The notes: generated by a model not told the origin, from the letters alone. Counted from the stretch's first letter, positions 1 to 64,000 are shown. The stretch is 64,000 nt of DNA from Candidatus Parcubacteria bacterium (GCA_021731405.1 JAKFXN010000005.1:169892-233891); one strand, 5' to 3'. Translations and numbers: made by a program.

Positions 1-627
1 TGCTGTACCAGCAGTGATCTCTGCATATGTTCCGTTTGGCAAAGAAGCTTCATCTTCGCACGCAATCTTAGTGATTGAGATCTTTGCAACTTTTGGAATT
101 CTACAATCATTATCCAAAATCTGCTGACCTGTCATCCCATTAAATTGTTGGTAGATTGTTCCTAGGTTTTGTCCATTTGGAAAATCCTCAGTGACAGGAA
201 TAATGTCGCCACCGTCATCATCGTGACCATTTAGACCATTCTCTGACACTTCATTCTCAGTGAATGGATTGTTGGCGTTAGGATTACTTTGGTTTGAGTG
301 ACAGATATCTACTTTTGTATTATTCTGCCATCCGCGAGCAAACATGAAGAGTTCTTCTCCAGAAGTTTCAGGTACTCCTTCAGTGTCGTCCTCAGTAGAT
401 GTGGTTGCCTCATCCAAATTCTCGTCTCCTTCTTCAGATGATTCTTCATCTTCATCCTCTTCGCTCTCATCTGCTGGAGTTGTCTCCTCAGCAGCTGGTT
501 CGGCTGGCGCTTCCTGCGCAAATGCAACAGAAAGAGGCGCCGAAAAGGCGCTTAATAAAACAGCAAACATTGTGAGCACAGCCCAGACTCGAGCGACGGC
601 ACGATGTTGCAGATAAAATGTATTCAT
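1..627 (-). CDS. Secreted acidic protein, C-terminally truncated by the window edge
   Basis: Minus-strand ORF with ATG at 627..625. N-terminal signal peptide MNTFYLQHRAVARVWAVLTMFAVLLSAFSAPLSVAFA, followed by a long Glu/Asp/Ser-rich low-complexity stretch. The frame stays open to position 1. It is absent from the ORF track because it has no stop inside the window. Confidence 0.45.
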   Translation of the reverse strand, partial: MNTFYLQHRAVARVWAVLTMFAVLLSAFSAPLSVAFAQEAPAEPAAEETTPADESEEDEDEESSEEGDENLDEATTSTEDDTEGVPETSGEELFMFARGWQNNTKVDICHSNQSNPNANNPFTENEVSENGLNGHDDDGGDIIPVTEDFPNGQNLGTIYQQFNGMTGQQILDNDCRIPKVAKISITKIACEDEASLPNGTYAEITAGTA

Positions 628-861
628 ACTATATAAAAGCTAACTAATAGCTACTAAAAAACCTCCAATAACGACACAATCCCACGTGGTTTGTTTGGAG
701 CCGCGTGATACGCACAATAGTACTCTTCTATTTCAGAAATGCAAATCTAGGCCACAGATATATTAAATTGCAAGTTTCTCCAAAACTAACTTTTGGGTTT
801 ATGTGCTGTCTGCTTCATATAAACAGCGTCGTTAGTAGACTACTTGGTTTTGTGTCTGGTC

Positions 862-1725
862 CTAAAAAGTCCGATTTGGGAGTATTTGGGCGCATTTTCT
901 ACTCAAACTCGGGAACTCACCTGTAGCTCGGTGTCTAGCAATGCGTTCTTTCATCATATTTTTCATATCCCTGAGTTCTCTTCTTGAGTATTCATGCTCG
1001 TATACCAACGGAAAAACAGCACAGGCGTGAAAGGTAGGCGGGTTCACGTCTTCAAGGAGGCCAAGTACGCGCACGCGGTTTCCTGTCTCGAGCACAAAAC
1101 GATCCATTTCATGTAGTTCAGAAATATCGGTGGTCCATCTTGTTCCATTTTCATCCTCCACCATAAAAAGTGGTTGCGGGACCCCATCTTCAGCTGAAAG
1201 CAAAACTCCAACCAGACGACCTTCCTGCGGATTTTGCCACAACTTAAGCTCGAGTTTTTCCTGTGATGGGTAATCTTTTGAAAATACTCCCATTTGCTTA
1301 TCCAAAATAAATCCTACTCCAGCCAAGTGCAGGAAGGAACCTCCAGCCAAACTTAAAACTAAACTACTCCCAACAATTTTCCAGAGTGGATAGCGATAGC
1401 CGTTTTTGGTATGACGAAGATTGTACACAGCAAAAATAACCATCACCGCGAAGAGTAGTATCCAAAGGTACGGCAATACATCTACCGCAAAAGCGAAGAA
1501 TGATTCATGGGTAGCTTCATACAGTGAATACTGTTGAAAGGTCACCACAAAGAGCGTGACCGCTACTGAGAGTGCGCCAAACAACACGGTAAGGAGCCAT
1601 AGGGTCCAAACACCGCATTCGCGACTACCAAAAAACAACCGTGAATGCGGACATACTGATTCCTTTTCGATTCTGGTGAGGACTTGAGTTTTCAAATCTA
1701 CCGCTGATTGTCTTTCTGATTCCAT
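862..1725 (-). CDS. Multi-pass membrane protein, putative anti-sigma factor partner of the upstream ECF sigma
   Basis: Starts 4 nt after the stop of the ECF sigma gene on the same strand. Short cytoplasmic N-terminus with Cys/His (CPHSRLFFGSRECG), then several hydrophobic helices and a C-terminal domain. Confidence 0.45.
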   Translation of the reverse strand: MESERQSAVDLKTQVLTRIEKESVCPHSRLFFGSRECGVWTLWLLTVLFGALSVAVTLFVVTFQQYSLYEATHESFFAFAVDVLPYLWILLFAVMVIFAVYNLRHTKNGYRYPLWKIVGSSLVLSLAGGSFLHLAGVGFILDKQMGVFSKDYPSQEKLELKLWQNPQEGRLVGVLLSAEDGVPQPLFMVEDENGTRWTTDISELHEMDRFVLETGNRVRVLGLLEDVNPPTFHACAVFPLVYEHEYSRRELRDMKNMMKERIARHRATGEFPSLSRKCAQILPNRTF

Positions 1726-1729
1726 ATTG

Positions 1730-2311
1730 TTATATACGCGCGATTTTAGAATTTAATGCATTGTACAACTGTTTCTTACCTCGATAAATGAGCGTCCCTA
1801 CCGAGCCACTGGGGATTTTCAAAATATCTGATATTTCCTCGTATTCTTTATGTTCAAAGTAACGAAGAATAAGGACTTCTTTGTATTTCAGCTCAATTTC
1901 TTCTAATGCCTTAGCCAGTTCAGTCGCGTTCACGTTTTTATCAAAGGCAATCTCCGCCGCCTCCTCTTTACTTGAGATAAGACTGAGCACGTCTTCGCCA
2001 TCAGAAATGAGGTGTCCTTCAGGACGCACACTTTGCTTGCGGTACCAAGAAATAGCTTCATTGTGGGCAATACGATAAATCCAAGAAGAGAACGTGAGTG
2101 AGGTATCAAAGCTGTTGAGGTTGCGGTACGCCTTAATAAAAATTTCCTGAAGGACATCAAGCTGGTCATCGTGGTTTCGTACTCCAAGCCGCATGATGTA
2201 CCTTTTAAGCTTTGCTTCGTAGCGTTCAATAATGAGCCCGAAAGAATTTGGCTCTTTAAGTGTCTCTGCCACAATTACTTCATCTGAAAGTTGATTTTCC
2301 ACCTCACTCAT
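1730..2311 (-). CDS. ECF-type RNA polymerase sigma-70 factor
   Basis: Region 2/region 4 signatures of the sigma-70 ECF subfamily (LQEIFIKAYRNL...FSSWIYRIAHNEAISWYRKQ; C-terminal HTH LILRYFEHKEYEEISDILKIPSGSV). Confidence 0.85.
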   Translation of the reverse strand: MSEVENQLSDEVIVAETLKEPNSFGLIIERYEAKLKRYIMRLGVRNHDDQLDVLQEIFIKAYRNLNSFDTSLTFSSWIYRIAHNEAISWYRKQSVRPEGHLISDGEDVLSLISSKEEAAEIAFDKNVNATELAKALEEIELKYKEVLILRYFEHKEYEEISDILKIPSGSVGTLIYRGKKQLYNALNSKIARI

Positions 2312-2380
2312 ACAAGTCTTCCCATTCTACCATCCTTATATGGCTTGAGGGCAACCCTCGGTTCGTAGTACAATCTAACC

Positions 2381-2875
2381 ATGAAAAAATTACATATTGG
2401 CATCTTTGCTGTCCTGACACTCATCCTTATTAGCCCCCTAAATACAGAGGCAGCCAGCACAAGCGCACAAAGTGCTGTTCGTCTTACCGATTCACATGTT
2501 CTTTTTACTATTACCTACGACATTGGCTTCTTAAACCGCGCTACTTACGCACCAGTCCTCGCCAACACAGGACAAGTTGAAAATGAAGTGTCTTATAGCA
2601 TTACCGCCGCCAACGGCAACAAAATGTATGTTCCTTCAGCTGGGTTTATCACCGCTACACACGCAGTGATTGAGAACAACTACTACAAGCTCGAATACGG
2701 CAAAAAATCAGACTTTACCTTAGCGGTGATTGCTCAGATTCCTAAATCAGAAACAGATTACACACTCACAATCACCAAAATGCCATTTATCTTGATAGAT
2801 AAGGATAAAAGTACCAGACTCAGTGAATACACCCCTACCCAGCTCGCCGACTACAAAACACCTGGGGTCAAATAA
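2381..2875 (+). CDS. Secreted hypothetical protein
   Basis: N-terminal signal peptide MKKLHIGIFAVLTLILISPLNTEAAS. No recognisable domain. Confidence 0.5.
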   Translation: MKKLHIGIFAVLTLILISPLNTEAASTSAQSAVRLTDSHVLFTITYDIGFLNRATYAPVLANTGQVENEVSYSITAANGNKMYVPSAGFITATHAVIENNYYKLEYGKKSDFTLAVIAQIPKSETDYTLTITKMPFILIDKDKSTRLSEYTPTQLADYKTPGVK

Positions 2876-2937
2876 GGATTAGGGACCAGACAAAAAAGAC
2901 TATTGAAAAATAGTCTTTTTTGTGCTATAATCTTTTT

Positions 2938-3660
2938 ATGTCCGAATTCCCGATGCGAATCAACAAATATCTCGCTGAACAAAAAATAGCTTCCCGCCGG
3001 GAAGCTGATGTGCTTATAGAGCGCAAACAAGTGCTCATTAACGGCAATGTGGCGGTTCTTGGTCAACAGGTGAACGAAGGAGACAAGGTCACCATTGCTG
3101 GTGCGACCAAAAAGTATGTCTATCTCGCCTACTACAAAGGTCGCGGTATTATCACTCACTCGCCAAGCGAAGGTGAAATTGATATTGCTACCCGCCTCAA
3201 GAAAGATTACAGCATTACCAATGTCGCTCCACTTGGTCGCCTCGACAAAGACTCTGAGGGTCTGATTATTCTTAGTAACGATGGACGCATCACTGGACCA
3301 GTCTTGGATCCTGAGCTCAATCATGAAAAAGAGTATGAAGTGACGGTGGACAAGCCAATTAGTGGCATGTTTACCAAAATGATGGCGCTCGGTGTAGATA
3401 TCGAAGGCTACCACACCAAGCCAGCAATTATTAAAACCAGTCCTCGCAACGACAAGAAGTTTAACCTCACTATCACTGAGGGAAAAAAGCACCAGATTCG
3501 ACGCATGTGTGCTGCTCTTGGTTATCAGATTCAATCTCTCAAGCGTATTCGTGTCATGAATATTGAACTCGGTACTCTCAAACCAAATCAGTATCGCAAG
3601 ATTGCTGGCGATGAACTCAAAACGCTCATGAAAGAGCTTGATGTAAAAAGTCCAAAGTAA
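2938..3660 (+). CDS. Pseudouridine synthase, RsuA/RluB family (S4 domain + catalytic domain)
   Basis: S4-like N-terminus (RINKYLAEQKIASRREADVLI). Catalytic Asp motif PLGRLDKDSEGLIILSNDG and C-terminal KKHQIRRM. The likely start is the MSEFPM Met, downstream of the track start. Confidence 0.8.
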   Translation: MSEFPMRINKYLAEQKIASRREADVLIERKQVLINGNVAVLGQQVNEGDKVTIAGATKKYVYLAYYKGRGIITHSPSEGEIDIATRLKKDYSITNVAPLGRLDKDSEGLIILSNDGRITGPVLDPELNHEKEYEVTVDKPISGMFTKMMALGVDIEGYHTKPAIIKTSPRNDKKFNLTITEGKKHQIRRMCAALGYQIQSLKRIRVMNIELGTLKPNQYRKIAGDELKTLMKELDVKSPK

Positions 3661-3677
3661 GGCACCGTTTAAATAAT

Positions 3678-3706
3678 AAAGCCGCGTCCCAAAAGGACGC
3701 GGCTTT
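3678..3706. terminator. Bidirectional rho-independent terminator between convergent rsuA-like and typA
   Basis: Hairpin aaagccgcgtcc-caaaa-ggacgcggcttt flanked by A-run and T-run. Confidence 0.6.
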
Positions 3707-3724
3707 ATTATTTCGTATTTCAAA

Positions 3725-5512
3725 TTAACTTCCCTTCTTTCGGTCACCTTCCTTCAACTTTGATTTTCGGAGACGAACATTGTGTGGAGTGATTTCGAGG
3801 TACTCGTCTTCAGTCATGATTTCCAGACCAGTTTCAATAGTTACCACTCTTGGATTCACAAGTACTACAGCCTCATCGGTACCTGAAGCACGCATGTTAG
3901 TGAGCTGCTTACCCTTAGTTGGGTTTACCGTCATTTCCTCACCCTTACTGGTGTTACCAATTACCATACCTTCGTACACTTCAGTACCAGCGCCGATATA
4001 GAGCTGTCCGCGGTCTTGAAGACTGAACAGTGCAAAGGCAAGTGCCTTGCCTTGAACCATCGAAATCATAGAGCCTACCTGGCGCTTCTTGATTTCTCCT
4101 GCGTAATCCTTAAACCCAAGTACACGAGAAGCCAAGATACCTTCACCCTTAGTGTCTACGATAAATTGGTTTTTGTAGCCAAGAATACCTCGAGTTGGTC
4201 CTTCAAACATAAGTCGCACTTGGTTTTCATGTACTACCATGTTGGTCATGATAAAGGCACGGTTACCAAGACGTTCAATTACTGCACCTTGGAATTCTGA
4301 AGGCACGTCGATAGTTACTTCTTCAAACGGCTCAGACTTTACCCCTTCAATTTCCTTCACAATAACTTGTGGTTGAGACACTGAAAGTTCGTAGCCTTCA
4401 CGACGCATGTTTTCGAGCAAAATAGCAATGTGCATTTCTCCCCGACCACGTACTTCAAAAGAATCTCCTTGTGAGAAGTCTACCTGCAGTCCTACGTTGA
4501 TTTCAAGCTCTCGTTCGAGACGTTCACGAATTTGGCGTGAAGTTACATACTTACCTTCTCGTCCCGCAAACGGTGAAGAGTTCGGCATAAACTGGAGAGC
4601 AATCGTTGGTTCGTCTACCTTAATCGAAGGTAACGCTACCGCCGTTTCTGAATCAGTAAGGGTATCTCCAATATTAATGTCAGAGAAACCAGCAATCATC
4701 ACAATATCACCCGCAAACGCTTCTGGGGTTTCAAGTTTTGAAATACCCTTAAAGGTTGAGAGCTTTACAATCTTTCCTTTCTTTATCTCACTCTCTCCTT
4801 CGTGCATAACACAGAGTTGCTGATTTGATTTCATTGAACCTTCATAGATACGAGCTACTGCAAGACGTCCAAGGAAGTTGTCGTACCCGAGGTTAAATAC
4901 CTGTGCTCGAAGTCCTTCACCTGCTACATACGGACGAGCTGGTGGAACTTTTTCCAAAATTACATCAAGAAGCGGTGAGAGGTCAACGAGTTCATCACTC
5001 ATCTTTCGCTTGGCAGTACCGTCGCGTCCTACTGCATATACCACAGTGAAGTCTGACTGTTCATCATTAGCACCTAACTCCAAGAAGAGTTCGAGTACTT
5101 GTTCTTCAGTACGAGAAGGGTCAGCTGCTGGCTTATCAATTTTGTTGATAACCACAATTGGCTTAAGGCCAAGTTCAAGAGACTTCTTGAGTACGAAGCG
5201 AGTTTGCGGCATTGGACCTTCTTGGGCATCTACCACAAGAAGTACAGAGTCGATGGAGCGTAGTACACGCTCTACTTCAGAACCGAAGTCCGCGTGACCA
5301 GGAGTGTCCACAATATTGATTTTTGTACCCTTGTACTCAACTGAAGTGTTCTTAGCATAAATAGTAATACCACGCTCAAGTTCAAGCGCGTTACTATCCA
5401 TTGAAGCACCCTTTTCACGGGCACCTGTTTGCTCCATAAGAGCATCAGTGAGCGTGGTCTTGCCATGGTCCACGTGGGCAATAATGGCAATATTGCGAAT
5501 TTCCTTTGACAT
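3725..5512 (-). CDS. typA: Translational GTPase TypA/BipA
   Basis: N-terminus MSKEIRNIAIIAHVDHGKTTLTDAL with G-domain motifs. Length 595 aa with EF-G-like domains. Confidence 0.9.
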   Translation of the reverse strand: MSKEIRNIAIIAHVDHGKTTLTDALMEQTGAREKGASMDSNALELERGITIYAKNTSVEYKGTKINIVDTPGHADFGSEVERVLRSIDSVLLVVDAQEGPMPQTRFVLKKSLELGLKPIVVINKIDKPAADPSRTEEQVLELFLELGANDEQSDFTVVYAVGRDGTAKRKMSDELVDLSPLLDVILEKVPPARPYVAGEGLRAQVFNLGYDNFLGRLAVARIYEGSMKSNQQLCVMHEGESEIKKGKIVKLSTFKGISKLETPEAFAGDIVMIAGFSDINIGDTLTDSETAVALPSIKVDEPTIALQFMPNSSPFAGREGKYVTSRQIRERLERELEINVGLQVDFSQGDSFEVRGRGEMHIAILLENMRREGYELSVSQPQVIVKEIEGVKSEPFEEVTIDVPSEFQGAVIERLGNRAFIMTNMVVHENQVRLMFEGPTRGILGYKNQFIVDTKGEGILASRVLGFKDYAGEIKKRQVGSMISMVQGKALAFALFSLQDRGQLYIGAGTEVYEGMVIGNTSKGEEMTVNPTKGKQLTNMRASGTDEAVVLVNPRVVTIETGLEIMTEDEYLEITPHNVRLRKSKLKEGDRKKGS

Positions 5513-5627
5513 ATGAATAAGCTTAAAAATAAATAATGTACCTCGCTTCGTATAAACGAGAAGAGCGCACTCAAATAATGGGCGCGCCCAGAAACGTTGA
5601 TAGAATACCTATAAAACGCCCTTTTGT

Positions 5628-5879
5628 CTAGTGTTTAATGAGTAGCTGCTTTTCAATACGAGACAACTTCTTTATCACTGCTTCACGCTTTAAAGCTGCT
5701 CCTCTACCGCTCTGTGCCTCAAAATACGAAAGAACTACCGGTCTTCTGGCTTTAGTGTATTTAGCGCCTGTTTTTGCTTCGTTATGGGCCAAAACGCGCT
5801 TTTCTACGTCATTAGTGACGCCAGTATAGAGAGTTCCGTCAGCGCAGGTAAGGATGTAGACGTACCAAGAATCACTCAT
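5628..5879 (-). CDS. GIY-YIG nuclease family protein (UPF0213/YhbQ-like)
   Basis: [29 protein letters not shown] motif. 83 aa. Confidence 0.75.
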
Positions 5880-5954
5880 AGTTACAAATTACCAAGGAAA
5901 GCTTGATTCATGTACCAGGCAAAGACCGACGCCGCGATGATAATAACAATCAGT

Positions 5955-6623
5955 TTAAGCATATTTTCTAGCCCCGAGCTGCCCTCGCTTGCTCCAGGTC
6001 ATAAAGATAAGTCCAAGCAGGAGTAAGATACCGAGCGGATAATACACATAAGAAGATAAGAGTAGTGAAAAGATAGACGCACCAAAAAACTTCTGGACCA
6101 AGCGCACATCGGCCAAGGTACTGAAGTAGCCAGGATTTGCATTTGTCTCTCCGATACGGAGCATGTACTTGCCGTAGTTCTCCGAAGTACTTACTTCAAC
6201 ACGGTAGATACCCGGCGAAATAGTTGCTTCAAAGGTCTGACTGGAGACAAAATCGAGTCCTAATCCATTATCAGTCACTTCAGTCCAAGTAATGTCTTTT
6301 GCTGCCAAGCGGCCGACTTCAACCACGCCGGCGTTTTGGTTATTTTGCTTAACCGCAATTAATGAAAATGGAATAGGCTCACCTTCTTCAAGCTGAAAGA
6401 GTGTGAGACGAAGTGGCGTCTCTGCACCAATACTAAACTCATACATATGAGGATCGCCCTTAAGCTCACCGAGATACTCTGCCTCAATCGCAATATCACT
6501 ATTGGCCATATACACCTCATACGGAAGTGGTGGAACATTGATGCTTGGATTATAGGCCTCAATCGCAGACGTGTTTTGAGTAAAAAACACGAGAGTGACA
6601 TACAAGAAAAAAGCGAAACGCAT
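5955..6623 (-). CDS. Exported hypothetical protein with C-terminal membrane anchor
   Basis: Signal peptide MRFAFFLYVTLVFFTQNTSA and a hydrophobic C-terminal segment. Confidence 0.45.
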   Translation of the reverse strand: MRFAFFLYVTLVFFTQNTSAIEAYNPSINVPPLPYEVYMANSDIAIEAEYLGELKGDPHMYEFSIGAETPLRLTLFQLEEGEPIPFSLIAVKQNNQNAGVVEVGRLAAKDITWTEVTDNGLGLDFVSSQTFEATISPGIYRVEVSTSENYGKYMLRIGETNANPGYFSTLADVRLVQKFFGASIFSLLLSSYVYYPLGILLLLGLIFMTWSKRGQLGARKYA

Positions 6624-6640
6624 TCCCTATCATAACAAAT

Positions 6641-6670
6641 AAGCAGCGCGTCCTAAAGGACGCGCTGCTT
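6641..6670 (-). terminator. Rho-independent terminator downstream of 6685..7332
   Basis: Hairpin aagcagcgcgtcc-taaa-ggacgcgctgctt, followed by a T-rich tract on the minus strand. Confidence 0.55.
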
Positions 6671-6684
6671 ATTACTTCTAGGTA

Positions 6685-7332
6685 TTATTCAGTCCTCCAT
6701 GTTCGCTTGGTAATCATCTTTTCAATTCGTTCTTCACTCACACCAGCTTCTATGAGAATAGCCTTCATAGTCTCTTGGTCATTGGCTTGCCGCGCGACCA
6801 AAAGTGCGTCTCGTTGTTCAGTGGTGAGCTCAGGTAGGTGAAGCATCTTGTGGTGCCTCCCCATTCCTTTTCCTGGCATTCCTAAGTCGGCAAATATTTC
6901 TTTTGCCTCACTTATTTTTCCCTCAGCTTTGAGATCGTGCGCCTTCTTGAAATCTGCGAAGTCAGCTTCCGTGGTAATAATATCCGCCAGTGGTGTACCG
7001 ACTATCGCTTCTTTAAAAGCGTCGTAGTCATTAGCGAGCACTGCTTCATGGATAGCTTGATGTGAAGCATGGGTAGCGGTACGGAGTGACGCAAGTGTAT
7101 CCTCAGTCACTCCCGCCTCAAGAAGTACATCACGAGCTTTTTCTACCTCCCCCTTACGACGTAAATCACGAGCCTGCGTGAAGGCTTGCACTTGCTCTGT
7201 CGATAATCCTAATTGACTAAAATTCTTTGTCCCAACGTATGCCTGAGCACCGGTTGCAGTAACTGCAAACGCAGCAATGGCAATAAGTAGTGATTTAGAT
7301 TGCATAACAAAATTCCAAATTAACAGTAACAA
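6685..7332 (-). CDS. Secreted alpha-helical repeat protein (hypothetical)
   Basis: Signal peptide (MQSKSLLIAIAAFAVTATGAQA). About three internal repeats of a roughly 40-aa unit (…QARDLRRKGEVEKARDVLLEAGV… / …KKAHDLKAEGKISEAKEIFADLG… / …LLVARQANDQETMKAILIEAGV…). Confidence 0.5.
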   Translation of the reverse strand: MLLLIWNFVMQSKSLLIAIAAFAVTATGAQAYVGTKNFSQLGLSTEQVQAFTQARDLRRKGEVEKARDVLLEAGVTEDTLASLRTATHASHQAIHEAVLANDYDAFKEAIVGTPLADIITTEADFADFKKAHDLKAEGKISEAKEIFADLGMPGKGMGRHHKMLHLPELTTEQRDALLVARQANDQETMKAILIEAGVSEERIEKMITKRTWRTE

Positions 7333-7385
7333 TATGTGAGCATATGTCTCACACTCTTAGTTACGTTACAAACTTAAAATTTATT

Positions 7386-7901
7386 TCAAAGTTCTACAGT
7401 TGCAAGATGATTCCAGAGTTTGGCAAGAGCTTTCCAAATTGCACCTTCATAATCAAGGGCCGTTCTACACGTATCAAAAGAATATTCAGTTCCCTCTTTT
7501 GTTACTTCAAAGCGATAATTTGTCCCCTCCTCTCCGTACTGACAAGGCCTTGCAATTAGGTCGCTTTCTACAAGCATCGCTTCTGGTGTAAGTGCATTTA
7601 CCAACTCTCGCCTCAGCGCACGTGGAATCACCCCTTCTTTTACCACGGTACTTCCATCAGCAGCATCATAAAGCCCTCGATACGAACCATTTTCTAGTAG
7701 TTGAAAAGAGAGACAGGTATTATCAAGCTCGCAAGCACCATACCCCTCACCAGTAAGGACAAACTCTGTGTAGATATCGCCAGTACTCACTTCTGGAAGT
7801 ACAAACGTAGTAGCAAAACCCGCGACATATAGGTACACGCCCGCAAATAAGCCAACGGTAAAAGTAATGAGGATGCTCAGTCTATCTTGTCTGGTCAGCA
7901 T
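7386..7901 (-). CDS. Membrane-anchored hypothetical protein
   Basis: N-terminal TM helix LSILITFTVGLFAGVYLYVAGF. No known domain recognised. Confidence 0.4.
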   Translation of the reverse strand: MLTRQDRLSILITFTVGLFAGVYLYVAGFATTFVLPEVSTGDIYTEFVLTGEGYGACELDNTCLSFQLLENGSYRGLYDAADGSTVVKEGVIPRALRRELVNALTPEAMLVESDLIARPCQYGEEGTNYRFEVTKEGTEYSFDTCRTALDYEGAIWKALAKLWNHLATVEL

Positions 7902-7987
7902 ATGCGTAAGTATACTATGAGTCGCTTATTTTAATAAAACAAAAGCCCTGTATCTGACGATACAGGGCTCAGAGGACTCACTTCCAA

Positions 7988-8476
7988 TCAACCTGAGTGG
8001 AGGATTCGACGACGAGACTGCATGGCTTCGATATATCGATCGGGGTCATCACTGACCCTTGAGACACGACCCTGCTGCCCATCTGTGCCGATAGACCATA
8101 CCCCCGAGCGTGAACCTTTTAGGGGTGCGCAATCTGGCCGCATGCAGCCCACATACCGCTTCGGGTGTGTACTGAATATTTCAGCTGCTGCGTAGATATC
8201 GCCGCCAACCGAAGAAAAAATACACACAGGGTCACCAACAAAAATTGACCTCCCACAGCGCGCGCACTGGCACGACATCTTGGTAATGCAGTCGCCACAG
8301 TAGATTGGAATGCCGTCTTCAGCGGTTGGCAATCTTGTGATTGCCACATCGCCAAAAGCGGAGATGGTGGCATACTGCGTGGCTGGATGTTCACAAACAA
8401 GCGCCACGAGTGGTCTACGGTCTTGACCAAACGACATCGCCTGAATCGCTTTTTGAACCAATTTTTTGAGAATCAT
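7988..8476 (-). CDS. Cys-rich hypothetical protein (putative metal-binding)
   Basis: Several CxxC-like clusters (CGDCITKMSCQCARCG; CMRPDC). Likely start at the MILKK Met. Confidence 0.35.
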   Translation of the reverse strand: MILKKLVQKAIQAMSFGQDRRPLVALVCEHPATQYATISAFGDVAITRLPTAEDGIPIYCGDCITKMSCQCARCGRSIFVGDPVCIFSSVGGDIYAAAEIFSTHPKRYVGCMRPDCAPLKGSRSGVWSIGTDGQQGRVSRVSDDPDRYIEAMQSRRRILHSG

Positions 8477-8570
8477 GACACCCTCTTTCGAATATAGTTG
8501 AAATAACAATATCGACACAGTGTGTCGATAGACCTTCATCTTTTATACTCGCATGACAAGACAGTGTCAA

Positions 8571-9770
8571 TTATGAGACAGCTTTTGGAACGCGAACATA
8601 CTTCAAATACACAAAACTTCCAAGCACCAAGCTTACCCAGAACAACAACATAAATAACAAGAAGGTAGTAGTGAGACCAAAAGCCACAATCAAAAATCCA
8701 GCAATAAATGGTGAGAGAACTGACAGTATCTGATCTGATGCTGCATCAAGACCCATTATTTCGCCCCGAATTTCTGACTCTACATTTTCTGTCAGGAGCA
8801 CCGCTTGCGCCGGACCGTTTAAGACTTCTCCAATCGTATAGATAGCGGCAAAAATCCAGAAGCCAGTAACACTACCTGAAAGCGCTAGTCCGAGTCCCGA
8901 AATACCTAAGATAGCTAGCTGCAGGAGCACAATTTTATACGGACCAAATCTATCCACAAGTTTGCCAGCAAATGGCAGGAGTACAAACGCGACCGCTCCC
9001 ATCGTCGCAAAGATAGCGCCGATAAGTAAATCATTTCGAGCAATTTCAAAGATAACGAGCGGCCATAAGAAAACTTTAATCCCCCAGTTAATTCCGAAAC
9101 TGGTATTTACACAAAGATAAAAGATAAGTGCGGGCTTTGAAACAATATACCGAAGGGTTTGGATGAAAGACTTCTTACTGTTTTTCTTTTCAGCGTGTTC
9201 CGCTGCGCTTAATTCTTTATCTTTAGGTAGTAGAAGAAGAGTAAGGATGAAGAGGAGAAAATATACTAACGCAACGAGATAAAATGCTGAGCCAAATCCA
9301 TACGCGGCCGCAACATATCCACCAAGAAGTGCTCCAGCACTTCCAAATATTGATTGCGCAGAATATACATATCCAAAGTACTTTCCTTTATTTGAAAAGG
9401 GCTCTAAAAAATCTTGCAGGTACGCAGCCATCACCGGACCAGTTGCTATCGCCGCAATCGCCCACGTAAACTTAACGCCATAGATCATAAAGACGTTAAG
9501 TACCATTGAGTACAAAAGTGCGTACACGACCCCAAACAACATCCCCATCAGCATGACTCGCTTCCGACCATACGAATCAGATAGGCGGCCAATCCAATAG
9601 GACAAAAGCGCAAAGAAGATACTTCCTACCCCAAAGACCGAGCCAATCAACACCGGATTTTCAGTAAAGCTCTGTATGTACCGCGCTTCAATCGGAGCAA
9701 TAATAGAACCAACAAAGACCCCGAGTGAGGAGATGGTACCTATTGCTAGTAATGTTTTTAGATTCGGCAT
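8571..9770 (-). CDS. MFS transporter
   Basis: About 12 predicted TM helices. MFS-like motif GRLSDSYGRKRVM in loop 2-3. Confidence 0.75.
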   Translation of the reverse strand: MPNLKTLLAIGTISSLGVFVGSIIAPIEARYIQSFTENPVLIGSVFGVGSIFFALLSYWIGRLSDSYGRKRVMLMGMLFGVVYALLYSMVLNVFMIYGVKFTWAIAAIATGPVMAAYLQDFLEPFSNKGKYFGYVYSAQSIFGSAGALLGGYVAAAYGFGSAFYLVALVYFLLFILTLLLLPKDKELSAAEHAEKKNSKKSFIQTLRYIVSKPALIFYLCVNTSFGINWGIKVFLWPLVIFEIARNDLLIGAIFATMGAVAFVLLPFAGKLVDRFGPYKIVLLQLAILGISGLGLALSGSVTGFWIFAAIYTIGEVLNGPAQAVLLTENVESEIRGEIMGLDAASDQILSVLSPFIAGFLIVAFGLTTTFLLFMLLFWVSLVLGSFVYLKYVRVPKAVS

Positions 9771-9785
9771 GGCTCCAACTGATAG

Positions 9786-10820
9786 TTAAAAGTCAGCAAA
9801 AATTCTTTTCTCTTTCGCGTCGATCCGCACTTGTCCGCCATACGGCATCGAGATCTGTGGGTCTGCGTGACCAAAGTTCATATTCTGAACTACTGGAATA
9901 GTTTGGTTATAGGTACGAACCGCACGTAACACCGCCTCAAGCTGCAGCTTTCGATATACTTCTTTTTGTTCAGCGGTATTTGGCTTATCAAATTCCCACG
10001 CCTTAGGTCGCCCCACAAGTACACCTTTCACACACCCGAGAATCCCTCGCTCACCTAGGGCTCGAAACACCCGAAATACATACTCAGCTGTTGGCAACTC
10101 TTCTGAAGTCTCAAGCATCAGCACAATATTCTCAAACTGCTCAAGCGTTGGAATTAGTACGTCATGTCGTAACATCTCATCTACCGACTCAACGCATCCG
10201 CCCCAAAGTAAACCTTGTCCATCTATATCTCCGTCCCAGACATGACCAATGTTTGACCAAACTTGTCGTTTGATCGGGAGCAAAGATTCATCATTCCAAT
10301 CAAGCCCTTCGTCTTTGTACACATCTGAAGCTGTAAGCTCTTGTTCGCCGCTTTCAAACAAAGCTTTCTTAAGATACGCAACCGTATACTCATCCATCTC
10401 ACCCTGCATGGCATACTGTGTCATAATAGAACCGCCGTAATACGAAGGAATGCCATTGAGGAAAAGGAAGTTACAAAAATGTGAGTTGTCACTGTAGCCA
10501 AAGAAAGGCTTCGGATTATTTACAAACGGTTCTAGTGGAAGGTTTTTTATATACGTCACCTGGTCATCTCCACCAATAGTAGCTATAACAGCTTTTATTT
10601 CTGAGTCAGAAAATGCCGCCATCAAATCATCAGCTCGTTCTTTTGCGCTCGCCCCTAGCTTTGATGTAGTTGGATATTCAACCGGTACGAGACCAAACTC
10701 TTCCTCTAGCCTTTTGAGGCCAAGTTTATATACCTCTGGAAAAAGTGCGGGTGCAGCAAAGCTCGGCGACACAATAGCGACCTTATCTCCCTTGGTTAGT
10801 TTTCTAAGCTGGTGGCTCAT
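9786..10820 (-). CDS. LD-carboxypeptidase (peptidase S66, LdcA/MccF-like)
   Basis: N-terminal LRKLTKGDKVAIVSPS and the central GYSDNSHFCNFLFLNG stretch, assigned to the S66 LdcA/MccF family by overall similarity. 344 aa. Confidence 0.8.
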   Translation of the reverse strand: MSHQLRKLTKGDKVAIVSPSFAAPALFPEVYKLGLKRLEEEFGLVPVEYPTTSKLGASAKERADDLMAAFSDSEIKAVIATIGGDDQVTYIKNLPLEPFVNNPKPFFGYSDNSHFCNFLFLNGIPSYYGGSIMTQYAMQGEMDEYTVAYLKKALFESGEQELTASDVYKDEGLDWNDESLLPIKRQVWSNIGHVWDGDIDGQGLLWGGCVESVDEMLRHDVLIPTLEQFENIVLMLETSEELPTAEYVFRVFRALGERGILGCVKGVLVGRPKAWEFDKPNTAEQKEVYRKLQLEAVLRAVRTYNQTIPVVQNMNFGHADPQISMPYGGQVRIDAKEKRIFADF

Positions 10821-11014
10821 TCAGTGAATAATATCACAGGTTTTGTAGAATTTTGCTCTAATATTCTTTTCGTTTGCGTAAGCAATCTCGAGAATAAACT
10901 GTATCTACGCCAAACAAGGATTGGTAGAATGACTAATTTTAAAATTCTTTAAATAGAGATTTTATTCCCAGTTCCTTGCTTTTTGTTTACCTTAGATTAC
11001 TATTCTTATAAATT

Positions 11015-11500
11015 ATGCCCATGCGCCTTTTTACAAATTCCAGCTTCTGGGCACAGGTATTTCTTACAAATCTCACTTCCTTGCTAATTGTGTATTTTGC
11101 AGAAGAAGCGATTTTTCGTGACACTGTCTCCGTTCCAGGCGGTGTATACGCAATATTTGCTTTTCTCTTAATTACCACTATTTTCCCATGCTTAGCATTT
11201 CTGTTTATATTTAGACACAAAACACCTTCAGATACCCTACTAGACAATAGAGTCTTATGGCTTTGCACTTTGATAGTTGGAAGTGCATACATTTCTGGAA
11301 TTTCAACTTCCAGTGTATCAGCGGCCACAATACTAGATATAGTGGCCGTTTCAGTCTTTTACATTACGGGTTTCAGACTATTACAAATGAATGAAAATGG
11401 ATTAGGTACCGGAGAGAAATTACAATCAGCAATCAAAAATTTCTTAAAGATATTTGCTGTTTCAGTCTCAATAGCTCTAATGATTCTGTTTCTTTTTTGA
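11015..11500 (+). CDS. Multi-pass membrane protein (hypothetical), in an AT-rich islet
   Basis: 4-5 hydrophobic helices. Low-GC context next to tRNA-Ser. Confidence 0.35.
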   Translation: MPMRLFTNSSFWAQVFLTNLTSLLIVYFAEEAIFRDTVSVPGGVYAIFAFLLITTIFPCLAFLFIFRHKTPSDTLLDNRVLWLCTLIVGSAYISGISTSSVSAATILDIVAVSVFYITGFRLLQMNENGLGTGEKLQSAIKNFLKIFAVSVSIALMILFLF

Positions 11501-11722
11501 TTTAATCTTTCTATATAGAGCAACGACAATTATGTATACGCCCGCGAACTCTATCGTTGCCTGAATGGTTAGCAGTAACAAAGAATTCGTATCAGTATTA
11601 AAAACTAGTCTTGGCAGAAAAAGCAACAGAGCACCTACCAATAAAGCAGTTGGTAGACTGTTAAGTGTATTTTCTAAAAAAGAGAAGTTTTTCATATTTT
11701 TTGAACTTAGACTATAAAACAC
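11477..11722 (-). CDS. Small membrane protein (hypothetical)
   Basis: 81 aa, two hydrophobic helices, AT-rich. Confidence 0.25.
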   Translation of the reverse strand: MFYSLSSKNMKNFSFLENTLNSLPTALLVGALLLFLPRLVFNTDTNSLLLLTIQATIEFAGVYIIVVALYRKIKSKKKQNH

Positions 11723-11754
11723 AGAGGAGGGGGTTCACAGAGCAATATCTTACC

Positions 11755-11997
11755 TTAAAACAATTCAAGATTAATATTACCATAACCAAAAAAAATACTC
11801 AGTATGTTGGCTACAGTATATATAGTAGCCAACAGCAAGGTTCCGCCACCAATCACGAAGACGACACCTACGCCAATAGATTGCAACCATCCGTACCCTT
11901 CATTATCATGAGCTTGTCGAGCAACCACACCAACAAAAGAAACAAGAATAAATATACTAATAATTATATTTATAAGTTCCATATTAAAATTTGCCAA
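11755..11997 (-). CDS. Small membrane protein (hypothetical)
   Basis: 80 aa, two TM helices with Gly-rich packing (VGVVFVIGGGTLLLATI). Confidence 0.3.
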   Translation of the reverse strand: MANFNMELINIIISIFILVSFVGVVARQAHDNEGYGWLQSIGVGVVFVIGGGTLLLATIYTVANILSIFFGYGNINLELF

Positions 11998-12081
11998 AAA
12001 ATCTTACGTGCATGACTTCATTCTACAGCAATAACTTAAGTCTCTATAATAAAATATGACTCTCGTACCAGCACTACTCTG

Positions 12082-12168
12082 CGGAGAGAGGGAGATTCGA
12101 ACTCCCGATTAGGTTACCCCAATACTACCTTTCCAAGGTAGCGCGTTCAGCCACTCTGCCACCTCTCC
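12082..12168 (-). tRNA. tRNA-Ser (anticodon GGA)
   Basis: Reverse complement folds as a cloverleaf. Acceptor stem GGAGAGG/TCTCTCC, anticodon loop TTGGAAA, long variable arm, T-loop GGGAGTTCGAATCTCCC. CCA is not encoded. Confidence 0.85.
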
Positions 12169-12198
12169 GTATTTATTTGATCTTGCCTCTCCGTATAT

Positions 12199-13197
12199 TT
12201 AGATTCGTACATCCTCAATCAGCATCAAGGTTCGCCAGATTGGTTTGAGAACAGAGAGCGCATATGCTTCTAGTTCTTTAGCGTCCGTTGAAGTTGTGCT
12301 GGTGCCAATTTTTATACCATGGTCAGGCAAAAGCATAAACATTTTATTGTGCTTAAAGACAATCCGAATGTTTTCTTTGTATTCTGCCCACCAGTCGTGG
12401 AGCGTTAGCATAAAGTTTGGCGTCAAAATATACCTCGCCTCTACTTCGTTGTTGCTCGCTACATGCAAGTCCTTTTCAAATTGATTCCACTCTAATGTGT
12501 TTTCTTTTACCCTATTTTTGCCACTGACACTATTCCAGAAAGACGTATGTGCAAAACCATATTTGTCTCCTTCGGTGGAGATATAGGTAGTGCCATTAAA
12601 AGCGTTTGGTAACGTCACTTCTATGAGCACTCCTTTAAAAATTTGACGGTAATAGGAGTTTTTTCCTGACTGTTCGTGTTTACTAAGCTCAATTTCCCTA
12701 AGTGTCCAAGGATGTGGTTCGTAGAAACTGTACATATCATCGGCGGTAAGGACATCAAACCCTTCTCCTACTAGTTGGGATTCGCGCAAAATAGCCTCTG
12801 TCTCTTTGCGGTGTACAGCATCGTGGGTGTACAAAGCAAGCCGATTGAAACAACTGGTAATAATTGGGATTAAAGCCAAGTTCATCTCTTGAGCGAGCAT
12901 CTTTTGCTCTTTGTACCAACGGTGTGTGGAGATAATGGTAGCAACCACCAACCCCAAGAGATACATAGTCCCAAGACTTCGAAGCGGACCGGTTAGATAT
13001 CCGTAAATCAAAAACAATACGAGGAGCGAGATAACAAAAACAGAGACAGCAACAATAGCGTAGCGCCTGTTTTTAAGAACAGTGATTCTTCTATCGTGGG
13101 TACGAGTAATGAAGTCGACTATGTCGGCTTTAAAAACTTCCGAGAGACGTTTTTCTAGAGCAACTAAGTTTGGTACATCTGTTTTAACTACAGACAT
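12199..13197 (-). CDS. DUF3137-family membrane protein
   Basis: Two TM helices after an N-terminal cytoplasmic segment, then a roughly 230-aa domain. Assignment is by overall similarity; it is immediately downstream of htpX. Confidence 0.55.
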   Translation of the reverse strand: MSVVKTDVPNLVALEKRLSEVFKADIVDFITRTHDRRITVLKNRRYAIVAVSVFVISLLVLFLIYGYLTGPLRSLGTMYLLGLVVATIISTHRWYKEQKMLAQEMNLALIPIITSCFNRLALYTHDAVHRKETEAILRESQLVGEGFDVLTADDMYSFYEPHPWTLREIELSKHEQSGKNSYYRQIFKGVLIEVTLPNAFNGTTYISTEGDKYGFAHTSFWNSVSGKNRVKENTLEWNQFEKDLHVASNNEVEARYILTPNFMLTLHDWWAEYKENIRIVFKHNKMFMLLPDHGIKIGTSTTSTDAKELEAYALSVLKPIWRTLMLIEDVRI

Positions 13198-13199
13198 AT

Positions 13200-14096
13200 T
13201 TATTTGCCCATCTCACGCAATATACGAATTCTATCTTTTGCTGGTGGATGGGTAGCAAAGAGGCTACTTATCTTTTCACCAATTGATCGCTTACCCTCTG
13301 CCGCAAATGGGTCAGAAATAAACAGATGTGCCGTGGCATGAGAAGCATGTTTCATTGGTTGATGGGCACCACTTATCTTCTCCAACGCTGAAGCCAAGCC
13401 TTCTGGATAACGTGTGAGAAGTGCAGCAGAAGCATCTGCCAAGTACTCTCGCTTGCGAGAGATAGCGAGCTGTATCATTTGAGCAGCAATTGGGGCCAGG
13501 ATAATTCCTGCGATACCAAGCACCAGAAAGATTGGGCTTCGTTCACGGTTGTCGCTACCCATAAATATTGCTCGGGAAAGGAAGTCAGCCAGCATCGCTA
13601 CAAAACCAGCCAAAACCACAGCCACTGTCATCACAAGCATGTCGCGATTACCAATATGTGACATTTCGTGCGCCATTACTCCTTCGATTTCATTTCTATC
13701 GAGTAACGCAAGTAAGCCAGTAGTAGCGGCCACAACAGCGTGTTCTGGATCTCGACCAGTAGCAAAGGCATTAGGCGCGGGATCTTGTACCAAGTACACT
13801 TTTGGCATTGGAAGCCCCGCAGTAATGGAAAGATTTTCCACAATATTGTACAGCTCAGGCGCCTCTGCTTTTGTGACTGGTTTTGCACCTGTCATACTGA
13901 GTACCAATTTGTCTGAGAACCAATAGCTACCAACATTCATCAAGAGGGCAAAGAAAAAAGCGATGTAGATGATGGAAGGATTACCAGTATACCAAGAAGC
14001 TGCGTAGCCAATAGCTACAATAGCAACGAGGAAGCCAGTCATGAGCATCCATGTCTTTCGTACATTACTTGATTGTTGTGTATAGAGTGTTGCCAT
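13200..14096 (-). CDS. htpX: Zinc metalloprotease HtpX (peptidase M48)
   Basis: HEXXH motif MAHEMSHIGNRDM. Four TM segments. Confidence 0.85.
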   Translation of the reverse strand: MATLYTQQSSNVRKTWMLMTGFLVAIVAIGYAASWYTGNPSIIYIAFFFALLMNVGSYWFSDKLVLSMTGAKPVTKAEAPELYNIVENLSITAGLPMPKVYLVQDPAPNAFATGRDPEHAVVAATTGLLALLDRNEIEGVMAHEMSHIGNRDMLVMTVAVVLAGFVAMLADFLSRAIFMGSDNRERSPIFLVLGIAGIILAPIAAQMIQLAISRKREYLADASAALLTRYPEGLASALEKISGAHQPMKHASHATAHLFISDPFAAEGKRSIGEKISSLFATHPPAKDRIRILREMGK

Positions 14097-14126
14097 AGCA
14101 AAAATACCTTACCTTCCTCAGTGTTC

Positions 14127-14510
14127 TTAAAGTGGAATTCCTTGTGGACTTTCGTTTGATTCGTACCCCACATCCTCAGACCATAAAAGATAGTACTGGT
14201 GTTTGAAACCACCTTTCTTGAGCAAGTTTTCATTTCGGGCCGCCGCTACTTCTTCTGGGGTGATTTCTAGTTGTCCCATAATAGTGTCAAACACCATCAT
14301 GAGATCAGCATACTCAGCCAAAAATTCTTCTTTGGTTCGTACCATGGCGAGTGAGTTGGCTTCTTCTTTAATCTTTTTAAAGAGTTCTTGCTGAAACTCC
14401 TGCACGTCGGTAATCTGACGCACCTCGCACGCTTCACGCTTAGCGTGAATCATATCCGGTACATTGTCGCGAATCAATTTGTTGTAATAAACACGTGTTA
14501 TTTCTGACAT
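14127..14510 (-). CDS. MazG-like all-alpha nucleotide pyrophosphohydrolase (putative)
   Basis: 127 aa, helical, with EEFLAEYADLMMVFDTIM-type motif. Confidence 0.45.
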   Translation of the reverse strand: MSEITRVYYNKLIRDNVPDMIHAKREACEVRQITDVQEFQQELFKKIKEEANSLAMVRTKEEFLAEYADLMMVFDTIMGQLEITPEEVAAARNENLLKKGGFKHQYYLLWSEDVGYESNESPQGIPL

Positions 14511-14523
14511 ACCTAAGAAAAGT

Positions 14524-15102
14524 TTAGAAACTAACCTTCACCGGTTCACGTTCTGTACTCCCTTCTGCGAGCTCGAAGAATTGTTCTTCTTTGAAGTTGA
14601 AAGCGTTACCAATAAGGTTTGATGGGAATGATTGTAGACCAATCTTAAGATCGCGCACATTGCCGTTATAGAAACGGCGAGCCGCTTGAATTTTGTTTTC
14701 AGTATCTGTAAGTTCGGTTTGTAGTTGAGCGAAGTTTTGGTTGGCTTTAAGGTCAGGATACGCCTCTGCTACTGCAAGCAGCTTACCAAGTGATGCTCCA
14801 AGGGCTGACTCTGCTCCAGCCATGGCTGTAATCTGTTCAGCCGTGATGTTGGTTGGGTCTACGTGCACCTGTGTTGCTTTTGCTCGCGCATTAGTCACTT
14901 CTTCAAATACACCCCGCTCATGAGCAGCATAGCCCTTAACGGTCTCAATAAGATTAGGGATAAGGTCATATCGACGCTTAAGTTGTACATCAATGTCAGC
15001 CCACGCTTCTTTTGTGCGCTGAGTAAGCTTAACAAAGTTGTTGTAGGCGTAGATAACATAGAATACCGCTACACCAAGTCCTCCAATAAGAATCCAGTTC
15101 AT
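14524..15102 (-). CDS. lemA: LemA family protein
   Basis: N-terminal TM followed by a conserved LemA core (WADIDVQLKRRYDLIPNLIETVKGYAAHE…). Confidence 0.8.
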   Translation of the reverse strand: MNWILIGGLGVAVFYVIYAYNNFVKLTQRTKEAWADIDVQLKRRYDLIPNLIETVKGYAAHERGVFEEVTNARAKATQVHVDPTNITAEQITAMAGAESALGASLGKLLAVAEAYPDLKANQNFAQLQTELTDTENKIQAARRFYNGNVRDLKIGLQSFPSNLIGNAFNFKEEQFFELAEGSTEREPVKVSF

Positions 15103-15179
15103 AAAGTTAAAAAGTTAAATGTAATACAATCCGCTTTTACGCTACCGAAATTATACCATATTTCTCAGTTGGGTTAGCA

Positions 15180-15206
15180 AAAAGCACGGCCTTGGCCGTG
15201 CTTTTT
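15180..15206. terminator. Rho-independent terminator downstream of groEL (bidirectional)
   Basis: aaaagcacggcc-tt-ggccgtgcttttt. Confidence 0.6.
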
Positions 15207-15226
15207 AATACGTATACGTGAATGTT

Positions 15227-16882
15227 TTAGTACATTCCTCCACCCATACCACCCATTCCTCCCATATCTGGCATGCCAGACTTTTCTGGTTCTGGTTCAT
15301 CTGCTACCGCGCACTCGGTAGTAAGAAGAATTCCCGCTGCTGATACAGCATGCTGTACTCCAGCTCGTTCTACCTTCACTGGGTCGATGATACCTGCCTT
15401 AATCATATCTTCTACCATTTCACCTTTAGCGGCATCATAACCAGCATTTCCGCCTGCCTCTTTTACCTTCTGTACAATCACTGCGCCATCTACCTTGCCA
15501 GTATTGTCAGCGATTTGCTTCAGTGGCATCTCCAGTGCCTTGAGTACAATGTTGTACCCTACAAGCTCTTCTGCAGTCAAAGACTTTTTAGAAAGCATTT
15601 CCTTTTCTACAATTGAGGCTGCTCGTGCCAGAGATGTTCCACCTCCAGGCACAATTCCTTCTTCAATTGCAGCGCGGGTAGCGTTTACCGCATCTTCAAT
15701 CTTAAGCTTCAAGTACTTCATCTCAGTTTCAGTGGCAGCTCCCACCTTAATCACGGCTACACCACCTGAAAGTTTTGCGATTCTCTCTTCGAGTTTTTCT
15801 TTATCAAACTTTGAAGTTGTTGATTCGATCTGACTCTTAAGAGCTTTTACTCGTTCGGTAATAGCTGACTTTTCGCCTGCTCCACCAACAATCACCGTAT
15901 TGTCTTTAGTAGACACTACTCGATCGGCCTTTCCGAGTTGTGAAAGCTCTGTATTTTCTAACTTAAGTCCAATGTCTTCAGAAATTACTGTTCCACCAGT
16001 AGTGACCGCAATATCAGCCAAGAGTTCTTTCTTTCGGTCACCGTAGCCAGGAGCTTTTACCGCCAAGACCGAAAATCCACCCTTGAGCTTATTTACTACA
16101 AAGGTAGCGAGGGCTTCACCATCTACATCATCAGCAATGATAATGAGTTCTTTCTTTCCCGTAGCGGCAATTTTCTCAAGGAGCGGCAAAATCTCTGCCA
16201 CCGCTGTGATTTTCTTATCTGTAATGAGAATTTGGGTGTTTTTGTATTCTGCTTCCATTCGTTCTGGATTAGTGACCATATATGGAGACACATATCCTTT
16301 ATCGAATTGCATTCCTTCAGTGAACTCTGTCTCAATACCAAATGATTGTGACTCTTCTACTGTCACCACACCATCCTTACCAACACGGTCGATTGTTTCA
16401 GCGATTTTTTCTCCGAGCTCAGCGCTCTCAGCTGAAATAGTAGCGACCTGCTTAATCTCATCAACTGAACTAATCTTCGTTGCCATTCCGCGCAGCGCTT
16501 CTACTACATCAGCTGAAGCATGCTCCATGCCGGTACGTACTGCCATTGAGTTGAGGCCCATAGTAGTCTGTTTCAAGCCTTCTGTGACGAGAGCCTGCAT
16601 GAGGACAGTAGCGGTGGTAGTACCGTCTCCAGCTAGCTCATTGGTCTTGTTGGCTACTTCTTTGATGAGCTCAGCGCCCATGTTTTCAAACTTGTCCCGA
16701 AGGGTGATTTCTCGGGCAATCGAAACACCGTCGTTCGTGATAGTTGGACCACCAAAACCTTTATCGAGAATCACGTTTCGTCCGCGGGGTCCAAGAGTGA
16801 CCTTCACCGCGTTTGCTACCGTGTCCACTCCTTTCTGCAACTTCTTCTTTACTTCTTCTCCAAAAATTACTTGTTTAGCCAT
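15227..16882 (-). CDS. groL: Chaperonin GroEL
   Basis: 551 aa, GroEL signature with C-terminal GGM repeats (MGGMGGMGGGMY). Confidence 0.95.
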   Translation of the reverse strand: MAKQVIFGEEVKKKLQKGVDTVANAVKVTLGPRGRNVILDKGFGGPTITNDGVSIAREITLRDKFENMGAELIKEVANKTNELAGDGTTTATVLMQALVTEGLKQTTMGLNSMAVRTGMEHASADVVEALRGMATKISSVDEIKQVATISAESAELGEKIAETIDRVGKDGVVTVEESQSFGIETEFTEGMQFDKGYVSPYMVTNPERMEAEYKNTQILITDKKITAVAEILPLLEKIAATGKKELIIIADDVDGEALATFVVNKLKGGFSVLAVKAPGYGDRKKELLADIAVTTGGTVISEDIGLKLENTELSQLGKADRVVSTKDNTVIVGGAGEKSAITERVKALKSQIESTTSKFDKEKLEERIAKLSGGVAVIKVGAATETEMKYLKLKIEDAVNATRAAIEEGIVPGGGTSLARAASIVEKEMLSKKSLTAEELVGYNIVLKALEMPLKQIADNTGKVDGAVIVQKVKEAGGNAGYDAAKGEMVEDMIKAGIIDPVKVERAGVQHAVSAAGILLTTECAVADEPEPEKSGMPDMGGMGGMGGGMY

Positions 16883-16894
16883 AGATATTATTAA

Positions 16895-17227
16895 TTAACT
16901 GACGAATATACCTAAGATGCTGCCTTCTCCCACAATGAAATAGTCATTCTTTTCAATTTTCACTTCGTCATATCCGTACTTTGAGAAGATAATTCTGTCT
17001 CCTACCTTTACATCAAGTGGAATACGCTTTTCACCATCTTCATCCCATTTTCCAGCGCCCACAGCAATGACAATGCCCTGCTCTGGTTTTTCTTTCTTAG
17101 CGGTATCAGGAATGATGATGCCTGAAGGCGACACTGCACCAAACTCCTCTTCAGCGAGCGGTCGTACGATAACCCGGTCTCCCAAAGGCTTGATTGGACT
17201 TTCGTTTATTTTAGTATTGTCTGACAT
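16895..17227 (-). CDS. groS: Co-chaperonin GroES
   Basis: KPLGDRVIVRP motif. The likely true start is the MSDNTK Met; the track start is a TTG upstream. Confidence 0.9.
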   Translation of the reverse strand: MSDNTKINESPIKPLGDRVIVRPLAEEEFGAVSPSGIIIPDTAKKEKPEQGIVIAVGAGKWDEDGEKRIPLDVKVGDRIIFSKYGYDEVKIEKNDYFIVGEGSILGIFVS

Positions 17228-17327
17228 ATATTTTGAGTGCTTTTTAAGCAAGAAAAACTGTTAAAAGGTTCAATTTTTGTTTGTGTTACTACGCCAAAAA
17301 TCCGTTTCGTCCCACGTAGCGGGAGTT

Positions 17328-17355
17328 ATTATACGACACTAGAGAACCCTGTCAA
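17328..17355 (-). promoter_or_regulatory. Sigma70 consensus promoter for groES-groEL
   Basis: On the minus strand: TTGACA, 16-nt spacer, TATAAT, about 95 nt upstream of the groES ATG. Confidence 0.5.
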
Positions 17356-17368
17356 AATAAATGAAAAT

Positions 17369-17785
17369 TTACTTCTTTATGTTTCGATACCGTCTGCGGG
17401 CAAAATAAAAATCAAGAGTAGAAGAGACGACTCGAATCGCTCGCCAAGCACGTAAAATACGGAGCGCTCGAGCCGCGTCAGCCGTAACAGGAATTGATGA
17501 CACAAAGTCGAGCCAGTTATTTCGCCAGTATTCTCTAGCAGAATATTTAGTATTAAAACACAAACCCAACATAAAATCGGTCAGAAAAATGCAAGCAATA
17601 ATCAGATCGATTTGAATTGTATAGAAAACAACCGAAGGCTGAGCAAACGGCGAAAACTCATATGCCAGCATTGCCAAACTAGTGAGCGCTAAGAAAATAA
17701 AGGTTAGCGCATACCACGGGTTACCTTGGAGCTTGGTGACCATGAGTGAGAATCTATTCATTATTAGTATAGTAACACGGGACAC
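17369..17785 (-). CDS. Small membrane protein with S4-like arginine-repeat helix (ion-channel-like fragment)
   Basis: RALRILRAWRAIRVV (Arg every third residue) after 2-3 TM helices. Confidence 0.4.
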   Translation of the reverse strand: MSRVTILIMNRFSLMVTKLQGNPWYALTFIFLALTSLAMLAYEFSPFAQPSVVFYTIQIDLIIACIFLTDFMLGLCFNTKYSAREYWRNNWLDFVSSIPVTADAARALRILRAWRAIRVVSSTLDFYFARRRYRNIKK

Positions 17786-17873
17786 ATCTCCATATTGGGA
17801 GCATGAGAACCTTAAAAATCCTCAACTCTGAGTTCTTGCCACCTCCTCTACTTTCTGATATTATCGCTGTCAC

Positions 17874-18113
17874 ATGGAAATCATACAAACAGTGCAACCA
17901 GCACTGCCTTACGTTCAGATAATTCTCTCTATCTTACTTGTAGCCTCAATCTTGCTTCAACAGCGTGGTTCAAGTCTAGGAGGAGCATTTGGCGGAGACA
18001 ACTTCAGTTCAGCTTTCCACAAGCGACGTGGTGCCGAACTATTTCTATTCAAGCTTTCGATTGGAATAGCGATTCTTTTCGTGTTGTCTACCTTCGTGAA
18101 CATTCTTGTATAA
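17874..18113 (+). CDS. secG: Preprotein translocase subunit SecG
   Basis: 79 aa, two TM helices, SecG-type motif LLQQRGSSLGGAFGG. Confidence 0.7.
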   Translation: MEIIQTVQPALPYVQIILSILLVASILLQQRGSSLGGAFGGDNFSSAFHKRRGAELFLFKLSIGIAILFVLSTFVNILV

Positions 18114-18199
18114 GCCTTCCAAGTAGCTTATTAGTCTGATTTATCAGAACCAACTAAGTTGAGTTCGCTCTTCTTATTGTTTAGAGCCCCAACGTACAT

Positions 18200-19954
18200 A
18201 TGCGTTTACAGCTAGAGCGTTTTTCTCTCATTGATACATTCTTAGAACTCGTAGAACGACGTAAGCCAAGCGATCGTCTTCTTTTGCGTGGCCTCTTCTT
18301 TGCTACTTTGTTTTTAGGTATCTACTTCCTTTTCTCACTCAACCAAGACTACTCTGCGCCCACCCCAACCCGTGGCGGTGTATTGATTGAAGGTATCGTT
18401 GGAATTCCTCGTTTCGTAAACCCAGCCCTTGCCATCACCCGAGCCGACCAAGATACCGTTGCGCTCTTATATAGTGGATTACTCAAGATAGGCACCGACG
18501 GGAAGCTTGTCCCAGACTTAGCTGAAGAAATTATTACTTCAGAAGACGGAAAGACCTACACGGTCAAAATGCAAAAGAATCGTTCGTTTCATGATGGGCG
18601 ACCTATTACCGCAAAAGATGTTATGTATACCATCACCCTTGTCCAAGACCCCGACCTTAAAAGCCCCCTTCGTGGCAACTGGAGTGACGTGACAATTGAA
18701 GAAATTGGGGAATACGAATTTAATATCATCCTTGGTGAAGCCTACTCTCCATTTGTAGAAAACTTTACCCTTGGTATCATGCCCGAACACATCTGGAGTA
18801 CGCTTCCAATTGAGCAACTTCCTTTTAGTCAGCACAATACCGAACCTATCGGCTCAGGACCATTTAGTATTGAAAAAGTAAACCGTGATGCCGCTGGACT
18901 TATTAGTGGCTACTCGCTTATTCCTGCACCAGACAGTAGGGAAAATCCAAACCTAGCCGCAATCGAACTTCGCTTTTTCCAAAACGAAAATCTCCTCGAA
19001 ACTGCTTTTACAAACAAAGAAATAACCAGTACTGTTTACTTACCTACCTCTGTCATCAAGACACTTGATGGTGATGGCATAAAGGTTCTTACCCAACCAC
19101 TCCCGCGTATCTTTGGTGTCTTCTTTAATCAAAACCGGTCACCAGCCCTCAGAGATACCGCCGCCAGAGCAGCCTTGAGTGCAGCTGTTGATAGACAGGC
19201 TATTATTGATGCGGTTGTTGATGGCTATGGTGTCCCCACAACAAAACCTATCCTTGAGGACCAGGGTACGCTAAAATCTACTAGTACCGAAGAGGTAGGC
19301 AGCGCAGTTTTTTCTCTCGAAAATGCGCGCAACATTCTCATAGAAGGCGGCTGGGAACAAAATGAATCTGGCTTCTGGGAAAAAGAAATTGACGATACGG
19401 TTGAAACTCTTAGTCTCACGCTCAAAACCAGCAACTCTGAGCTGTTTGAAAAGACAGTGACTCTCATAGCTGACAATTGGCGCACTCTTGGAGTGGAGAT
19501 ACAAGTAGAACAATACGAACAGACAGGCCTCGTACAATCAGTTATTAGAACCCGCGATTTCCAAGCTCTCCTTTTTGGGCTTGATATGAACCGCACGCAG
19601 GACCTCTATCCGTTTTGGCACTCGTCGCAGAGAGACGATCCGGGTCTCAACATTGCCCAGTACACCAACATCGCTGTCGACCGCTTACTGGAAAAGACCA
19701 GAAATTCACAAGACGAAGCTGAACATCAGCAACTACTCGTAGAAGTAAGTGAGGCACTGACCAAAGAAGTTCCCGCCATCTTCCTTTTCGCTCCAAGCAT
19801 CGCGTACGTTATCAATGAAGAGATAGTACCGACACCAATGGAACGCCTTGGCAAAGCCTCAGACAGATTTATGAATGTACGAGACTGGTACGCAAAGACA
19901 GAGGTAGTGTGGCCAATTTTTCAGAAAGACAACGTAGTTAACGATATTAATTAA
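18200..19954 (+). CDS. Extracellular solute-binding protein family 5 (peptide/nickel ABC-type SBP), membrane anchored
   Basis: 584 aa. N-terminal TM anchor and SBP_bac_5-like architecture. No cognate permease or ATPase in the window. Confidence 0.7.
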   Translation: MRLQLERFSLIDTFLELVERRKPSDRLLLRGLFFATLFLGIYFLFSLNQDYSAPTPTRGGVLIEGIVGIPRFVNPALAITRADQDTVALLYSGLLKIGTDGKLVPDLAEEIITSEDGKTYTVKMQKNRSFHDGRPITAKDVMYTITLVQDPDLKSPLRGNWSDVTIEEIGEYEFNIILGEAYSPFVENFTLGIMPEHIWSTLPIEQLPFSQHNTEPIGSGPFSIEKVNRDAAGLISGYSLIPAPDSRENPNLAAIELRFFQNENLLETAFTNKEITSTVYLPTSVIKTLDGDGIKVLTQPLPRIFGVFFNQNRSPALRDTAARAALSAAVDRQAIIDAVVDGYGVPTTKPILEDQGTLKSTSTEEVGSAVFSLENARNILIEGGWEQNESGFWEKEIDDTVETLSLTLKTSNSELFEKTVTLIADNWRTLGVEIQVEQYEQTGLVQSVIRTRDFQALLFGLDMNRTQDLYPFWHSSQRDDPGLNIAQYTNIAVDRLLEKTRNSQDEAEHQQLLVEVSEALTKEVPAIFLFAPSIAYVINEEIVPTPMERLGKASDRFMNVRDWYAKTEVVWPIFQKDNVVNDIN

Positions 19955-19959
19955 AACAT

Positions 19960-21942
19960 ATGGAACCAAATACAAACCCTTCATCATCTAACCCTCCTAT
20001 CGCTCGGCCACCACGTCGCAGTCATTCACCCTACCGGGGTGGCGGTCGCAGTGGTGCTCCGTCGCACTCACGTGCTGAAGGTACCCAAGGACGGCCACAA
20101 GGCCGCTCAGGCGCTTCGCAAACAGCTGGTGGACGAAAGTCTGAAGGTGGTCGCGGGAAGCGGCGTGGCGGACACCAGCAACGACGTCGGAGCACAACAG
20201 CTCCTGCGCTCACACACCGCATGACTCTTACCAATGAGAAGAACCCTGTTCTTCCAGAAGTGACAGATGAAGACACCGTACGTGTTATCCCTGTTTCGGG
20301 TGTAGAAGAAATCGGACGAAACATGATTATTGTCGAAACAAAAGACGATATCGTGGTTATTGATGCCGGATTCCAATTTGTGTCTGAAGAAAGTAATGCT
20401 CCGGGCATCAACTACATCCTCCCAAACACCCAGTATCTCGAAGAGCGGCGACATAAAATCCGTGCGCTTATCATCACTCACGGTCACCTCGACCACATCG
20501 GTGGTATTCCATTTATTATGGAACGTATTGGAAACCCACCAATTTACACCCAGTACCTCACCTCTCTCATGATTCTTAAGCGTCAGGAGGAATTTCCGCA
20601 TATGGACCCTGTCACCATGCAGGTAATCAAAGAAGGTGAATCTTTTACGGTTGGAAAACTAAAAGTTAAGACCTTCCCTGTTACTCACTCTATCCCAGAC
20701 GCTATGGGAGTAGCGGTAGAAACTAAGCACGGAGACGTGGTTATCACTGGTGACATTAAACTCGTCCACGAAGAAGGAAAGGTGGTAGTTGAAGAGCGAG
20801 CTTCATGGGAAAAAGTTGGCCTCAATAAGAACCTTGTGCTTCTTTGCGACTCTACCAACGCCGACCGAGAAGGTTTCTCTGCTTCAGAAGAGCGAGTGTA
20901 CGAGACACTTGAAAGTATCATCCGTGCTGCTACTGGACGCCTCATTATTGGTACCTTTGCATCACAATTCGATCGCCTCATCAACATCATCAAGACCTGT
21001 GAAGCGACAGGTAAGAAGGTTTTGATGGAAGGACGTAGTATCAAGACCAATATCGACATTGCCATCATGGCAAAGCTTCTTGAGGTAAAGCCACACACCT
21101 TTATCGGTGCGGGCGACTTAGGAGACTATCCGAGTGATAAGATTGTTATTCTTTCAACTGGTGCACAGGGAGAAGAGTTTGCTGCGCTTATGCGTATGGC
21201 AACAGACAAACATAAGTTTGTCACCCTCAACGAACGTGACACTGTTGTGCTTTCATCATCTATTATTCCAGGAAACGAAATCGCGGTACAGAAGCTCAAA
21301 GATAATATTTACCGCAAAAACGTAAAAGTTATCAACTACAAGGGTTCACATGTTCACTCTTCAGGACACGGAAACGCCGGTGAGCTCGTGTGGGTACACC
21401 AAGCAGTAAAGCCAAAGTTTTTGGTACCCGTTCACGGACATCACTACCACCTCAAGAGCCACATGTATGCCGCTATCGAAAACGGCTTCCCTCGTGAAAA
21501 CGTAGTAGTTCCAGACAACGGTACTATCATCGATATCAAAAACGGTACTGAATTAATTCGACATGCAGTAAAGATACCGACTGAGATGGTGCTTGTAGAC
21601 GGCTTCACTGTAGGAACACGCCAAGAGGTGGTGCTTCGCGACCGTCTCAGCTTAGCTCAAGATGGAATGTTTGTGATTATTGCGACAGTAAACAGCAAGA
21701 CTGGAAAACTTCGCAAGTCACCAGACATCATCTCTCGAGGCTTTGTGTATCTTCGTGAAAACCAACAGCTTCTTTCTGAAGCACGTGTTCTCATCAAGCG
21801 AACAGTGGAAAAAGAAACTGAGCGCATGAACCCAATCGATCTTGATTTGGTTAAAGACCAACTCACCGATGTAGTTAGTGGTTTCTTGATGCAGAAGACA
21901 CAAAAGACACCAATGGTTATTCCTGTACTGATTGGAGTGTAA
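19960..21942 (+). CDS. rnj: Ribonuclease J (metallo-beta-lactamase/beta-CASP) with Arg/Gly-rich N-terminal extension
   Basis: HGHLDHIGG motif and N-terminal RVIPVSGVEEIGRNMIIVET. The first roughly 87 aa are RG/RGG/Pro-rich and about 65% GC. The canonical core would start near 20221. Confidence 0.85.
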   Translation: MEPNTNPSSSNPPIARPPRRSHSPYRGGGRSGAPSHSRAEGTQGRPQGRSGASQTAGGRKSEGGRGKRRGGHQQRRRSTTAPALTHRMTLTNEKNPVLPEVTDEDTVRVIPVSGVEEIGRNMIIVETKDDIVVIDAGFQFVSEESNAPGINYILPNTQYLEERRHKIRALIITHGHLDHIGGIPFIMERIGNPPIYTQYLTSLMILKRQEEFPHMDPVTMQVIKEGESFTVGKLKVKTFPVTHSIPDAMGVAVETKHGDVVITGDIKLVHEEGKVVVEERASWEKVGLNKNLVLLCDSTNADREGFSASEERVYETLESIIRAATGRLIIGTFASQFDRLINIIKTCEATGKKVLMEGRSIKTNIDIAIMAKLLEVKPHTFIGAGDLGDYPSDKIVILSTGAQGEEFAALMRMATDKHKFVTLNERDTVVLSSSIIPGNEIAVQKLKDNIYRKNVKVINYKGSHVHSSGHGNAGELVWVHQAVKPKFLVPVHGHHYHLKSHMYAAIENGFPRENVVVPDNGTIIDIKNGTELIRHAVKIPTEMVLVDGFTVGTRQEVVLRDRLSLAQDGMFVIIATVNSKTGKLRKSPDIISRGFVYLRENQQLLSEARVLIKRTVEKETERMNPIDLDLVKDQLTDVVSGFLMQKTQKTPMVIPVLIGV

Positions 21943-21963
21943 GGTTTTCCCGTACTCATCCAA

Positions 21964-22013
21964 ATGACGATAAAAATCCATAGTACACTAGTACTATGGA
22001 TTTTTATCGTCAT
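21964..22013. repeat. Perfect 50-bp palindrome (23-bp arms, 4-nt centre)
   Basis: atgacgataaaaatccatagtac-acta-gtactatggatttttatcgtcat. It generates mirrored ORF starts on both strands. Confidence 0.85.
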
Positions 22014-23195
22014 CTCTTCCTTACCGACGGACCCGGAAAAGAACTTTCTTTTGCCTTGGTGTACACCATCTCAATTATTTTCACTTTCCTTTCTCTTCTC
22101 ACTGCCTACAGTAGCTCTACCTACCTTGAGCAGTTTGTGGCTCCAGAGTATGTTGGTGTTATTTTTGCGGTTGCAGCCGGCTTTGCCATCGTAGCAACCC
22201 TCCTACTGCCGCGCTTACTGCGAGCGATTGGAAATGTACAGAGCACACTCCTTATTATGCTCGTGATGATTGTCTCGCTAGTGCTTGTTGCCTTCGCCCC
22301 TACTCCCGCTATCACTATTGGAGCATTTATTATTTTTATGGGGCTCTATCCGCAGATTTACTTTAATATCGACATCTTTCTTGAGACCTTAATTGGAAAT
22401 GACGAGGGTTCCACTGGAACCCGCCGCGGATTCATTTTGACCCTCATGAGCATGGCGGCCTTTTTCTCACCACTCGCCATGGGCTATATCATCGGTGACA
22501 GCAACAACCTTGCTGGTGTCTACTATGTAGCAGCAGCGGTTGGTCTTGTTTTTATGGCAGTTATCCTAGCAAAGTTTAGACACTTCTACGACCCAGTCTA
22601 TACCACCATCCGCGTCCGCGACCTCTGTATTAGCGCACTCACGAGCAAAGACATTAGTACCGTTTTAACCACTCAGTTTCTACTGCAATTCTTTTATACC
22701 TGGGCAGTTATTTACTTCCCTCTCTATATGGCGACCGTAGTTGGCTTTAGTTGGGAAACCATCAGTCAGATTATTGCGGTAGGCCTTTTTGCTTTTGTGG
22801 TCTTTGAATACCCAATTGGAATTATTGGCGATAGACATATTGGAGAAAAAGAAATGATGGCGCTTGGCTTTGTGGTCTTAGCGCTAGCTTCAGCTTGTAT
22901 ATTCCTTATGGGTAACGCTTCAATGTATTTATGGATGGCCCTTATGTTTATCAGTCGCTTTGGGGCCAGCCTGGTTGAGGTTACTACCGAGAGTTATTTC
23001 TTCAAACAGGTGAAGGGGCATGATTCAAACCTCATCAGTCTTTTCCGTCTCACACGGCCACTTGGGAATCTTATTGGTGCCATAGTTGGTAGTCTCTGCC
23101 TTCTCTTCTTACCGTTTGAGTTTATGTTTATTATTCTTGGACTTATTATGGCTTCAGGAGCATTCATCACTCTGCGCATCACTGACACTAAGTAG
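21996..23195 (+). CDS. MFS-type transporter
   Basis: About 12 TM helices. The start codon lies inside the right arm of the palindrome. Confidence 0.65.
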   Translation: MDFYRHLFLTDGPGKELSFALVYTISIIFTFLSLLTAYSSSTYLEQFVAPEYVGVIFAVAAGFAIVATLLLPRLLRAIGNVQSTLLIMLVMIVSLVLVAFAPTPAITIGAFIIFMGLYPQIYFNIDIFLETLIGNDEGSTGTRRGFILTLMSMAAFFSPLAMGYIIGDSNNLAGVYYVAAAVGLVFMAVILAKFRHFYDPVYTTIRVRDLCISALTSKDISTVLTTQFLLQFFYTWAVIYFPLYMATVVGFSWETISQIIAVGLFAFVVFEYPIGIIGDRHIGEKEMMALGFVVLALASACIFLMGNASMYLWMALMFISRFGASLVEVTTESYFFKQVKGHDSNLISLFRLTRPLGNLIGAIVGSLCLLFLPFEFMFIILGLIMASGAFITLRITDTK

Positions 23196-24006
23196 CTATT
23201 TTAAAACCACTTTTGGTACTTGTTATCATTCCTTCATTCACTAGTTTCTCTAACTGGATTTTGATTCGAGACTTTTCATACTCGACTAGCAAACCTGATA
23301 ACTTCTCCGCCGTAATTGATTTTTTGAGCGGTGTAATCGTACGTACAATTGCTCCGCGTATTTGCCTGTCACTACCAACAAATGTTTTTTGCTTGGTGTA
23401 GTTTTTACTACGCTTATTATTACTCCCAAATTCTTTTTTTAAATATGTCCCGTAATCCATGAGTGCGTAATACCACTCTCTGTAATTACTCTTCGGTAGC
23501 GTACTTTCAATTAACTTTAAAAGCTCTGCATCAGAGACCGTCTCTTTTGTATCTTTAAAATAGTGGTGTATATACACCGTACGGATGTTGGTTTCAATCA
23601 TCACCACAGGCTTATCATAAGCAAAAGCCAAGACTGCTGAAGCGGTATATGGTCCTATGCCAGGTAGATTTTGGAGAGCTTCTTTTGTGCTTGGAAAGGT
23701 TCCCCTGTTTTTTACTACCGCCTCAGCTGTAGCTTTAAGAAATTTGGCACGTCTATTGTATCCAAGACCAACCCAGAGCGCGAGTACTTCCCGTAGTGGA
23801 GCTTTCGCCAAGTCATCTATTGTTGGAAAGGCTTTAAGAAATGCTTTGTATTTTGGAATTACTCGCTCTACTTGCGTCTGCTGAAGCATCATCTCAGATA
23901 CTAAAATATGATACGGACTTTTGGTATGTCGCCAAGACAAATCATGTCTGGCTTGTTTTTTGTAGTGAGTTTTGACTATCTTTCTGAAAGCGGCAGGAGC
24001 CAACAT
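23188..24006 (-). CDS. HhH-GPD superfamily DNA glycosylase (MutY/Nth-like)
   Basis: MLQQTQVERVIPKY…LPGIGPYTASAVLAFAY helix-hairpin-helix with GPD. No obvious C-terminal 4Fe-4S cysteines. Likely start at the MLAPAAF Met. Confidence 0.65.
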   Translation of the reverse strand: MLAPAAFRKIVKTHYKKQARHDLSWRHTKSPYHILVSEMMLQQTQVERVIPKYKAFLKAFPTIDDLAKAPLREVLALWVGLGYNRRAKFLKATAEAVVKNRGTFPSTKEALQNLPGIGPYTASAVLAFAYDKPVVMIETNIRTVYIHHYFKDTKETVSDAELLKLIESTLPKSNYREWYYALMDYGTYLKKEFGSNNKRSKNYTKQKTFVGSDRQIRGAIVRTITPLKKSITAEKLSGLLVEYEKSRIKIQLEKLVNEGMITSTKSGFKIAT

Positions 24007-24017
24007 ATGAAGAGCTC

Positions 24018-24704
24018 TTACAAATGATAAATAACATCTTTGCGCTCCACTACCACTTCCCACTTCATGCGTTTTGCATGCGCATAGAGCGCTTGGTTTG
24101 GGTTAAAGCAAATCGGATGCTCTACCGCTTCAAGAAGTGGGATATCACCTTCAGTATCACCTACCGCAATTGAGTCCTTGAGAGTAAGTTCAGGATTATG
24201 ATCAAAAACACGCTTCACAATGTTGGCCTTATTTTTTATCCAATGTTCATCTATGACTGCTCCTGTGAAGCGGTCTTGTGGACCAATCTCATAGAGTCGG
24301 CCGTACACTTTATCAAAACCATATTGAGTACAAAAATCATCAAGTACCGTTTTAGGTGACTGCGAGATAGCGATGATATGGTAGTCATCAGCCTTTAAAT
24401 CTTTTATCAAATCACGGGTATAACGATATACTCGACGCCGCTGCACGGCCACCACTTGCCGTCCGACATCTGCCATATCGCCATAATGTACACCTTGGAG
24501 ATGTTCTCGAAATGTTTTTACTACTGCATCAATATACGCTTCATAATCACCCTCGCGATTCCACCACGCCTCATGCGCTTCTCTAAATTCTTCTTGTGCT
24601 TCAACTGGAAAATGTCCGGCCTTGATAAGAGAATCGACAAGCTCAATAAGTAAACTTGAACGAAAGACCGTTCCGTCAATATCAAAGAAAGCTACCTTTT
24701 GCAT
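24018..24704 (-). CDS. HAD-superfamily hydrolase (subfamily IB-like)
   Basis: N-terminal FFDIDGTV motif I and a C-terminal GDTEGD motif. Confidence 0.75.
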   Translation of the reverse strand: MQKVAFFDIDGTVFRSSLLIELVDSLIKAGHFPVEAQEEFREAHEAWWNREGDYEAYIDAVVKTFREHLQGVHYGDMADVGRQVVAVQRRRVYRYTRDLIKDLKADDYHIIAISQSPKTVLDDFCTQYGFDKVYGRLYEIGPQDRFTGAVIDEHWIKNKANIVKRVFDHNPELTLKDSIAVGDTEGDIPLLEAVEHPICFNPNQALYAHAKRMKWEVVVERKDVIYHL

Positions 24705-24727
24705 GTAGTAAGTGTATCAAAAAAAGG

Positions 24728-24755
24728 AAAGGCCTGCTCAAAAAAGCAGGCCTTT
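24728..24755 (-). terminator. Intrinsic terminator/attenuator hairpin about 15 nt upstream of the HAD start codon
   Basis: On the minus strand: aaaggcctgc-ttttttga-gcaggccttt followed by TTTTTTT. It lies at the end of a 260-nt untranslated stretch downstream of 25017..25859. Confidence 0.5.
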
Positions 24756-25016
24756 GCTACATACAACAATGAAAGAACAGACGAATTAGTTGGTCAACCT
24801 CATGATGTACACCCTATAGTGCAGTATACTCAATTTCCGCGGATGCACCCACTGGTACACCTATCAGGTACGCTTGAACGCCATGAAACGGGGGATCCAA
24901 ACAACCCTCAAAATGTCCGCAAGCAGATGCTCAGATCTGAGATCTGGTATAAAGCGACAGGGATAATCGAGGTCGACCACTTACGATGGTACCTCATTCT
25001 AAAAAACCTGCAAGTG

Positions 25017-25859
25017 CTACTGAATAGCAATCCAAACAGGGCGTAGTTCATGCCAAACCTCCTTTGTGAGCACCTCTTCTTTGTACTCACCCTCTATCAT
25101 TCTTCCCATACCCTCAATCACAATTGAATCATCAACATGGACCGCTTTGGTGTATCCTAAAAACCCACTGCCGTCAGCTTTTGTGTATTCAAAAACCGCC
25201 CCTGTCTTTGGCATGATGCCAATCTGAATTCCCATCTGACCCTTAAGCAGATTTTGCCACTGCCCAGCAAGGCGTGGTCTTGTACTCTTCCACACAATAC
25301 TACGACCAGCCAAAAGCAGCCGGTACATTACAAACTCTACCCCTAAAAGCGGCATACATAGCTCAGTGGTAAAAAATTCATCGCGTATCAAGCGTCGAAC
25401 TTTTTTGGTATCAGGATGATTGGCAGAATATATTTCACCAGTATGAAACTCAGCAAAAATCTCATCTTTGTGAGTCGTCAATTCGTCTTTCAAAATAAAT
25501 AGCGTGCTGCCGTCGTTTGCAACCCGCGCAAAGCGACCTTCGTATCCAAGCACCGTAACCGCTGTCGCATACGGAAAAGATTTTACCACCCCGTCAAACG
25601 TCCAGACCGGACGATGAAACGCTTTTGCTTCGGTGGTTAGTATGTACGCTGTATCTCCATAGAGACCATCCACATTTGTCTGCGGTGGATTTAGAAAAAC
25701 TTGTTTTTCTGGAGCCGCGATAAGTGGCGTGTTTTGTGCGACATTCTCTTTGCGCGGAGTCTCTAAAGTAAGAGCTGTCTCATTTACTATTTCTTTTGAC
25801 TCTTGGCTCCACAAAAAGTCCCATAAGTCATTTAGTACAGCGATGATAGTTGCAGTCAT
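25017..25859 (-). CDS. Hypothetical protein (possible SH3-like N-terminal domain)
   Basis: 280 aa. No confident family. Weak SH3b-like segment (GDTAYILTTEAKAFHRPVW…GRFARV). Confidence 0.35.
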   Translation of the reverse strand: MTATIIAVLNDLWDFLWSQESKEIVNETALTLETPRKENVAQNTPLIAAPEKQVFLNPPQTNVDGLYGDTAYILTTEAKAFHRPVWTFDGVVKSFPYATAVTVLGYEGRFARVANDGSTLFILKDELTTHKDEIFAEFHTGEIYSANHPDTKKVRRLIRDEFFTTELCMPLLGVEFVMYRLLLAGRSIVWKSTRPRLAGQWQNLLKGQMGIQIGIMPKTGAVFEYTKADGSGFLGYTKAVHVDDSIVIEGMGRMIEGEYKEEVLTKEVWHELRPVWIAIQ

Positions 25860-25895
25860 ACAGTGATTCAGTCAATGACGCGAATAAAGGTTTGA

Positions 25896-26996
25896 TTACG
25901 AAAAACGGATCAAGCGGTATACGTGAGTAGATAGTGCCCCAAGAGTAACAAAGAAAGCGGCGAGAAGGACCACTGGGCCCAAGAGTGGGACAAACAGCAG
26001 CGCCATTACCATGGCAGTTCCAAGGACGATATATGGAATTGAGACACTTGGTGTCTTGGTAGAAAGCTTTGCGATGTATGCTCCAACGGTAATACCAAGG
26101 ATCGTGAGAGTAACAAAAATAAGGACAAAATAAGAAAAGAGAAGTGTCACACCAAGCAAACTACCAAGGGTACTCATAAGTAAGATACCGACTGCTATTG
26201 GTACGAGGAAGAAAATTCCAAAACCAATGAGCATGCTACGGAGAGTGTGTTCTCCAGTATGAATCACTACTTTATTAAGAAGCCGTCTAAAGAACAAGAA
26301 CCACACCAGAGCGGCGAATAGTACGACAAGAAGCGGAATCATCACTGTCCGCACACCATCTACCTCTGCCAGCACGGGATCGTTTTTAACCACCGCTCCG
26401 GCTACTCGAGCGTTTTGAGCACGCACAATCTCGACACCACTGGTGTACTTTATGAGTCCAGCCACATCTGCTCGTTCACCAAGTGTGAGACCGGCAGTTT
26501 TGATGTCGATGTCGCCGCCAACTGTTCCGTCTACTCGTATCTTTTCACTTGTACCAAAAATTGATTTACCAACAGTACCGGCAATCTCAGCGTTTGTGCC
26601 AAAGAAAATAATGTCTCCTGCCACGTTTGCTGTAGATAAAACCGTCAGACTTCCCGCTACTACCACCAAGTCCCCAAGTACTTCACCGGCCACTGTCACT
26701 TCGCCAGCTACAATGCGAACATCATCTCCAATCACTCCATCAATGTCTACGCCGCCTGCCAAAGCAGACAAATCCGAACCTACTCGCCCATTAACTGTTA
26801 CGTTGGTACCGGCCACCAGTAAGTCCCCTGTCACTTCTCCAGAGACGGCAATTGCATTGCTGAGACCATAAAAATCACCTTCCACTGCTTGTTCAGCTGA
26901 AATAGTTACCGATTCGCCAGTACGAAGCACAGAAGAAGCAAAGACCATCCCCGGTAAAGCAAAGACGGTAACAATGAGTAGCGAAAGTCGTAACAT
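25896..26996 (-). CDS. Exported beta-helical repeat protein (bactofilin/DUF4097-like repeats) with C-terminal 4-TM domain
   Basis: Signal peptide, then many G-x-V-x-V/x-G-D-L/I repeats, then hydrophobic C-terminal helices. Confidence 0.5.
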   Translation of the reverse strand: MLRLSLLIVTVFALPGMVFASSVLRTGESVTISAEQAVEGDFYGLSNAIAVSGEVTGDLLVAGTNVTVNGRVGSDLSALAGGVDIDGVIGDDVRIVAGEVTVAGEVLGDLVVVAGSLTVLSTANVAGDIIFFGTNAEIAGTVGKSIFGTSEKIRVDGTVGGDIDIKTAGLTLGERADVAGLIKYTSGVEIVRAQNARVAGAVVKNDPVLAEVDGVRTVMIPLLVVLFAALVWFLFFRRLLNKVVIHTGEHTLRSMLIGFGIFFLVPIAVGILLMSTLGSLLGVTLLFSYFVLIFVTLTILGITVGAYIAKLSTKTPSVSIPYIVLGTAMVMALLFVPLLGPVVLLAAFFVTLGALSTHVYRLIRFS

Positions 26997-27119
26997 GATT
27001 AATTAGATAAAATTAAATTGTTTACTATGCACTGGAAACCCAAACACTAGCCAAGCTAGTGTTATAGTACATAGGTATTAGAGCTATAGTATAGCACATG
27101 TAACGTATCCGAGTATTTT

Positions 27120-28913
27120 ATGCCCGCTTTTCTTTCTGACCCAATGATGATTGAGCAAATCACGGTTTTAATCATCCTTGGTGTCTCTTTAATTCTCTTT
27201 GTCCAAGACCGGTGGCGCTATGACGTAGTCTCACTTCTTATCCTCCTGTCGCTCATCCTTATTGGATCACTGTCATACCAGACCGCCTTTTCAAACTTCG
27301 GCCATCCAGCCATTGTCATCGTCGCGTCCATGTTTGTCATGGCGCGTGCCCTTACCCAATCAGGTATTGTCGACAGTATTGTTGGTAGACTAACTTTTCT
27401 CCATACAAGACCAATCTACGCGCTCGCTGTCTTGGTTATTTTGTGTACCTTTATTTCCGCCTTCGTAAATAACGTTGGTGCACTAGTGATGGTGATGCCG
27501 ATTGCCATTTACCTCGCCAAAAAAAGCCACACTCCAATTTCACTTTTTTTACTACCGCTTGCGTTTGCGTCACACCTCGGTGGCTATCTCACCCTTATTG
27601 GTACACCACGCAATATCCTCATTTCAGATTTTCGGGAACAAGCACTTGGTGTCCCCTATCAAATGTTTGATTTTTTCCATGTCGGTGTATTTATCGCTAT
27701 CAGTGGAGTTCTCTTTCTGATTTTTATTGGCTGGAGAATTATTCCGATACGAAACAAAGAAACTGAAAGTGATGCTCCAATTCGCATCTACACTACCGAA
27801 GTAATAGTGGCCGAAAAAGCAAAGATAACAAAACTCACTATTGAAAAGATGGAGGCAGCAGTAAATAAAACTATCACGGTAGTAGGTTTATTAACTGAGG
27901 TAGGCACTATCATTCCACTTGAACCTTCTTATAAACCACAAGCGTTCGACACTCTACTACTGCGAGGTGACGCTGAGGCACTCACTCAGTTTGTTGAGAA
28001 GTATGACCTAGAGCTTACAGGTCTGCGCGCTATTGAGAGCCACATCGCAAGCGATGACGAATATCGCACCGTTGAAGCAGTGGTTACACCATACGCTACT
28101 ATTCTGGCCAAAAGTTGGAACAACATCATGCTCCAGGATCGATTTGGCGTAAACTTCATTGCGCTAGCGAGGCGTAACTTCACACCTTCAAAACCACTTT
28201 CTGATACACCACTGGCATCTGGAGACATTCTGATGCTTCAAGGACGAGTCGCTTCAATCAAGCAGACTCTCTCGAGTATGAACTGCATGATGGTCACCGA
28301 TGAAGCGCCTACCTTAGGGCGTACACGAACCATGATAGGCACACTGGTGGTCTTTTTTGGTGCCATCATTCTTGCGACATTAGAAATATTTCCCGTCTCG
28401 CTCGTACTGCTTGCTGGTGCTGTCATCATGATTTTGACAAACATGATCTCGATCAAGCAGGCGTATCAAAGTATCGACGTCGCCGTACTTATGCTTCTGG
28501 CGGGTATGATATCGCTTGGAGACGCAATTCAATCAAGTGGTGCTGACGAGACGCTGGCGAATCTCCTTCTTTCTTTAAATGGCCATGTCGGACCTGTTAC
28601 CATGCTTATCGTAGTTCTCGTCGCGACCGCGGTCTTGTCTGACTTTATGAACACCACTGCAGCGCTCGTCGTCATGGCTCCAATCGCTATTACGGTTGCT
28701 CAAACGATTGGTGTGTCGGTCGACCCATTCTTGATGATTGTTGCTATCGGAGCTTCGTCTTCATACATCACTCCAATCGGACATGAATCAAATGCGCTGG
28801 TGATGCATCAAGGGGGCTACAAATTTACCGACTATATCCGGGTAGGACTACCGCTTGAGGTAATCGAATTTACCGTCAGTATTCCACTGGTACTCTACTT
28901 CTGGCCACTCTAG
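27120..28913 (+). CDS. SLC13/DASS-family permease with two central TrkA-C domains
   Basis: Two transporter halves separated by about 150 aa of TrkA_C-like sequence (…VAEKAKITKLTIEKM… and …QDRFGVNFIALARRNF…GDILMLQGR…). Confidence 0.75.
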   Translation: MPAFLSDPMMIEQITVLIILGVSLILFVQDRWRYDVVSLLILLSLILIGSLSYQTAFSNFGHPAIVIVASMFVMARALTQSGIVDSIVGRLTFLHTRPIYALAVLVILCTFISAFVNNVGALVMVMPIAIYLAKKSHTPISLFLLPLAFASHLGGYLTLIGTPRNILISDFREQALGVPYQMFDFFHVGVFIAISGVLFLIFIGWRIIPIRNKETESDAPIRIYTTEVIVAEKAKITKLTIEKMEAAVNKTITVVGLLTEVGTIIPLEPSYKPQAFDTLLLRGDAEALTQFVEKYDLELTGLRAIESHIASDDEYRTVEAVVTPYATILAKSWNNIMLQDRFGVNFIALARRNFTPSKPLSDTPLASGDILMLQGRVASIKQTLSSMNCMMVTDEAPTLGRTRTMIGTLVVFFGAIILATLEIFPVSLVLLAGAVIMILTNMISIKQAYQSIDVAVLMLLAGMISLGDAIQSSGADETLANLLLSLNGHVGPVTMLIVVLVATAVLSDFMNTTAALVVMAPIAITVAQTIGVSVDPFLMIVAIGASSSYITPIGHESNALVMHQGGYKFTDYIRVGLPLEVIEFTVSIPLVLYFWPL

Positions 28914-29195
28914 AAACGCTCTTAGTTTAAAGTTTGAATATAAAAAAACACCGCCACAAATGAGGTAATGGCTACCGCCATACAGATACCGGTAGTAATC
29001 AAAAACTTTTTCATGGTCTAACTGCTACGTACTCGATTGGAGTTTGCAGTACGGTGATAAGCATCACTGCCAGTACCAGCAAAAAAAGTGCAGCTGAAAA
29101 AAGCGCCAATCTGGGTCTCGAAAGCTCAAGCTCACCAGTGTGCCAGTCGCGCACATACAGAAATGAAAAAACAAAACGCCAGAATGTCATATAAG

Positions 29196-29522
29196 TTAAC
29201 CTAATTTCTTATATAGTGTACCAGTAAAAACGAGGATACTCATCCCAATAAGCAAAATAAGCATTGGTGACTCTTCAAGAATTTTATACTGTAGCAAAAT
29301 TTGTTCTAATCCTAAAACAGTAGCTGAAACTCCGAAGGTGACCAACAATGAAAAAAGTACTGGGAAACGACGAAAGATAGTCTTCCGCACCGGCGTCACA
29401 TACCCATCCACTGTTTTGGTAAATTCAGTCGTACTGGTCTCTACCACCTCAAAAGCTGAGCTGGTTTCTTTTGTAAAGAGACTTTGAAACTTTCGAGCAA
29501 TACTAGTGAGTACGGGCATCAT
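29196..29522 (-). CDS. Small membrane protein (hypothetical)
   Basis: 108 aa, two TM helices. Confidence 0.35.
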   Translation of the reverse strand: MMPVLTSIARKFQSLFTKETSSAFEVVETSTTEFTKTVDGYVTPVRKTIFRRFPVLFSLLVTFGVSATVLGLEQILLQYKILEESPMLILLIGMSILVFTGTLYKKLG

Positions 29523-29534
29523 AGGTATTTTATT

Positions 29535-30554
29535 TTAAGAGCCTGAACTGATCGAAGCAGGAAAAAGTGTCTTTCCTTTCTCCCACATTTCAGGATGATT
29601 ATTTTTTGTGAGCCAGTACCACCACTCCGCTCCCCACAAATATTGTCGCTCATAGCGTGTTTCTTTTGCATATCCCAAGATATCGTCAAACTTTACTGGA
29701 TCCATGCGTGAAAACTGCACTTCAAGCGGTACGGTTGTAATGGGCGCCACGAGCCACGGCTCAGCCGAAAGCTCAATCAAAAACGTCGGCTTTTCGCCAT
29801 AGATAAGGGCCAAGAAATTTTCTTTCACCCGATACACAAAAGCAGGTAGCAATGTTCTAAACTGTCCAATTTCTGGATTCCAAAAATGCACGTACACACT
29901 CGTACCAAAAATGTCGCCGCGACTATACGCGCCGTACCACAGACCCAAGTTTCCACTATCGGTTACAATAACCTGCCGTGTTGGGTCTAGCTTGCGTACG
30001 AGCTCAATTTCACTATCTAGAAAGTCAGTATCGAGGCGACCACAGTGCTCAAACGCAAATACCTCTAAGAAGGGTTCGTTTTCAACCTGCCAATACTTTA
30101 CTGCACTACTTCCCTTGTATCGTTCTATCACCGCAGTCATGTACGCCATCTGGCTTTCATTGCGCGCTTCGTCACTGATTTCACGAGCCCATTCTGGCAC
30201 ATGACACTCCGGCCAACGGGGTAGTCTTCTTCCCAGCGCCAAAATGACCTCAGCCCCCACACTCTCGGCTTTTTCTATTTGATAATCGAGCTCGGCGAAA
30301 TTGTAGGTGCCTGCTTCAGGTTCTACCATTGGCCAATGAGCGGCCAAACGAAGATGCCTTACTCCTAAGTCATCAATGATAGCGTTGTAGGTCTCCTGCC
30401 AATCAAGCCCAAGCTCACGCGCATACATGGTATTAAAAGACATTCCATACACAATCTGCTCCGGAATTGGCTTTTGCGCAAAAAACACTATTACAAGCAC
30501 AAGTAAAACGAGTTTTACAAAGAGTGCTATAAGAATTATTTTCCACCAAGCCAT
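29535..30554 (-). CDS. Membrane-anchored glycoside hydrolase (TIM-barrel; GH5/GH42-like)
   Basis: N-terminal TM anchor. WQVENEP acid/base motif typical of clan GH-A. Confidence 0.55.
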   Translation of the reverse strand: MAWWKIILIALFVKLVLLVLVIVFFAQKPIPEQIVYGMSFNTMYARELGLDWQETYNAIIDDLGVRHLRLAAHWPMVEPEAGTYNFAELDYQIEKAESVGAEVILALGRRLPRWPECHVPEWAREISDEARNESQMAYMTAVIERYKGSSAVKYWQVENEPFLEVFAFEHCGRLDTDFLDSEIELVRKLDPTRQVIVTDSGNLGLWYGAYSRGDIFGTSVYVHFWNPEIGQFRTLLPAFVYRVKENFLALIYGEKPTFLIELSAEPWLVAPITTVPLEVQFSRMDPVKFDDILGYAKETRYERQYLWGAEWWYWLTKNNHPEMWEKGKTLFPASISSGS

Positions 30555-30556
30555 AT

Positions 30557-31489
30557 TTATAAGAAAAGAATAAAGTAACCAACTGTAATGACCGCTACAT
30601 AGAGCACTCGTCTCAATACTTCTTTTGGTCGTGCCTCATGTCGCACAATCGCATCAGGTAAGAGCGCGCCAAAAGCAATTGTCACTGCCAAGATAAACAC
30701 AAACTTAAGCCCATCAAGAGCTTGCACTACTGCTACATCTCCTAAGTCTGTTGCTTTGAGTAGCAAGAAGGCCGCTACGCCCGCCAATACTTTGGTAACA
30801 ATAACAATGAGACCGGTTTTTTTACTGGTCTTTTTGGTTTGTTCGGTAATTTTATCAAAGTACGCAGGAATCATAAGAAGCGACAGGGCAAAGACCACAA
30901 AGCTGATGCGTGACCAAAAGAAGCCGTCATCAAAGCTTGTCTCCATAAACAACCCTTTCATAGCGATGAAGTGCAGCGCAAAAAAGATACCACTATGTAG
31001 CAGGTTCAAAATAATACTTCGATGCGGCATAGTCTGAGCCACTAGGAGCGTACCGAGTGAAAGCACAATCACGCCCCACATAAAATTGGCAGAAAATGGC
31101 GTATTCAAGAATAGGTGACTCATCCCAAACGTAGAGAGCGCTGAGACTGCCCCAATAACAGGCATCACGTTTACCGCCTCTGCATGCTTGAGTGCCTCAT
31201 ACATGGACACCAGCGCCATAAAGAAGGTATAGGCAGCCAAGAACGACATTCCAATCACTTGAATGGTTGGGCTTTCAATATTGGCAAAAGAAGGAACGCC
31301 TATAGTAGAGAGGCCTGGTATAAAACCAATGAAATAGATGACAACCCAAAAACCAGTAAGTAAGCAAGAGTAAAAGGCGTACACAAAAGGCCTTGGGAGA
31401 GCCTTTTCGTCAGTAACTATGTACTTATCAAGAAAAGCGACGACAGCATTAATGAGCTGTCCAACAGTTGCTAAAAATAGCCATGACAT
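30557..31489 (-). CDS. Multi-pass membrane protein (DMT/EamA-like)
   Basis: About 10 TM helices. Gene lies between two glycosidases. Confidence 0.45.
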   Translation of the reverse strand: MSWLFLATVGQLINAVVAFLDKYIVTDEKALPRPFVYAFYSCLLTGFWVVIYFIGFIPGLSTIGVPSFANIESPTIQVIGMSFLAAYTFFMALVSMYEALKHAEAVNVMPVIGAVSALSTFGMSHLFLNTPFSANFMWGVIVLSLGTLLVAQTMPHRSIILNLLHSGIFFALHFIAMKGLFMETSFDDGFFWSRISFVVFALSLLMIPAYFDKITEQTKKTSKKTGLIVIVTKVLAGVAAFLLLKATDLGDVAVVQALDGLKFVFILAVTIAFGALLPDAIVRHEARPKEVLRRVLYVAVITVGYFILFL

Positions 31490-31495
31490 ATAGCT

Positions 31496-32722
31496 CTATT
31501 CTAACAGAGCGTTTGCCTCACATATTTTTTTATACACGTACGCTGAGGGTCGTATTGTTCGCTCTTGAGTTTCGTAATTGATAGCGACCAAACCAAACCG
31601 CTTCTCATATCCTAGTGCTAATTCGTAGTTATCCAAAAGAGACCAATACATATGTCCTCGCACATCAACACCGTCTTGAATAGCGCACCACATTCCATCC
31701 ACTTGTCTGGTAATATATCCTGCTCGCATCTTATCTTCAGCATCAGCTAATCCAGCCTCTGAAATGTAGATTGGTTTTTTGTGTTTCCAAAGATACTTCA
31801 AAGCAAACTCTATTCCTTCGGGATATATCTTCCAACCCATGTCACTGAGTTGGTACTTTTTTGTGTCGCCAAATTTTGTAGCTCGATAGTAGTTTAGACC
31901 AACAGAATCACATTTATCGATAACTCTATTCATCAAATATCCACTCTGGACATACCGGGCTATGCAGGCCAGTAGCATATTGACGGGATTCGCGTTTGAC
32001 TGAAATACCCTCACGTGTTTAACAATACTGACATTGATGTTTTGGTCTGTTTCTTTTATTTTATCGTACGCTAAATTGTGTGCTTTTATCAAATTATTAA
32101 CCACTTTAAAATACGTAAGTATATTTTTATGAGAGGTAATTTGCGCTGATCGCCAAGTACCGTCAGGTTTGCCAAATTTAAACCACAGCAACTGACCCCG
32201 CTTAAAAGGTGGCCACGCACCATATAACCAACCATGGCTAGCAAATACGTTTGGTTCATTAATGGTTGAGAAGTTGTGACACAAATCTGACAGATTCTTC
32301 ACAACGTACGCGCTATAACGAGCAAACACCTCAGGGGCATCTTTACGTTCAAAGCCCCCCGACTGTGAGAACCAGAGCGGGAGTGTAAAATGCCAAATAG
32401 TAATAAACGGCTCTATGTTGCGCCTGCGAAGCGCCTCTAGTACTTTTCGATAATGATTGATAGCTTCCAAATCGAACTTACCTTCCTCGGGCTCAATGCG
32501 CGCCCACTCAATCGAGAGGCGGTGAGCGTTATGACCAAGTAATTTTACTAAATCAAAATCGGCTTCATACCGATTAAAATGATCGGCCGCAATGCCAATC
32601 TTAGGCACAAGTCCTTTTTTAGCTGCTTCTTCCCAATCCATATTCTTTATTCCTCCCTCTACCTGAAAAGCAGATGTCGCCGCACCCCAGTAAAAACCAT
32701 CCGGAAATTTTTTCTCTGTCAT
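31496..32722 (-). CDS. Glycoside hydrolase family 1 (beta-glucosidase)
   Basis: FPDGFYWGAATSAFQVEGG N-terminus. TINEPN acid/base motif and an ISEAG nucleophile region. Confidence 0.85.
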   Translation of the reverse strand: MTEKKFPDGFYWGAATSAFQVEGGIKNMDWEEAAKKGLVPKIGIAADHFNRYEADFDLVKLLGHNAHRLSIEWARIEPEEGKFDLEAINHYRKVLEALRRRNIEPFITIWHFTLPLWFSQSGGFERKDAPEVFARYSAYVVKNLSDLCHNFSTINEPNVFASHGWLYGAWPPFKRGQLLWFKFGKPDGTWRSAQITSHKNILTYFKVVNNLIKAHNLAYDKIKETDQNINVSIVKHVRVFQSNANPVNMLLACIARYVQSGYLMNRVIDKCDSVGLNYYRATKFGDTKKYQLSDMGWKIYPEGIEFALKYLWKHKKPIYISEAGLADAEDKMRAGYITRQVDGMWCAIQDGVDVRGHMYWSLLDNYELALGYEKRFGLVAINYETQERTIRPSAYVYKKICEANALLE

Positions 32723-32745
32723 ATGTGCCCATTAGTATAGCAAAG

Positions 32746-32772
32746 AAAAAGCCGCACCGAGGTGCAGCTTTT
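32746..32772. terminator. Imperfect terminator hairpin
   Basis: aaaaagccgcacc-ga-ggtgcagctttt with one mismatch. Confidence 0.4.
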
Positions 32773-32788
32773 GAAGTGATTTAAGGGT

Positions 32789-33349
32789 TTAAATGAGGGG
32801 ATACTGAGCAAAATTGCCAGACTCACCCAAAGACCCAAAACCGGATTTAAGAACTTTCAACTGTTTATGGTCACTTCCCAGACCAAAGTAGGCTGTACGG
32901 TCTGGGAGACGCAGTTTGCGTACCGGACCAACTAGCGGAGTCCTTGAAATGTAGTAACCATTTTTTGTCAGCCATCCAAGGTACCAAACTTCACCAGGGG
33001 GCACCTCGCAAGTAGGCTTGATTACCACAAAGTTTCTCCGCCAAAACCGTTTCCTCCAATACGTGAAGGCCATGCAACGCCGTTTCTTGCGACACGCTTT
33101 TGGGTCGCCAGAGACTATTGCCATATCCGCCTCGTCGAGCCACCAATTTTCTTTGAGATCAAAGGAGACGATAGTCCACGGAAACGACTGGAACGCAGCT
33201 TCTTCACGATTTTCATGCACAAAGTGCATGATTTTTTTCATGAACCAACTGCGCAACATATCCCAGCGACTCAGCTCTGGAAACAGTACAGTCTTGGCTT
33301 TCTGCACTGGTTGCTGTTTGCCTAAATCTGCTTTTTTAACGGTATTCAA
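32789..33349 (-). CDS. Hypothetical protein
   Basis: 186 aa, Trp/Arg-rich, no recognised domain. Confidence 0.35.
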   Translation of the reverse strand: MNTVKKADLGKQQPVQKAKTVLFPELSRWDMLRSWFMKKIMHFVHENREEAAFQSFPWTIVSFDLKENWWLDEADMAIVSGDPKACRKKRRCMAFTYWRKRFWRRNFVVIKPTCEVPPGEVWYLGWLTKNGYYISRTPLVGPVRKLRLPDRTAYFGLGSDHKQLKVLKSGFGSLGESGNFAQYPLI

Positions 33350-33483
33350 AGTGTACTCCTCGTACGAAATGAGTTGATTTATCTGTTTTTATTATAGCAC
33401 ACTTTAGGCTATAAATCAATGTTTTGTTTCTTTTCAGCCTCTCCTCTACTTCAATACTAAAAATGTCTGACTAGTCGCAGATT

Positions 33484-34263
33484 TTATAGGGCAACCGGTT
33501 CACCGCCAAAACAGCTAATCATTCCCGCCCGCTCTGTAGATACGTAGTATCGATACGAACCAGCTACTGTCGCTCCCCCGCAACTATCAGTCTTTACACT
33601 CTCGTTTGCGCCATAAATTGGGAACCCATCAAGTGCATATCCTAAGAGAGTCTCCGCTCCAAAGATAGTGTAAAGTGACTGCTCGGTATTACGCATCAAA
33701 GATCCATCAAGTGCTATCCCAACAATGTCAGAAGACAAACATGTCTCAGTTGGTGATGGAAAACTGCGGAGTGGTAGCTGCAGCAAGACTGTTCGACTAG
33801 GTACGCCAGGGACTGTCTCCCCGAGCTCATTAACTGTTGCTGGAGTTGCGCCACCTTCACGGTAAACCAATCGCGCCCCTTCCACTACCTCAAACAACAG
33901 ACCTTGTGGCTGCCACGCCATTACTTTTGGTGCACTATAATTTGGACAAAGCAAGACTTCACCTGTTCCCTCTTCTACCTCTGTCTCTTCCTCCACAGGC
34001 TCCACTATTTCTTCTTCAGGGACAGGAGACAGTACGAGTGCAGCGATTTTTTCTCTGAGGCTCGCCAACTTGGATGAACGAGTATCAGCACCATGTTCTG
34101 GGAGTACTGCCTGATATGAAGTGGACGCGGTCTCATCAAAGACTGCTACCGAGGCCAGGTTATCTTCACTTACCAAATCGGTATGTACGGTACTAGTGAT
34201 ACCGACAATCAAAAAAGCTACCGTAAGGAGAAACAACGCAAAATCTCGAGTTCGAAAAGGCAT
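33484..34263 (-). CDS. Membrane-anchored exported hypothetical protein
   Basis: N-terminal TM, an acidic EEE linker and a C-terminal Cys-containing domain. Confidence 0.4.
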   Translation of the reverse strand: MPFRTRDFALFLLTVAFLIVGITSTVHTDLVSEDNLASVAVFDETASTSYQAVLPEHGADTRSSKLASLREKIAALVLSPVPEEEIVEPVEEETEVEEGTGEVLLCPNYSAPKVMAWQPQGLLFEVVEGARLVYREGGATPATVNELGETVPGVPSRTVLLQLPLRSFPSPTETCLSSDIVGIALDGSLMRNTEQSLYTIFGAETLLGYALDGFPIYGANESVKTDSCGGATVAGSYRYYVSTERAGMISCFGGEPVAL

Positions 34264-34314
34264 GTAAGTAATAATAGCAGAAAGGTCAGGTGTTCTCTAA
34301 ACAAACCCCCAAAC

Positions 34315-35616
34315 CTACGCGCGGGATGCAATCTTAATCTCGACAAGCTGTTCGACACGACGAATATCAGCTAATAATTTTGACCGGTCTGGATTCTTCA
34401 TAAAGAGGTTAAACACAGAGCGCCCACCATTTCGTGCAAAGATTGCTTTGTCTCCTAGTTTTTTATTGACTTCTATGCGATGAAAAGATTCTAGCTGCTC
34501 AATTTTTTTAATTCCTTTCATCTCCACAATAAAACCCTCTTTGACTGCGAACCATTTCATTGCACACGCGTAACCGGTACATTTTTTTGGAAGCTGTACT
34601 TTTGCTGGGATACGAATCAGCACATCATTCAACGAATGATCAATACCACAGGTTAAAGTGTGAAGTTCGTGACGAAATCCACCCATCCGCGCACCAATCT
34701 CAATTACTTTCCATTCGTCGTCAATCTTCATCAATTCAGTATGTGTAATAGTGCTCCGCAGCCCAAGTGCATGGATAGCTTTCTCAGCCACCAGCTGCGC
34801 CTTCTCTACTGTTGTTCGCTTCAGAATTGGTGGAGTGATTTGCAGATATCCATAAAAATCATCGTGGCCAATCATCTTTCCAGTTTTTATTTTTACCAGA
34901 GGACAATGCTCCACCTTCCCCCGAGCAGTCACGTATGAGTCCACTGAGTACATGTCACCATCCATGAACTCTTCTATGATGACCTTTGGTTCTTCTAGGC
35001 GATCATCATGTTCATAGGCTGTACGGAGCTTGCTAAAAGTAGAACGAAGTGTTTTTTCTAAATCTTCTTCGTGATAACAAATTGATACAAAAAGACTAGC
35101 CGCTAAGTTGGTTGGCTTTATAATCATCGGAAAACCAATTTTCTCGACCACCCGCTTTCGCTCCGCTTTTGTGTTTTCTTTTACCAGAGTAAAGACAGGA
35201 ATAATTGTCGAATCATACATTTTCATGCGCTTCCTCATTTCATACTTATCACTCGCCCACTTGAGCGACTCCGTGGTTGGGGTGCGTAAATACGGCACAT
35301 GAGGAATAACCTGCACAAAGCGAGCCATATTTTGCTCAGAACGACAGGTAATAGCGAGGAGTTCTTCTTGGTATGGTAATAACGCCTCAGCAATCTGATT
35401 TGGCTTTGAAAAATCGCAGACAAGCGGAATATCAACCCCTGATCCGCGGAGCTTATTTTTCTTATCTTTAACCCGAGAATCCCACAAAAGCATAATCTTA
35501 TACTTCTTTTTGGTGAGTTTTTCGTAACGACGAACACTTTCGACAGCTCCGTCGGGAAGATTCATGACATAGACAATAATACGTCTCTCAAGCTCTGTTT
35601 TTTGCATAGATAGCAC
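34315..35616 (-). CDS. ATP-grasp domain ligase (L-amino-acid-ligase/carboxylate-amine-ligase-like)
   Basis: 433 aa. GFPMIIKP… IIEEFMDGDMYSVD… KVIEIGARMGG ATP-grasp fold motifs. Confidence 0.65.
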   Translation of the reverse strand: MLSMQKTELERRIIVYVMNLPDGAVESVRRYEKLTKKKYKIMLLWDSRVKDKKNKLRGSGVDIPLVCDFSKPNQIAEALLPYQEELLAITCRSEQNMARFVQVIPHVPYLRTPTTESLKWASDKYEMRKRMKMYDSTIIPVFTLVKENTKAERKRVVEKIGFPMIIKPTNLAASLFVSICYHEEDLEKTLRSTFSKLRTAYEHDDRLEEPKVIIEEFMDGDMYSVDSYVTARGKVEHCPLVKIKTGKMIGHDDFYGYLQITPPILKRTTVEKAQLVAEKAIHALGLRSTITHTELMKIDDEWKVIEIGARMGGFRHELHTLTCGIDHSLNDVLIRIPAKVQLPKKCTGYACAMKWFAVKEGFIVEMKGIKKIEQLESFHRIEVNKKLGDKAIFARNGGRSVFNLFMKNPDRSKLLADIRRVEQLVEIKIASRA

Positions 35617-35766
35617 TATCTTGTAAATAAACGGCTCTGTAATTCAGATTGAGCCTGAGTTCGGTCCATCAGATAGAGCTACAGCATACTATACTTTTTG
35701 TTATTTTTGTGTAACATAACACTATTAGCAAAAATCAATACTTGACTTTTTTGAGACTCTTTTCGC

Positions 35767-36666
35767 ATGATAAAAAATAAAATTTATTTAGTAAATAATA
35801 AAAAGAAAGAGCCTGAGTTCAAAAAAACCTTCAAAAAAATAGCCGCTGAGGCCAAGCGAGATTTTACTGAAATTTCGGTGCTTGATTGTGCCTTTTCATA
35901 CTCACGTACTGACGGAAAAACAAAAGTCTATCACCTTGGCAAACCGCTTAGTCTCAACTCAACTACTTGGTTCATCCGGGCTTGGTCACCTTCAGAAGAT
36001 GCAACTGCATTATTGTGCATTCTCCTAGAATTGCACAAAATACCTTTCACTGATGCAAAGGTCAACACCAGTCACGAGATTCGAACTTCAAAACTTTCTC
36101 AAACGTTTCAATTAGCTGCCTCGAACTGCCCTTGTCCAAACACTTGGGTTGTGCCGCTTGCCTCTTTTTCTTCATACAAAACTATTGTCGCGAAAGAGCT
36201 TGGTTTTCCGCTAGTCGTAAAAACACGCGGCGGACTTGGCAAACGTGTTTGGAAGTGTGACGGAGCAAGCGAACTGTCAAAAACTATCAGCCGGATTAAA
36301 GCTGAGGGTAACGATGATTTGGTTATACTCCAAGAAAATATCGCTAACGACGGCGATATTCGAGTTGTTGTTTGGAAAGGTAAAGTACTTGCTAGTATTT
36401 TGCGACAAAGTACCACTGGCTTCCTTAACAATGTATCGCAAGGTGGTACAGCCAGTCTTACAAGTATCACCGCAGTAGAGAAGCGGTTAGCGATAGCGGC
36501 TAGTAAAGCAGTTGGGTTGGACTTAGCTGGGGTTGATTTAGTGCGAACAGGAAGTGAGACATTGATCTTTGAAGTGAATAAAGCGCCCGACATCACTTCA
36601 TTTCATGATGCAGCAAGAAGTGACATCGCAAAAATTATTTGTGAAGACTTTATTTCCAAAAATTAA
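35767..36666 (+). CDS. RimK-like ATP-grasp ligase
   Basis: PLVVKTRGGLGKRVW…GDIRVVVWKG…NVSQGGTAS…AGVDLV…IFEVNKAPD. Confidence 0.7.
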   Translation: MIKNKIYLVNNKKKEPEFKKTFKKIAAEAKRDFTEISVLDCAFSYSRTDGKTKVYHLGKPLSLNSTTWFIRAWSPSEDATALLCILLELHKIPFTDAKVNTSHEIRTSKLSQTFQLAASNCPCPNTWVVPLASFSSYKTIVAKELGFPLVVKTRGGLGKRVWKCDGASELSKTISRIKAEGNDDLVILQENIANDGDIRVVVWKGKVLASILRQSTTGFLNNVSQGGTASLTSITAVEKRLAIAASKAVGLDLAGVDLVRTGSETLIFEVNKAPDITSFHDAARSDIAKIICEDFISKN

Positions 36667-37523
36667 TACCCTTCTCCAGCAGCAACTATCAAATCAGCGA
36701 CATGATCTGTCACCCTTACTCCAAGAGCCGCTTCAAGACCTTTCCATCCTGGATTAACATTTGCTTCAATAAAAAAGAGTTCTCCCGTTGCTGTTGATTG
36801 CATGATATCTATCCCTGCAATATCTAACTGTTGAGCTTTTGTTATAGCTACTGCTATTTTGGAAAGTGCGTCATACAATTCGCCCGCAGGTACTGGGCGG
36901 CCACTTCCACCCTGAGAAATATTGGCTCTAAAATCACCTGGTTTTGGTACCCGCTGAAAAATAGCACGTACCTGACCCCCAACTACGAATACTCTAAAAT
37001 CGCCTTCGTTTGGGATAAATTTCTGCATCAAAATATCTCCATCAAGATCGCTGACCTGTTCTAGGTATTCTGTTTCTGAAGTTACCAAAAAAACTTTTTT
37101 TCCTTGTATTCCTTCTGCCGCCTTTAAAACAAAAGGTGAACCTAGTCTTGCAACAACGGTCGCATATGAACGTCCTCTACCTATCAAGGTCTCTGGGACC
37201 AGCACACCAATCTTTTGCGCCCGTACCGCTTGATGTATTTTATTACTGAGTAAGGTATTTTGAAGAGCAGATGCATTAATTATAGCTACCCCCACTTCGC
37301 GTAATTTTTCATATAGTCCCAAACGAGCTCCGTCGCCAAAACCTGTTCGGTAGTAGACTACATCTGCTTGTGTGTACGGTGCCCAAAAATCTTCACTTAG
37401 AAAATCCTGAACGGCTATACTTGGACTAATTAATGTGACCTCGTGTCCACGACCTTGGAGCTCTTCAGTAAGCTGGCTCAACTCCCAGATTGGTTTACCC
37501 TTGCACACCAATACAATTTTCAT
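36663..37523 (-). CDS. RimK-like ATP-grasp ligase
   Basis: PFVLKAAEGIQGKKVF…GDFRVFVVGG…ANISQGGSG…AGIDIM…FFIEANVNPG. Confidence 0.7.
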   Translation of the reverse strand: MKIVLVCKGKPIWELSQLTEELQGRGHEVTLISPSIAVQDFLSEDFWAPYTQADVVYYRTGFGDGARLGLYEKLREVGVAIINASALQNTLLSNKIHQAVRAQKIGVLVPETLIGRGRSYATVVARLGSPFVLKAAEGIQGKKVFLVTSETEYLEQVSDLDGDILMQKFIPNEGDFRVFVVGGQVRAIFQRVPKPGDFRANISQGGSGRPVPAGELYDALSKIAVAITKAQQLDIAGIDIMQSTATGELFFIEANVNPGWKGLEAALGVRVTDHVADLIVAAGEGY

Positions 37524-37528
37524 AACGC

Positions 37529-38224
37529 TTATTGAGGAATACCAAACTCAACAACTGGTGCCGCTTCCGTAGAAGAAGCTGTGGCATCTGGGTTTACTGC
37601 CGCCGCAATTTGGTTGTAGAAATCTTCGTACGTTTGTATAACCATACGCTCTCCGTTTAAGAAGAAAGTTGGTGTTCCTGTAAGGCCAAGCGTACGCGCT
37701 GCGGCCGCATCTTCACGTACTTTATCCTTTACCAAAGACGCCCCGTAATGTCGTTCAAACAAATCGACATCAAGTTCAAGCTCTGAAGCAAAATCACGGA
37801 AGAAGATCATCGGGTTTGGACTATTTGACCAAGCCTTCTGATTGATGAAGAGGAGGTCATGAAACTCAAAGAATTTTCCTTGTTGACCCGCTGCTTCAGC
37901 TGCCCGTGCTGCTGGCTCAGCTAGAGGGTGGATTGGAAGTGGAAAGTGTTTGTACTCAAAAGCTATCTTGTCACCAAACTCTTCCATGATATCTTCCACT
38001 ACTGGATGGAAAGAAGCACAAGCTGGGCACTGGAAGTCACTGTATTCAGTCAAAGTAACAGTAGCAGCTTCATTGCCTTTGACGTGCGGAGTAAAAGTAA
38101 TGCCCTCATTATTTTTTTCAGCCACTGTACCCGAGTACCAGACTGAACCTCCGATTAATACAGCAGCTATAACAGCGATTATTATCCATGGATTTTTCAT
38201 ATAGGAAAAGTGTACCATATACAC
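37529..38224 (-). CDS. DsbA-family thiol:disulfide oxidoreductase (membrane anchored)
   Basis: CPAC active site (EYSDFQCPACASFHP). Thioredoxin fold. Confidence 0.8.
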   Translation of the reverse strand: MYMVHFSYMKNPWIIIAVIAAVLIGGSVWYSGTVAEKNNEGITFTPHVKGNEAATVTLTEYSDFQCPACASFHPVVEDIMEEFGDKIAFEYKHFPLPIHPLAEPAARAAEAAGQQGKFFEFHDLLFINQKAWSNSPNPMIFFRDFASELELDVDLFERHYGASLVKDKVREDAAAARTLGLTGTPTFFLNGERMVIQTYEDFYNQIAAAVNPDATASSTEAAPVVEFGIPQ

Positions 38225-38255
38225 AAAGTAGAATTACGACCACAAAATAATCATT

Positions 38256-39047
38256 GTGAGCCGTCAAAGCATTGCTTCAAAAGGCTTTTCGTGTTCTAAT
38301 GCGTGTCTTATGGCCCGCAAACCTAACTTCACACGCAAGAAAACCCGAAAACAGCACGGCGAAACCTTCTGGGATGCTGAGTACAAAAACCCTACCCACC
38401 TAAAGCTCTCGGTGAACCCGAGTGAGGACTTAGAGAAGTTTACCCGCTGGGTAATACGACGTAAGCGCGAAGACGTTTTTGGTCCAAAAGCGAGCGCTCT
38501 TGATGTTGGTTGCGGCAATGGACGGAATCTTATTTTCCTCAACAACGAGTTTGGTAACCCTGGGGTTGGCTATGACATTTCAAAAGCTGCTATTGCGCAA
38601 GCTGCACTCGCCTCTCGCAAGAAGCCTATTAAGTACACGGCTCGAAGTATTGCTGGAAAACTCGACGTCGAAGACAACTCACAAGCGCTGGTACTCGATA
38701 TGATGAGCTCGCACTTTCTAAATAAAGACGAACGACTCTTTTTACGTGATGAAATTTTCCGCACACTCGAACCAGGCGGACTTCTCTTTATGAAGACTTT
38801 TCTTAAGGATGGAGACCTACACACCAAAAGACTTATTGAAGAACGCCCTGGTAAAGAAGAAGGAAGCTATATTCACCCAGTCATGGGTGTAGCAGAATAT
38901 GTATACAGTGAAGAAGAACTTATCGACTTTCTTTCTGAAAAGTTCATCGTCCACAAAATCTACCGCTCACACAAACATGCCTTTCGTGGCCAAGCCCGCA
39001 AGCGACGCACTATCACTATCTACGCTGAGAAAGACCGCTTTAAATAA
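38256..39047 (+). CDS. Class I SAM-dependent methyltransferase
   Basis: Motif I LDVGCGNGRNLIFL. The start may be an internal Met near 38313. Confidence 0.7.
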   Translation: MSRQSIASKGFSCSNACLMARKPNFTRKKTRKQHGETFWDAEYKNPTHLKLSVNPSEDLEKFTRWVIRRKREDVFGPKASALDVGCGNGRNLIFLNNEFGNPGVGYDISKAAIAQAALASRKKPIKYTARSIAGKLDVEDNSQALVLDMMSSHFLNKDERLFLRDEIFRTLEPGGLLFMKTFLKDGDLHTKRLIEERPGKEEGSYIHPVMGVAEYVYSEEELIDFLSEKFIVHKIYRSHKHAFRGQARKRRTITIYAEKDRFK

Positions 39048-39049
39048 AA

Positions 39050-40039
39050 CTACGCCAGAAAAAGCGTTGCTACCGTGAGGTAAATAGCGAGACTTAAGAC
39101 GTCTATCACCACAGTACCAAGCGGGCCACTGGCGACCGCAGGGTCGTAGCCTCGAACATGCAAAAACCATGGCAAGAGTATCGCGATTAGGACTGTAAAC
39201 CAAACGGTAAAAAAGATTGAGATGGCAAGAATAGAGCTAATCACCAACGACTGGGCAACTGCAAATGAAAATACAAATATGAGCGCAGCTAGTATGGCTC
39301 CGAGGAGAAAATTAACGATTGATTCACGAAGCAAGTACGAACGTACCTTAAGCCCGTGTTCAATTGAGAGTGCGCGTATAAAGAGCATTTCTGTTTGCGT
39401 ACAAACAGCATCTGCCATATAGACAATCGCCGGAATAAACGCAGCCAAAATCAGTTCATTGGCCAGAGTCTCTTCAAAGAAACTAATCATCACCGCAGCG
39501 ACAACTCCACCCAATAACCCTAAAATCAGCCACGGTAACCGCATCTTAACGTGAGCGAACGGAGCATTTTTTAACAATACCTCAGATACATGAAGATCCT
39601 TGTGTTTAACACCCGCAAACTGCAGCACATCTTCAGTATGTTCAAGATTGAGCACCGTCAAGATTTGATCGGACGGCACGACCCCCATAAACGTATGTTC
39701 TTTTGAAACAACAGGGATTGCTTTGATATTGTGCTTGAGCGCCAGCTGCGCCACCCGCTCTTGGTCGGTATGTGGACGCACCGTCACGAGAGAGTCGCTC
39801 ACAAAGCGTTCAAGTGTCTCATGGGCTTCAAGATGAAAGAGTTCTTGAATCGACAGTACACCAATAAGCTCCCGACGATCATTGATGATGTAGATATAGT
39901 TTATTGTTTCAAACTCATTGGCCCGAGAACGGAGTAACCCTTCTACTTCAGAGGCCTTTTTTGACGAATGTACCACTGGTACCGCCGTCGTCATAATTCT
40001 TCCAGCTGAATCTTTTGGGAATACCATACTACTCACCAC
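39050..40039 (-). CDS. mgtE: Magnesium transporter MgtE (CBS pair + MgtE membrane domain; no MgtE_N)
   Basis: Tandem CBS and a C-terminal 5-TM domain (DAVCTQTEMLFIRALS…). Confidence 0.75.
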   Translation of the reverse strand: MVSSMVFPKDSAGRIMTTAVPVVHSSKKASEVEGLLRSRANEFETINYIYIINDRRELIGVLSIQELFHLEAHETLERFVSDSLVTVRPHTDQERVAQLALKHNIKAIPVVSKEHTFMGVVPSDQILTVLNLEHTEDVLQFAGVKHKDLHVSEVLLKNAPFAHVKMRLPWLILGLLGGVVAAVMISFFEETLANELILAAFIPAIVYMADAVCTQTEMLFIRALSIEHGLKVRSYLLRESIVNFLLGAILAALIFVFSFAVAQSLVISSILAISIFFTVWFTVLIAILLPWFLHVRGYDPAVASGPLGTVVIDVLSLAIYLTVATLFLA

Positions 40040-40730
40040 AAGACATCATTTGTCGACAGATATCTTTTTCACTTGGCGTAAGACCTTCGCAAGCAGCACA
40101 CTGATTTTGTGTTCCAGCTTCACCTCCTTCGTACATAGTACCAAACTCCATACCTTGATTTACAATGTTGGCAAAATCACTAAAAATGATGTCGGTTGGT
40201 GGTTCAAAAATACTATTATCTACCGCTGTCCACGCTTTACACTCATAGTCTACCGAAGCATCAAGCGGTACTACTTCTTGCGCAGCTGGTGAGCCTTCAG
40301 TTTTTGAAGCTTCAAGTTCTGAAAGACTAATTTTCATACCATACGCATCTCCTTCAATCTCAGACCAAGAGTAGAGTGTTCCATCACGCATGATAATTGA
40401 AGAAACTGTCTCTTTACCCATACTTGAGACCACAAAATCCCCTCGCATTTTACCAGCAGTTGTGAAATACGTTCCTTCAGTTTTTGTCTCAACTCCAGTT
40501 CCTTGTACGTAGTTTACTGAACACTCTAGGTTTTCCCCACGAGACATGAGCGCAGTCATAGTGCCCCTACCCGAAGTAGGTGGTACGGGAGTTTTCTCTT
40601 CTTCGACCACAGCCTCCTCACCTGCCACCACTACCTCATTCTCTTTTGGATTATTTCCAAACAAGAGATACATTGCCACCCCACCAACTACTACAGCTGC
40701 GACAATACTCCATATTAAAAAGGTTTTCAT
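40029..40730 (-). CDS. Exported hypothetical protein with C-terminal Cys-rich tail
   Basis: TM/signal anchor and a C-terminal CAACEG…DICRQMMSCGE. Confidence 0.4.
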   Translation of the reverse strand: MKTFLIWSIVAAVVVGGVAMYLLFGNNPKENEVVVAGEEAVVEEEKTPVPPTSGRGTMTALMSRGENLECSVNYVQGTGVETKTEGTYFTTAGKMRGDFVVSSMGKETVSSIIMRDGTLYSWSEIEGDAYGMKISLSELEASKTEGSPAAQEVVPLDASVDYECKAWTAVDNSIFEPPTDIIFSDFANIVNQGMEFGTMYEGGEAGTQNQCAACEGLTPSEKDICRQMMSCGE

Positions 40731-40813
40731 ATCAGTGATTAACTAAAAGATAGTAATACTATAAGCTTAGCAAAGTTTTAAGTCAGATTAAACGGTGATT
40801 TTCACTATTGTGC

Positions 40814-41254
40814 CTACATGCAGCCTTTAGCCTGGTAATACTCAGACATTGAGGGTGTCGCCCCAGCCTTGATTTCATCGACTCGCGCCTGTCCTAAGAT
40901 ACTTACAAAGCAAGTCAGCTGCTCCTCAGTAAAAGATTGGGGTAGTGACTCTGGTTCAATACCTACCATCTCAAGTGCCTGCTGCTGCGCAGGAGAAAGA
41001 TTGCTTTCAGATGCTTCAGTACTAACTTCACCTTCAGCACTAGTGTTAGTTGAATTTTCACTTGATGCCTTGGTCTGACTAGCTGGAGTAGCTCCATTTC
41101 CAAATAGTAACGGCTTGAGATTGAGTGGATCAACTATATAAAAATAAGCGAGCGCAATAAGCTGTAATAAAAACAGCACACCCATACCAACAAATAGATA
41201 CGTAAAGAATTTTTTCATACTTAAGTATACCAGACTATAGAAAAAGCCCGGCAA
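40814..41254 (-). CDS. Membrane-anchored hypothetical protein
   Basis: N-terminal TM and a Ser/Thr-rich linker. Confidence 0.4.
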   Translation of the reverse strand: MPGFFYSLVYLSMKKFFTYLFVGMGVLFLLQLIALAYFYIVDPLNLKPLLFGNGATPASQTKASSENSTNTSAEGEVSTEASESNLSPAQQQALEMVGIEPESLPQSFTEEQLTCFVSILGQARVDEIKAGATPSMSEYYQAKGCM

Positions 41255-41277
41255 CCTATTGGTTACCGGGCTTTTTT
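41246..41277. terminator. Rho-independent terminator downstream of the P-type ATPase
   Basis: aaaaagcccggcaacc-tatt-ggttaccgggcttttttc. Confidence 0.55.
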
Positions 41278-41281
41278 CTTT

Positions 41282-43243
41282 TTAGAACTTCTGCCAGAGT
41301 AGTCGCAGACCATTAGCTACTACAAGCAGCGTGCCGCCTTCATGTCCCACTACACCAAGCGGAAGCGGGAGGTAAAAGAAGATGGTCACAATCACCATCA
41401 AGATGAGGATACCAATCGCAAAAACAAGATTCTGTTTAATGATACGATTTGCTTGCAGTGAGAGCGTTCGAGCCCGCAACAGTGCACCAAGGTCGTCTGA
41501 AAGGAGCGCAACATCAGCTGCTTCCAAGGCCACATCACTTCCTGCGGTACCCATAGCCACACCCACATGTGAAGTAGCAAGTGCAGCGGCGTCGTTTACC
41601 CCATCCCCTACAAACGAAACCCTACCCTCTGTGCGCAACTTCTCAACAATTGCCACCTTATCAGCCGGCATAAGTTCTGCGTAAATATCTGAAGGTTCAA
41701 TACCAATCTCCTTACCAACCGCTTGCGCCACCATGGTATGGTCTCCTGTTAGCATCACAATCCGCTTTATTCCACTCTTACGTAGCGCAGCGATAGTGCT
41801 TTTTGCAGACTCACGTACCGTATCAGAAACACCAATCACACCCAGCACTGAAGTATTACCGATAATGACAGCTGTCTTCCCTTCTGCTTCCAGTAATGCC
41901 AGAGCGTCTTCAGTCTTAGTGTCGATAGCCACACCACTTTCAAGCAACATCTTTCTATTGCCGGCAAAGTACTTATGTCCATCAATCGTCGCATAGAGTC
42001 CTTTGCCGGGTACCGCTTCGGCTTTTTCAACCATCGCTGGCGCGATATTAAAGGTCGCTGCGTGAGCCAAGATACTCTTTGCAATTGGATGTTCTGAGTT
42101 TGCTTCGAGCGAAGCAGCGAGCTGCATAAGTTGATGTTCGCTAACGCCAAGCGGCACCACCTTTGTCACTCTCATTTTTCCTTCAGTGAGTGTCCCTGTT
42201 TTATCAAAGGCAACGATGTTTATTTGCGCAAAGGTCTCGAGCGCAGCCCCGCCCTTAAAGAGCATCCCTCTACGCGCTGAAGCAGCGAGAGCAGAAAGAA
42301 TAGCTGCTGGCACACTAATCACAATCGCACATGGACTTGCTACTACCAGAAGTGTCGCCGCTTTATAAAACGCTTCTGCGTATGGAATACCAAACAAAAT
42401 AAATCCAAGGAGCGCGAGTGTACTACCAACAAGTACGAGAATAGTGTAGCGTTCGCCAAACCAATCACTAAACCGTTCACTTGGAGAACGTTTTGCTTGG
42501 GCTTCGGTAACAAGCGTAATCATCTGTGCCAAGGTTGAGTGGCTAGCAGTTTTTTCTACTGTTACACGCAACACACCATGACCATTTACCGTACCAGCAA
42601 AAACTGAATCTCCTGCATCTTTATCGACAGGCACTGACTCACCAGTCATCGAAGACTGATCGACCGCACTTGTTCCGCTTAAAATACTTCCGTCAACCGG
42701 AATCCGTTCACCGGGTTTTACCACTACAATATTTCCAAGCTCTAGAGCTTCAACCGCTACTCGTGTCATTTGCCCACCAACACCTTCTAGGTTTGCTTCA
42801 TCAGGACGAAGCTTCATGAGCGCCACTACTGCCCGCTTGGTGTTACCCATGGCGTACTCCTCGAGTGTGCCAGCTAAGCTAAAGAGGAAGAGAAGAATTG
42901 CTCCATCACGCGCCTCGCCTACGAGTGCGGCTGCAATTGCTGCGAGCACCATGAGCAAATCAATGTCGAGTTTCTTTTGGAGTAGGTTTTGAAACGCACC
43001 AATTGCAGCTGGAATACCTCCAGCCAAGAACGCTACCAAGAAGCTGAGGCCTTCAAACAACAAAGGACCTTCCGTTACCTGAAAATAGACTCCAGCCAGG
43101 AGCCCAATAAGCGTAACGACAGTTAAAACAATGTTGATTCGTAAAGCCTTTCGCTCCTCCTCCAATTCTTCCATTAATGTTTCAGCTGGATTTTTCATAC
43201 TCGAATTATACAGCAAATTAAGGCTTTTTTCAACCTCATCCAA
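41282..43243 (-). CDS. Heavy-metal P1B-type ATPase (SPC motif; P1B-4-like, no N-terminal metal-binding domain)
   Basis: DKTGTLT and GDGVNDAAAL motifs. The TM motif is SPC (VVASPCAIVISVP). 653 aa. Confidence 0.85.
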   Translation of the reverse strand: MDEVEKSLNLLYNSSMKNPAETLMEELEEERKALRINIVLTVVTLIGLLAGVYFQVTEGPLLFEGLSFLVAFLAGGIPAAIGAFQNLLQKKLDIDLLMVLAAIAAALVGEARDGAILLFLFSLAGTLEEYAMGNTKRAVVALMKLRPDEANLEGVGGQMTRVAVEALELGNIVVVKPGERIPVDGSILSGTSAVDQSSMTGESVPVDKDAGDSVFAGTVNGHGVLRVTVEKTASHSTLAQMITLVTEAQAKRSPSERFSDWFGERYTILVLVGSTLALLGFILFGIPYAEAFYKAATLLVVASPCAIVISVPAAILSALAASARRGMLFKGGAALETFAQINIVAFDKTGTLTEGKMRVTKVVPLGVSEHQLMQLAASLEANSEHPIAKSILAHAATFNIAPAMVEKAEAVPGKGLYATIDGHKYFAGNRKMLLESGVAIDTKTEDALALLEAEGKTAVIIGNTSVLGVIGVSDTVRESAKSTIAALRKSGIKRIVMLTGDHTMVAQAVGKEIGIEPSDIYAELMPADKVAIVEKLRTEGRVSFVGDGVNDAAALATSHVGVAMGTAGSDVALEAADVALLSDDLGALLRARTLSLQANRIIKQNLVFAIGILILMVIVTIFFYLPLPLGVVGHEGGTLLVVANGLRLLWQKF

Positions 43244-43261
43244 AATTCCAAAGTGTTTTTG

Positions 43262-44272
43262 CTACTTTACCATCGCCGCTCGAGTAGCTGCATCGTACAT
43301 CCCAGTTACTGTAATATCTGCCTCTTCTTGATACTCTCTGAGCGCAGCTTCTGTCACTGGGCCGAAGTATCCAGTACTACCAGAAAGTGTAAGCTTGTCA
43401 GCAGCCGGACCAGTCTTTTGGTGACTTAAATACAACTGCAACAGACGTACTTCCGTACCAGTGTCTCCTAGGGTCAGACTTTTTGTTACCAATTTAGGGA
43501 TAGAGGCAATGATTTCTTCTAGTTGTGCCAGTAGACCACTCACATCCACGATACCGGACTTCTTCAAAACTGTTTTTATTTCGGTTGGAAGAACCAGTCC
43601 TTGATTAAGAGCGTTTCTAAAATCAGTTGGGTACGTTTCTACCAAAAATTCCGCCATCTCTTCCTCATCATCTAAATCTTTAAACATTCGTACCACGTAG
43701 GCCATTTTTTCTTTGAGGGTATACTCAAGCGCAATTCTCGGGTGAGGATCAAGAGGCTCACTCTCACGCACCTCAAAGTGCAAGTGCGCTCCTGCCCCCT
43801 TCGCGTTTCCCGTATCACCTACCGTACCGATAAAATCCCCGACAGCCAGCGTGTCCCCCGCTTTGATGTCAGCTATCTCATCTAAGTGCATGTAACGAAA
43901 TCTTTCTCCCCCGGGATTGGCAGTATAAACATAGTTACCTGCACTATCTCCAAAGCCAGTACTTGTTACTACCGCCTCAGTCGGAGAGACAATCGGTGTA
44001 CCTAAAGTGGCAATAATGTCTTGTCCTTCATGGCTACGAGTACCACCACCGCGCGGGTCTCCAAAATCTGGAATGATATTTTTTAAGGCGACTCCAAACA
44101 GGACCGGGATACCAAACTCTTCGACAATGTCATTATCAAGATTATTTATTTGCCTACTGTAAGACGACTCGCGACCAGAATCATGTCGAGCAAAAGCAAA
44201 AGACGGCGTTACCGCCAAGAGAAGAATAAAAAAAGCTCCGAGAGCTCGCTTGGTTATACTGATTTGTTTCAT
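43262..44272 (-). CDS. M23 family metallopeptidase with C-terminal peptidoglycan-binding domain
   Basis: HxxxD/HLHFE motifs (GQDIIAT…GAHLHFEV). C-terminal PG_binding_1-like LGDTGTEVRLLQLYL…GYFGPVTEAALREYQ. Confidence 0.8.
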   Translation of the reverse strand: MKQISITKRALGAFFILLLAVTPSFAFARHDSGRESSYSRQINNLDNDIVEEFGIPVLFGVALKNIIPDFGDPRGGGTRSHEGQDIIATLGTPIVSPTEAVVTSTGFGDSAGNYVYTANPGGERFRYMHLDEIADIKAGDTLAVGDFIGTVGDTGNAKGAGAHLHFEVRESEPLDPHPRIALEYTLKEKMAYVVRMFKDLDDEEEMAEFLVETYPTDFRNALNQGLVLPTEIKTVLKKSGIVDVSGLLAQLEEIIASIPKLVTKSLTLGDTGTEVRLLQLYLSHQKTGPAADKLTLSGSTGYFGPVTEAALREYQEEADITVTGMYDAATRAAMVK

Positions 44273-44363
44273 AAGGGTTAAGTATACCATTTTGGCCTCT
44301 TCTTCCGTAAAAAAGGTTAAGAAAGTGCTCAAGAACAACAATAAACTGCTATACTACCAAAAT

Positions 44364-44999
44364 ATGTTTTCAAACCTCGAAGCAATAATGCTTTCTTTCA
44401 TTCACACCCTACCACTAGAAGTGTTCGTATTCATTGCATCATTCATTGAAGAAGTAATTGCTCCTGTTCCTTCAGCGGCTGTCTTGTTACTTACAGGTTC
44501 CTTTGCCGCTATTCAAGAGAGACCCCTACTTGCACTCATCCCACTTGCAGTCATTGCTGCCATTGGAAAAACACTCGGTGCAATTCTCGTCTATTATTTC
44601 TCAGAAAAAATCGGTGGAGCGGTACTCACCAAGTTTGGCGGATTCTTTAATGTCTCACGGGAAGCTGTTGCTGAGTTTGGACAAAAAATAAATGGGAGTA
44701 CTCGGGACTATCTCCTTCTTATTCTCTTCCGTGCACTTCCCATTGTCCCAAGCTCTGTTGTTTCAATCGGTTGTGGGCTCATGAAGATTCCACCGCGCTT
44801 GTTTATTATTACTACTTTTATCGGTACTATCGTACGAGACAGTATTTTTTTGTATATCGGTTATGAAGGTACGCAGCTTCTAAGCGCTATCGCCAATCAC
44901 TCAACCTCAATCGAATCATTGGTACAAACACTTATACTCGCTACTATTGTGGGAACATTGGGGTACTTCTACTACAAACGAAAGAAGATAACTGTTTAA
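44364..44999 (+). CDS. DedA/VTT-domain membrane protein
   Basis: Likely start at the MFSNLE Met. Conserved G…R…P region. Confidence 0.7.
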   Translation: MFSNLEAIMLSFIHTLPLEVFVFIASFIEEVIAPVPSAAVLLLTGSFAAIQERPLLALIPLAVIAAIGKTLGAILVYYFSEKIGGAVLTKFGGFFNVSREAVAEFGQKINGSTRDYLLLILFRALPIVPSSVVSIGCGLMKIPPRLFIITTFIGTIVRDSIFLYIGYEGTQLLSAIANHSTSIESLVQTLILATIVGTLGYFYYKRKKITV

Positions 45000-45532
45000 G
45001 GTTTGTTATTTCTGATCATTTCTTGTTCAGGAATAGTATTTCCGCTCTTCATTTTAAAGCGTTCTTCAGAAAAACGCTTCCCGTTGTCGACAAATCCGTT
45101 CCGCTCATAAAAAGCGATTGCCTGTTTATTATAGACAGCCACATGAACCGTCACAGTATCAAACCGCTGTGCCCACGCTAAAAAATCTGTGAGGAGCATT
45201 GAACCAATCCCTTTTCCTTGAAAGTCTGGCAAGACATAAATACTTTTAAGATGAGCGCCGTCTTCTCTCTCCTCTCCGCCACAAACACCCACAATCTTTC
45301 CGTCCACTGTAGCTACTTTGTAGTAGCGCCTCTCGTCGGTAAGCATCTTCTCAAAACCAGCCTTTCGCTTTTCAATAGTCTCAGGCATGAGGCTATTTGC
45401 ATTCATTTCTTCTATATCTTCTTTTGTTATTCCATATTCTGTATTTGGGTATGTCGAAAGCCACGTCTCTGCATACAGAGCCTGAATTTCAGTAAAATTT
45501 GAACCCGTGGGTACTTCAATGGTCATATTCAA
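44996..45532 (-). CDS. GNAT family N-acetyltransferase
   Basis: Acetyl-CoA motif LPDFQGKGIGSMLL. Confidence 0.75.
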   Translation of the reverse strand: MNMTIEVPTGSNFTEIQALYAETWLSTYPNTEYGITKEDIEEMNANSLMPETIEKRKAGFEKMLTDERRYYKVATVDGKIVGVCGGEEREDGAHLKSIYVLPDFQGKGIGSMLLTDFLAWAQRFDTVTVHVAVYNKQAIAFYERNGFVDNGKRFSEERFKMKSGNTIPEQEMIRNNKP

Positions 45533-45541
45533 AAATTATAA

Positions 45542-46168
45542 TTATTGAACGACTTCTTTAAAAACCATCGCTTCAGCATCAAATGACAACCGAACACTTT
45601 TGCCAATTGAAGGCGGTGTAGAAAAAGGTTCATCTAAAGCTCTGTCAGCGTAATTCACTATCACCACTCCATCTCTATACTCAGTAGTCTGAGGTGCAAT
45701 GCGGTCACCCAAGAAGAAAGCTTGTGAACCGACATACCCCTCTCCTGTTTGAATGGCAGCCACGACATAAAAGAACAGCCCACTTCCGCCTGTATCTTGC
45801 GTAAGCAAAAAGACAATATCCTCTCTACCGTCAGCATTTAGATCAGCAAAGACTTCGTTTCCAAAATAACCAGTAGAGGCAAAGGTGGCTGAATCAGTTG
45901 AATCACCATTAATCAACGTGACTGGACTACCATCAAAGTAGTAGGTAGTGTTTTTTGCGCCTTCGTCATTTCTTTCTACAGGAGAAGCCTCAGGTACCTC
46001 CTCTACAACAGGGGATGCTGTGGGAGTCTCTCTTTCCAAGATATACTCCACCACCTCTCTGAGCCAAAATTTTTGAGTTGCTAAGAGACCCACACCAATC
46101 ACAATGAGGATTAAAAGAAATATTTGTATACCGCGGAGAAGTGGGCTTGGGTGATAATCTGTTTTCAT
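45542..46168 (-). CDS. Membrane-anchored exported hypothetical protein
   Basis: N-terminal TM. Confidence 0.4.
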   Translation of the reverse strand: MKTDYHPSPLLRGIQIFLLILIVIGVGLLATQKFWLREVVEYILERETPTASPVVEEVPEASPVERNDEGAKNTTYYFDGSPVTLINGDSTDSATFASTGYFGNEVFADLNADGREDIVFLLTQDTGGSGLFFYVVAAIQTGEGYVGSQAFFLGDRIAPQTTEYRDGVVIVNYADRALDEPFSTPPSIGKSVRLSFDAEAMVFKEVVQ

Positions 46169-46188
46169 ATCTATAAGTATACTCCTCC

Positions 46189-46764
46189 CTACCGCATGGT
46201 AAGGCTCGAAAGAATATCTACCGCCAAAGCATCAGTAGTAAAAAGTGCCTGCTCAGTCTTGCAGACAGTTCGTTCCGGGTCGTCATAGTTCATACACTGT
46301 GGGGTGCGGAGCGTAAATGACACACGAGCTACAAAGTCTCCTTGGTCAGTGCTGTACTCATAGCTGGTATAGGTGCTTCCAGCAGCACCCTCAGCAGAAA
46401 AACCGACACAGTAGTCACCACCATCAAGTGTCCGGAGTGCAAAGCGTTTCATTTCCCCGTCCGCTCCAATAGCGCTACCTGGTTCACAAACAAAATCACC
46501 AGCAACGAGTGTTACTTTAGGTGGCCACTCTTGTGCGACCACATACTTTGTCGGCAGTGGTTCTGGATACTTAAACTGCGTACCTTGTGGAGAGACAGGA
46601 GACAAGACCCAATTCCAACTCTCCATATCATTTCGTGGTGCTGTGGGCACAGCTGCTGTTTCAGAAACTTCATTTTTTGGTTCTTCTTTCAAAAAATATT
46701 GTACGAGCAGAATCACCACACCAAGAACAATAAAGCCAAATAAGAATGCGTTGATTTTTTTCAT
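46189..46764 (-). CDS. Membrane-anchored exported hypothetical protein
   Basis: N-terminal TM; four Cys. Confidence 0.4.
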   Translation of the reverse strand: MKKINAFLFGFIVLGVVILLVQYFLKEEPKNEVSETAAVPTAPRNDMESWNWVLSPVSPQGTQFKYPEPLPTKYVVAQEWPPKVTLVAGDFVCEPGSAIGADGEMKRFALRTLDGGDYCVGFSAEGAAGSTYTSYEYSTDQGDFVARVSFTLRTPQCMNYDDPERTVCKTEQALFTTDALAVDILSSLTMR

Positions 46765-46785
46765 ACTGGTAAGTATAGCAAAGTT

Positions 46786-47442
46786 CTATAACTCTTGAGC
46801 CGGACCATCAATTAGGATTTGTTCTCCAAGGAATTTTGGTTTTCGGTTCCAAAATAAATCAATAATTGCCTTCTCGTTAGCCAAAAGTTCGCGAATATAA
46901 TTGCGTTTAAATATATACCCCACATCTGCGTTCACACCATAGGCCTCAAGGCCAAGCTTACGAGCAATAAATACCGCTCGGGGCAAATGGAACTCTTGGG
47001 TAGAAATGAGTACTGATGTTACCCCAAAGATATCTCGCGCTCGGTACATACTGCTATAGGTATCAAAGCCAGCATGGTCAAGAAAAATATCTGCCTCGGG
47101 TATATCGCTGTTGAGTAAGTAAGTCCGTACCGGACTTACTTCGTTATAACTTAAAGTACTATTGTCACCTGAAACCAAAATCTTAGTTACTTTCTTGGCT
47201 TCATACAGCTCAATCGCAAGGTCTACTCTATCTATAAATATTGGTGTGAGCTCGCCATCTGCTGAAACTGCTGCCCCAGGAATAAGGACCGTCTGCGCCA
47301 CAGGGGCTGCACTGCTCTCATCAAAAATATACTGTTTGGTAGATAGATAAATACTAAGATTTGTCGCCAAAATAAATGTACCTAGCCAAAGAAAACCAAT
47401 GCTCAATACGATAAAAAAGTTTTTCCAAGTAATGAAACTCAT
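46786..47442 (-). CDS. DUF218 (SanA/YdcF) family protein
   Basis: N-terminal TM and DUF218 core (VLIPGAAV…ILVSGDN…). Confidence 0.65.
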   Translation of the reverse strand: MSFITWKNFFIVLSIGFLWLGTFILATNLSIYLSTKQYIFDESSAAPVAQTVLIPGAAVSADGELTPIFIDRVDLAIELYEAKKVTKILVSGDNSTLSYNEVSPVRTYLLNSDIPEADIFLDHAGFDTYSSMYRARDIFGVTSVLISTQEFHLPRAVFIARKLGLEAYGVNADVGYIFKRNYIRELLANEKAIIDLFWNRKPKFLGEQILIDGPAQEL

Positions 47443-47490
47443 GATTTTAGTATACCGCTTCCAATCGCTTCTGATTCATAATTGTTTTAT

Positions 47491-47910
47491 TTACTTGTAG
47501 CGTTTCTTCATATCAGCGAGTGAACGCTTGATTAGTTTAGTGAGCACTTTGGTATCAATATCAGAAAGCCTTTTTATATAAAGACACGACACGCTTGTTT
47601 TGTACTTACCGAGTTTCTCCATAAGATCTCCGTACTCCTTAAAACCTGGCATGATATAGAGCGTCAGATTTTGCTTTCGGGGAGAGAAGCCAGTCAGCAT
47701 CCAATCACCCTTCTGCGCACTCCGCTCTGACTCGTAATGATACGAACCGAAACCAATGATGCTTTCGCCCCAAAGTTTAGGTTTTTCGCCAGTAGCCTCT
47801 TCAAAAATCTTAAGTAACGTGAGGATATCCTTACGTTTCTCTTCAGGTTCTACCACTTTAACAAAAGCCGACACACTCGCTTTTGAAACTTTTGTCTTTA
47901 GTTCTGCCAT
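47491..47910 (-). CDS. DUF1801 (YdhG-like) domain protein
   Basis: …GFGSYHYESERS…YIMPGFKEY… . Likely start at the MAELKT Met. Confidence 0.55.
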   Translation of the reverse strand: MAELKTKVSKASVSAFVKVVEPEEKRKDILTLLKIFEEATGEKPKLWGESIIGFGSYHYESERSAQKGDWMLTGFSPRKQNLTLYIMPGFKEYGDLMEKLGKYKTSVSCLYIKRLSDIDTKVLTKLIKRSLADMKKRYK

Positions 47911-47994
47911 ATCTCCCAGTATAGCAAAAGAATACCCCGGTATGTTGAGCGACTTCTTTCGTGTAAAATAAAAGGGCATTAAAGTAAAACCAAT

Positions 47995-48348
47995 ATGGAA
48001 AAACATCGTGTCTACACCATGAGCTTTGCAAGCGTCTATCCGCTCTATATTACTAAAGCAGAGAGGAAAGGCCGTACCAAAGCTGAGGTTGATGAAATTA
48101 TTCACTGGTTGACTGGATACACCGAGAAAAAGCTAGCGAAAGTGCTGGAGAAGCGAACAGATTTTGAAACCTTCTTCGCCGAAGCACCTAAGCTAAATCC
48201 AAAACGCTCCCTTATCACCGGGAAGATTTGTGGTGTGCAGATTGAGGAAATCAAAGAGACCACCATGCGCGAAATCCGTTATCTCGACAAACTCATCGAT
48301 GAACTAGCCAAAGGCAAGGTAATGGAGAAAATTCTGCGAAAAGGATAG
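47995..48348 (+). CDS. DUF2200-like small protein
   Basis: 117 aa; [24 protein letters not shown]. Divergent from 47491..47910. Confidence 0.5.
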
Positions 48349-48358
48349 ACAAAGACAC

Positions 48359-49317
48359 TCAAGACATCTTCGCCACAATCTCAAAAATAGATTGCTGTGA
48401 TTCCCCCGGATTCAAAACTTCTAAGCCTAACTTGTTATTAAAAGCATTTGCAGCACAGGTCATAGGTTCAATCGCTATTGATGTTCGCCACGGTGGTATA
48501 AAAACTTGCACATACTGATAACCCTCAAAGCAGATAATCTTAATCTCAAGTTTTTTCTCTGGGTCAGAAAGAATTATTTGCCTATCTTCAGTCACAAACT
48601 TAAATCCTGTATCAAACTCAACTCCAGACAAACTCTTTGGTGACATCCATTTCGTAATATCGTCAGTGTTCCCGGTCGGAATAAGTTTTCCGTCTACCTC
48701 AAGTTCCTGTACTTGGGGCAAGCGCAATTCTAAAGCCTCAACGCTAGCTCCTGTTTTAAAATATGGATGCCAGCCTATACCAATCGGCATTCTTGCCGCT
48801 CCTACATTTTTTACTTTCGTACTAATTCTTAAAGTACCAGAATTTTCAGTTTATAAATCACCACGACCTCAAACTGAAATGGGTACCCGTCTATCGCACT
48901 CTGGGTATAGCAAAATTCTAATTCATAATCCGCACCAACAGCTTCAGATCGCTTTAGAACAAAAGGTTTATCTGAAATAAAACCATGGATAGCATTTCCT
49001 TCGTCAGGTTTATTAAGGGGTAACTGATATGTCTTCCCTTCAAACTCATACCCTCCGTTAGCTATTCTGTTGGGAAAAGGAATAAGGAGTGAACTTTTTG
49101 AATAATATTCAATTCCTAGTTCTTCTGCAGAAGAATATCCATCAATAATATCAAAGACGTCTCCCTGCAGTGGAATGAGAAAATTATTTAGCCGAGCACC
49201 CATCTCTGGAATGACACTAATGCTCGTACCGTCCTCGGCCGTAACGGTGATTTTTGTATAAGGCCCAAAAGTCTCTTTTGTCTCGGTAAATTTCATATAT
49301 TGTATCTCGTTTTCCAT
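48359..49317 (-). pseudogene. Aldose 1-epimerase (galactose mutarotase) split by a frameshift
   Basis: N-terminal fragment 48829..49317 and C-terminal fragment 48359..48790 (GWHPYF signature) lie in different frames. The break coincides with a T6 run at about 48815-48820. Confidence 0.7.
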
Positions 49318-49898
49318 CGTAACTTTAGTTGCTCAATTCTTTCAAGCAATACAGGGTGATGGATAAAGTTTATTGAATACAGAAGAAATTCTTCAAACAA
49401 TGCTATTCCCTGCTGCTGTTCGTAATCCAGAGATTTCTCAAGCGCTTGGTACTTATCAAGCTGTCTTCCAAATACCGCAGCTGGGTCACCTGAATTCTCA
49501 TGCCGAAGCCACAAAGCCATCAGCTTCGCCCCGTTTGGTAAGTCTTTGGTCAGCATCTCCATTGCCCGCTTTTCATTTTCAAACTTAATATCCTTCAAAG
49601 TCTTTCTCTCGTCTGGTCGTAACTCAAGAATCACTTCATCACCATGAATGGCTTCAGGCCAATCATGTACTTCAAGCATATCCATGAGTCCTTCTTTTTC
49701 TTCTTCAGTTAGTAGTCCAGATAGTTCTTCGGCGAGCGCCAAAAGGGCCTCGGTGTGCTCTTTGACAGATTCTGGGTTTTCTACCCCTCTCATCACCCAG
49801 CCCGTTCTCTTTAGTTCTTGAAGGGCAAGATAGACCTCAGGAGCGACGGCTTCCAACTTAAGGAGTGATTGCCTGTTTTGCTTTTCAAGTGATTCCAT
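49293..49898 (-). CDS. HD-domain phosphohydrolase (YfbR-like 5'-nucleotidase)
   Basis: H…HD…D motifs (VKEHTEALLALA; EVHDWPEAIHGD). Confidence 0.7.
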   Translation of the reverse strand: MESLEKQNRQSLLKLEAVAPEVYLALQELKRTGWVMRGVENPESVKEHTEALLALAEELSGLLTEEEKEGLMDMLEVHDWPEAIHGDEVILELRPDERKTLKDIKFENEKRAMEMLTKDLPNGAKLMALWLRHENSGDPAAVFGRQLDKYQALEKSLDYEQQQGIALFEEFLLYSINFIHHPVLLERIEQLKLRWKTRYNI

Positions 49899-49943
49899 AA
49901 ATAAAGTATATCAGAGGAGTAAAAATCAGCCCAAATATATAAA

Positions 49944-49967
49944 ACGCAGGGATTTTGGTATCCCTGC
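49944..49967. terminator. Terminator hairpin
   Basis: cgcagggat-tttggt-atccctgcg with T-tracts on both sides. Confidence 0.5.
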
Positions 49968-49990
49968 GCTTATTTGTGGTGCCCTTAGGT

Positions 49991-50209
49991 TCATCTTTTG
50001 ACATGGAGCCTCCCTCCAAAGTTTTTGATGAGTGTTTTATGTTCATCAGTCAAATCAGAGGGTTCAAAGTTTTCAGAGAGGACATACTCCCCAAATTCGA
50101 TTCGGCCGAAGCCAGCATCGTTCACTTCGGCCGCATCTTTCAAGCTGAGAAACCTCTTCTTGCCATTGATGATCATCAGGTACTTTGGGAATTCTGCTGG
50201 TTGTGCCAT
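49991..50209 (-). CDS. Small hypothetical protein (72 aa)
   Basis: Strong SD (aaggaga) 7 nt upstream of the ATG. Terminator downstream. Confidence 0.45.
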   Translation of the reverse strand: MAQPAEFPKYLMIINGKKRFLSLKDAAEVNDAGFGRIEFGEYVLSENFEPSDLTDEHKTLIKNFGGRLHVKR

Positions 50210-50313
50210 GACTGGTCTCCTTTCTACCTATAGATAACCATGTACGAGGAAAGATATCAAATGCTAGGTTTGCGAAAAAGATTCAAGTGCTCCCATCAGA
50301 CAACGAGAGGCTT

Positions 50314-50796
50314 CTAGATAAAAGAAAATTCTTTGACAACTTCCCACTCATAGACAGGCGCGACTGTGTCTGGAAGAGCTTCCTCAAAAAGTTTACGTTC
50401 AACAAAAAATACATATTTGCTTTGTGTGATTCGATACTGTTGCCCGAGACCAGCGGCATAACACTGTATATTTCCAGTATCTGAAACATCGCCCTCATAC
50501 TTCTCTCCTTCCATCTCAGAACAACTGCCATCCACTGTATCAACACGTTGTTCAATCTTTTTATTACTATGCTCAATAGTGAGGTAGATATTTGTTTGCG
50601 GTATACCATCTAGATTATTAGTCTGAGCTTCCTCAAAACGCCACGCAAAGGTAGTCGTTGCATTCGTTGATGTACCTTCAGTACTTACCACTTCTGCTGC
50701 TGGCTCCGTATTTAACACAAATAAAACCACTGGAATAATAAGTGCTATCACTGCAACAGCTAAGAGGATTTGTTTCATAGGTATTAACCATACCAT
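50314..50796 (-). CDS. Membrane-anchored hypothetical protein
   Basis: N-terminal TM. Confidence 0.35.
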   Translation of the reverse strand: MVWLIPMKQILLAVAVIALIIPVVLFVLNTEPAAEVVSTEGTSTNATTTFAWRFEEAQTNNLDGIPQTNIYLTIEHSNKKIEQRVDTVDGSCSEMEGEKYEGDVSDTGNIQCYAAGLGQQYRITQSKYVFFVERKLFEEALPDTVAPVYEWEVVKEFSFI

Positions 50797-50851
50797 AAAA
50801 CAAAATCCCTCGTGGAGAGAGGGATTTTGTCACTATTTTACACTAAAAATT

Positions 50852-51313
50852 TTATTCTTTTTCGGCCAATCCTTTAAGTGCTTGAAGTGCCTCCTTCCAC
50901 ATTTCGTTAAACATTTCTGCGTACTCACCTTCTATGTCTAGCTCCAAAGCGAATTCGGTACCGCCATCTTTTTCTGTAAGCGTATAATTTTCAAAGGCTG
51001 GTGCCCACGACTTTGCCTTTTCACTCGTAGTATCTTCGACACCGTTTTCAACTAATCCAAGATGTTCGATAGAAATAAACTCAAAGGGAATATTCTTAGC
51101 AATCCGACTCACCATCCCACCTAGATTCTCTCCGTTTTCATCAGTGCCTAGAAATAATATTTTAGAGCCCTCACTCCAGTCCCCTACGTAGCGCGATGTT
51201 GGATTAAAAGCTTTTGTCCACTTTTCATACGACTCTGGACCAAGCAACACCTCCCACACCTTTTCTTTTGGTGCGTCTATAAAGATGGACGCATGTAATT
51301 TTTGTTTTGACAT
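50852..51313 (-). CDS. SRPBCC-superfamily protein (AHSA1/START-like)
   Basis: LHASIFIDAPKEKVWEVL… is typical of the Activator-of-Hsp90-ATPase-like fold. Confidence 0.6.
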   Translation of the reverse strand: MSKQKLHASIFIDAPKEKVWEVLLGPESYEKWTKAFNPTSRYVGDWSEGSKILFLGTDENGENLGGMVSRIAKNIPFEFISIEHLGLVENGVEDTTSEKAKSWAPAFENYTLTEKDGGTEFALELDIEGEYAEMFNEMWKEALQALKGLAEKE

Positions 51314-51326
51314 AAGTAGGTTTAGA

Positions 51327-51887
51327 TTAAGTAAACTTCACACTCTTTGATGGTATTTCTTTAAGGTACTGCTGATACCGAGCATCTGCTATTTGCAGCT
51401 TGTAGTTAAGGCGAGTAAAGACAATTTTATATGTTTTGCCGAAGCCACCTTTAATTGTAGTCTGAATTTGGAATGAAGCTGTCTTACCGGCAGGTATTTT
51501 GGCATAGAGGAGTGTGCCTACTGTCACCTGAGACACTCCTTCGCCTCGCACTTTTGTATCGGTGGTAACAATTGAACCCTCAGCCGTTCCTTCTATCTGA
51601 TACATAAAGCCGGCTGCCTTCTTGCCTGAGGCAACAGAAACCGGAACGAACACTGCTTGCTGTTTTGCGGTAATATCTATTTCAAGATAAAACTTTCCAA
51701 ACGCTTTATCCTCAACGCCCTTTTGCTTCACTTTCTGGAAGCGACCTTGGTTCTTTTTTACCTTCACGTCGATATAGTCATCTTTCCCTTCCACTTTCTT
51801 TGCTTGTACTAATTTTGTCTGCAGAACCTTCACTTCCGCATTCAAACTTTTCAAAAGCTTCTTGTTTGCAGCAGCTGTCTTTTTCAT
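51327..51887 (-). CDS. Hypothetical protein
   Basis: 186 aa, Lys-rich N-terminus, beta-rich C-terminus. Confidence 0.35.
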   Translation of the reverse strand: MKKTAAANKKLLKSLNAEVKVLQTKLVQAKKVEGKDDYIDVKVKKNQGRFQKVKQKGVEDKAFGKFYLEIDITAKQQAVFVPVSVASGKKAAGFMYQIEGTAEGSIVTTDTKVRGEGVSQVTVGTLLYAKIPAGKTASFQIQTTIKGGFGKTYKIVFTRLNYKLQIADARYQQYLKEIPSKSVKFT

Positions 51888-51971
51888 AGTCTAATTATAA
51901 AATAAACTTCACTCAAAATTTGCGGACCAAAATAATAAAAACACTCATACAAGTTATGAGTGTTTTTATTT

Positions 51972-52310
51972 CTAACTAACTTCCTTATTTATCGACATTA
52001 CTTCAATCCATCCGCCTGGAATTCCAAAATGAGGATGGTCCTTGAAGATATTGGCTGCCACCTCGAGTGTCTCTGCCTCAATAAACGAGTACATCATGAT
52101 GTCATTACGAGAGTCTTCGATTCCCGCTGCGGTAATCCGCTTTGGCTTCCCTACACCAGCAGTCTCAATAATGACTGGCTTGTGTGCTTGTAGCCATGCA
52201 TTCCACTCTGATTGCATCTGTAGTTCCTGAGCTTTTCGCTCAGCTTCAGGTATTTGCATCCACTCATCAAGCCCCGTATGAGGCATTTGGTATGTAACTA
52301 AAAATTTCAT
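51972..52310 (-). CDS. Hypothetical protein
   Basis: 112 aa. Confidence 0.35.
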   Translation of the reverse strand: MKFLVTYQMPHTGLDEWMQIPEAERKAQELQMQSEWNAWLQAHKPVIIETAGVGKPKRITAAGIEDSRNDIMMYSFIEAETLEVAANIFKDHPHFGIPGGWIEVMSINKEVS

Positions 52311-52346
52311 ATGTTTTTATTATACATCACTATTAAATAGGGTGTT

Positions 52347-52649
52347 TTAAACCCAAGTGAGACAAATGTACAAAATAGCGCTAACTACTACTTGAATTAA
52401 AATCAGCAGCAAAACTCTCCCAGACCCTACGTGTGGCGCTAGAGAAAAAAGTCGAAGGATGATCTTATACGTCACTAAAGATATCGAGTAGATAATTGTC
52501 GCTCCAACGGTAACAACCAGCAGATTTGGCCCTTCAGGGTCGTCAAAAAGTAAAAACATTGTTCGAGAGCACACCAGCGATGTTAGAACCAGTATTGCTA
52601 AAGCAAATCTTTTTGAGGTAAGAGCAGATTTTATTATTGAGATGTTCAT
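52347..52649 (-). CDS. Small membrane protein
   Basis: 100 aa, three hydrophobic helices. Confidence 0.3.
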   Translation of the reverse strand: MNISIIKSALTSKRFALAILVLTSLVCSRTMFLLFDDPEGPNLLVVTVGATIIYSISLVTYKIILRLFSLAPHVGSGRVLLLILIQVVVSAILYICLTWV

Positions 52650-52738
52650 ACCTTATAGAACACAGAGTTATTGGTATTGGTTACATAGGAAAGGCCTATG
52701 CAAACACAAAGAGTCTTCCTTCGCAGAAACTGAAAACC

Positions 52739-53065
52739 TTACTCCCGCACCCAGACACCATCAATTAACTTCGCGGCGCAGTCACCACCCACTTCATCAC
52801 CATCACTGTTTAGGTAAATGACATCTATGGCTGTTTGTGACGACTTACTATCTGGGAACTGCCCAGCTCTTATGTAGTCATAACGGACAGGATCTCCATC
52901 ATCACCAATCACTTCTACAACAAGGCGATACAAACGACCTTCCTCATCTTCCTTCCTTATTACTTCCCTATATGGCTTCTCACCAATAATACCCTCGATA
53001 AGTCTCATCACTTCCCCTTCACGCGGCACTGGTATTTTTTCAAGTGAATCAAAATTTTCTGACAT
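52739..53065 (-). CDS. Hypothetical protein
   Basis: 108 aa, acidic. Confidence 0.35.
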   Translation of the reverse strand: MSENFDSLEKIPVPREGEVMRLIEGIIGEKPYREVIRKEDEEGRLYRLVVEVIGDDGDPVRYDYIRAGQFPDSKSSQTAIDVIYLNSDGDEVGGDCAAKLIDGVWVRE

Positions 53066-53180
53066 ATAGATAAGTATAGCAAAACCCTAAACAAGTGTAG
53101 GCTTATGTAACCGCTGTTACGATTCTGTATTTCCAGCGTAGTATTATAGAGGTTACTTATTTAACATACCTATTAGTTTT

Positions 53181-53729
53181 ATGAAAAAATCTTTATCTCT
53201 AGCAATGCTGAGCGTGGTCATGCTCGGAGCGGTAGTACACGCTCCTGCTGCCCAGGCTCTCAGCTGTCTCCCAACCGCTGACTACCTAGAAACGGTTATC
53301 GACGATGGTCAGACAATCGTCTTTATCGGCACCTCTCTCGCGCGCACTGATACCGACTCATACACTTCAGAAGTAGTCGAAGTTACCGAAGCCCTACAGG
53401 GATATGTAGAAGAAGAGCTTTTTGTATACCACCAAAAGCATCCTGACTGGAATTATCTCTGCAACGCTGGCCCACAAGCCAAAGGTTCAACTGGTGTTTA
53501 CGTAGTACAGCGAGACGCTCTTGGTCAGTACAATGTGAATCAACGACTCACTCTTACCGAACCAATTGCGAAAGATTTCCTCGAACAGCTTGAAGACGCT
53601 GGTGTCGAAGGGATGACTTCCGAACTAAGTACAACCGACCAACAAAACCAGATTTTTACCACCATCGCTGAACTTATTGAACGAATCGGCAAACTCCTTG
53701 TCGAACTCAAGTATTGGAAAAACCAATAA
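53181..53729 (+). CDS. Secreted hypothetical protein
   Basis: Signal peptide MKKSLSLAMLSVVMLGAVVHAPAAQA. Terminator follows. Confidence 0.45.
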   Translation: MKKSLSLAMLSVVMLGAVVHAPAAQALSCLPTADYLETVIDDGQTIVFIGTSLARTDTDSYTSEVVEVTEALQGYVEEELFVYHQKHPDWNYLCNAGPQAKGSTGVYVVQRDALGQYNVNQRLTLTEPIAKDFLEQLEDAGVEGMTSELSTTDQQNQIFTTIAELIERIGKLLVELKYWKNQ

Positions 53730-53744
53730 CACATAGCAAACATA

Positions 53745-53776
53745 AAACCCCCGCAGCCTAGGCTGCGGGGGTTTTA
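53745..53776 (+). terminator. Rho-independent terminator
   Basis: aaacccccgcagcc-ta-ggctgcgggggtttt. Confidence 0.65.
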
Positions 53777-53823
53777 TTTGTACAAAGAACGACCCTTCGT
53801 AGAAAAATGAAAATTAGCTTAGT

Positions 53824-54132
53824 TTAAGATTTAAATAAAAGGACTACAGTTAATACTAATAGGCCTACAGTTAAAATTAACAATCCCCAAGTTAACCAGA
53901 TCAGTTTTTTAGAGTCACGACTACTGTTTGCATCCAATGTTACCAAGTTTGCATTCAGTGACCTCATTTCTTCAACCAAATTCTTTTGTTGAAATCCTGA
54001 CCATGCTGAGACTCTTATCGTCTCAGCAATAGCAAGTATGAGATTTCTTTCACCAAGCCTACTGTTCTCAATACAGTTTTGCGAAAGTTCTAAGAGAGTG
54101 TTGCCAATTTCCTTAAAATTTGGTTGTTCCAT
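53824..54132 (-). CDS. Tail-anchored small protein (hypothetical)
   Basis: C-terminal TM LIWLTWGLLILTVGLLVLTVVLL. Confidence 0.35.
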   Translation of the reverse strand: MEQPNFKEIGNTLLELSQNCIENSRLGERNLILAIAETIRVSAWSGFQQKNLVEEMRSLNANLVTLDANSSRDSKKLIWLTWGLLILTVGLLVLTVVLLFKS

Positions 54133-54189
54133 AATAAATTTTAATTAAAATAATTAATACGAAGGCCGGCTTTCGTAGCTACTTCCCGA

Positions 54190-54600
54190 CTACAACCACT
54201 GTGCTACTCCTCCATGCCCAGAGCAGGTACCTCTTCGATTCTGACTAAAACTATATGTACCGTCTTTACAGCGAGCACTAGCCCCAGCGGGGACACCGCC
54301 ATCTAGCGAATGAGCTGGTGACTTTACCTTGTTTCCATCAACGTTTGTATAATAGTTATCATTTGAGAGGTTGTTTGCTGACGCAGACCCATAAACTTCT
54401 GATTCAGTCTCTATCTCTACTTCTTCTACAATTACGGGCTTTACTGCAGGCTTCGGAACAGCTTTTTCTGTTGTTACTTGTTGCGTATATGGCGCAACAG
54501 AAGACGGAGAAACAACCTGATTTGAGGAAGACTCAGAACCAGACCCAATAATCGCAATAAATCCCACCAACCCAGCAATACCGAGTAGTATCTTGTTCAT
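54190..54600 (-). CDS. DUF3761-family secreted protein
   Basis: Signal peptide. C-terminal …YYTNVDGNKV…GASARCKDGTYSFSQNRRGTCSGHGGVAQWL signature. Confidence 0.6.
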   Translation of the reverse strand: MNKILLGIAGLVGFIAIIGSGSESSSNQVVSPSSVAPYTQQVTTEKAVPKPAVKPVIVEEVEIETESEVYGSASANNLSNDNYYTNVDGNKVKSPAHSLDGGVPAGASARCKDGTYSFSQNRRGTCSGHGGVAQWL

Positions 54601-54716
54601 ATTTAAACTTTAACCTTAAGAGTGATAACGCTATCTGCGCAGATAGTGCTACTTTAATTGTTGAATGTCAATGTCTTGGAAAATCTTTTAAGAAGCGTCT
54701 TCTTTTGTAAAAATTA

Positions 54717-55397
54717 TTAATTTAAATCAATCTTAACTGCAGATAGAATCAGGTCAGCATGATCATCTAACATCTCATCCATTAATTCTCGCGGGATTGT
54801 CTTGAGCTGCTTCTTGCTAGCAAGAGCAGCAACAGGTCTAAGGAGATGGCGTTGAACTATGATGATCTCATCCTTTGTTAGACTCTCTATTGAATCTAAC
54901 TGTCTTCGAATATCTGTATTATAACTTCGAATTGCCTTCTCTTTGGTGTTTATTCCAGAACTGATTAACTGAATAGTGGCATCAAATATAAATTGTGGTG
55001 TTCTTTCAAATCCTTCCAAATAACCATTCATGACTCTTGCTGCAGACATTGCTATGTCTACTTGCTGTGAAGTGTTGAAATCTAATTGTTTTTTTAAAGA
55101 AAAAAGGCGGTCTTCATTTAAATTTACTCGGGTAAGTTTCTGGGGAATAAAAATATCAATATCATCCTCTTTGTCCTCAAGACTTTTACGAACGCCCGAA
55201 ACGTAGTTCTCAATATTCTTAAGAGCTTCTTCGCTCTCTCTCGAAGCATAGAAAAATATATTTTCAATTTCTTTTTCAGCTTCTTTTTTCTCTCTGCTTC
55301 TATCAAACTGATCTTTTATATACCAAAGCCCAATCGAAGAAACTATTGCCATGAAGGAACCTATGAGGGATTGATATGTATAAATAAAGGTTTCCAT
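54717..55397 (-). CDS. TM + coiled-coil protein, downstream partner of the AIPR-like gene
   Basis: N-terminal TM (LIGSFMAIVSSIGLWYI) and a helical, charged remainder. Its start is 3 nt after the stop of 55401..57092. Confidence 0.45.
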   Translation of the reverse strand: METFIYTYQSLIGSFMAIVSSIGLWYIKDQFDRSREKKEAEKEIENIFFYASRESEEALKNIENYVSGVRKSLEDKEDDIDIFIPQKLTRVNLNEDRLFSLKKQLDFNTSQQVDIAMSAARVMNGYLEGFERTPQFIFDATIQLISSGINTKEKAIRSYNTDIRRQLDSIESLTKDEIIIVQRHLLRPVAALASKKQLKTIPRELMDEMLDDHADLILSAVKIDLN

Positions 55398-55400
55398 ACT

Positions 55401-57092
55401 CTAGATAGACTGATCGTAGTCCTGAACAGCGCTGTCACTTTTAAAATATCGAGTGTGTGAATATGTAACTCCTCTTCTGACCTGTTCTGCTGCAACAATA
55501 TCTTGAATATGGGATTGAGCAATTTCATAAGCACTAGCAATCTCTAAATCAGTAGGTCGTTGTAACTTGGCACTTCTTTCAAGCTCAAGAAATACCCCAT
55601 AAGCCATAAGCTCGTCGGAGTGCAATAAATAGTCTAGATTGGGGTTAGCTCCCAAGGTTAGTCTATTTTCAGTCACAACTTTCTGAATTCGATAAGCAAG
55701 ATACATCTGTAGGTAAAGAGGTGAATCAGCTTGTCCGTTAAACAACTGGTTAATGCTAGGATCTGTATGCTCCCCTTTAGTGGCCATAAATATGTTTTCG
55801 AGTAGGGAGTTTTTTGAAACTTTCGCTACACGAGGATTTTTATGGAATGTTGCATACCAAAATTTAAGGACCAATTCATTATTAACTGAATCACGTAGAC
55901 CTTCAGTCAAATCATCATTGCGTAACATTTCTCCTCTTTTCGAAACAAATTTAATTCCCTCTGCCGCAAAAAATACACTTGCACGCTCATTGAAGTCTTT
56001 ATTACTCATCTGATCTTTATAATTTATTGAAGTTTGGGTATTGGTTGATTCAGTAATCATTTCAGTAAGTTCCTGATTTCTACTTTCATACACCTTGATA
56101 GTTACATACACACCATCTAGCAAACTTGCATCTTCATTAAAAATGTCAAAAATAACTCGAGTGGTTTGTAGACCATTGACTATTACAGGATTTACAACAG
56201 GAATATTATATTGGTTTACTTGCGGAACAGAGGGGATTGAGACACTATCGCAAATAACAGTTAATCCATTGTTTAGAAACGGGAAAAAGGGCGACTTCAT
56301 ACTATCTCGCAATGTGTTTAACATTCTCTTGTTCGCCTTATTTTTACCCAAATAGCCTCGTACATTCTCAGTAAAAAGAGTGTCCATAAAACCATTTACA
56401 TCAATTTCCCTTTGTATAAGCTCACAGAGATGTAGTGCACTAATTCTAAAACTAGCTCCAGTAACTTGCCCAATAGAAAACGAATAGAGCGCTTGTCTTG
56501 AGTACGTTAGGATATTAGTTTCCTCTGGTTGAAATGTGAATTCCACTCTGTCTCTTCTTGTGCGCTGCAAATTTGAAATGCGAGTCACTAAATCAGCAGA
56601 ATCAATAACTGTATACTCGGGAGCAGCTCCCCTAGTCGTGAAATGAGCTGCTAATGGAGCATTACCAGCATGAGCTGGATCACTATCTAGTCCGCTATAA
56701 ACAAAAAACAATTTTGGAGTTAACACAACTCCTTGTCTTGTCATGTCTCTATACTCATCTACCCATGCTTGCATCCGAGGATTAATTTTTCTCTTACTCC
56801 TATTATCACCAACGAACAGATCATCAAAATCAGTTAAAAACTTCATGAGCTCGTTTTCTTTAAGGCTTGAAGAATTCTTACTCTGAAACAAACTGATCAC
56901 ACGAGTTTGGTCATCAATATAAATCGCATCAAATCCACAATCATCACCCTGACCGACCCATATATCTGTATGTACTTCATTAAAGGGCTTATCAAGAACA
57001 ATCGCTGCTGAGAGTACTTCAAAAGCTTCATCTCTTGTTATTGTATATTTGCGAACAATTGCTTGAATATATGCTGTAATAATTGGTTGCAT
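55401..57092 (-). CDS. AIPR (abortive infection phage resistance) family-like protein with N-terminal PD-(D/E)xK-like motif
   Basis: 563 aa. N-terminal GQGDDCGFDAIYIDDQ…ISLFQSK resembles a restriction-endonuclease-fold motif. Central NG-Q-T-like motif (VIVNGLQTT). Low-GC gene. Confidence 0.5.
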   Translation of the reverse strand: MQPIITAYIQAIVRKYTITRDEAFEVLSAAIVLDKPFNEVHTDIWVGQGDDCGFDAIYIDDQTRVISLFQSKNSSSLKENELMKFLTDFDDLFVGDNRSKRKINPRMQAWVDEYRDMTRQGVVLTPKLFFVYSGLDSDPAHAGNAPLAAHFTTRGAAPEYTVIDSADLVTRISNLQRTRRDRVEFTFQPEETNILTYSRQALYSFSIGQVTGASFRISALHLCELIQREIDVNGFMDTLFTENVRGYLGKNKANKRMLNTLRDSMKSPFFPFLNNGLTVICDSVSIPSVPQVNQYNIPVVNPVIVNGLQTTRVIFDIFNEDASLLDGVYVTIKVYESRNQELTEMITESTNTQTSINYKDQMSNKDFNERASVFFAAEGIKFVSKRGEMLRNDDLTEGLRDSVNNELVLKFWYATFHKNPRVAKVSKNSLLENIFMATKGEHTDPSINQLFNGQADSPLYLQMYLAYRIQKVVTENRLTLGANPNLDYLLHSDELMAYGVFLELERSAKLQRPTDLEIASAYEIAQSHIQDIVAAEQVRRGVTYSHTRYFKSDSAVQDYDQSI

Positions 57093-57285
57093 ACAAATGA
57101 GAATACACCTGTTTCAGGGGTTTAGCTAGATGAAATCATCTTCTATGATTACATAGGAAAGGCCATTGTAGTTCGCACAAGAAACACTCATATTGGGCTG
57201 TTTTCAATACCAGCCAACTGTCTCAGCAAGAAGAATAGACCGTTAAGCTTGCTTGGCGGTTTTTAATGTATTTTCAAATTTATTT

Positions 57286-57789
57286 CTAAATGTCTCGAAC
57301 AACAGGTGCAAGTTGGGGATTACTTGCCCTATCCAGCATTTCCTTCAGATCTTTTTCTTTTTGAATCTGCTTTGCTTTAATTTCCTCGTCTGTAAACAAA
57401 CGTTCCTCATTTAATGAAGTGAATAAAGATTGAGCGTTTTGGTAAATTGATTTTACTGCTTCTCGCAAATCTTCAGTACTAGAAAAAACACCTACGACCA
57501 TAGAAAAAAGTCCTCTCTGGATACCATCTGCATGATGCTGCCACACCTTAACTTGAGACTTATGTATCTCTTTTTCCTTCTGAATTAAGTCCCTTTCTTT
57601 TGTTAGTGCAACATATTGAGCAACGTTACCCATCAAAAAGACAATGCCAAATAGAGTTGATAGTGCAGTCCACCATGAAAAGAAATCGACTTGATAGCCA
57701 TTCCATTCTGTTCTTAAAAATGACAGTCCTGCAGTTACACCAACAACAAAACCAAAAGCTATATAAGCCACTGTTTTAAACGAGTTCAT
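57286..57789 (-). CDS. Two-TM + coiled-coil membrane protein (hypothetical)
   Basis: Likely start at the MNSFKT Met. The track start would overlap the tRNA. Confidence 0.4.
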   Translation of the reverse strand: MNSFKTVAYIAFGFVVGVTAGLSFLRTEWNGYQVDFFSWWTALSTLFGIVFLMGNVAQYVALTKERDLIQKEKEIHKSQVKVWQHHADGIQRGLFSMVVGVFSSTEDLREAVKSIYQNAQSLFTSLNEERLFTDEEIKAKQIQKEKDLKEMLDRASNPQLAPVVRDI

Positions 57790-57832
57790 ATAAATTATAT
57801 TAAATAACAAGCAACTCGAGCGGTGCTCGATT

Positions 57833-57906
57833 TGGCTGCCCGACAAGGACTCGAACCTCGATAGGCGGTACCAGAAACCGCAGTCCTACCATTAGACGAT
57901 CGGGCA
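57833..57906 (-). tRNA. tRNA-Gln (anticodon CTG), CCA encoded
   Basis: Reverse complement TGCCCGA…anticodon loop TTCTGGT…T-arm GGTTCGAGTCC…TCGGGCA-G-CCA. 74 nt. Confidence 0.85.
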
Positions 57907-57994
57907 AAATTTACTTTGTTTACTCTCTTTCTCCTCTGCTCTGGTTGCACAATACTGCCATAGTAAGGCTCGTTTGGCAAAAGCAGCTTTGTGA

Positions 57995-58624
57995 TTACTT
58001 TTTTTCAAAAACGCGCATTGAACCTAAGTACTGCCAGCCGCAAGTGCCTTCGATTGGTTCGTGGTACTTCAGGTGAATGATGGTGGCGTTGCGAATGGTG
58101 AAGATTTGCCAGAAGCGTTTTACTGCTCGCCAAAAACTCATAGGCTGGTCTGAGCAAAGGTGTTCTAGAAAAATGTTTGTGAAGACGGCGTGTGAGACCA
58201 CTACCACGCGAGAGTCTTTAGGTAGTACCTCAAGGTGCTTTCTTGCTTCACGCACCCGAATAATAAAATCACCATAACTCTCTCCGTCCTCATGCCGTAC
58301 ACCCAAGAACCATGACGTGACGTAGAAAAAGGTTGAGATACCAACGTAGCGGTTCCCCACCAGTGAACGTGGCCGACGGAGCTCTTCAAAGGCGTAATGT
58401 GTATCAGGAATAATACCTTCGCAGTACTCAGCAATGATCTTGGTCGTCTGTACGGCGCGCAATTGGGTACTGCTTATGATATGCGTGGGTTTAAGTTCAC
58501 TAATCTCCCAAGCGGCTATCTCTGCCTGCTTTTGACCAACTTCATTGAGTGGAGTTTCGCTATGCTGATGACGCTTGGCAAGATTGCCGTCTGTCTGTCC
58601 GTGTCGTACAAAATATACATCCAT
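57995..58624 (-). CDS. Histidine phosphatase (phosphoglycerate-mutase-like) family protein
   Basis: RHGQT catalytic motif at the N-terminus. Confidence 0.75.
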   Translation of the reverse strand: MDVYFVRHGQTDGNLAKRHQHSETPLNEVGQKQAEIAAWEISELKPTHIISSTQLRAVQTTKIIAEYCEGIIPDTHYAFEELRRPRSLVGNRYVGISTFFYVTSWFLGVRHEDGESYGDFIIRVREARKHLEVLPKDSRVVVVSHAVFTNIFLEHLCSDQPMSFWRAVKRFWQIFTIRNATIIHLKYHEPIEGTCGWQYLGSMRVFEKK

Positions 58625-58631
58625 ACGATAC

Positions 58632-59669
58632 TTATTTTTTAGTCGTGAGCTCTATTACCGCTATCTCAAGTGGCAAATGCGGAATTGGTGAATAGGTAAT
58701 TTGCTCGGTAGCTGAGAGAAGGCGCAGAAGTAGGTGTGAGTTGAGCGGTGAAGCTGATTCTTTCGCCAGTGCTTTGAGAGCATCTTTGGCTGCTGGACCG
58801 AAGTTTGAAAGGAGTTCGTCTGCCTTGGCTGGCTGGTGTCGCACGAGCATAATCGCCCGCACGTTTTCAAGCAAAAGACGAGTGAAGAGTTTTATATCAA
58901 CATGAGCAGCTACTGCTTCAGAAATAGCCTCAAGTGCAGCCTCTGTCTTTCCTTCATGGAGCGACTTTACGAGTGAAAGCATAATCTCCCCACGAGGTGC
59001 ACCAATAATGGCCGCAACTTCATCCGCACTCCCGATAGCATCACCAGAAGCCAAAATCACTTTTTGGGTTACCCCTAGCGCATCACGAAACGAACCGTCA
59101 GCAGCAATCGCAATAAGGTCAGCAGCGTCAGGTGAAAGCTTAAAACCTTCCTTCCCCGCTACATCAGTGACAATCGAAGCAAGCACTGATCGTGACGGTG
59201 AACGGAAACGAAATACTTGGCAACGAGAAAGAATGGTATCAAGAAGCTTCTCTTCTTCTGTCGTCGCCAAAATAAAGATGACATGCGCTGGCGGTTCTTC
59301 GAGTGTCTTTAGAAGTGCATTAAAGGCTTCTTTGGTGAGCATGTGGACCTCGTCCACGATATACACTTTGTACTTAGATTCAAACGGCAGGGTGTGCACC
59401 GCTTCTTTGAGTTCACGAATATCATCAATACCGCGATTACTCGCCGCGTCTATCTCGTAGAGGTCTACACTACTCGTACCAATTGCTTTGGCAAAGATAC
59501 GAGCCATTGTGGTCTTACCTGTGCCTCGTGTACCAGAGAATAAAAGCGCATGAGGTATCTCACTTTTTTTGATTGCTCCTTCGAGCACCTTCACAATATG
59601 CTCTTGGTCACGAACTTCACTAAAGTCTTGCGGTCGGTATTTTCGATATAATGCTCCGTGTTCTGCCAT
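58632..59669 (-). CDS. dnaX: DNA polymerase III subunit gamma/tau (short form)
   Basis: YRPQDFSEV…HALLFSGTRGTGKTT Walker A and an AAA+ clamp-loader core. Only 345 aa. Confidence 0.85.
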   Translation of the reverse strand: MAEHGALYRKYRPQDFSEVRDQEHIVKVLEGAIKKSEIPHALLFSGTRGTGKTTMARIFAKAIGTSSVDLYEIDAASNRGIDDIRELKEAVHTLPFESKYKVYIVDEVHMLTKEAFNALLKTLEEPPAHVIFILATTEEEKLLDTILSRCQVFRFRSPSRSVLASIVTDVAGKEGFKLSPDAADLIAIAADGSFRDALGVTQKVILASGDAIGSADEVAAIIGAPRGEIMLSLVKSLHEGKTEAALEAISEAVAAHVDIKLFTRLLLENVRAIMLVRHQPAKADELLSNFGPAAKDALKALAKESASPLNSHLLLRLLSATEQITYSPIPHLPLEIAVIELTTKK

Positions 59670-59689
59670 AGGTTTTCTAGTATATCAGA

Positions 59690-60547
59690 TTATTGATAGG
59701 TCACGGCTTCTCGGGTAAAAGTACGTAATAAAGCGGTATCAGAAGCCAAATCTTCACTACCCAGAATAATGTATCCGAGTAGTCTTGATTCAGTATCAAA
59801 CTCTTCATCAAAGAGCGCAACAAGGGTGCGGTCAGCTGCCAGCGTGTAGCCATGTTTGCCACCGCGATAGCTTTTGTCTCTGACGGGGCTGTTATTTACC
59901 CAGCCAGTGTGTGGACCGACATACTGCTTGAGGCGAGTAATATCAAGCACGTGTTTATCTTCCTTGGCGAGGTAGGTCAAAAACTTTCCTAGGTCAGCTA
60001 CGGTTGATACATTTTTATCTGACAGTCCTGATACATCAACAAGCGCTGTGTCTTTCATCTGCAGTTTTGTAGTCAATGCCTCCATATCTTTTAGGAGCGC
60101 TCCTTTGGTGACGCGCATAAACACGGCCGCTGCGTCATTTGAAGATTCAAGTAAGAGTGGAAATAGAAGCTCACGATAAGTGTACTCAGTACCAGGAATC
60201 AGCTTTCCTGCTCTGCCGTCTGCATCTACATCAGCCGTGGTCACTACCCCCGATTCCTTGAGGATGTCGTTTTTAAGAAGGGCTGAAGCAGCCACCAGCT
60301 TGGTCACAGAAGCTATCGGGAGTACTGTCTCAGCATCTTGCTCGAGGAGCACTTCTCCGGTCTCAATATCAAAGACTCGAAAAGCAGCTTCAGGTAGTAG
60401 AAGTCCCGTGTCTTTCTTAATTGTAAAGATCGGTTCGGTTACTGGCGCGCTTTGCGCTTCAAGCGAAGTTGCCTGGCGGTATACGAGAAAAATACCCACC
60501 AGTACAATGAGAAATGAAATGGTCTTTATGACAGGCCAAGTGAGCAT
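59690..60547 (-). CDS. D-alanyl-D-alanine carboxypeptidase (peptidase S11)
   Basis: SxxK motif PIASVTKL; SGN-like and KTG-like (GGKHGYT) regions. Confidence 0.75.
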   Translation of the reverse strand: MLTWPVIKTISFLIVLVGIFLVYRQATSLEAQSAPVTEPIFTIKKDTGLLLPEAAFRVFDIETGEVLLEQDAETVLPIASVTKLVAASALLKNDILKESGVVTTADVDADGRAGKLIPGTEYTYRELLFPLLLESSNDAAAVFMRVTKGALLKDMEALTTKLQMKDTALVDVSGLSDKNVSTVADLGKFLTYLAKEDKHVLDITRLKQYVGPHTGWVNNSPVRDKSYRGGKHGYTLAADRTLVALFDEEFDTESRLLGYIILGSEDLASDTALLRTFTREAVTYQ

Positions 60548-60563
60548 ACCCCAATCATAACAC

Positions 60564-60592
60564 TACACCCCAAGGCCGAAGGCCTTGGGGTG
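60564..60592. terminator. GC-rich hairpin downstream of 60620..61066
   Basis: acaccccaaggcc-gaa-ggccttggggtgt. Confidence 0.45.
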
Positions 60593-60619
60593 TGCGTGCA
60601 TCTTTTGGGAAAGAAGATA

Positions 60620-61066
60620 TTACTTCTTGGCTGTCTTTGCTGCTGGCTTCACAGCCTTTGCAACTGCCTTTTCTACTTTCTTTACCGCCTTCTTCACAGC
60701 TTTCTTTTGTGGAGCAGCAGTCTTAGCGATTTGCTTCCAGTGCTCTTTCATTTCTTTCTTAAACGTAACAAGATCAGCTTTTGAAGCGCTCTTCACACCT
60801 TGGTACGCAGTACTTACAGTGTCGATAAGCTGCTCATACTCTTCTTGAGACATGTCTTTGGCTTCTTCAATCTTTTCTAGCACTTCTGCCTTTGCTTTTA
60901 GTGTCCAGCTCTTTACCGCCTTACGATTCTTGGCTGCGTTCTTACTACCATAGAGGAAGTATGCTCCAGCTGCTGCCACTGCTGCAGCAGTGAGACCAAC
61001 ACCAATTCCGACTGCTTGTTCTTTAGTAATTTTTTTACTTGCTGCCACTTTTTTCTTAGCTGCCAT
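60620..61066 (-). CDS. Lysine/alanine-rich membrane-anchored protein (histone-H1-like tails)
   Basis: N- and C-terminal KK/AKK repeats (KKAVKKAVKKVEKAVAKAVKPAAKTAKK). One TM helix. Confidence 0.45.
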   Translation of the reverse strand: MAAKKKVAASKKITKEQAVGIGVGLTAAAVAAAGAYFLYGSKNAAKNRKAVKSWTLKAKAEVLEKIEEAKDMSQEEYEQLIDTVSTAYQGVKSASKADLVTFKKEMKEHWKQIAKTAAPQKKAVKKAVKKVEKAVAKAVKPAAKTAKK

Positions 61067-61094
61067 ATATTATGAAAATTAATTTGTCTTCTTA

Positions 61095-61394
61095 TTAAGT
61101 ATACTCTTCTTCATCATCCTGTCGTGCTTTTTTTCGACGACCTCCCTTAGCTTTGCCGCCGCCAAACATTCCCATGACACGAGTGAGCAAACCATCTTCT
61201 GAAAAAAACATTCGGATGTGCGCCAAGTCACTCGCAAGGACTTCACTTCCTGCTTCTACTCGCTCCAAAATTGAGCGGACCAACTGCATAATCTTAATCA
61301 CTTGAAACAGCATATAACAGACGAGTATACAAAAGCAGACCGTCGCAATGCTGGCAATTATGAAAAAGATGTTGGCGTGTAGAATTTCATTCAT
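61095..61394 (-). CDS. Small membrane protein (DUF948-like)
   Basis: N-terminal TM, helical, with a basic/acidic tail. Confidence 0.4.
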   Translation of the reverse strand: MNEILHANIFFIIASIATVCFCILVCYMLFQVIKIMQLVRSILERVEAGSEVLASDLAHIRMFFSEDGLLTRVMGMFGGGKAKGGRRKKARQDDEEEYT

Positions 61395-61449
61395 CTCACC
61401 CTAGTGTATCAAGGTATTAATGAATGAACGGGTTTTTTGAGGTGGAAAA

Positions 61450-62490
61450 CTAGATTCCGTTTAGGGTGCTGTGGTTGGCTTTAAGAAAACGTTGTACTAC
61501 CGCTTCTATTTCAGCGTACGTCTCCTTTTCCATAAGCTCAGTTCGGAGTTCAGAGGCACCATGAAAATCCTTCACATAGGCTTTGTAGTGTTTCTTCATA
61601 AGCGCAAAGCTTTTAAAAGGTAGGAGTTCAGAGAACAGCTTGGTATGTTCAAGCATGACTGTCAGCTTCTCTTCTAGAGATACATTGATGGCGTCTTTTT
61701 CAGGATGAAAGAGCCACGGATTTCCAAAAATAGCTCGTCCCAGCATCACGCCGTCAGCACTTGTCATGTCAATCTTGGCGTGCGCATCAAGAAGCGAGAG
61801 TGCGTCACCATTGCCAATGATACGAGTCTTAAGCTTGTCACTTCCAAGCTGTGCATCTCGAATCTCAACCGCACGAGCGACCCGCTCCCACCGTGCAGGC
61901 ACCTTACTCATCTCCTTGCGAGTACGAGCATGCATAGTAATAGCCGCTGGAGTTTCATGGAGCAAAAATGGCAACCATTCTTCAAGCTGATCTTTGTTGT
62001 ATCCGAGACGAGTTTTGACCGAGACAGGTATTCCTCCTTCATCCATTTTTGCTCCTCGCTTGGCGGCACGAATAATCTTGGCTGCCATCTCAGGATTTTT
62101 TATCATCGCTGAGCCGCATCCCTGCTTCTCAATAGATTTGTCAGGACAACCCATATTGATATCCACCCCATCAAACCCAAGCTCAAGACAGAGTGCAGCT
62201 GCTTGTTCCATATGCTCTTCATTGCTCGAAAATAACTGCGCCACAATTGGGCGTTCCTCTTCAGTATAGATAAGATCAGCCATCAGCTTCACTTTTCCTT
62301 CTGGAGTAGCCCGAATGAGCCCATCTGCTGACACAAACTCTGTCCATGTCACATCAGGACCACCAACAGTACCGTCAAGGCGGGTATGACTACTGTACTT
62401 AGCAATCATCCGACGAAAAGGCGCATCGGTGACATCTGCCATCGGTGCCAGTACAAAAAATGGAGCTGGGAGTTTTTGCCAAAAAGACAT
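61450..62490 (-). CDS. dus: tRNA-dihydrouridine synthase
   Basis: FFVLAPMADVTDAPFRRM N-terminus. Catalytic-Cys region DINMGCP. Confidence 0.85.
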   Translation of the reverse strand: MSFWQKLPAPFFVLAPMADVTDAPFRRMIAKYSSHTRLDGTVGGPDVTWTEFVSADGLIRATPEGKVKLMADLIYTEEERPIVAQLFSSNEEHMEQAAALCLELGFDGVDINMGCPDKSIEKQGCGSAMIKNPEMAAKIIRAAKRGAKMDEGGIPVSVKTRLGYNKDQLEEWLPFLLHETPAAITMHARTRKEMSKVPARWERVARAVEIRDAQLGSDKLKTRIIGNGDALSLLDAHAKIDMTSADGVMLGRAIFGNPWLFHPEKDAINVSLEEKLTVMLEHTKLFSELLPFKSFALMKKHYKAYVKDFHGASELRTELMEKETYAEIEAVVQRFLKANHSTLNGI

Positions 62491-62528
62491 GGCACTGTTT
62501 TACCACACTTGGTGACTAAGGAATAGTC

Positions 62529-63407
62529 TTATTCCCCTCCTTCCGCTTCCGTCTCAGTTGTAGTGGCTGTTGTAGAAGCCGTCTCGAGCTGCGGCAACTC
62601 CTCATTCACAAACACCCGTGAACCAAAGCGCAAATCAATGTATTGGAAATTACCTGGAGCGATATGTGCAAACTCTTCTGACTGCAAAATAGTTACTAGA
62701 TTATCAAACGGCTTGGCGGCAGCTTCTGTGAGTGAGGTTCTTAACTCTCCACCACGAGCAAGCGTATAAAAAGCGTCGCGTGTGGTGTTTATTTCTATCT
62801 TGGTTACAAACCAACCAATATCAGAAAGGAGTTTGGTAAACTCTTTGGTAGCTTCATAATCAGCCGGCAAAAAAGGTTGCGCCTTAAGCTCTATGTCGCG
62901 TTCAAGCGTATAGTACCGAACCACACTCTCACCACGAAGATCAGGAGCATCAGCAAAAGCATAGCCATTTTCATCAAAAAACAAACACTGGTCCTCTTCT
63001 TTAAGTGAGCACCACAGCGTATCAGGAATATACTCATCGTACGTTACTTTCACCTCTGTGCCAGACACACGAGTAACTTTCACATTTTTAATACGCTCCA
63101 CTTGATTTACTGCCGCTAGTACTTTTTCTTCAGGATAAAAATAAGCAAAGCGTTTTGGAATAAGCCTGAGATACGCTCCCCCCAGTTCTTTTTCAGTTGC
63201 TTGTTTCACGACCTCTGCATCAATGGTCACGCCACCGCTCGCAGAAATGGTAGTGATGGTAAAGGAATCTATGCGAGTTCCATACCACACCAGCGCTATA
63301 AGCGTAGCGATAGCAGCAAAAACACCAATACCCAAAACCACCTGTCTGACGAGTTGTACAGTAGCTGGGTCAAGGTACTTTTTTCTTTTGTGTTGGCGTG
63401 GCTTCAT
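62529..63407 (-). CDS. ftsQ: Cell division protein FtsQ/DivIB-like
   Basis: Basic N-terminus, a single TM, then POTRA-like and beta domains. Acidic C-terminus. Confidence 0.55.
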   Translation of the reverse strand: MKPRQHKRKKYLDPATVQLVRQVVLGIGVFAAIATLIALVWYGTRIDSFTITTISASGGVTIDAEVVKQATEKELGGAYLRLIPKRFAYFYPEEKVLAAVNQVERIKNVKVTRVSGTEVKVTYDEYIPDTLWCSLKEEDQCLFFDENGYAFADAPDLRGESVVRYYTLERDIELKAQPFLPADYEATKEFTKLLSDIGWFVTKIEINTTRDAFYTLARGGELRTSLTEAAAKPFDNLVTILQSEEFAHIAPGNFQYIDLRFGSRVFVNEELPQLETASTTATTTETEAEGGE

Positions 63408-63418
63408 AGTGCTGATAC

Positions 63419-63449
63419 AAAAGCGGGCGAGCCATGCTCGCCCGCTTTT
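63419..63449. terminator. Rho-independent terminator downstream of serS
   Basis: aaagcgggcgagc-cat-gctcgcccgcttt with a T-tract. Confidence 0.6.
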
Positions 63450-63452
63450 AGG

Positions 63453-64000
63453 TTACCCAATTTTATCTTTGCCCATGTATGGGCGAAGGGCTTCTGGAAT
63501 ACTGATAGTACCGTCTGCTTGTTGGAAATTCTCAATCAAAGACACCAAGATGCGTGGTGTTGGAATGGCAGTACAGTTGAGAGAGTGGGCGTAGCGCATC
63601 TTCCCTTCAGCATCTTTGTATCGGATATTGAAGCGACGAGTTTGAAAATCGTGGAAGTATGAAGCAGAACTAATTTCTCGGTAGGTTTGCTCTCCAGGTA
63701 CCCAAAGCTCAATGTCGTACTTCTTTACCTGTCCTTGCCCTAAATCGCCACCACAGTTAAGAACGGTGCGGTATGGAATACCAAGTGATTCAATAAACTC
63801 CTCTGTATTTCGGTTGATCCATTCATGGTAGCGAACACTCTCTTCGTGCGAAGCTTCACACATCACCACTTGTTCGAGTTTAAAAAACTCATGGACCCGA
63901 ATCAGACCCTTTGTGTCCTTGCCATGACTTCCCGCTTCGCGACGGTAACAAGGAGAAAACGCCAAAAACTTTACCGGCAAGTCTGTGTGACTGAGTACCT
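63453..64000 (-). CDS. serS: Seryl-tRNA synthetase, C-terminal part (N-terminus beyond window)
   Basis: Class II aaRS motifs (FSPCYRREAGSHGKDTKGLIRVHEF…; motif 3 region). The ORF runs off the window end. Confidence 0.85.
   Translation of the reverse strand, partial: VLSHTDLPVKFLAFSPCYRREAGSHGKDTKGLIRVHEFFKLEQVVMCEASHEESVRYHEWINRNTEEFIESLGIPYRTVLNCGGDLGQGQVKKYDIELWVPGEQTYREISSASYFHDFQTRRFNIRYKDAEGKMRYAHSLNCTAIPTPRILVSLIENFQQADGTISIPEALRPYMGKDKIG

Follow-up and report, generated by a model that had tools for sequence, protein, structure and literature searches.

An ATP-grasp ligase resembling the L-amino-acid ligases (LALs), here called A, is the constant hub of a variable locus in Paceibacteria. 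The two RimK-family ligases beside it, B and C, make up one accessory cassette among several that accompany A and can replace one another. This combination of a constant ligase with swappable peptide ligases or a peptide-trimming enzyme is a type of locus undescribed so far. The example analysed here lies in a 64-kb window (the whole stretch of DNA under study) from the tiny genome of a Paceibacteria (CPR) bacterium.

Locus architecture

The three ATP-grasp open reading frames called by an earlier sequence-only reading of this DNA are all present: A (34315..35616, minus strand, 433 aa), B (35767..36666, plus strand, 299 aa) and C (36663..37523, minus strand, 286 aa). No further ATP-grasp genes of these types occur elsewhere within the 64-kb window. 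The 430-aa length of P0001, a database homologue of A, favours ATG 35607 (430 aa) over GTG 35616 (433 aa) as the probable start of A.

A, B and C form three transcription units rather than a single operon. B diverges from A across a 150-bp intergenic region (35617..35766) and converges on C, with which it shares a tail-to-tail overlap of stop codons of 4 nt (36663..36666) that leaves no space for a terminator. Such abutting geometry (−24 to +7 bp) is found in 14 of 17 convergent accessory pairs, irrespective of family. Together, the B/C tail overlap and the B/A divergence suggest transcriptional interplay. C starts 5 nt past the stop codon of a gene for a DsbA-like, membrane-anchored thiol:disulfide oxidoreductase (37529..38224, minus strand; Pfam Thioredoxin_4, 2.7e-25; DSBA, 1.4e-16), so the two are probably co-transcribed, with DsbA as the first gene of the unit.

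A promoter-like site precedes A on the minus strand (35688..35715; GTTACA, a 16-nt spacer and TATAGT) and is, by its match to the consensus, a candidate promoter of this gene. Its −10 element falls inside AAAAGTATAGTATGCTGT, the sole motif shared with the related locus L006. An E-value scan of the A–B intergenic region (35617..35766) against Rfam returned zero matches, and the ORFs of 20–29 aa within it are non-acidic and lack conservation in four orthologous loci (L006, L007, L009 and L078). The search for small ORFs that the sequence-only reading had called for thus yielded no conserved ORF in this gap, in the window or in those four loci, and the locus yielded neither a precursor peptide nor a LysW-like carrier nor a structured RNA.

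Three divergent ATP-grasp ligases

Pfam assigns A to ATP-grasp_4 (PF13535; 71.2 bits against a 27-bit cut-off, 1e-19) and both B and C to RimK (PF08443, cut-off 21 bits; 85.8 bits and 3.6e-24 for B, 105.2 bits and 4.3e-30 for C), confirming that all three are ATP-grasp ligases. In the PDB, A matches BacD (4e-10), the closest solved relative, and BL00235 best by sequence, with a sub-threshold match to LAL_C2 (PF18603; 20.7 bits, gathering score 29.4) and a C-terminal domain that is poorly modelled. AF2 gives a model of A of mediocre quality (pLDDT 66, falling below 50 for the C-terminal domain, residues 356–433), and its fold matches, which include LALs among the top ones, cannot separate PurK, biotin carboxylase and LAL; structure alignments with LALs give 14–19% identity. 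A also keeps its catalytic motifs intact, and seven residues are invariant across its family (K167, E294, E306, R310, G312, G313 and R315).

B and C retain the ATP-grasp catalytic motifs, namely the ATP-binding Lys, the GDxR loop, the N-x-S/H-x-GG loop and the Mg-binding E-x-N. The RimK motifs quoted from the sequence are GDIRVVVWKG, NVSQGG and EVN in B and GDFRVFVVGG, NISQGG and EAN in C; these were verified and align with their RimK counterparts in the solved structures 7QYS, 7QYR and 5ZCT. C aligns to RimK 7QYS over its full length, and B also aligns to this structure. B and C are 31% identical, which marks them as ancient paralogues and not the products of a recent duplication.

None of the three proteins reaches a curated equivalog cut-off for RimK-S6, LysX, MptN, CofF, GshB, CphA or BacD, the last of which A misses by a wide margin. 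Against the full-length model TIGR00768 (cut-off 143.4 bits), B scores 117.3 and C 125.1 bits, both under the threshold, so that by profile score B and C are divergent members of the RimK superfamily outside the curated family. The S6-ligase equivalog NF007764 (cut-off 331 bits) gives 66.6 bits for B and 70.4 for C; LysX TIGR02144 (275.6 bits) gives 83.3 and 76.7 (E-values 1e-21 to 1e-23); MptN NF040720 (350 bits), 86 and 102; and CofF TIGR04443 (300 bits), 30 and 45. Judged by these cut-offs neither protein is a bona fide S6-RimK, LysX, MptN or CofF. Cyanophycin synthetase TIGR02068 (cut-off 850 bits) matches B at 33 and C at 43.5 bits, in the G-domain region only (1e-8 to 1e-11). For GSH-S_ATP (PF02955, cut-off 23), C scores 51.2 bits (1.3e-13) and B 23.0, whereas the GshB equivalogs (cut-offs 272–299 bits) give C 48–53 bits; on these profile scores C shares the GSH-S_ATP domain, and orthology to GshB is unsupported.

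A variable slot beside a constant ligase

We compared about 80 related genomes, comprising 79 loci, and used 62 species-representative loci for co-occurrence counts. A is found in 79 of the 79 loci, and its homologues make up more than 120 clusters in Paceibacteria at 68–87% identity. The order DsbA-C-B-A recurs in L006, L007, L009 and L078, where homologues of B (58–66% identity) hold the same position; orthologues of C (43–57% identity) hold the equivalent one. Two RimK-like genes accompany A in about 8 of the 62 species representatives, and at least one does so in 28. Co-occurrence of the ligases, the lack of which would have counted against the sequence-only reading, is thus conserved.

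At least one accessory gene lies within about 3 kb of A in 42 of the 62 species-representative loci; A stands without any in 20 and must accordingly have a function independent of B and C. The accessory genes encode RimK-like ligases, split cyanophycin-synthetase-like M and G proteins, a MATCAP/DUF1704-like metallopeptidase and a 250-aa family, U250. Depending on the species, the slot holds C with B, one RimK-like gene or two other RimK-like genes; an M-like gene alone, with C or with a G-like gene; a MATCAP-like gene with U250; an extra A paralogue; or nothing.

Among PDB entries, the M-like proteins match solely the M domains of cyanophycin synthase (1.3e-24), and they cover positions 481–860 of TIGR02068 (1e-41 to 1e-50, 140–172 bits), and the top matches of the RimK_4 family are CphA G domains and CphA2; no M-like gene occurs in the 64-kb window. 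The MATCAP-like proteins, assigned from two profiles only (Pfam PF08014 and TIGR02421, QEGLA), have an invariant HExxxH and retain the EG.A motif. U250 has sub-threshold matches to Acetyltransf_6 and FemAB_like (E = 0.14). The identifiable occupants of the slot all make or break amide bonds. Among distant members of the A family, P0275, P0289 and P0343 are fused to RimB-type peptidase domains (PF05618), and two others to GT4 glycosyltransferases.

Across 70 species-representative loci, 63 accessory ligase or peptidase genes lie within 2.5 kb of A as against 4 in the other 377 kb, a 19-fold enrichment (binomial p = 3e-17) counted with HMMs derived from genes of the slot itself and over loci that share phylogeny and so do not contribute independent events. 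Chance does not account for the clustering. The association of A with accessory genes is also kept in 10 of 18 loci of different backbone, in which the other neighbours are unrelated.

Neighbours belong to a syntenic backbone

The sequence-only reading had placed a DsbA oxidoreductase and a SAM methyltransferase immediately beside the ligases. Pfam confirms both genes, the second as a class-I enzyme (38256..39047, plus strand; Methyltransf_25 and Methyltransf_11) that likely starts at ATG 38310, giving 245 aa as in its homologues. A specific role for either is not borne out: they are backbone synteny rather than ligase-specific partners and stay whether or not RimK-like genes are there. DsbA lies 5′ of the slot in most backbone loci regardless of slot content, and the methyltransferase is conserved at 60–92% identity whether or not a locus has accessory ligases, and is missing from non-backbone A loci. 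A gene for a YHYH-like protein with an N-terminal membrane anchor (33484..34263, minus strand; Pfam YHYH, 1.3e-5) likewise lies directly downstream of A in about 50 backbone loci but not in non-backbone loci. Other backbone neighbours are YceG/MltG, DAGK, a P-type ATPase, a membrane-anchored GH42-like protein and HtrA.

A proposed peptide-building module

Conserved co-occurrence, together with the failure of B and C to qualify as curated S6-RimK, LysX, MptN or CofF, makes stepwise ligation the most economical reading. We tentatively propose, as an account that is plausible rather than probable, that A, B and C form a linked cytoplasmic ATP-dependent module for stepwise, non-ribosomal peptide building, in which A would prime and C and B would extend. 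Counting against it are the spread of the genes over three transcription units, the 20 loci in which A has no accessory gene, the scores of B and C below TIGR00768 and every equivalog cut-off, and the undiscriminating fold matches of A. A, as an L-amino-acid-ligase-like enzyme, would turn the carboxylate group of its substrate, a free amino acid or small acid, into an acyl phosphate and then make the initial amide bond, which would yield a primer of the dipeptide type. C and then B, acting in the manner of RimK, GshB or the CphA G domain, would phosphorylate a terminal or side-chain carboxylate of the product of A and each append one more amino acid, by analogy most likely Glu or Asp. The candidate product would be a short, lineage-variable and probably acidic oligopeptide or poly-amino-acid. 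Extension in sister lineages may instead fall to the split cyanophycin-synthetase-like G and M proteins, and in others a MATCAP-like metallo-carboxypeptidase may trim the product. The interpretation first drawn from the sequence is thus partly supported, in its stepwise ATP-dependent ligation; graspetide maturation, a LysW-type carrier and any specific role of the methyltransferase or DsbA are not supported.

The same enzymes could act on a protein instead, A and the RimK-like ligases adding residues, probably Glu, to a C terminus such as that of S6, and MATCAP- or RimB-like peptidases removing them. We regard such a writer/eraser system as unlikely, if still of appreciable weight. B and C score best against RimK families and structures, MATCAP-like carboxypeptidases with intact HExxxH alternate in the accessory slot, and A-like domains are fused to peptidases of the RimB type, an enzyme that trims polyglutamylated RpsF (PMC11957791). 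Against this, B and C reach 66–70 bits where NF007764 requires 331, no S6 gene (rpsF) is present in the window or any of the loci compared with it, and no conserved protein with an acidic C terminus in the locus of the window or in those other loci. To our knowledge, the target gene of RimK-type systems is normally not encoded adjacent, so that a missing target gene is no argument against tailing. Also against tailing, L-amino-acid ligases, the closest characterised kin of A, join free amino acids, and cyanophycin, the product of the enzymes resembled by slot alternatives, is a free, primer-dependent polymer.

Distinctly unlikely, in our assessment, is a role in the envelope, in which A would aminoacylate a carboxylate of the sugar-acid or muropeptide type, the peptide then being extended by B and C; if true, the variation between lineages would be like that seen among pseudomurein peptides or the cross-bridges of peptidoglycan. 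The GT4 fusions of A relatives and the envelope-rich backbone (DsbA, YceG/MltG, DAGK, P-type ATPase, GH42-like protein and HtrA) do point towards a glycopolymer or cell-wall acceptor and away from our preferred reading, the diversity of cell-wall peptides typically involves ligases swapped from lineage to lineage, and U250 has its sub-threshold Acetyltransf_6 and FemAB_like matches. The fold assignment of U250 is only putative, however, and the M-like proteins are devoid of the UDP-binding N-terminal domain of Mur ligases, matching CphA M rather than MurC-F or MurT. We know of no RimK-family enzyme in murein synthesis, and A in non-backbone loci keeps its accessory genes and loses its envelope neighbours.

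Were the gap between DsbA and A simply a recombination-permissive slot gathering unrelated genes, A, B and C would work independently. The 12 backbone loci with an empty slot, contents that differ between close relatives, the opposite strand of B and the evident function of A without B or C in many genomes all fit this account, which we nonetheless consider improbable: the identifiable occupants share the single theme of amide-bond ligases or peptidases, they are enriched beside A, A-like domains are fused to RimB-like peptidase domains, and the association tracks A, not DsbA, in unrelated contexts (L059, L061–L063, L066, L068, L070 and L075). Graspetide (RiPP) maturation or a LysW-type amino-group carrier pathway, hinted at by weak matches of C to the maturase models TIGR04185 and TIGR04187 (about 9e-9) and of both B and C to LysX, is effectively refuted, as the maturase scores are about 35 bits against cut-offs of 350–425 (graspetide maturase cut-offs span 350–475) and the LysX scores 77–83 against 276, no conserved small ORF, precursor or small LysW-like peptide with an acidic tail lies in or near the locus (window and four orthologous loci), and LysZ-, LysY-, LysJ- and LysK-type genes are absent nearby.

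Comparison with known systems

The peptide-building module proposed here resembles several characterised systems in part. In the tubulin tyrosination cycle (TTL/MATCAP), as in the sister loci, an ATP-grasp ligase is coupled to a MATCAP-family metallopeptidase (HExxxH), although the window has no MATCAP-like gene and the match to MATCAP is limited to PF08014 and TIGR02421. The closest relatives of C outside Paceibacteria (35% identity) sit in multi-ligase operons of the RloABC/7TM-transglutaminase–ATP-grasp–RimB-like kind (L080 and L081), made up of 7TM_transglut, ATPgrasp_ST/RimB-like, RimK-like, DUF3541 and RimK-like genes; the window, by contrast, carries no 7TM-transglutaminase, DUF3541 or RimB-like gene, and RloABC-type operons have no A-type ligase. 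Glutathione synthesis (GshA then GshB, or GshAB) offers successive ATP-dependent ligations, a GSH-S_ATP domain that C matches above the gathering score, a GshAB ATP-grasp half that RimK_4 matches and, in DsbA at the operon head, a link to thiol redox. C nevertheless scores far under the GshB equivalogs, a GshA-type glutamate-cysteine ligase is absent and thiol chemistry is not indicated. LALs (BacD/YwfE, RizA, BL00235 and TabS) share ATP-grasp_4, a weak LAL_C2 match and a similar length with A, which at 14–19% identity differs in being a conserved core gene of a CPR class and not part of an antibiotic cluster.

In cyanophycin synthetase (CphA1/CphA2, N-G-M), two cooperating ligase activities extend and branch a peptide; the slots of sister loci hold stand-alone M- and G-domain-like proteins, and B and C have weak G-domain matches. 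The window, however, has no M-like gene, the sister-locus proteins are split rather than fused, the N domain is absent, no cyanophycinase or isoaspartyl dipeptidase is nearby, and A is an extra, LAL-like partner.

RimK is the poly-α-L-glutamate ligase of ribosomal protein S6, which also makes free poly-Glu, and RimB is a retropepsin-like peptidase. RimB strips Glu from polyglutamylated RpsF and stimulates poly-α-Glu synthesis by RimK (PMC11957791). B and C share with this RimABK system the RimK ATP-grasp domain and catalytic motifs, and the pairing of a ligase with an antagonistic peptidase reappears through the MATCAP-like genes of sister loci or the A-like/RimB-like fusions. B and C differ in falling under the RimK-family and S6-ligase HMM cut-offs, RimA and RimB are absent from the window and a link to S6 was not found; the locus instead joins two diverged RimK-like paralogues to a LAL-type ATP-grasp ligase.

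A hub ligase beside two RimK-family ligases

The three open reading frames proposed by the sequence-only reading were all found at the coordinates it gave, and each encodes an intact ATP-grasp ligase. Gene A (34315-35616, minus strand), the constant hub of the locus, encodes an LAL-type ligase (ATP-grasp_4, 1e-19; LAL_C2 sub-threshold), and genes B (35767-36666, plus strand) and C (36663-37523, minus strand) encode RimK-family ligases with RimK domain matches of 3.6e-24 and 4.3e-30, respectively, C also exceeding the GSH-S_ATP gathering score. B and C appear as called genes at NCBI, on a contig of 249 kb, and both contain the ATP-grasp motifs previously cited, which line up with the catalytic motifs of RimK proteins of known structure. 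The two are only 31% identical to each other, miss the RimK-family NCBIfam cut-off of 143 bits (117 and 125 bits) and reach no NCBIfam equivalog for S6-RimK, MptN, LysX, CofF, GshB or CphA. The best solved relatives of A are the L-amino-acid ligases BacD (4e-10) and BL00235; A scores far under the NCBIfam cut-offs for BacD and Ddl. The AF2 model of A has a mean pLDDT of 66 and an unresolved C-terminal domain, and a Foldseek search of the PDB with this model returned generic ATP-grasp folds (PurK, biotin carboxylase and LAL) and no clue to specificity. In many A orthologues the protein ends in a variable, Lys-rich tail of 15-40 aa (for example ...KKVAKKTIKTKKK; examples at L024:5980-7341, L029:5992-7335, L030:5998-7350 and L036:5983-7332); the A protein of the window has no such tail.

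The three genes do not form a single operon, and B lies on the strand opposite to C and A. C starts 5 nt past the stop codon of the DsbA-like gene and runs in the same direction as A, the stop codons of B and C overlap by 4 nt, and B and A diverge across a 150-bp spacer. This spacer has no Rfam match and no conserved small ORF, and nothing in it is conserved except a -10-like motif located upstream of A. Rfam scans, run over the whole window at the gathering threshold and over the locus by E-value, returned only two tRNAs, both elsewhere.

A conserved backbone surrounds a variable slot

The names of database matches put the window in Paceibacteria (Parcubacteria, CPR), close to Kaiserbacteria. 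DsbA-like and SAM-methyltransferase genes border the ligase set, as had been noted from the sequence. The gene order in most Paceibacteria loci is a divergent methyltransferase, an optional P-type ATPase, DsbA, a slot of variable content, A, and then YHYH-like, RNase-H-like, GH1, EamA-like and GH42-like genes, often with HtrA next. The methyltransferase and DsbA genes are present with or without RimK-like genes and thus belong to this backbone rather than being specific partners of the ligases. Homologues of A fall into more than 120 clusters at 68-87% identity. Exceptional conservation of A was ruled out, since its 60-70% identity is on a par with backbone genes, those for the methyltransferase and the GH42-like protein among them.

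The DsbA-like protein (37529-38224, minus strand) and its orthologues in most loci contain a low-complexity Ser/Thr/Ala-rich linker followed by a conserved C-terminal V-(E/Q/R/K)-F-G-(I/L) motif, the window protein ending ...VVEFGIPQ. A 186-aa ORF without Pfam or NCBIfam match (32789-33349, minus strand) takes the place of the 240-aa RNase_H_2/DNA_pol_B_exo2-like gene of most related genomes and has weak homologues in L007, L010, L011, L017 and L028. The trio at 29535-32722 (minus strand), comprising a GH1 beta-glucosidase-like protein, a 310-aa EamA-like multi-pass membrane protein and a membrane-anchored GH42-like protein, shows strong synteny across Paceibacteria, and in other genomes the next gene is often an HtrA-type protease.

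The slot between DsbA and A is empty in some loci (for example L001, L013 and L015-L020) and is occupied by a C-type plus a B-type RimK gene in the window, L006, L007, L009 and L078. Elsewhere it holds a single RimK-like gene of the C or B lineage, or two other RimK-like genes (L021, L023, L039, L047 and L074). Further occupants are a 415-434-aa Mur-ligase-like (M-like) protein, alone in L003-L005, with C in L008 and with a 317-aa ATP-grasp protein in L024; a ~440-aa MATCAP/DUF1704-like metallopeptidase together with U250, a family of ~250 aa (L046, L053, L055, L056 and L079); U250 with a RimK-like gene, or doubled; and an additional A paralogue (L010).

The M-like protein has no Mur N-terminal domain, and its best match is the M domain of the cyanophycin synthetase CphA (TIGR02068 positions 481-860, 1e-41 to 1e-50), with MurE at ~1e-22. 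Identity as FolC, MurT or CapB was rejected, FolC scoring ~1e-5, far short of the M-domain match, and in a PDB search cyanophycin synthases were the sole matches at E ≤1e-5. For the 317-331-aa ATP-grasp family RimK_4, the top matches are CphA2, the G domain of CphA and the ATP-grasp half of GshAB. Together, these affinities indicate that L024 has a split cyanophycin-synthetase-like pair adjoining A. Stand-alone M-like proteins lie at L024:3617-5816 (beside the separate G-domain-like ATP-grasp gene), L003:6601-7854, L005:6524-7828, L008:8946-10193 and L068:4683-5942. The MATCAP-like proteins match PF08014 (6e-24) and TIGR02421 (QEGLA) and keep an invariant HExxxH plus EG.A. U250 is unrelated to the other slot families: Pfam, NCBIfam and PDB profile searches and hhalign against all slot families gave nothing significant, the only hints being sub-threshold matches to Acetyltransf_6 and FemAB_like (E = 0.14) in single members. 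Its alignment shows invariant W, F, Y, G and P residues and HG.D.N.YG.N..IG..FKL motifs. U250 repeatedly neighbours A, in most cases facing a MATCAP-like or RimK-like gene in convergent orientation (L011:5063-5827, L033:4410-5965, L046:4964-5797 and L053:5095-5868, among others).

Accessory genes track A across genomic contexts

We counted these ligase, peptidase and U250 genes in 62 species-representative loci, each with at least 2.5 kb upstream of A. An accessory gene lies within ~3 kb of A in 42 of the 62 (RimK-like in 28, U250 in 13, MATCAP-like in 9, M-like in 2 and an extra A in 2). The remaining 20 loci have A without an accessory gene, indicating that A has a function of its own. The association follows A and not DsbA: in loci with an unrelated backbone, where A is 44-53% identical, it still abuts U250 (L059, L063 and L075), MATCAP-like (L061 and L070), M-like (L068) or two RimK-like genes (L062 and L066), among otherwise unrelated neighbours (PfkB, TrxB-like, ABC-F, FAD oxidase, YceG and DnaJ).

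An exhaustive search with A returned 141 clusters (50% identity) at E ≤1e-30, in which five long matches are fusions. In all five the A-family domain is a distant one; its partner is a retropepsin-like peptidase domain of the RimB/RloA type (PF05618) in three (P0275, P0289 and P0343; 554-577 aa) and a GT4 glycosyltransferase in two (P0310 and P0344; 768 aa). A 612-aa A in L066 was rejected as a fusion, its length reflecting ORF over-extension. Both in differing contexts and through domain fusion, A shows genetic coupling to enzymes that lengthen or shorten peptide chains at carboxylates.

Candidate products of the locus

The best reading of this coupling, which we hold tentatively, is that A would form a first amide bond in the way of L-amino-acid ligases and that further residues, probably acidic, would be added by C and B, much as RimK, GshB or the CphA G domain does. 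Such a pathway would yield a short peptide or poly-amino-acid that varies by lineage.

It is also conceivable, if somewhat doubtful, that the ligases tail protein C termini, as RimK does with S6 or as TTL does with MATCAP; the window and comparison loci contain no rpsF (S6), and the locus families have no conserved acidic C termini. A separate 99-aa predicted membrane protein without Pfam match (61095-61394, minus strand; ending ...RRKKARQDDEEEYT), 24 kb from the ligase locus, has an acidic tubulin-like C terminus; no other window ORF of 60 aa or more ends in a strongly acidic tail.

A peptide linked to a glycopolymer or the cell wall would suit the A-GT4 fusions and the envelope-type backbone, but affinities of CphA type rather than Mur type speak against it, and we judge this product quite unlikely. 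Chance adjacency in a variable slot is less probable again: in 70 species-representative loci, 63 accessory genes fall no more than 2.5 kb from A, and the remaining 377 kb hold just 4 (p = 3e-17, for loci that share ancestry and HMMs built from slot genes). Of 17 accessory pairs in convergent orientation, 14 meet end to end at their 3' sides (-24 to +7 bp), regardless of family. A graspetide or LysW pathway is hardly credible; the small-ORF check proposed from the sequence took in every ORF of 20 aa or longer, both in 33300-38300 and between A and B in four orthologous loci, and none proved conserved or acidic.

Significance and relation to known systems

CPR (Patescibacteria) have minimal genomes from which most biosynthesis is missing. 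In roughly two thirds of the sampled species, a conserved LAL-type ligase is nevertheless accompanied by a dedicated peptidase or by up to three (at least one) additional ATP-consuming amide ligases, which implies a selected, undescribed product, be it a peptide, polymer or protein tail. The protein families and RimK-type ligase-peptidase pairings are already known, and work on amidoligases by Iyer et al. (2009, Mol Biosyst) is reportedly relevant here; our literature search found no account of an LAL-hub locus with swappable RimK-like, split-CphA-like, MATCAP-like and U250 cassettes in CPR bacteria. We know of no established prokaryotic role for MATCAP/DUF1704 peptidases, for which the locus provides a bacterial genetic context. 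It also yields a new 250-aa family without detectable homology, and natural split versions of cyanophycin synthetase could help to understand and engineer amino-acid polymerases. All of these parts are small soluble enzymes, so heterologous expression would allow a direct test of the hypothesis without culturing the organism.

Among known systems, RimB trims glutamates off polyglutamylated RpsF and stimulates RimK in making poly-alpha-Glu (PMC11957791), and the related RloABC operon combines an ATP-grasp ligase, a peptidase and a 7TM-transglutaminase (bioRxiv 10.1101/2025.03.18.643919). RloABC-type multi-ligase operons hold the nearest relatives of C outside Paceibacteria (35% identity). In Dojkabacteria-like CPR, an Rlo-like multi-ligase operon (L080:2938-7864 and L081:2938-9194) sits directly downstream of the L11-L1-L10-L7/L12 ribosomal protein genes in the order 7TM_transglut, ATPgrasp_ST fused to a RimB-like domain, RimK-like, DUF3541 and RimK-like, to which L081 adds a 445-aa uncharacterised protein. 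A broader and unlikely proposal is that Paceibacteria and neighbouring CPR lineages possess a hitherto unrecognised modular peptide-code system, in which A would be the writer, RimK-like paralogues or a split G-like plus M-like cyanophycin synthetase the lineage-specific extenders, a MATCAP-family protein the eraser and U250 possibly an aminoacyl-transferase, together building and trimming a cyanophycin-like storage or signalling polymer or a reversible protein C-terminal tail. If true, this system would be a bacterial counterpart, in ultra-small symbionts, of the tubulin tyrosination/polyglutamylation cycle.

Follow-up and report, generated by a model that had tools for sequence, protein, structure and literature searches.

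The segment directly 3' of a tRNA-Gln(CTG) gene in this Patescibacteria genome is a variable hotspot that carries a known single-gene defence family, AIPR/AbiU, together with an uncharacterised rider gene, which encodes a 226-aa protein and is the only new element of the islet. An earlier note on this DNA had read the two genes as a candidate defence system with an uncharacterised architecture. They co-occur in the window only (the window being the whole 64-kb stretch that was analysed), and the five distinct AIPR homologues for which gene context was read adjoin a gene for a BglII-type restriction endonuclease (REase). The features that the note had described were all found where it had placed them, and are listed below with the adjoining elements.

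53181..53729, + strand: conserved flank gene (182 aa) in convergent orientation to the islet
53742..53777: strong bidirectional terminator hairpin (16 bp, 9 G-C pairs; terminator scan), far edge of the insertion site
53782..57832: islet, 4.05 kb, low GC, absent between tRNA and terminator in the closest relative
53824..54132, - strand: 102-aa tail-anchored protein, last islet gene (ORF; hydrophobic segment at residues 80-98, C-terminal TM)
54190..54600, - strand: DUF3761 protein with N-terminal signal/anchor (Pfam DUF3761, E 3e-26)
54717..55397, - strand: 226-aa partner, predicted single-pass membrane anchor and four-helix bundle, rare unannotated family
55401..57092, - strand: AIPR/AbiU-family defence protein, 563 aa (Pfam, PADLOC, PHROG)
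55665..56375, - strand: central AIPR domain, residues 240-476, putatively ParB/sulfiredoxin-like
56523..57092, - strand: N-terminal PD-(D/E)xK nuclease domain, approximately residues 1-190, with invariant E25, D51, D55, Q70 and K72
57146..57164, - strand: 19-nt motif GGCCTTTCCTATGTAATCA, 53 nt upstream of the AIPR start
57286..57789, - strand: 167-aa protein with N-terminal TM segment, CPR-wide family, variable cargo
57833..57906, - strand: tRNA-Gln(CTG) (ARAGORN; Rfam tRNA, 52.5 bits), conserved anchor that bounds the variable segment on one side

The islet and its insertion site

The low GC content that had been noted by reading was borne out by computation, and the GC profile is not uniform. 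The segment 53800-57906 has a GC content of 0.375 versus 0.435 across the 64-kb window, and is the window's minimum at the 4.1-kb scale, approximately 3.2 SD under the mean of all 4.1-kb windows. The edges of the islet (approximately 53782..57832) were set by comparison with an empty site in the closest relative (L099/L100; dnaX 86% aa identity), in which the end of the tRNA-Gln gene lies 9 nt from the terminator, with the flank gene beyond it, both as in the window. This comparison maps the insertion site to the base and agrees with the earlier description of a variably present islet adjacent to tRNA-Gln(CTG). The terminator hairpin is conserved at 4096-4134 of L099, immediately behind the tRNA, and the 182-aa flank gene exhibits 86% aa identity in L099/L100 and 46% in L014, with its convergent orientation beyond the tRNA-Gln retained.

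The gene order dus..dnaX-HisPhos-tRNA-Gln is kept in approximately ten relatives and is lost immediately 3' of the tRNA. Among the related genomes scanned, the same tRNA follows dnaX-HisPhos in L013-L017, L019-L021, L028, L099 and L100; L018 differs in having the anticodon ttg at that tRNA. The cargo behind the tRNA differs between relatives, whose variable regions are of mixed content, and the GC content drops after the tRNA in five of six relatives. None of the islet genes was found in the 19 relatives L012-L030. The sole islet homologue in L099/L100 is that of the 167-aa protein, which in L099 exhibits 64% identity and lies at a different position, 1.9 kb from the tRNA. As this tRNA-side gene has a homologue elsewhere in the variable region of the relative, the history of the locus is more complex than a single insertion.

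Variable presence at the 3' end of a tRNA and a deviating composition are both features of tRNA-integrated islands. A classical integrative island is not supported, as its markers are lacking: no islet protein contains a recombinase or integrase domain, and no direct repeat of the tRNA 3' end that could form attL/attR is present within 52.5-58.1 kb. Both junctions of the islet carry the 5-nt sequence CAAAT. An Rfam scan of the islet returned the tRNA only, plus sub-threshold leader-like matches on the terminator hairpin.

The 19-nt motif upstream of the AIPR gene has a second copy at 52678-52696, giving two copies per 64 kb versus 0.01 expected. A third copy is found in L099 at a breakpoint of synteny, with a gene starting 26 nt downstream of it. 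The motif could be a promoter or operator, or a recombination scar. The copies at 52678 and 57146 were also considered as attL and attR of a 4.47-kb element; this is judged unlikely, since neither the GC dip nor the junction at the empty site coincides with them and the 182-aa gene that they enclose has been retained in relatives.

The AIPR/AbiU-family protein

By its sequence, the 563-aa protein is an ordinary full-length member of the known AIPR/AbiU anti-phage family. The proposed AIPR membership was upheld by the HMM searches, which gave 122.3 bits (E 4e-35, residues 240-476) against Pfam AIPR (PF10592), for which the cut-off is 25 bits, and E 2.5e-48 against PADLOC AbiU (PDLC02357), with residues 2-535 aligned to positions 3-506 of the 537 in the profile. 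The PHROG "Abi alpha-like" profile was matched with E 2e-43. More than 365 full-length homologues occur in bacteria and archaea; among the 120 matches listed, nearly all span 93-100% of the query and are 548-624 aa in length. The protein has the architecture of the family, which is approximately 560-600 aa with an N-terminal domain, an AIPR domain and a helical C-terminus.

A set of 52 homologues contains 54 invariant columns along the entire length of the protein. The motifs quoted in the earlier note are genuine, with D55, Q70-x-K72 and N306-G307-L308-(Q309)-T310 invariant in this set except for Q309, which is conserved in at least 90%. In the central domain, NNGxT (274-278) and TNTQ (350-353) are invariant in addition to NGL(Q)T (306-310). 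The modelled N-terminal domain adopts a FokI/MspJI-like PD-(D/E)xK fold, as had been suggested from its motif, and the modelled central domain appears ParB/DUF262-like. These models are independent structural support for the view that AIPR proteins join a FokI/MspJI-like PD-(D/E)xK nuclease to a ParB/DUF262-like domain. The AIPR-type domain has previously been assigned to the ParB superfamily and linked to restriction-modification (R-M) (PMC3632139, PMC3506569), and similarity to FokI based on AF2 has been described for AbiUi of Lactococcus (PMC13064643). Single-sequence and profile searches of the PDB with the AIPR protein gave no genuine match, and an exact-sequence look-up of the AIPR and 226-aa proteins of the window returned no contig. 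Membership of the MZA system, in which MzaE is an AIPR-family protein, was not supported when judged by the MzaE equivalog score together with mzaA-D neighbours.

Other genes of the islet

The 167-aa protein, counted from its ATG (a longer ORF starting at TTG extends into the tRNA), has 62 homologues in Nomura-, Zambryski-, Shapirobacteria and others and no match in Pfam, PADLOC or PHROG. It had been described as a second TM/coiled-coil protein; the ORF and the N-terminal TM segment stand, and the protein is unrelated to the 226-aa partner, of which it was rejected as a paralogue (hhalign probability 3.6%). The DUF3761 and tail-anchored genes, both reported earlier and both confirmed, have no counterpart in the relatives examined. 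The 102-aa tail-anchored protein exhibits no family match in the Pfam, PADLOC, NCBIfam-type and PHROG libraries. A DUF3761 gene is also present in L002, two genes past a homologue of the 226-aa gene.

The 226-aa downstream protein and its genomic contexts

The stop codon of the AIPR gene and the start of the 226-aa gene are separated by a 3-nt gap (...TAG AGT ATG...), the spacing recorded in the earlier note. That note had also predicted an N-terminal TM helix followed by a long coiled coil; the TM helix was recovered, and the model replaces the coiled coil with a compact four-helix bundle. The predicted topology is N-out/C-in, which places the bundle in the cytoplasm by the positive-inside rule. 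The family comprises 16 clusters among 1.84 billion proteins and conserves the polar residues E43, R53, Q111, Q112, D114, N124 and R187, which favours a specific function over a mere spacer. A HEPN domain was ruled out, as the invariant residues do not include R-x4-6-H. No match was found in NCBIfam or PHROGs, and Pfam and PADLOC gave only sub-threshold hits at chance level (PgdA_N, E 0.006; PDC-S09, E 0.0014). The family is also without matches in plasmids, phages and IMG/VR viral contigs, an exhaustive profile search for remote homologues retrieved nothing beyond the family itself, and structural matches of the fold are generic only.

Genomic context was compared for both proteins. The AIPR sample consists of five distinct homologues (48-61% identity) on eight contigs (L004-L010 and the P0015 contig), and the partner sample of 11 loci (L001-L003, L011, L092-L098), or 12 with the window. 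Outside the window, AIPR and the 226-aa protein do not co-occur on any of the eight contigs or at any of the 11 loci. A BglII-type REase is a neighbour of AIPR in all five homologues; its gene follows that of AIPR directly on seven contigs and is encoded on the opposite strand in L009. The REase and a methyltransferase (MTase) adjoin AIPR at these loci, mostly with a serine recombinase. For the 226-aa family, the upstream gene in the ten readable partner loci encodes HsdS, HsdR/YgjP, a Ppl-like ATPase, a KAP NTPase or an unknown 983-aa protein. Counted by class, six loci have type I R-M ahead of the family and two have a Ppl-like ATPase; the KAP NTPase, AIPR and the 983-aa protein account for one locus each. 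In five loci the gene lies between hsdS and hsdR within a type I R-M operon, and the closest homologue (61% identity) sits behind the KAP NTPase. In 9 of 12 loci the start codon falls 0-4 nt past the stop of the preceding gene, irrespective of what that gene encodes, and a recognisable defence family adjoins the gene in 11 of 12, L095 being too short to tell. Since the family sits behind quite different defence enzymes elsewhere, AIPR and the 226-aa protein are not a dedicated pair, with the reservation that 12 partner loci, most on short contigs, leave room for a weak partner preference.

Proposed function and alternative explanations

A defence role of the islet is supported by the family of its main gene and by context. 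As an explanation of the whole, we consider it probable that the islet is a strain-specific cargo block that combines a stand-alone AIPR/AbiU defence protein with a non-specific 226-aa rider. The host would be a CPR bacterium of the Paceibacteria/Kaiserbacteria type, with the block occupying a hypervariable spot immediately behind the 3' end of tRNA-Gln(CTG). The AIPR/AbiU-type protein would act on its own, with the central ParB/DUF262-like domain as a nucleotide- or DNA-sensing switch that licenses the N-terminal FokI/MspJI-like PD-(D/E)xK domain, probably as a dimer or oligomer like the FokI/MspJI enzymes, to cut nucleic acid during infection. The nuclease activity and its trigger are thus predictions from fold and family; such cutting would block the expression of phage genes, an effect reported for AbiU of Lactococcus. 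The 226-aa gene may be a rider that has no promoter and relies for its transcription and translation on the defence gene upstream, whatever its type. Its product most likely would form a separate membrane-level defence layer and not a complex with AIPR, either as an Abi-type or exclusion-type effector or as a general adaptor at the site of DNA entry. A broader and more doubtful suggestion is that the family constitutes a new promoter-less plug-in module behind unrelated defence enzymes, whose contribution would be abortive infection or exclusion at the level of the membrane, or else the tethering of the enzymes where phage DNA enters.

A general membrane-docking adaptor, physically recruiting whichever enzyme is encoded upstream (type I R-M, Ppl-like, KAP or AIPR) to the inner membrane face at which phage DNA enters, would fit the position of the gene, which always comes directly after, and is coupled to, that of a defence protein handling DNA or NTPs, as well as the cytoplasmic bundle and its conserved polar surface residues. 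We regard it as unlikely, since the upstream proteins have no common domain for one adaptor to recognise and the upstream gene is hsdS in five loci and that of the YgjP peptidase in one. Equally improbable in our judgement is that the 226-aa protein, possibly with the DUF3761, 102-aa and 167-aa proteins, belongs to the CPR envelope and is unrelated to defence, having settled in recombination-prone variable regions where defence genes accumulate too. The 226-aa protein could in that case be a membrane protein that travels with islands without any part in defence, and three of the four other islet genes indeed encode membrane or secreted proteins without defence annotation, the 167-aa family occurs widely across CPR genomes, and the variable regions of relatives hold mixed cargo; the defence-family neighbour in every partner locus long enough to judge and the five copies between hsdS and hsdR, an unusual site for envelope genes, speak against it. 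Cytoplasmic sensors are paired with membrane effectors in other defence systems. A true two-component abortive-infection system of this kind, a rare new architecture in which AIPR senses infection or cuts DNA and signals to a membrane effector or anchor, would match the low GC of both genes, their shared absence from relatives and their 3-nt spacing on the same strand, which also suits a genuine two-protein complex, yet it is the least credible reading given the lack of co-occurrence outside the window, the KAP NTPase ahead of the nearest homologue, the equally tight coupling behind HsdS, YgjP, Ppl-like and KAP genes, and the fact that AbiUi-type proteins act alone (PMC13064643).

Under the preferred reading of a cargo block with a stand-alone AIPR/AbiU protein and a rider, the finding mainly corrects an over-reading, because defence islands have been described before in CPR/Patescibacteria (PMC12455944) and the main gene encodes an ordinary family member. 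It adds a further case in which a very small CPR/Patescibacteria genome maintains exchangeable defence genes at a constant hotspot beside a tRNA, and yields as a by-product a tiny unannotated membrane-protein family that is recurrently coupled tightly behind very different defence genes.

Comparison with known systems

The 226-aa family resembles guest genes of type I R-M operons, such as that of the PrrC anticodon nuclease, in its use of the hsdS-hsdR slot in five loci, and resembles AbiZ and RexB in that all are small membrane proteins associated with defence. It is unlike all three in sequence and in specific fold, and consists of one TM helix and a soluble bundle with no HEPN motif or ATPase domain. 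For the AIPR protein, GmrSD, BrxU, SspE and DndI provide a comparison as type IV restriction-like proteins in which a DUF262 ParB-like NTPase is fused to a nuclease. In these proteins the nuclease is a C-terminal DUF1524 HNH domain, whereas that of the window protein is an N-terminal PD-(D/E)xK domain; the motif residues also differ and there is no sequence-level match. The specific DNA-recognition or SRA-like domains of FokI, MspJI and AspBHI are absent from the window protein.

Closer in sequence are the modules of AIPR, BglII-type R-M and large serine recombinase (L004-L010 and the P0015 contig), in which AIPR is 48-61% identical to that of the window and a gene of approximately 225 aa follows close behind the AIPR stop. 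The next gene in these modules encodes a BglII-family restriction endonuclease, which is accompanied by its cognate methyltransferase and usually by a recombinase potentially able to move the module, whereas the window contains none of these. A search of the plasmid collection, in which AIPR matches are only 22-33% identical, did not retrieve the prototype, AbiU (AbiUi/AbiU1) of Lactococcus lactis, and the likeness to it is at the profile level, through the full-length PADLOC AbiU match and the strong Pfam AIPR match. The AbiU operon has two genes, AbiUi and the HEPN protein AbiUii; the gene downstream of AIPR in the window does not encode a HEPN protein but the membrane four-helix-bundle protein, and the host differs in being a CPR bacterium. 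In Lactococcus the AIPR-type protein alone is sufficient for resistance (PMC13064643). The window protein shares with AbiU its size (563 aa versus approximately 570-590 aa), an N-terminal domain that superposes on a FokI-type nuclease, as reported for AbiUi, and its occurrence as one large protein in mobile or variable DNA.

Gene content and composition of the islet

The islet beside tRNA-Gln(CTG) carries five genes, laid out as follows:

57833-57906, minus strand: tRNA-Gln(CTG)
57286-57789, minus strand: 167-aa protein with an N-terminal transmembrane (TM) segment
55401-57092, minus strand: 563-aa ORF (AIPR protein)
54717-55397, minus strand: 226-aa ORF (partner)
54190-54600, minus strand: DUF3761 protein
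53824-54132, minus strand: 102-aa tail-anchored protein
53742-53777: strong terminator hairpin of 16 bp

The GC content of 53800-57906 is 0.375 compared with 0.435 for the whole window, which is the minimum among 4.1-kb stretches of the 64 kb and lies approximately 3.2 SD under their mean. The AT-rich segment ending at the tRNA that the earlier note had described is thus real, as is the 3-nt spacing between the large gene and the 226-aa gene, where the junction reads TAG AGT ATG. A second low-GC patch (0.34-0.36, 10900-12000) adjoins tRNA-Ser(GGA) at 12081-12168, which apart from tRNA-Gln is the window's sole tRNA. Its two orphan ORFs, both on the plus strand (11015..11500 and 11665..12015), lack a Pfam match, and this patch may likewise be a small variable insertion.

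The window has exactly two copies of a 19-nt motif, GGCCTTTCCTATGTAAYCA, both on the minus strand: one at 57146-57164, which is 53 nt upstream of where AIPR starts, and one at 52678-52696, which is 28 nt upstream of a 100-aa ORF (52347-52649). Two copies are far above the 0.01 expected by chance in 64 kb. Written as GGCCTTTCCTATGTAA(T/C)CA, the motif also has one copy in L099, a contig of the closest relative (7878-7896), where synteny breaks and a gene starts 26 nt downstream. It may act as a common promoter/operator, or mark a site of recombination within the variable region.

The AIPR protein

The 563-aa protein scores 122 bits against Pfam AIPR (cut-off 25), matches the PADLOC AbiU profile over nearly its whole length (E 2.5e-48) and also matches a PHROG annotated as Abi protein. 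Full-length homologues, approximately 580 aa long, number in the hundreds across bacteria and archaea, and the protein is an ordinary member of the known AIPR family. At 22.9 bits, below the cut-off of 1050, it is not MzaE. When 52 homologues are aligned, E25, D51, D55, Q70 and K72 are invariant in the N-terminal part, and the AIPR domain shows the motifs NNGxT, NGL(Q)T and TNTQ, with Q309 present in at least 90% and the remaining motif residues in all.

The AlphaFold model (pLDDT 86.4, pTM 0.77) places E25 in a helix and D55 where a strand begins, with Q70-x-K72 on the following strand, the canonical PD-(D/E)xK layout as modelled. Structural matches of the model to PD-(D/E)xK nucleases are FokI (9.1), R.BspD6I (8.5), MspJI (8.3), N.BspD6I (8.3) and AspBHI (7.8), then many others; those to the ParB/sulfiredoxin fold are BrxU (6.0), DndI (5.7), PadC (5.5), sulfiredoxin (5.3) and SspE (5.2). 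In the PDB, neither Foldseek with the whole chain nor searches by sequence gave a match. The FokI match agrees with the lactococcal AbiUi, the AF2 model of which resembles FokI (PMC13064643). From the profile matches, the model and this agreement, it follows that both guesses of the earlier note, AIPR membership and a PD-(D/E)xK nuclease, were correct. The model has just two stretches of low confidence, and the invariant T350-N351-T352-Q353 loop coincides with one of them (pLDDT <50, 352-355), consistent with a flexible loop that binds a ligand or DNA.

The 226-aa membrane protein

Searches of Pfam, NCBIfam, PADLOC and PHROGs gave the 226-aa protein no significant match, and those of plasmids, phages and viral contigs gave none. 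An index of 5.8 billion proteins yielded four matches, and a profile search run exhaustively over 1.84 billion representatives returned 16 clusters only, with no remote relatives. Across the family, lysines and arginines are nearly absent before the TM segment and number 3-7 just past it; because of this clustering, the predicted topology is N-out/C-in, which puts the protein's four-helix bundle on the cytoplasmic side. The invariant polar residues (E43, R53, Q111, Q112, D114, N124 and R187-P188) point to a specific function. The public annotation of the gene (P0001, 211 aa) begins at Met16 and loses half of the TM helix. Conservation of residues 8-15 across the family shows the predicted true start to be the ATG at 55397, 3 nt past the AIPR stop.

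Gene neighbourhoods

The neighbourhoods of five distinct AIPR homologues (48-61% identity) were read on eight contigs. A BglII-family restriction endonuclease gene adjoins AIPR in all eight, within approximately 13 nt downstream in seven and on the opposite strand in L009. It is accompanied by an N6/N4 methyltransferase gene in L004-L010, the corresponding neighbour on the P0015 contig being unannotated; L004-L008 and L010 also encode a large serine recombinase. By gene content, the AIPR and BglII-type genes look like a small mobile AIPR and type II R-M module. Upstream in L006-L008 is an HTH_3 and ImmA/IrrE-type peptidase pair.

Gene context of the partner homologues at the 11 other loci
L003, L011, L092, L093, L094: in type I R-M operons, flanked by hsdS and hsdR
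L098: past hsdR and a YgjP peptidase
L002, L096: past Ppl-like ATPases
L001 (closest partner homologue, 61% identity): past a 1090-aa KAP NTPase
L097: past a 983-aa protein without an assigned family
L095: not readable, short contig

Further neighbours of the partner genes include NERD, DpnI, Panacea-domain, PDC-S05, PDC-S11 and PDC-S32 genes. Regardless of the upstream gene, the partner starts 0-4 nt past its stop in nine of the 12 loci. AIPR is present at none of the other 11, and a BglII-family gene sits beside the AIPR homologues, and on this evidence the earlier note's proposal of AIPR and a membrane protein as one system of new architecture is not supported. The two genes appear instead to be a one-off juxtaposition. 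The simplest reading is that the 226-aa gene is a promoter-less rider of defence operons, and that in the window it happens to follow an AIPR gene, occupying the slot held by the restriction enzyme in related AIPR loci.

In L001 (161-4884) three genes are strung tightly together: that of the KAP-family NTPase, that of the partner homologue, which abuts the NTPase stop, and that of a 253-aa protein matching DUF3644 weakly. They form a candidate KAP-based defence operon. A DUF3761 gene lies near the partner in two loci, adjacent in the window and two genes on in L002 (3024-3653). The two products are 64% identical across their C-terminal 58 residues, and the L002 copy carries a fused peptidoglycan-binding domain; coincidence or a common source lineage could explain the shared presence.

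Synteny and the empty site

The neighbouring dnaX-like gene, used as a query, returned genomes labelled Paceibacteria, Kaiserbacteria and Parcubacteria, and by these labels the host is a CPR/Patescibacteria bacterium. Approximately ten relatives keep a block of dus, two small genes, D,D-carboxypeptidase, dnaX, histidine phosphatase and tRNA-Gln, and the shared gene order breaks immediately past the tRNA. The 19 relatives L012-L030 lack all five islet genes, and in five of six relatives examined the 4 kb past the tRNA has a lower GC content than the side where gene order is conserved.

In the closest relative found (L099/L100; dnaX 86% amino acid identity), a matching terminator hairpin follows 9 nt past the tRNA end, and then an 86%-identical copy of the 182-aa flank gene (53181-53729 in the window). 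Therefore, approximately 4.05 kb (53782-57832) present in the window is missing there at the tRNA/terminator junction, and this empty site bears out the suspected variable presence of the islet. The 167-aa gene has a 64% homologue in L099, 1.9 kb further on amid other variable genes. No integrase was found in the islet, nor was a repeat of the tRNA 3' end. The history of the islet is more than one clean insertion, and the locus is a recombination-prone variable hotspot rather than a classical integrative island.

Between dnaX and tRNA-Gln, L012, L014, L015, L017, L019 and L021 encode two tandem histidine-phosphatase paralogues, and the window and L099/L100 a single one. The L018 contig (1-9538) has tRNA-Gln(TTG), not CTG, past dnaX and a second, inverted dus/carboxypeptidase/dnaX block (~50% identity); it may therefore be chimeric, assembled from two CPR genomes.

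Proposed function

With family membership, modelled domain folds, invariant catalytic-type residues, insertion junctions, operon layout and neighbourhoods established directly, a mechanism may be proposed in which the AIPR protein would act alone. By analogy with GmrSD, BrxU and SspE, its ParB/DUF262-like domain would be a switch that senses nucleotide or DNA and would license nucleic acid cleavage by the FokI/MspJI-like domain once infection has occurred. Cleavage probably requires dimerisation, as for FokI and MspJI, and would block phage gene expression in an AbiU-like manner.

The rider would have a separate function at the membrane level, although the rider hypothesis for the 226-aa family is put forward tentatively. 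An autonomous Abi- or exclusion-type protein is favoured over a member of a specific complex, since the upstream proteins are too diverse to offer one common docking surface. A general membrane adaptor comes second and is unlikely; an envelope passenger without a defence role is equally so. A true two-component system of AIPR and partner is the most doubtful, given the partner loci that lack AIPR.

Comparison with known systems

AbiUi gives resistance by itself, slowing the onset of phage transcription, and its effect is weakened by the second gene product, the HEPN protein AbiUii (PMC13064643). AbiU1/AIPR has been placed in the ParB nuclease superfamily, with frequent R-M association (PMC3632139, PMC3506569), and defence-bearing islands have already been described in Patescibacteria (PMC12455944). 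The AIPR gene and its long-known link with R-M are therefore not new. The new element is only the unannotated rider family, a putative defence association drawn by guilt by association from 12 loci.
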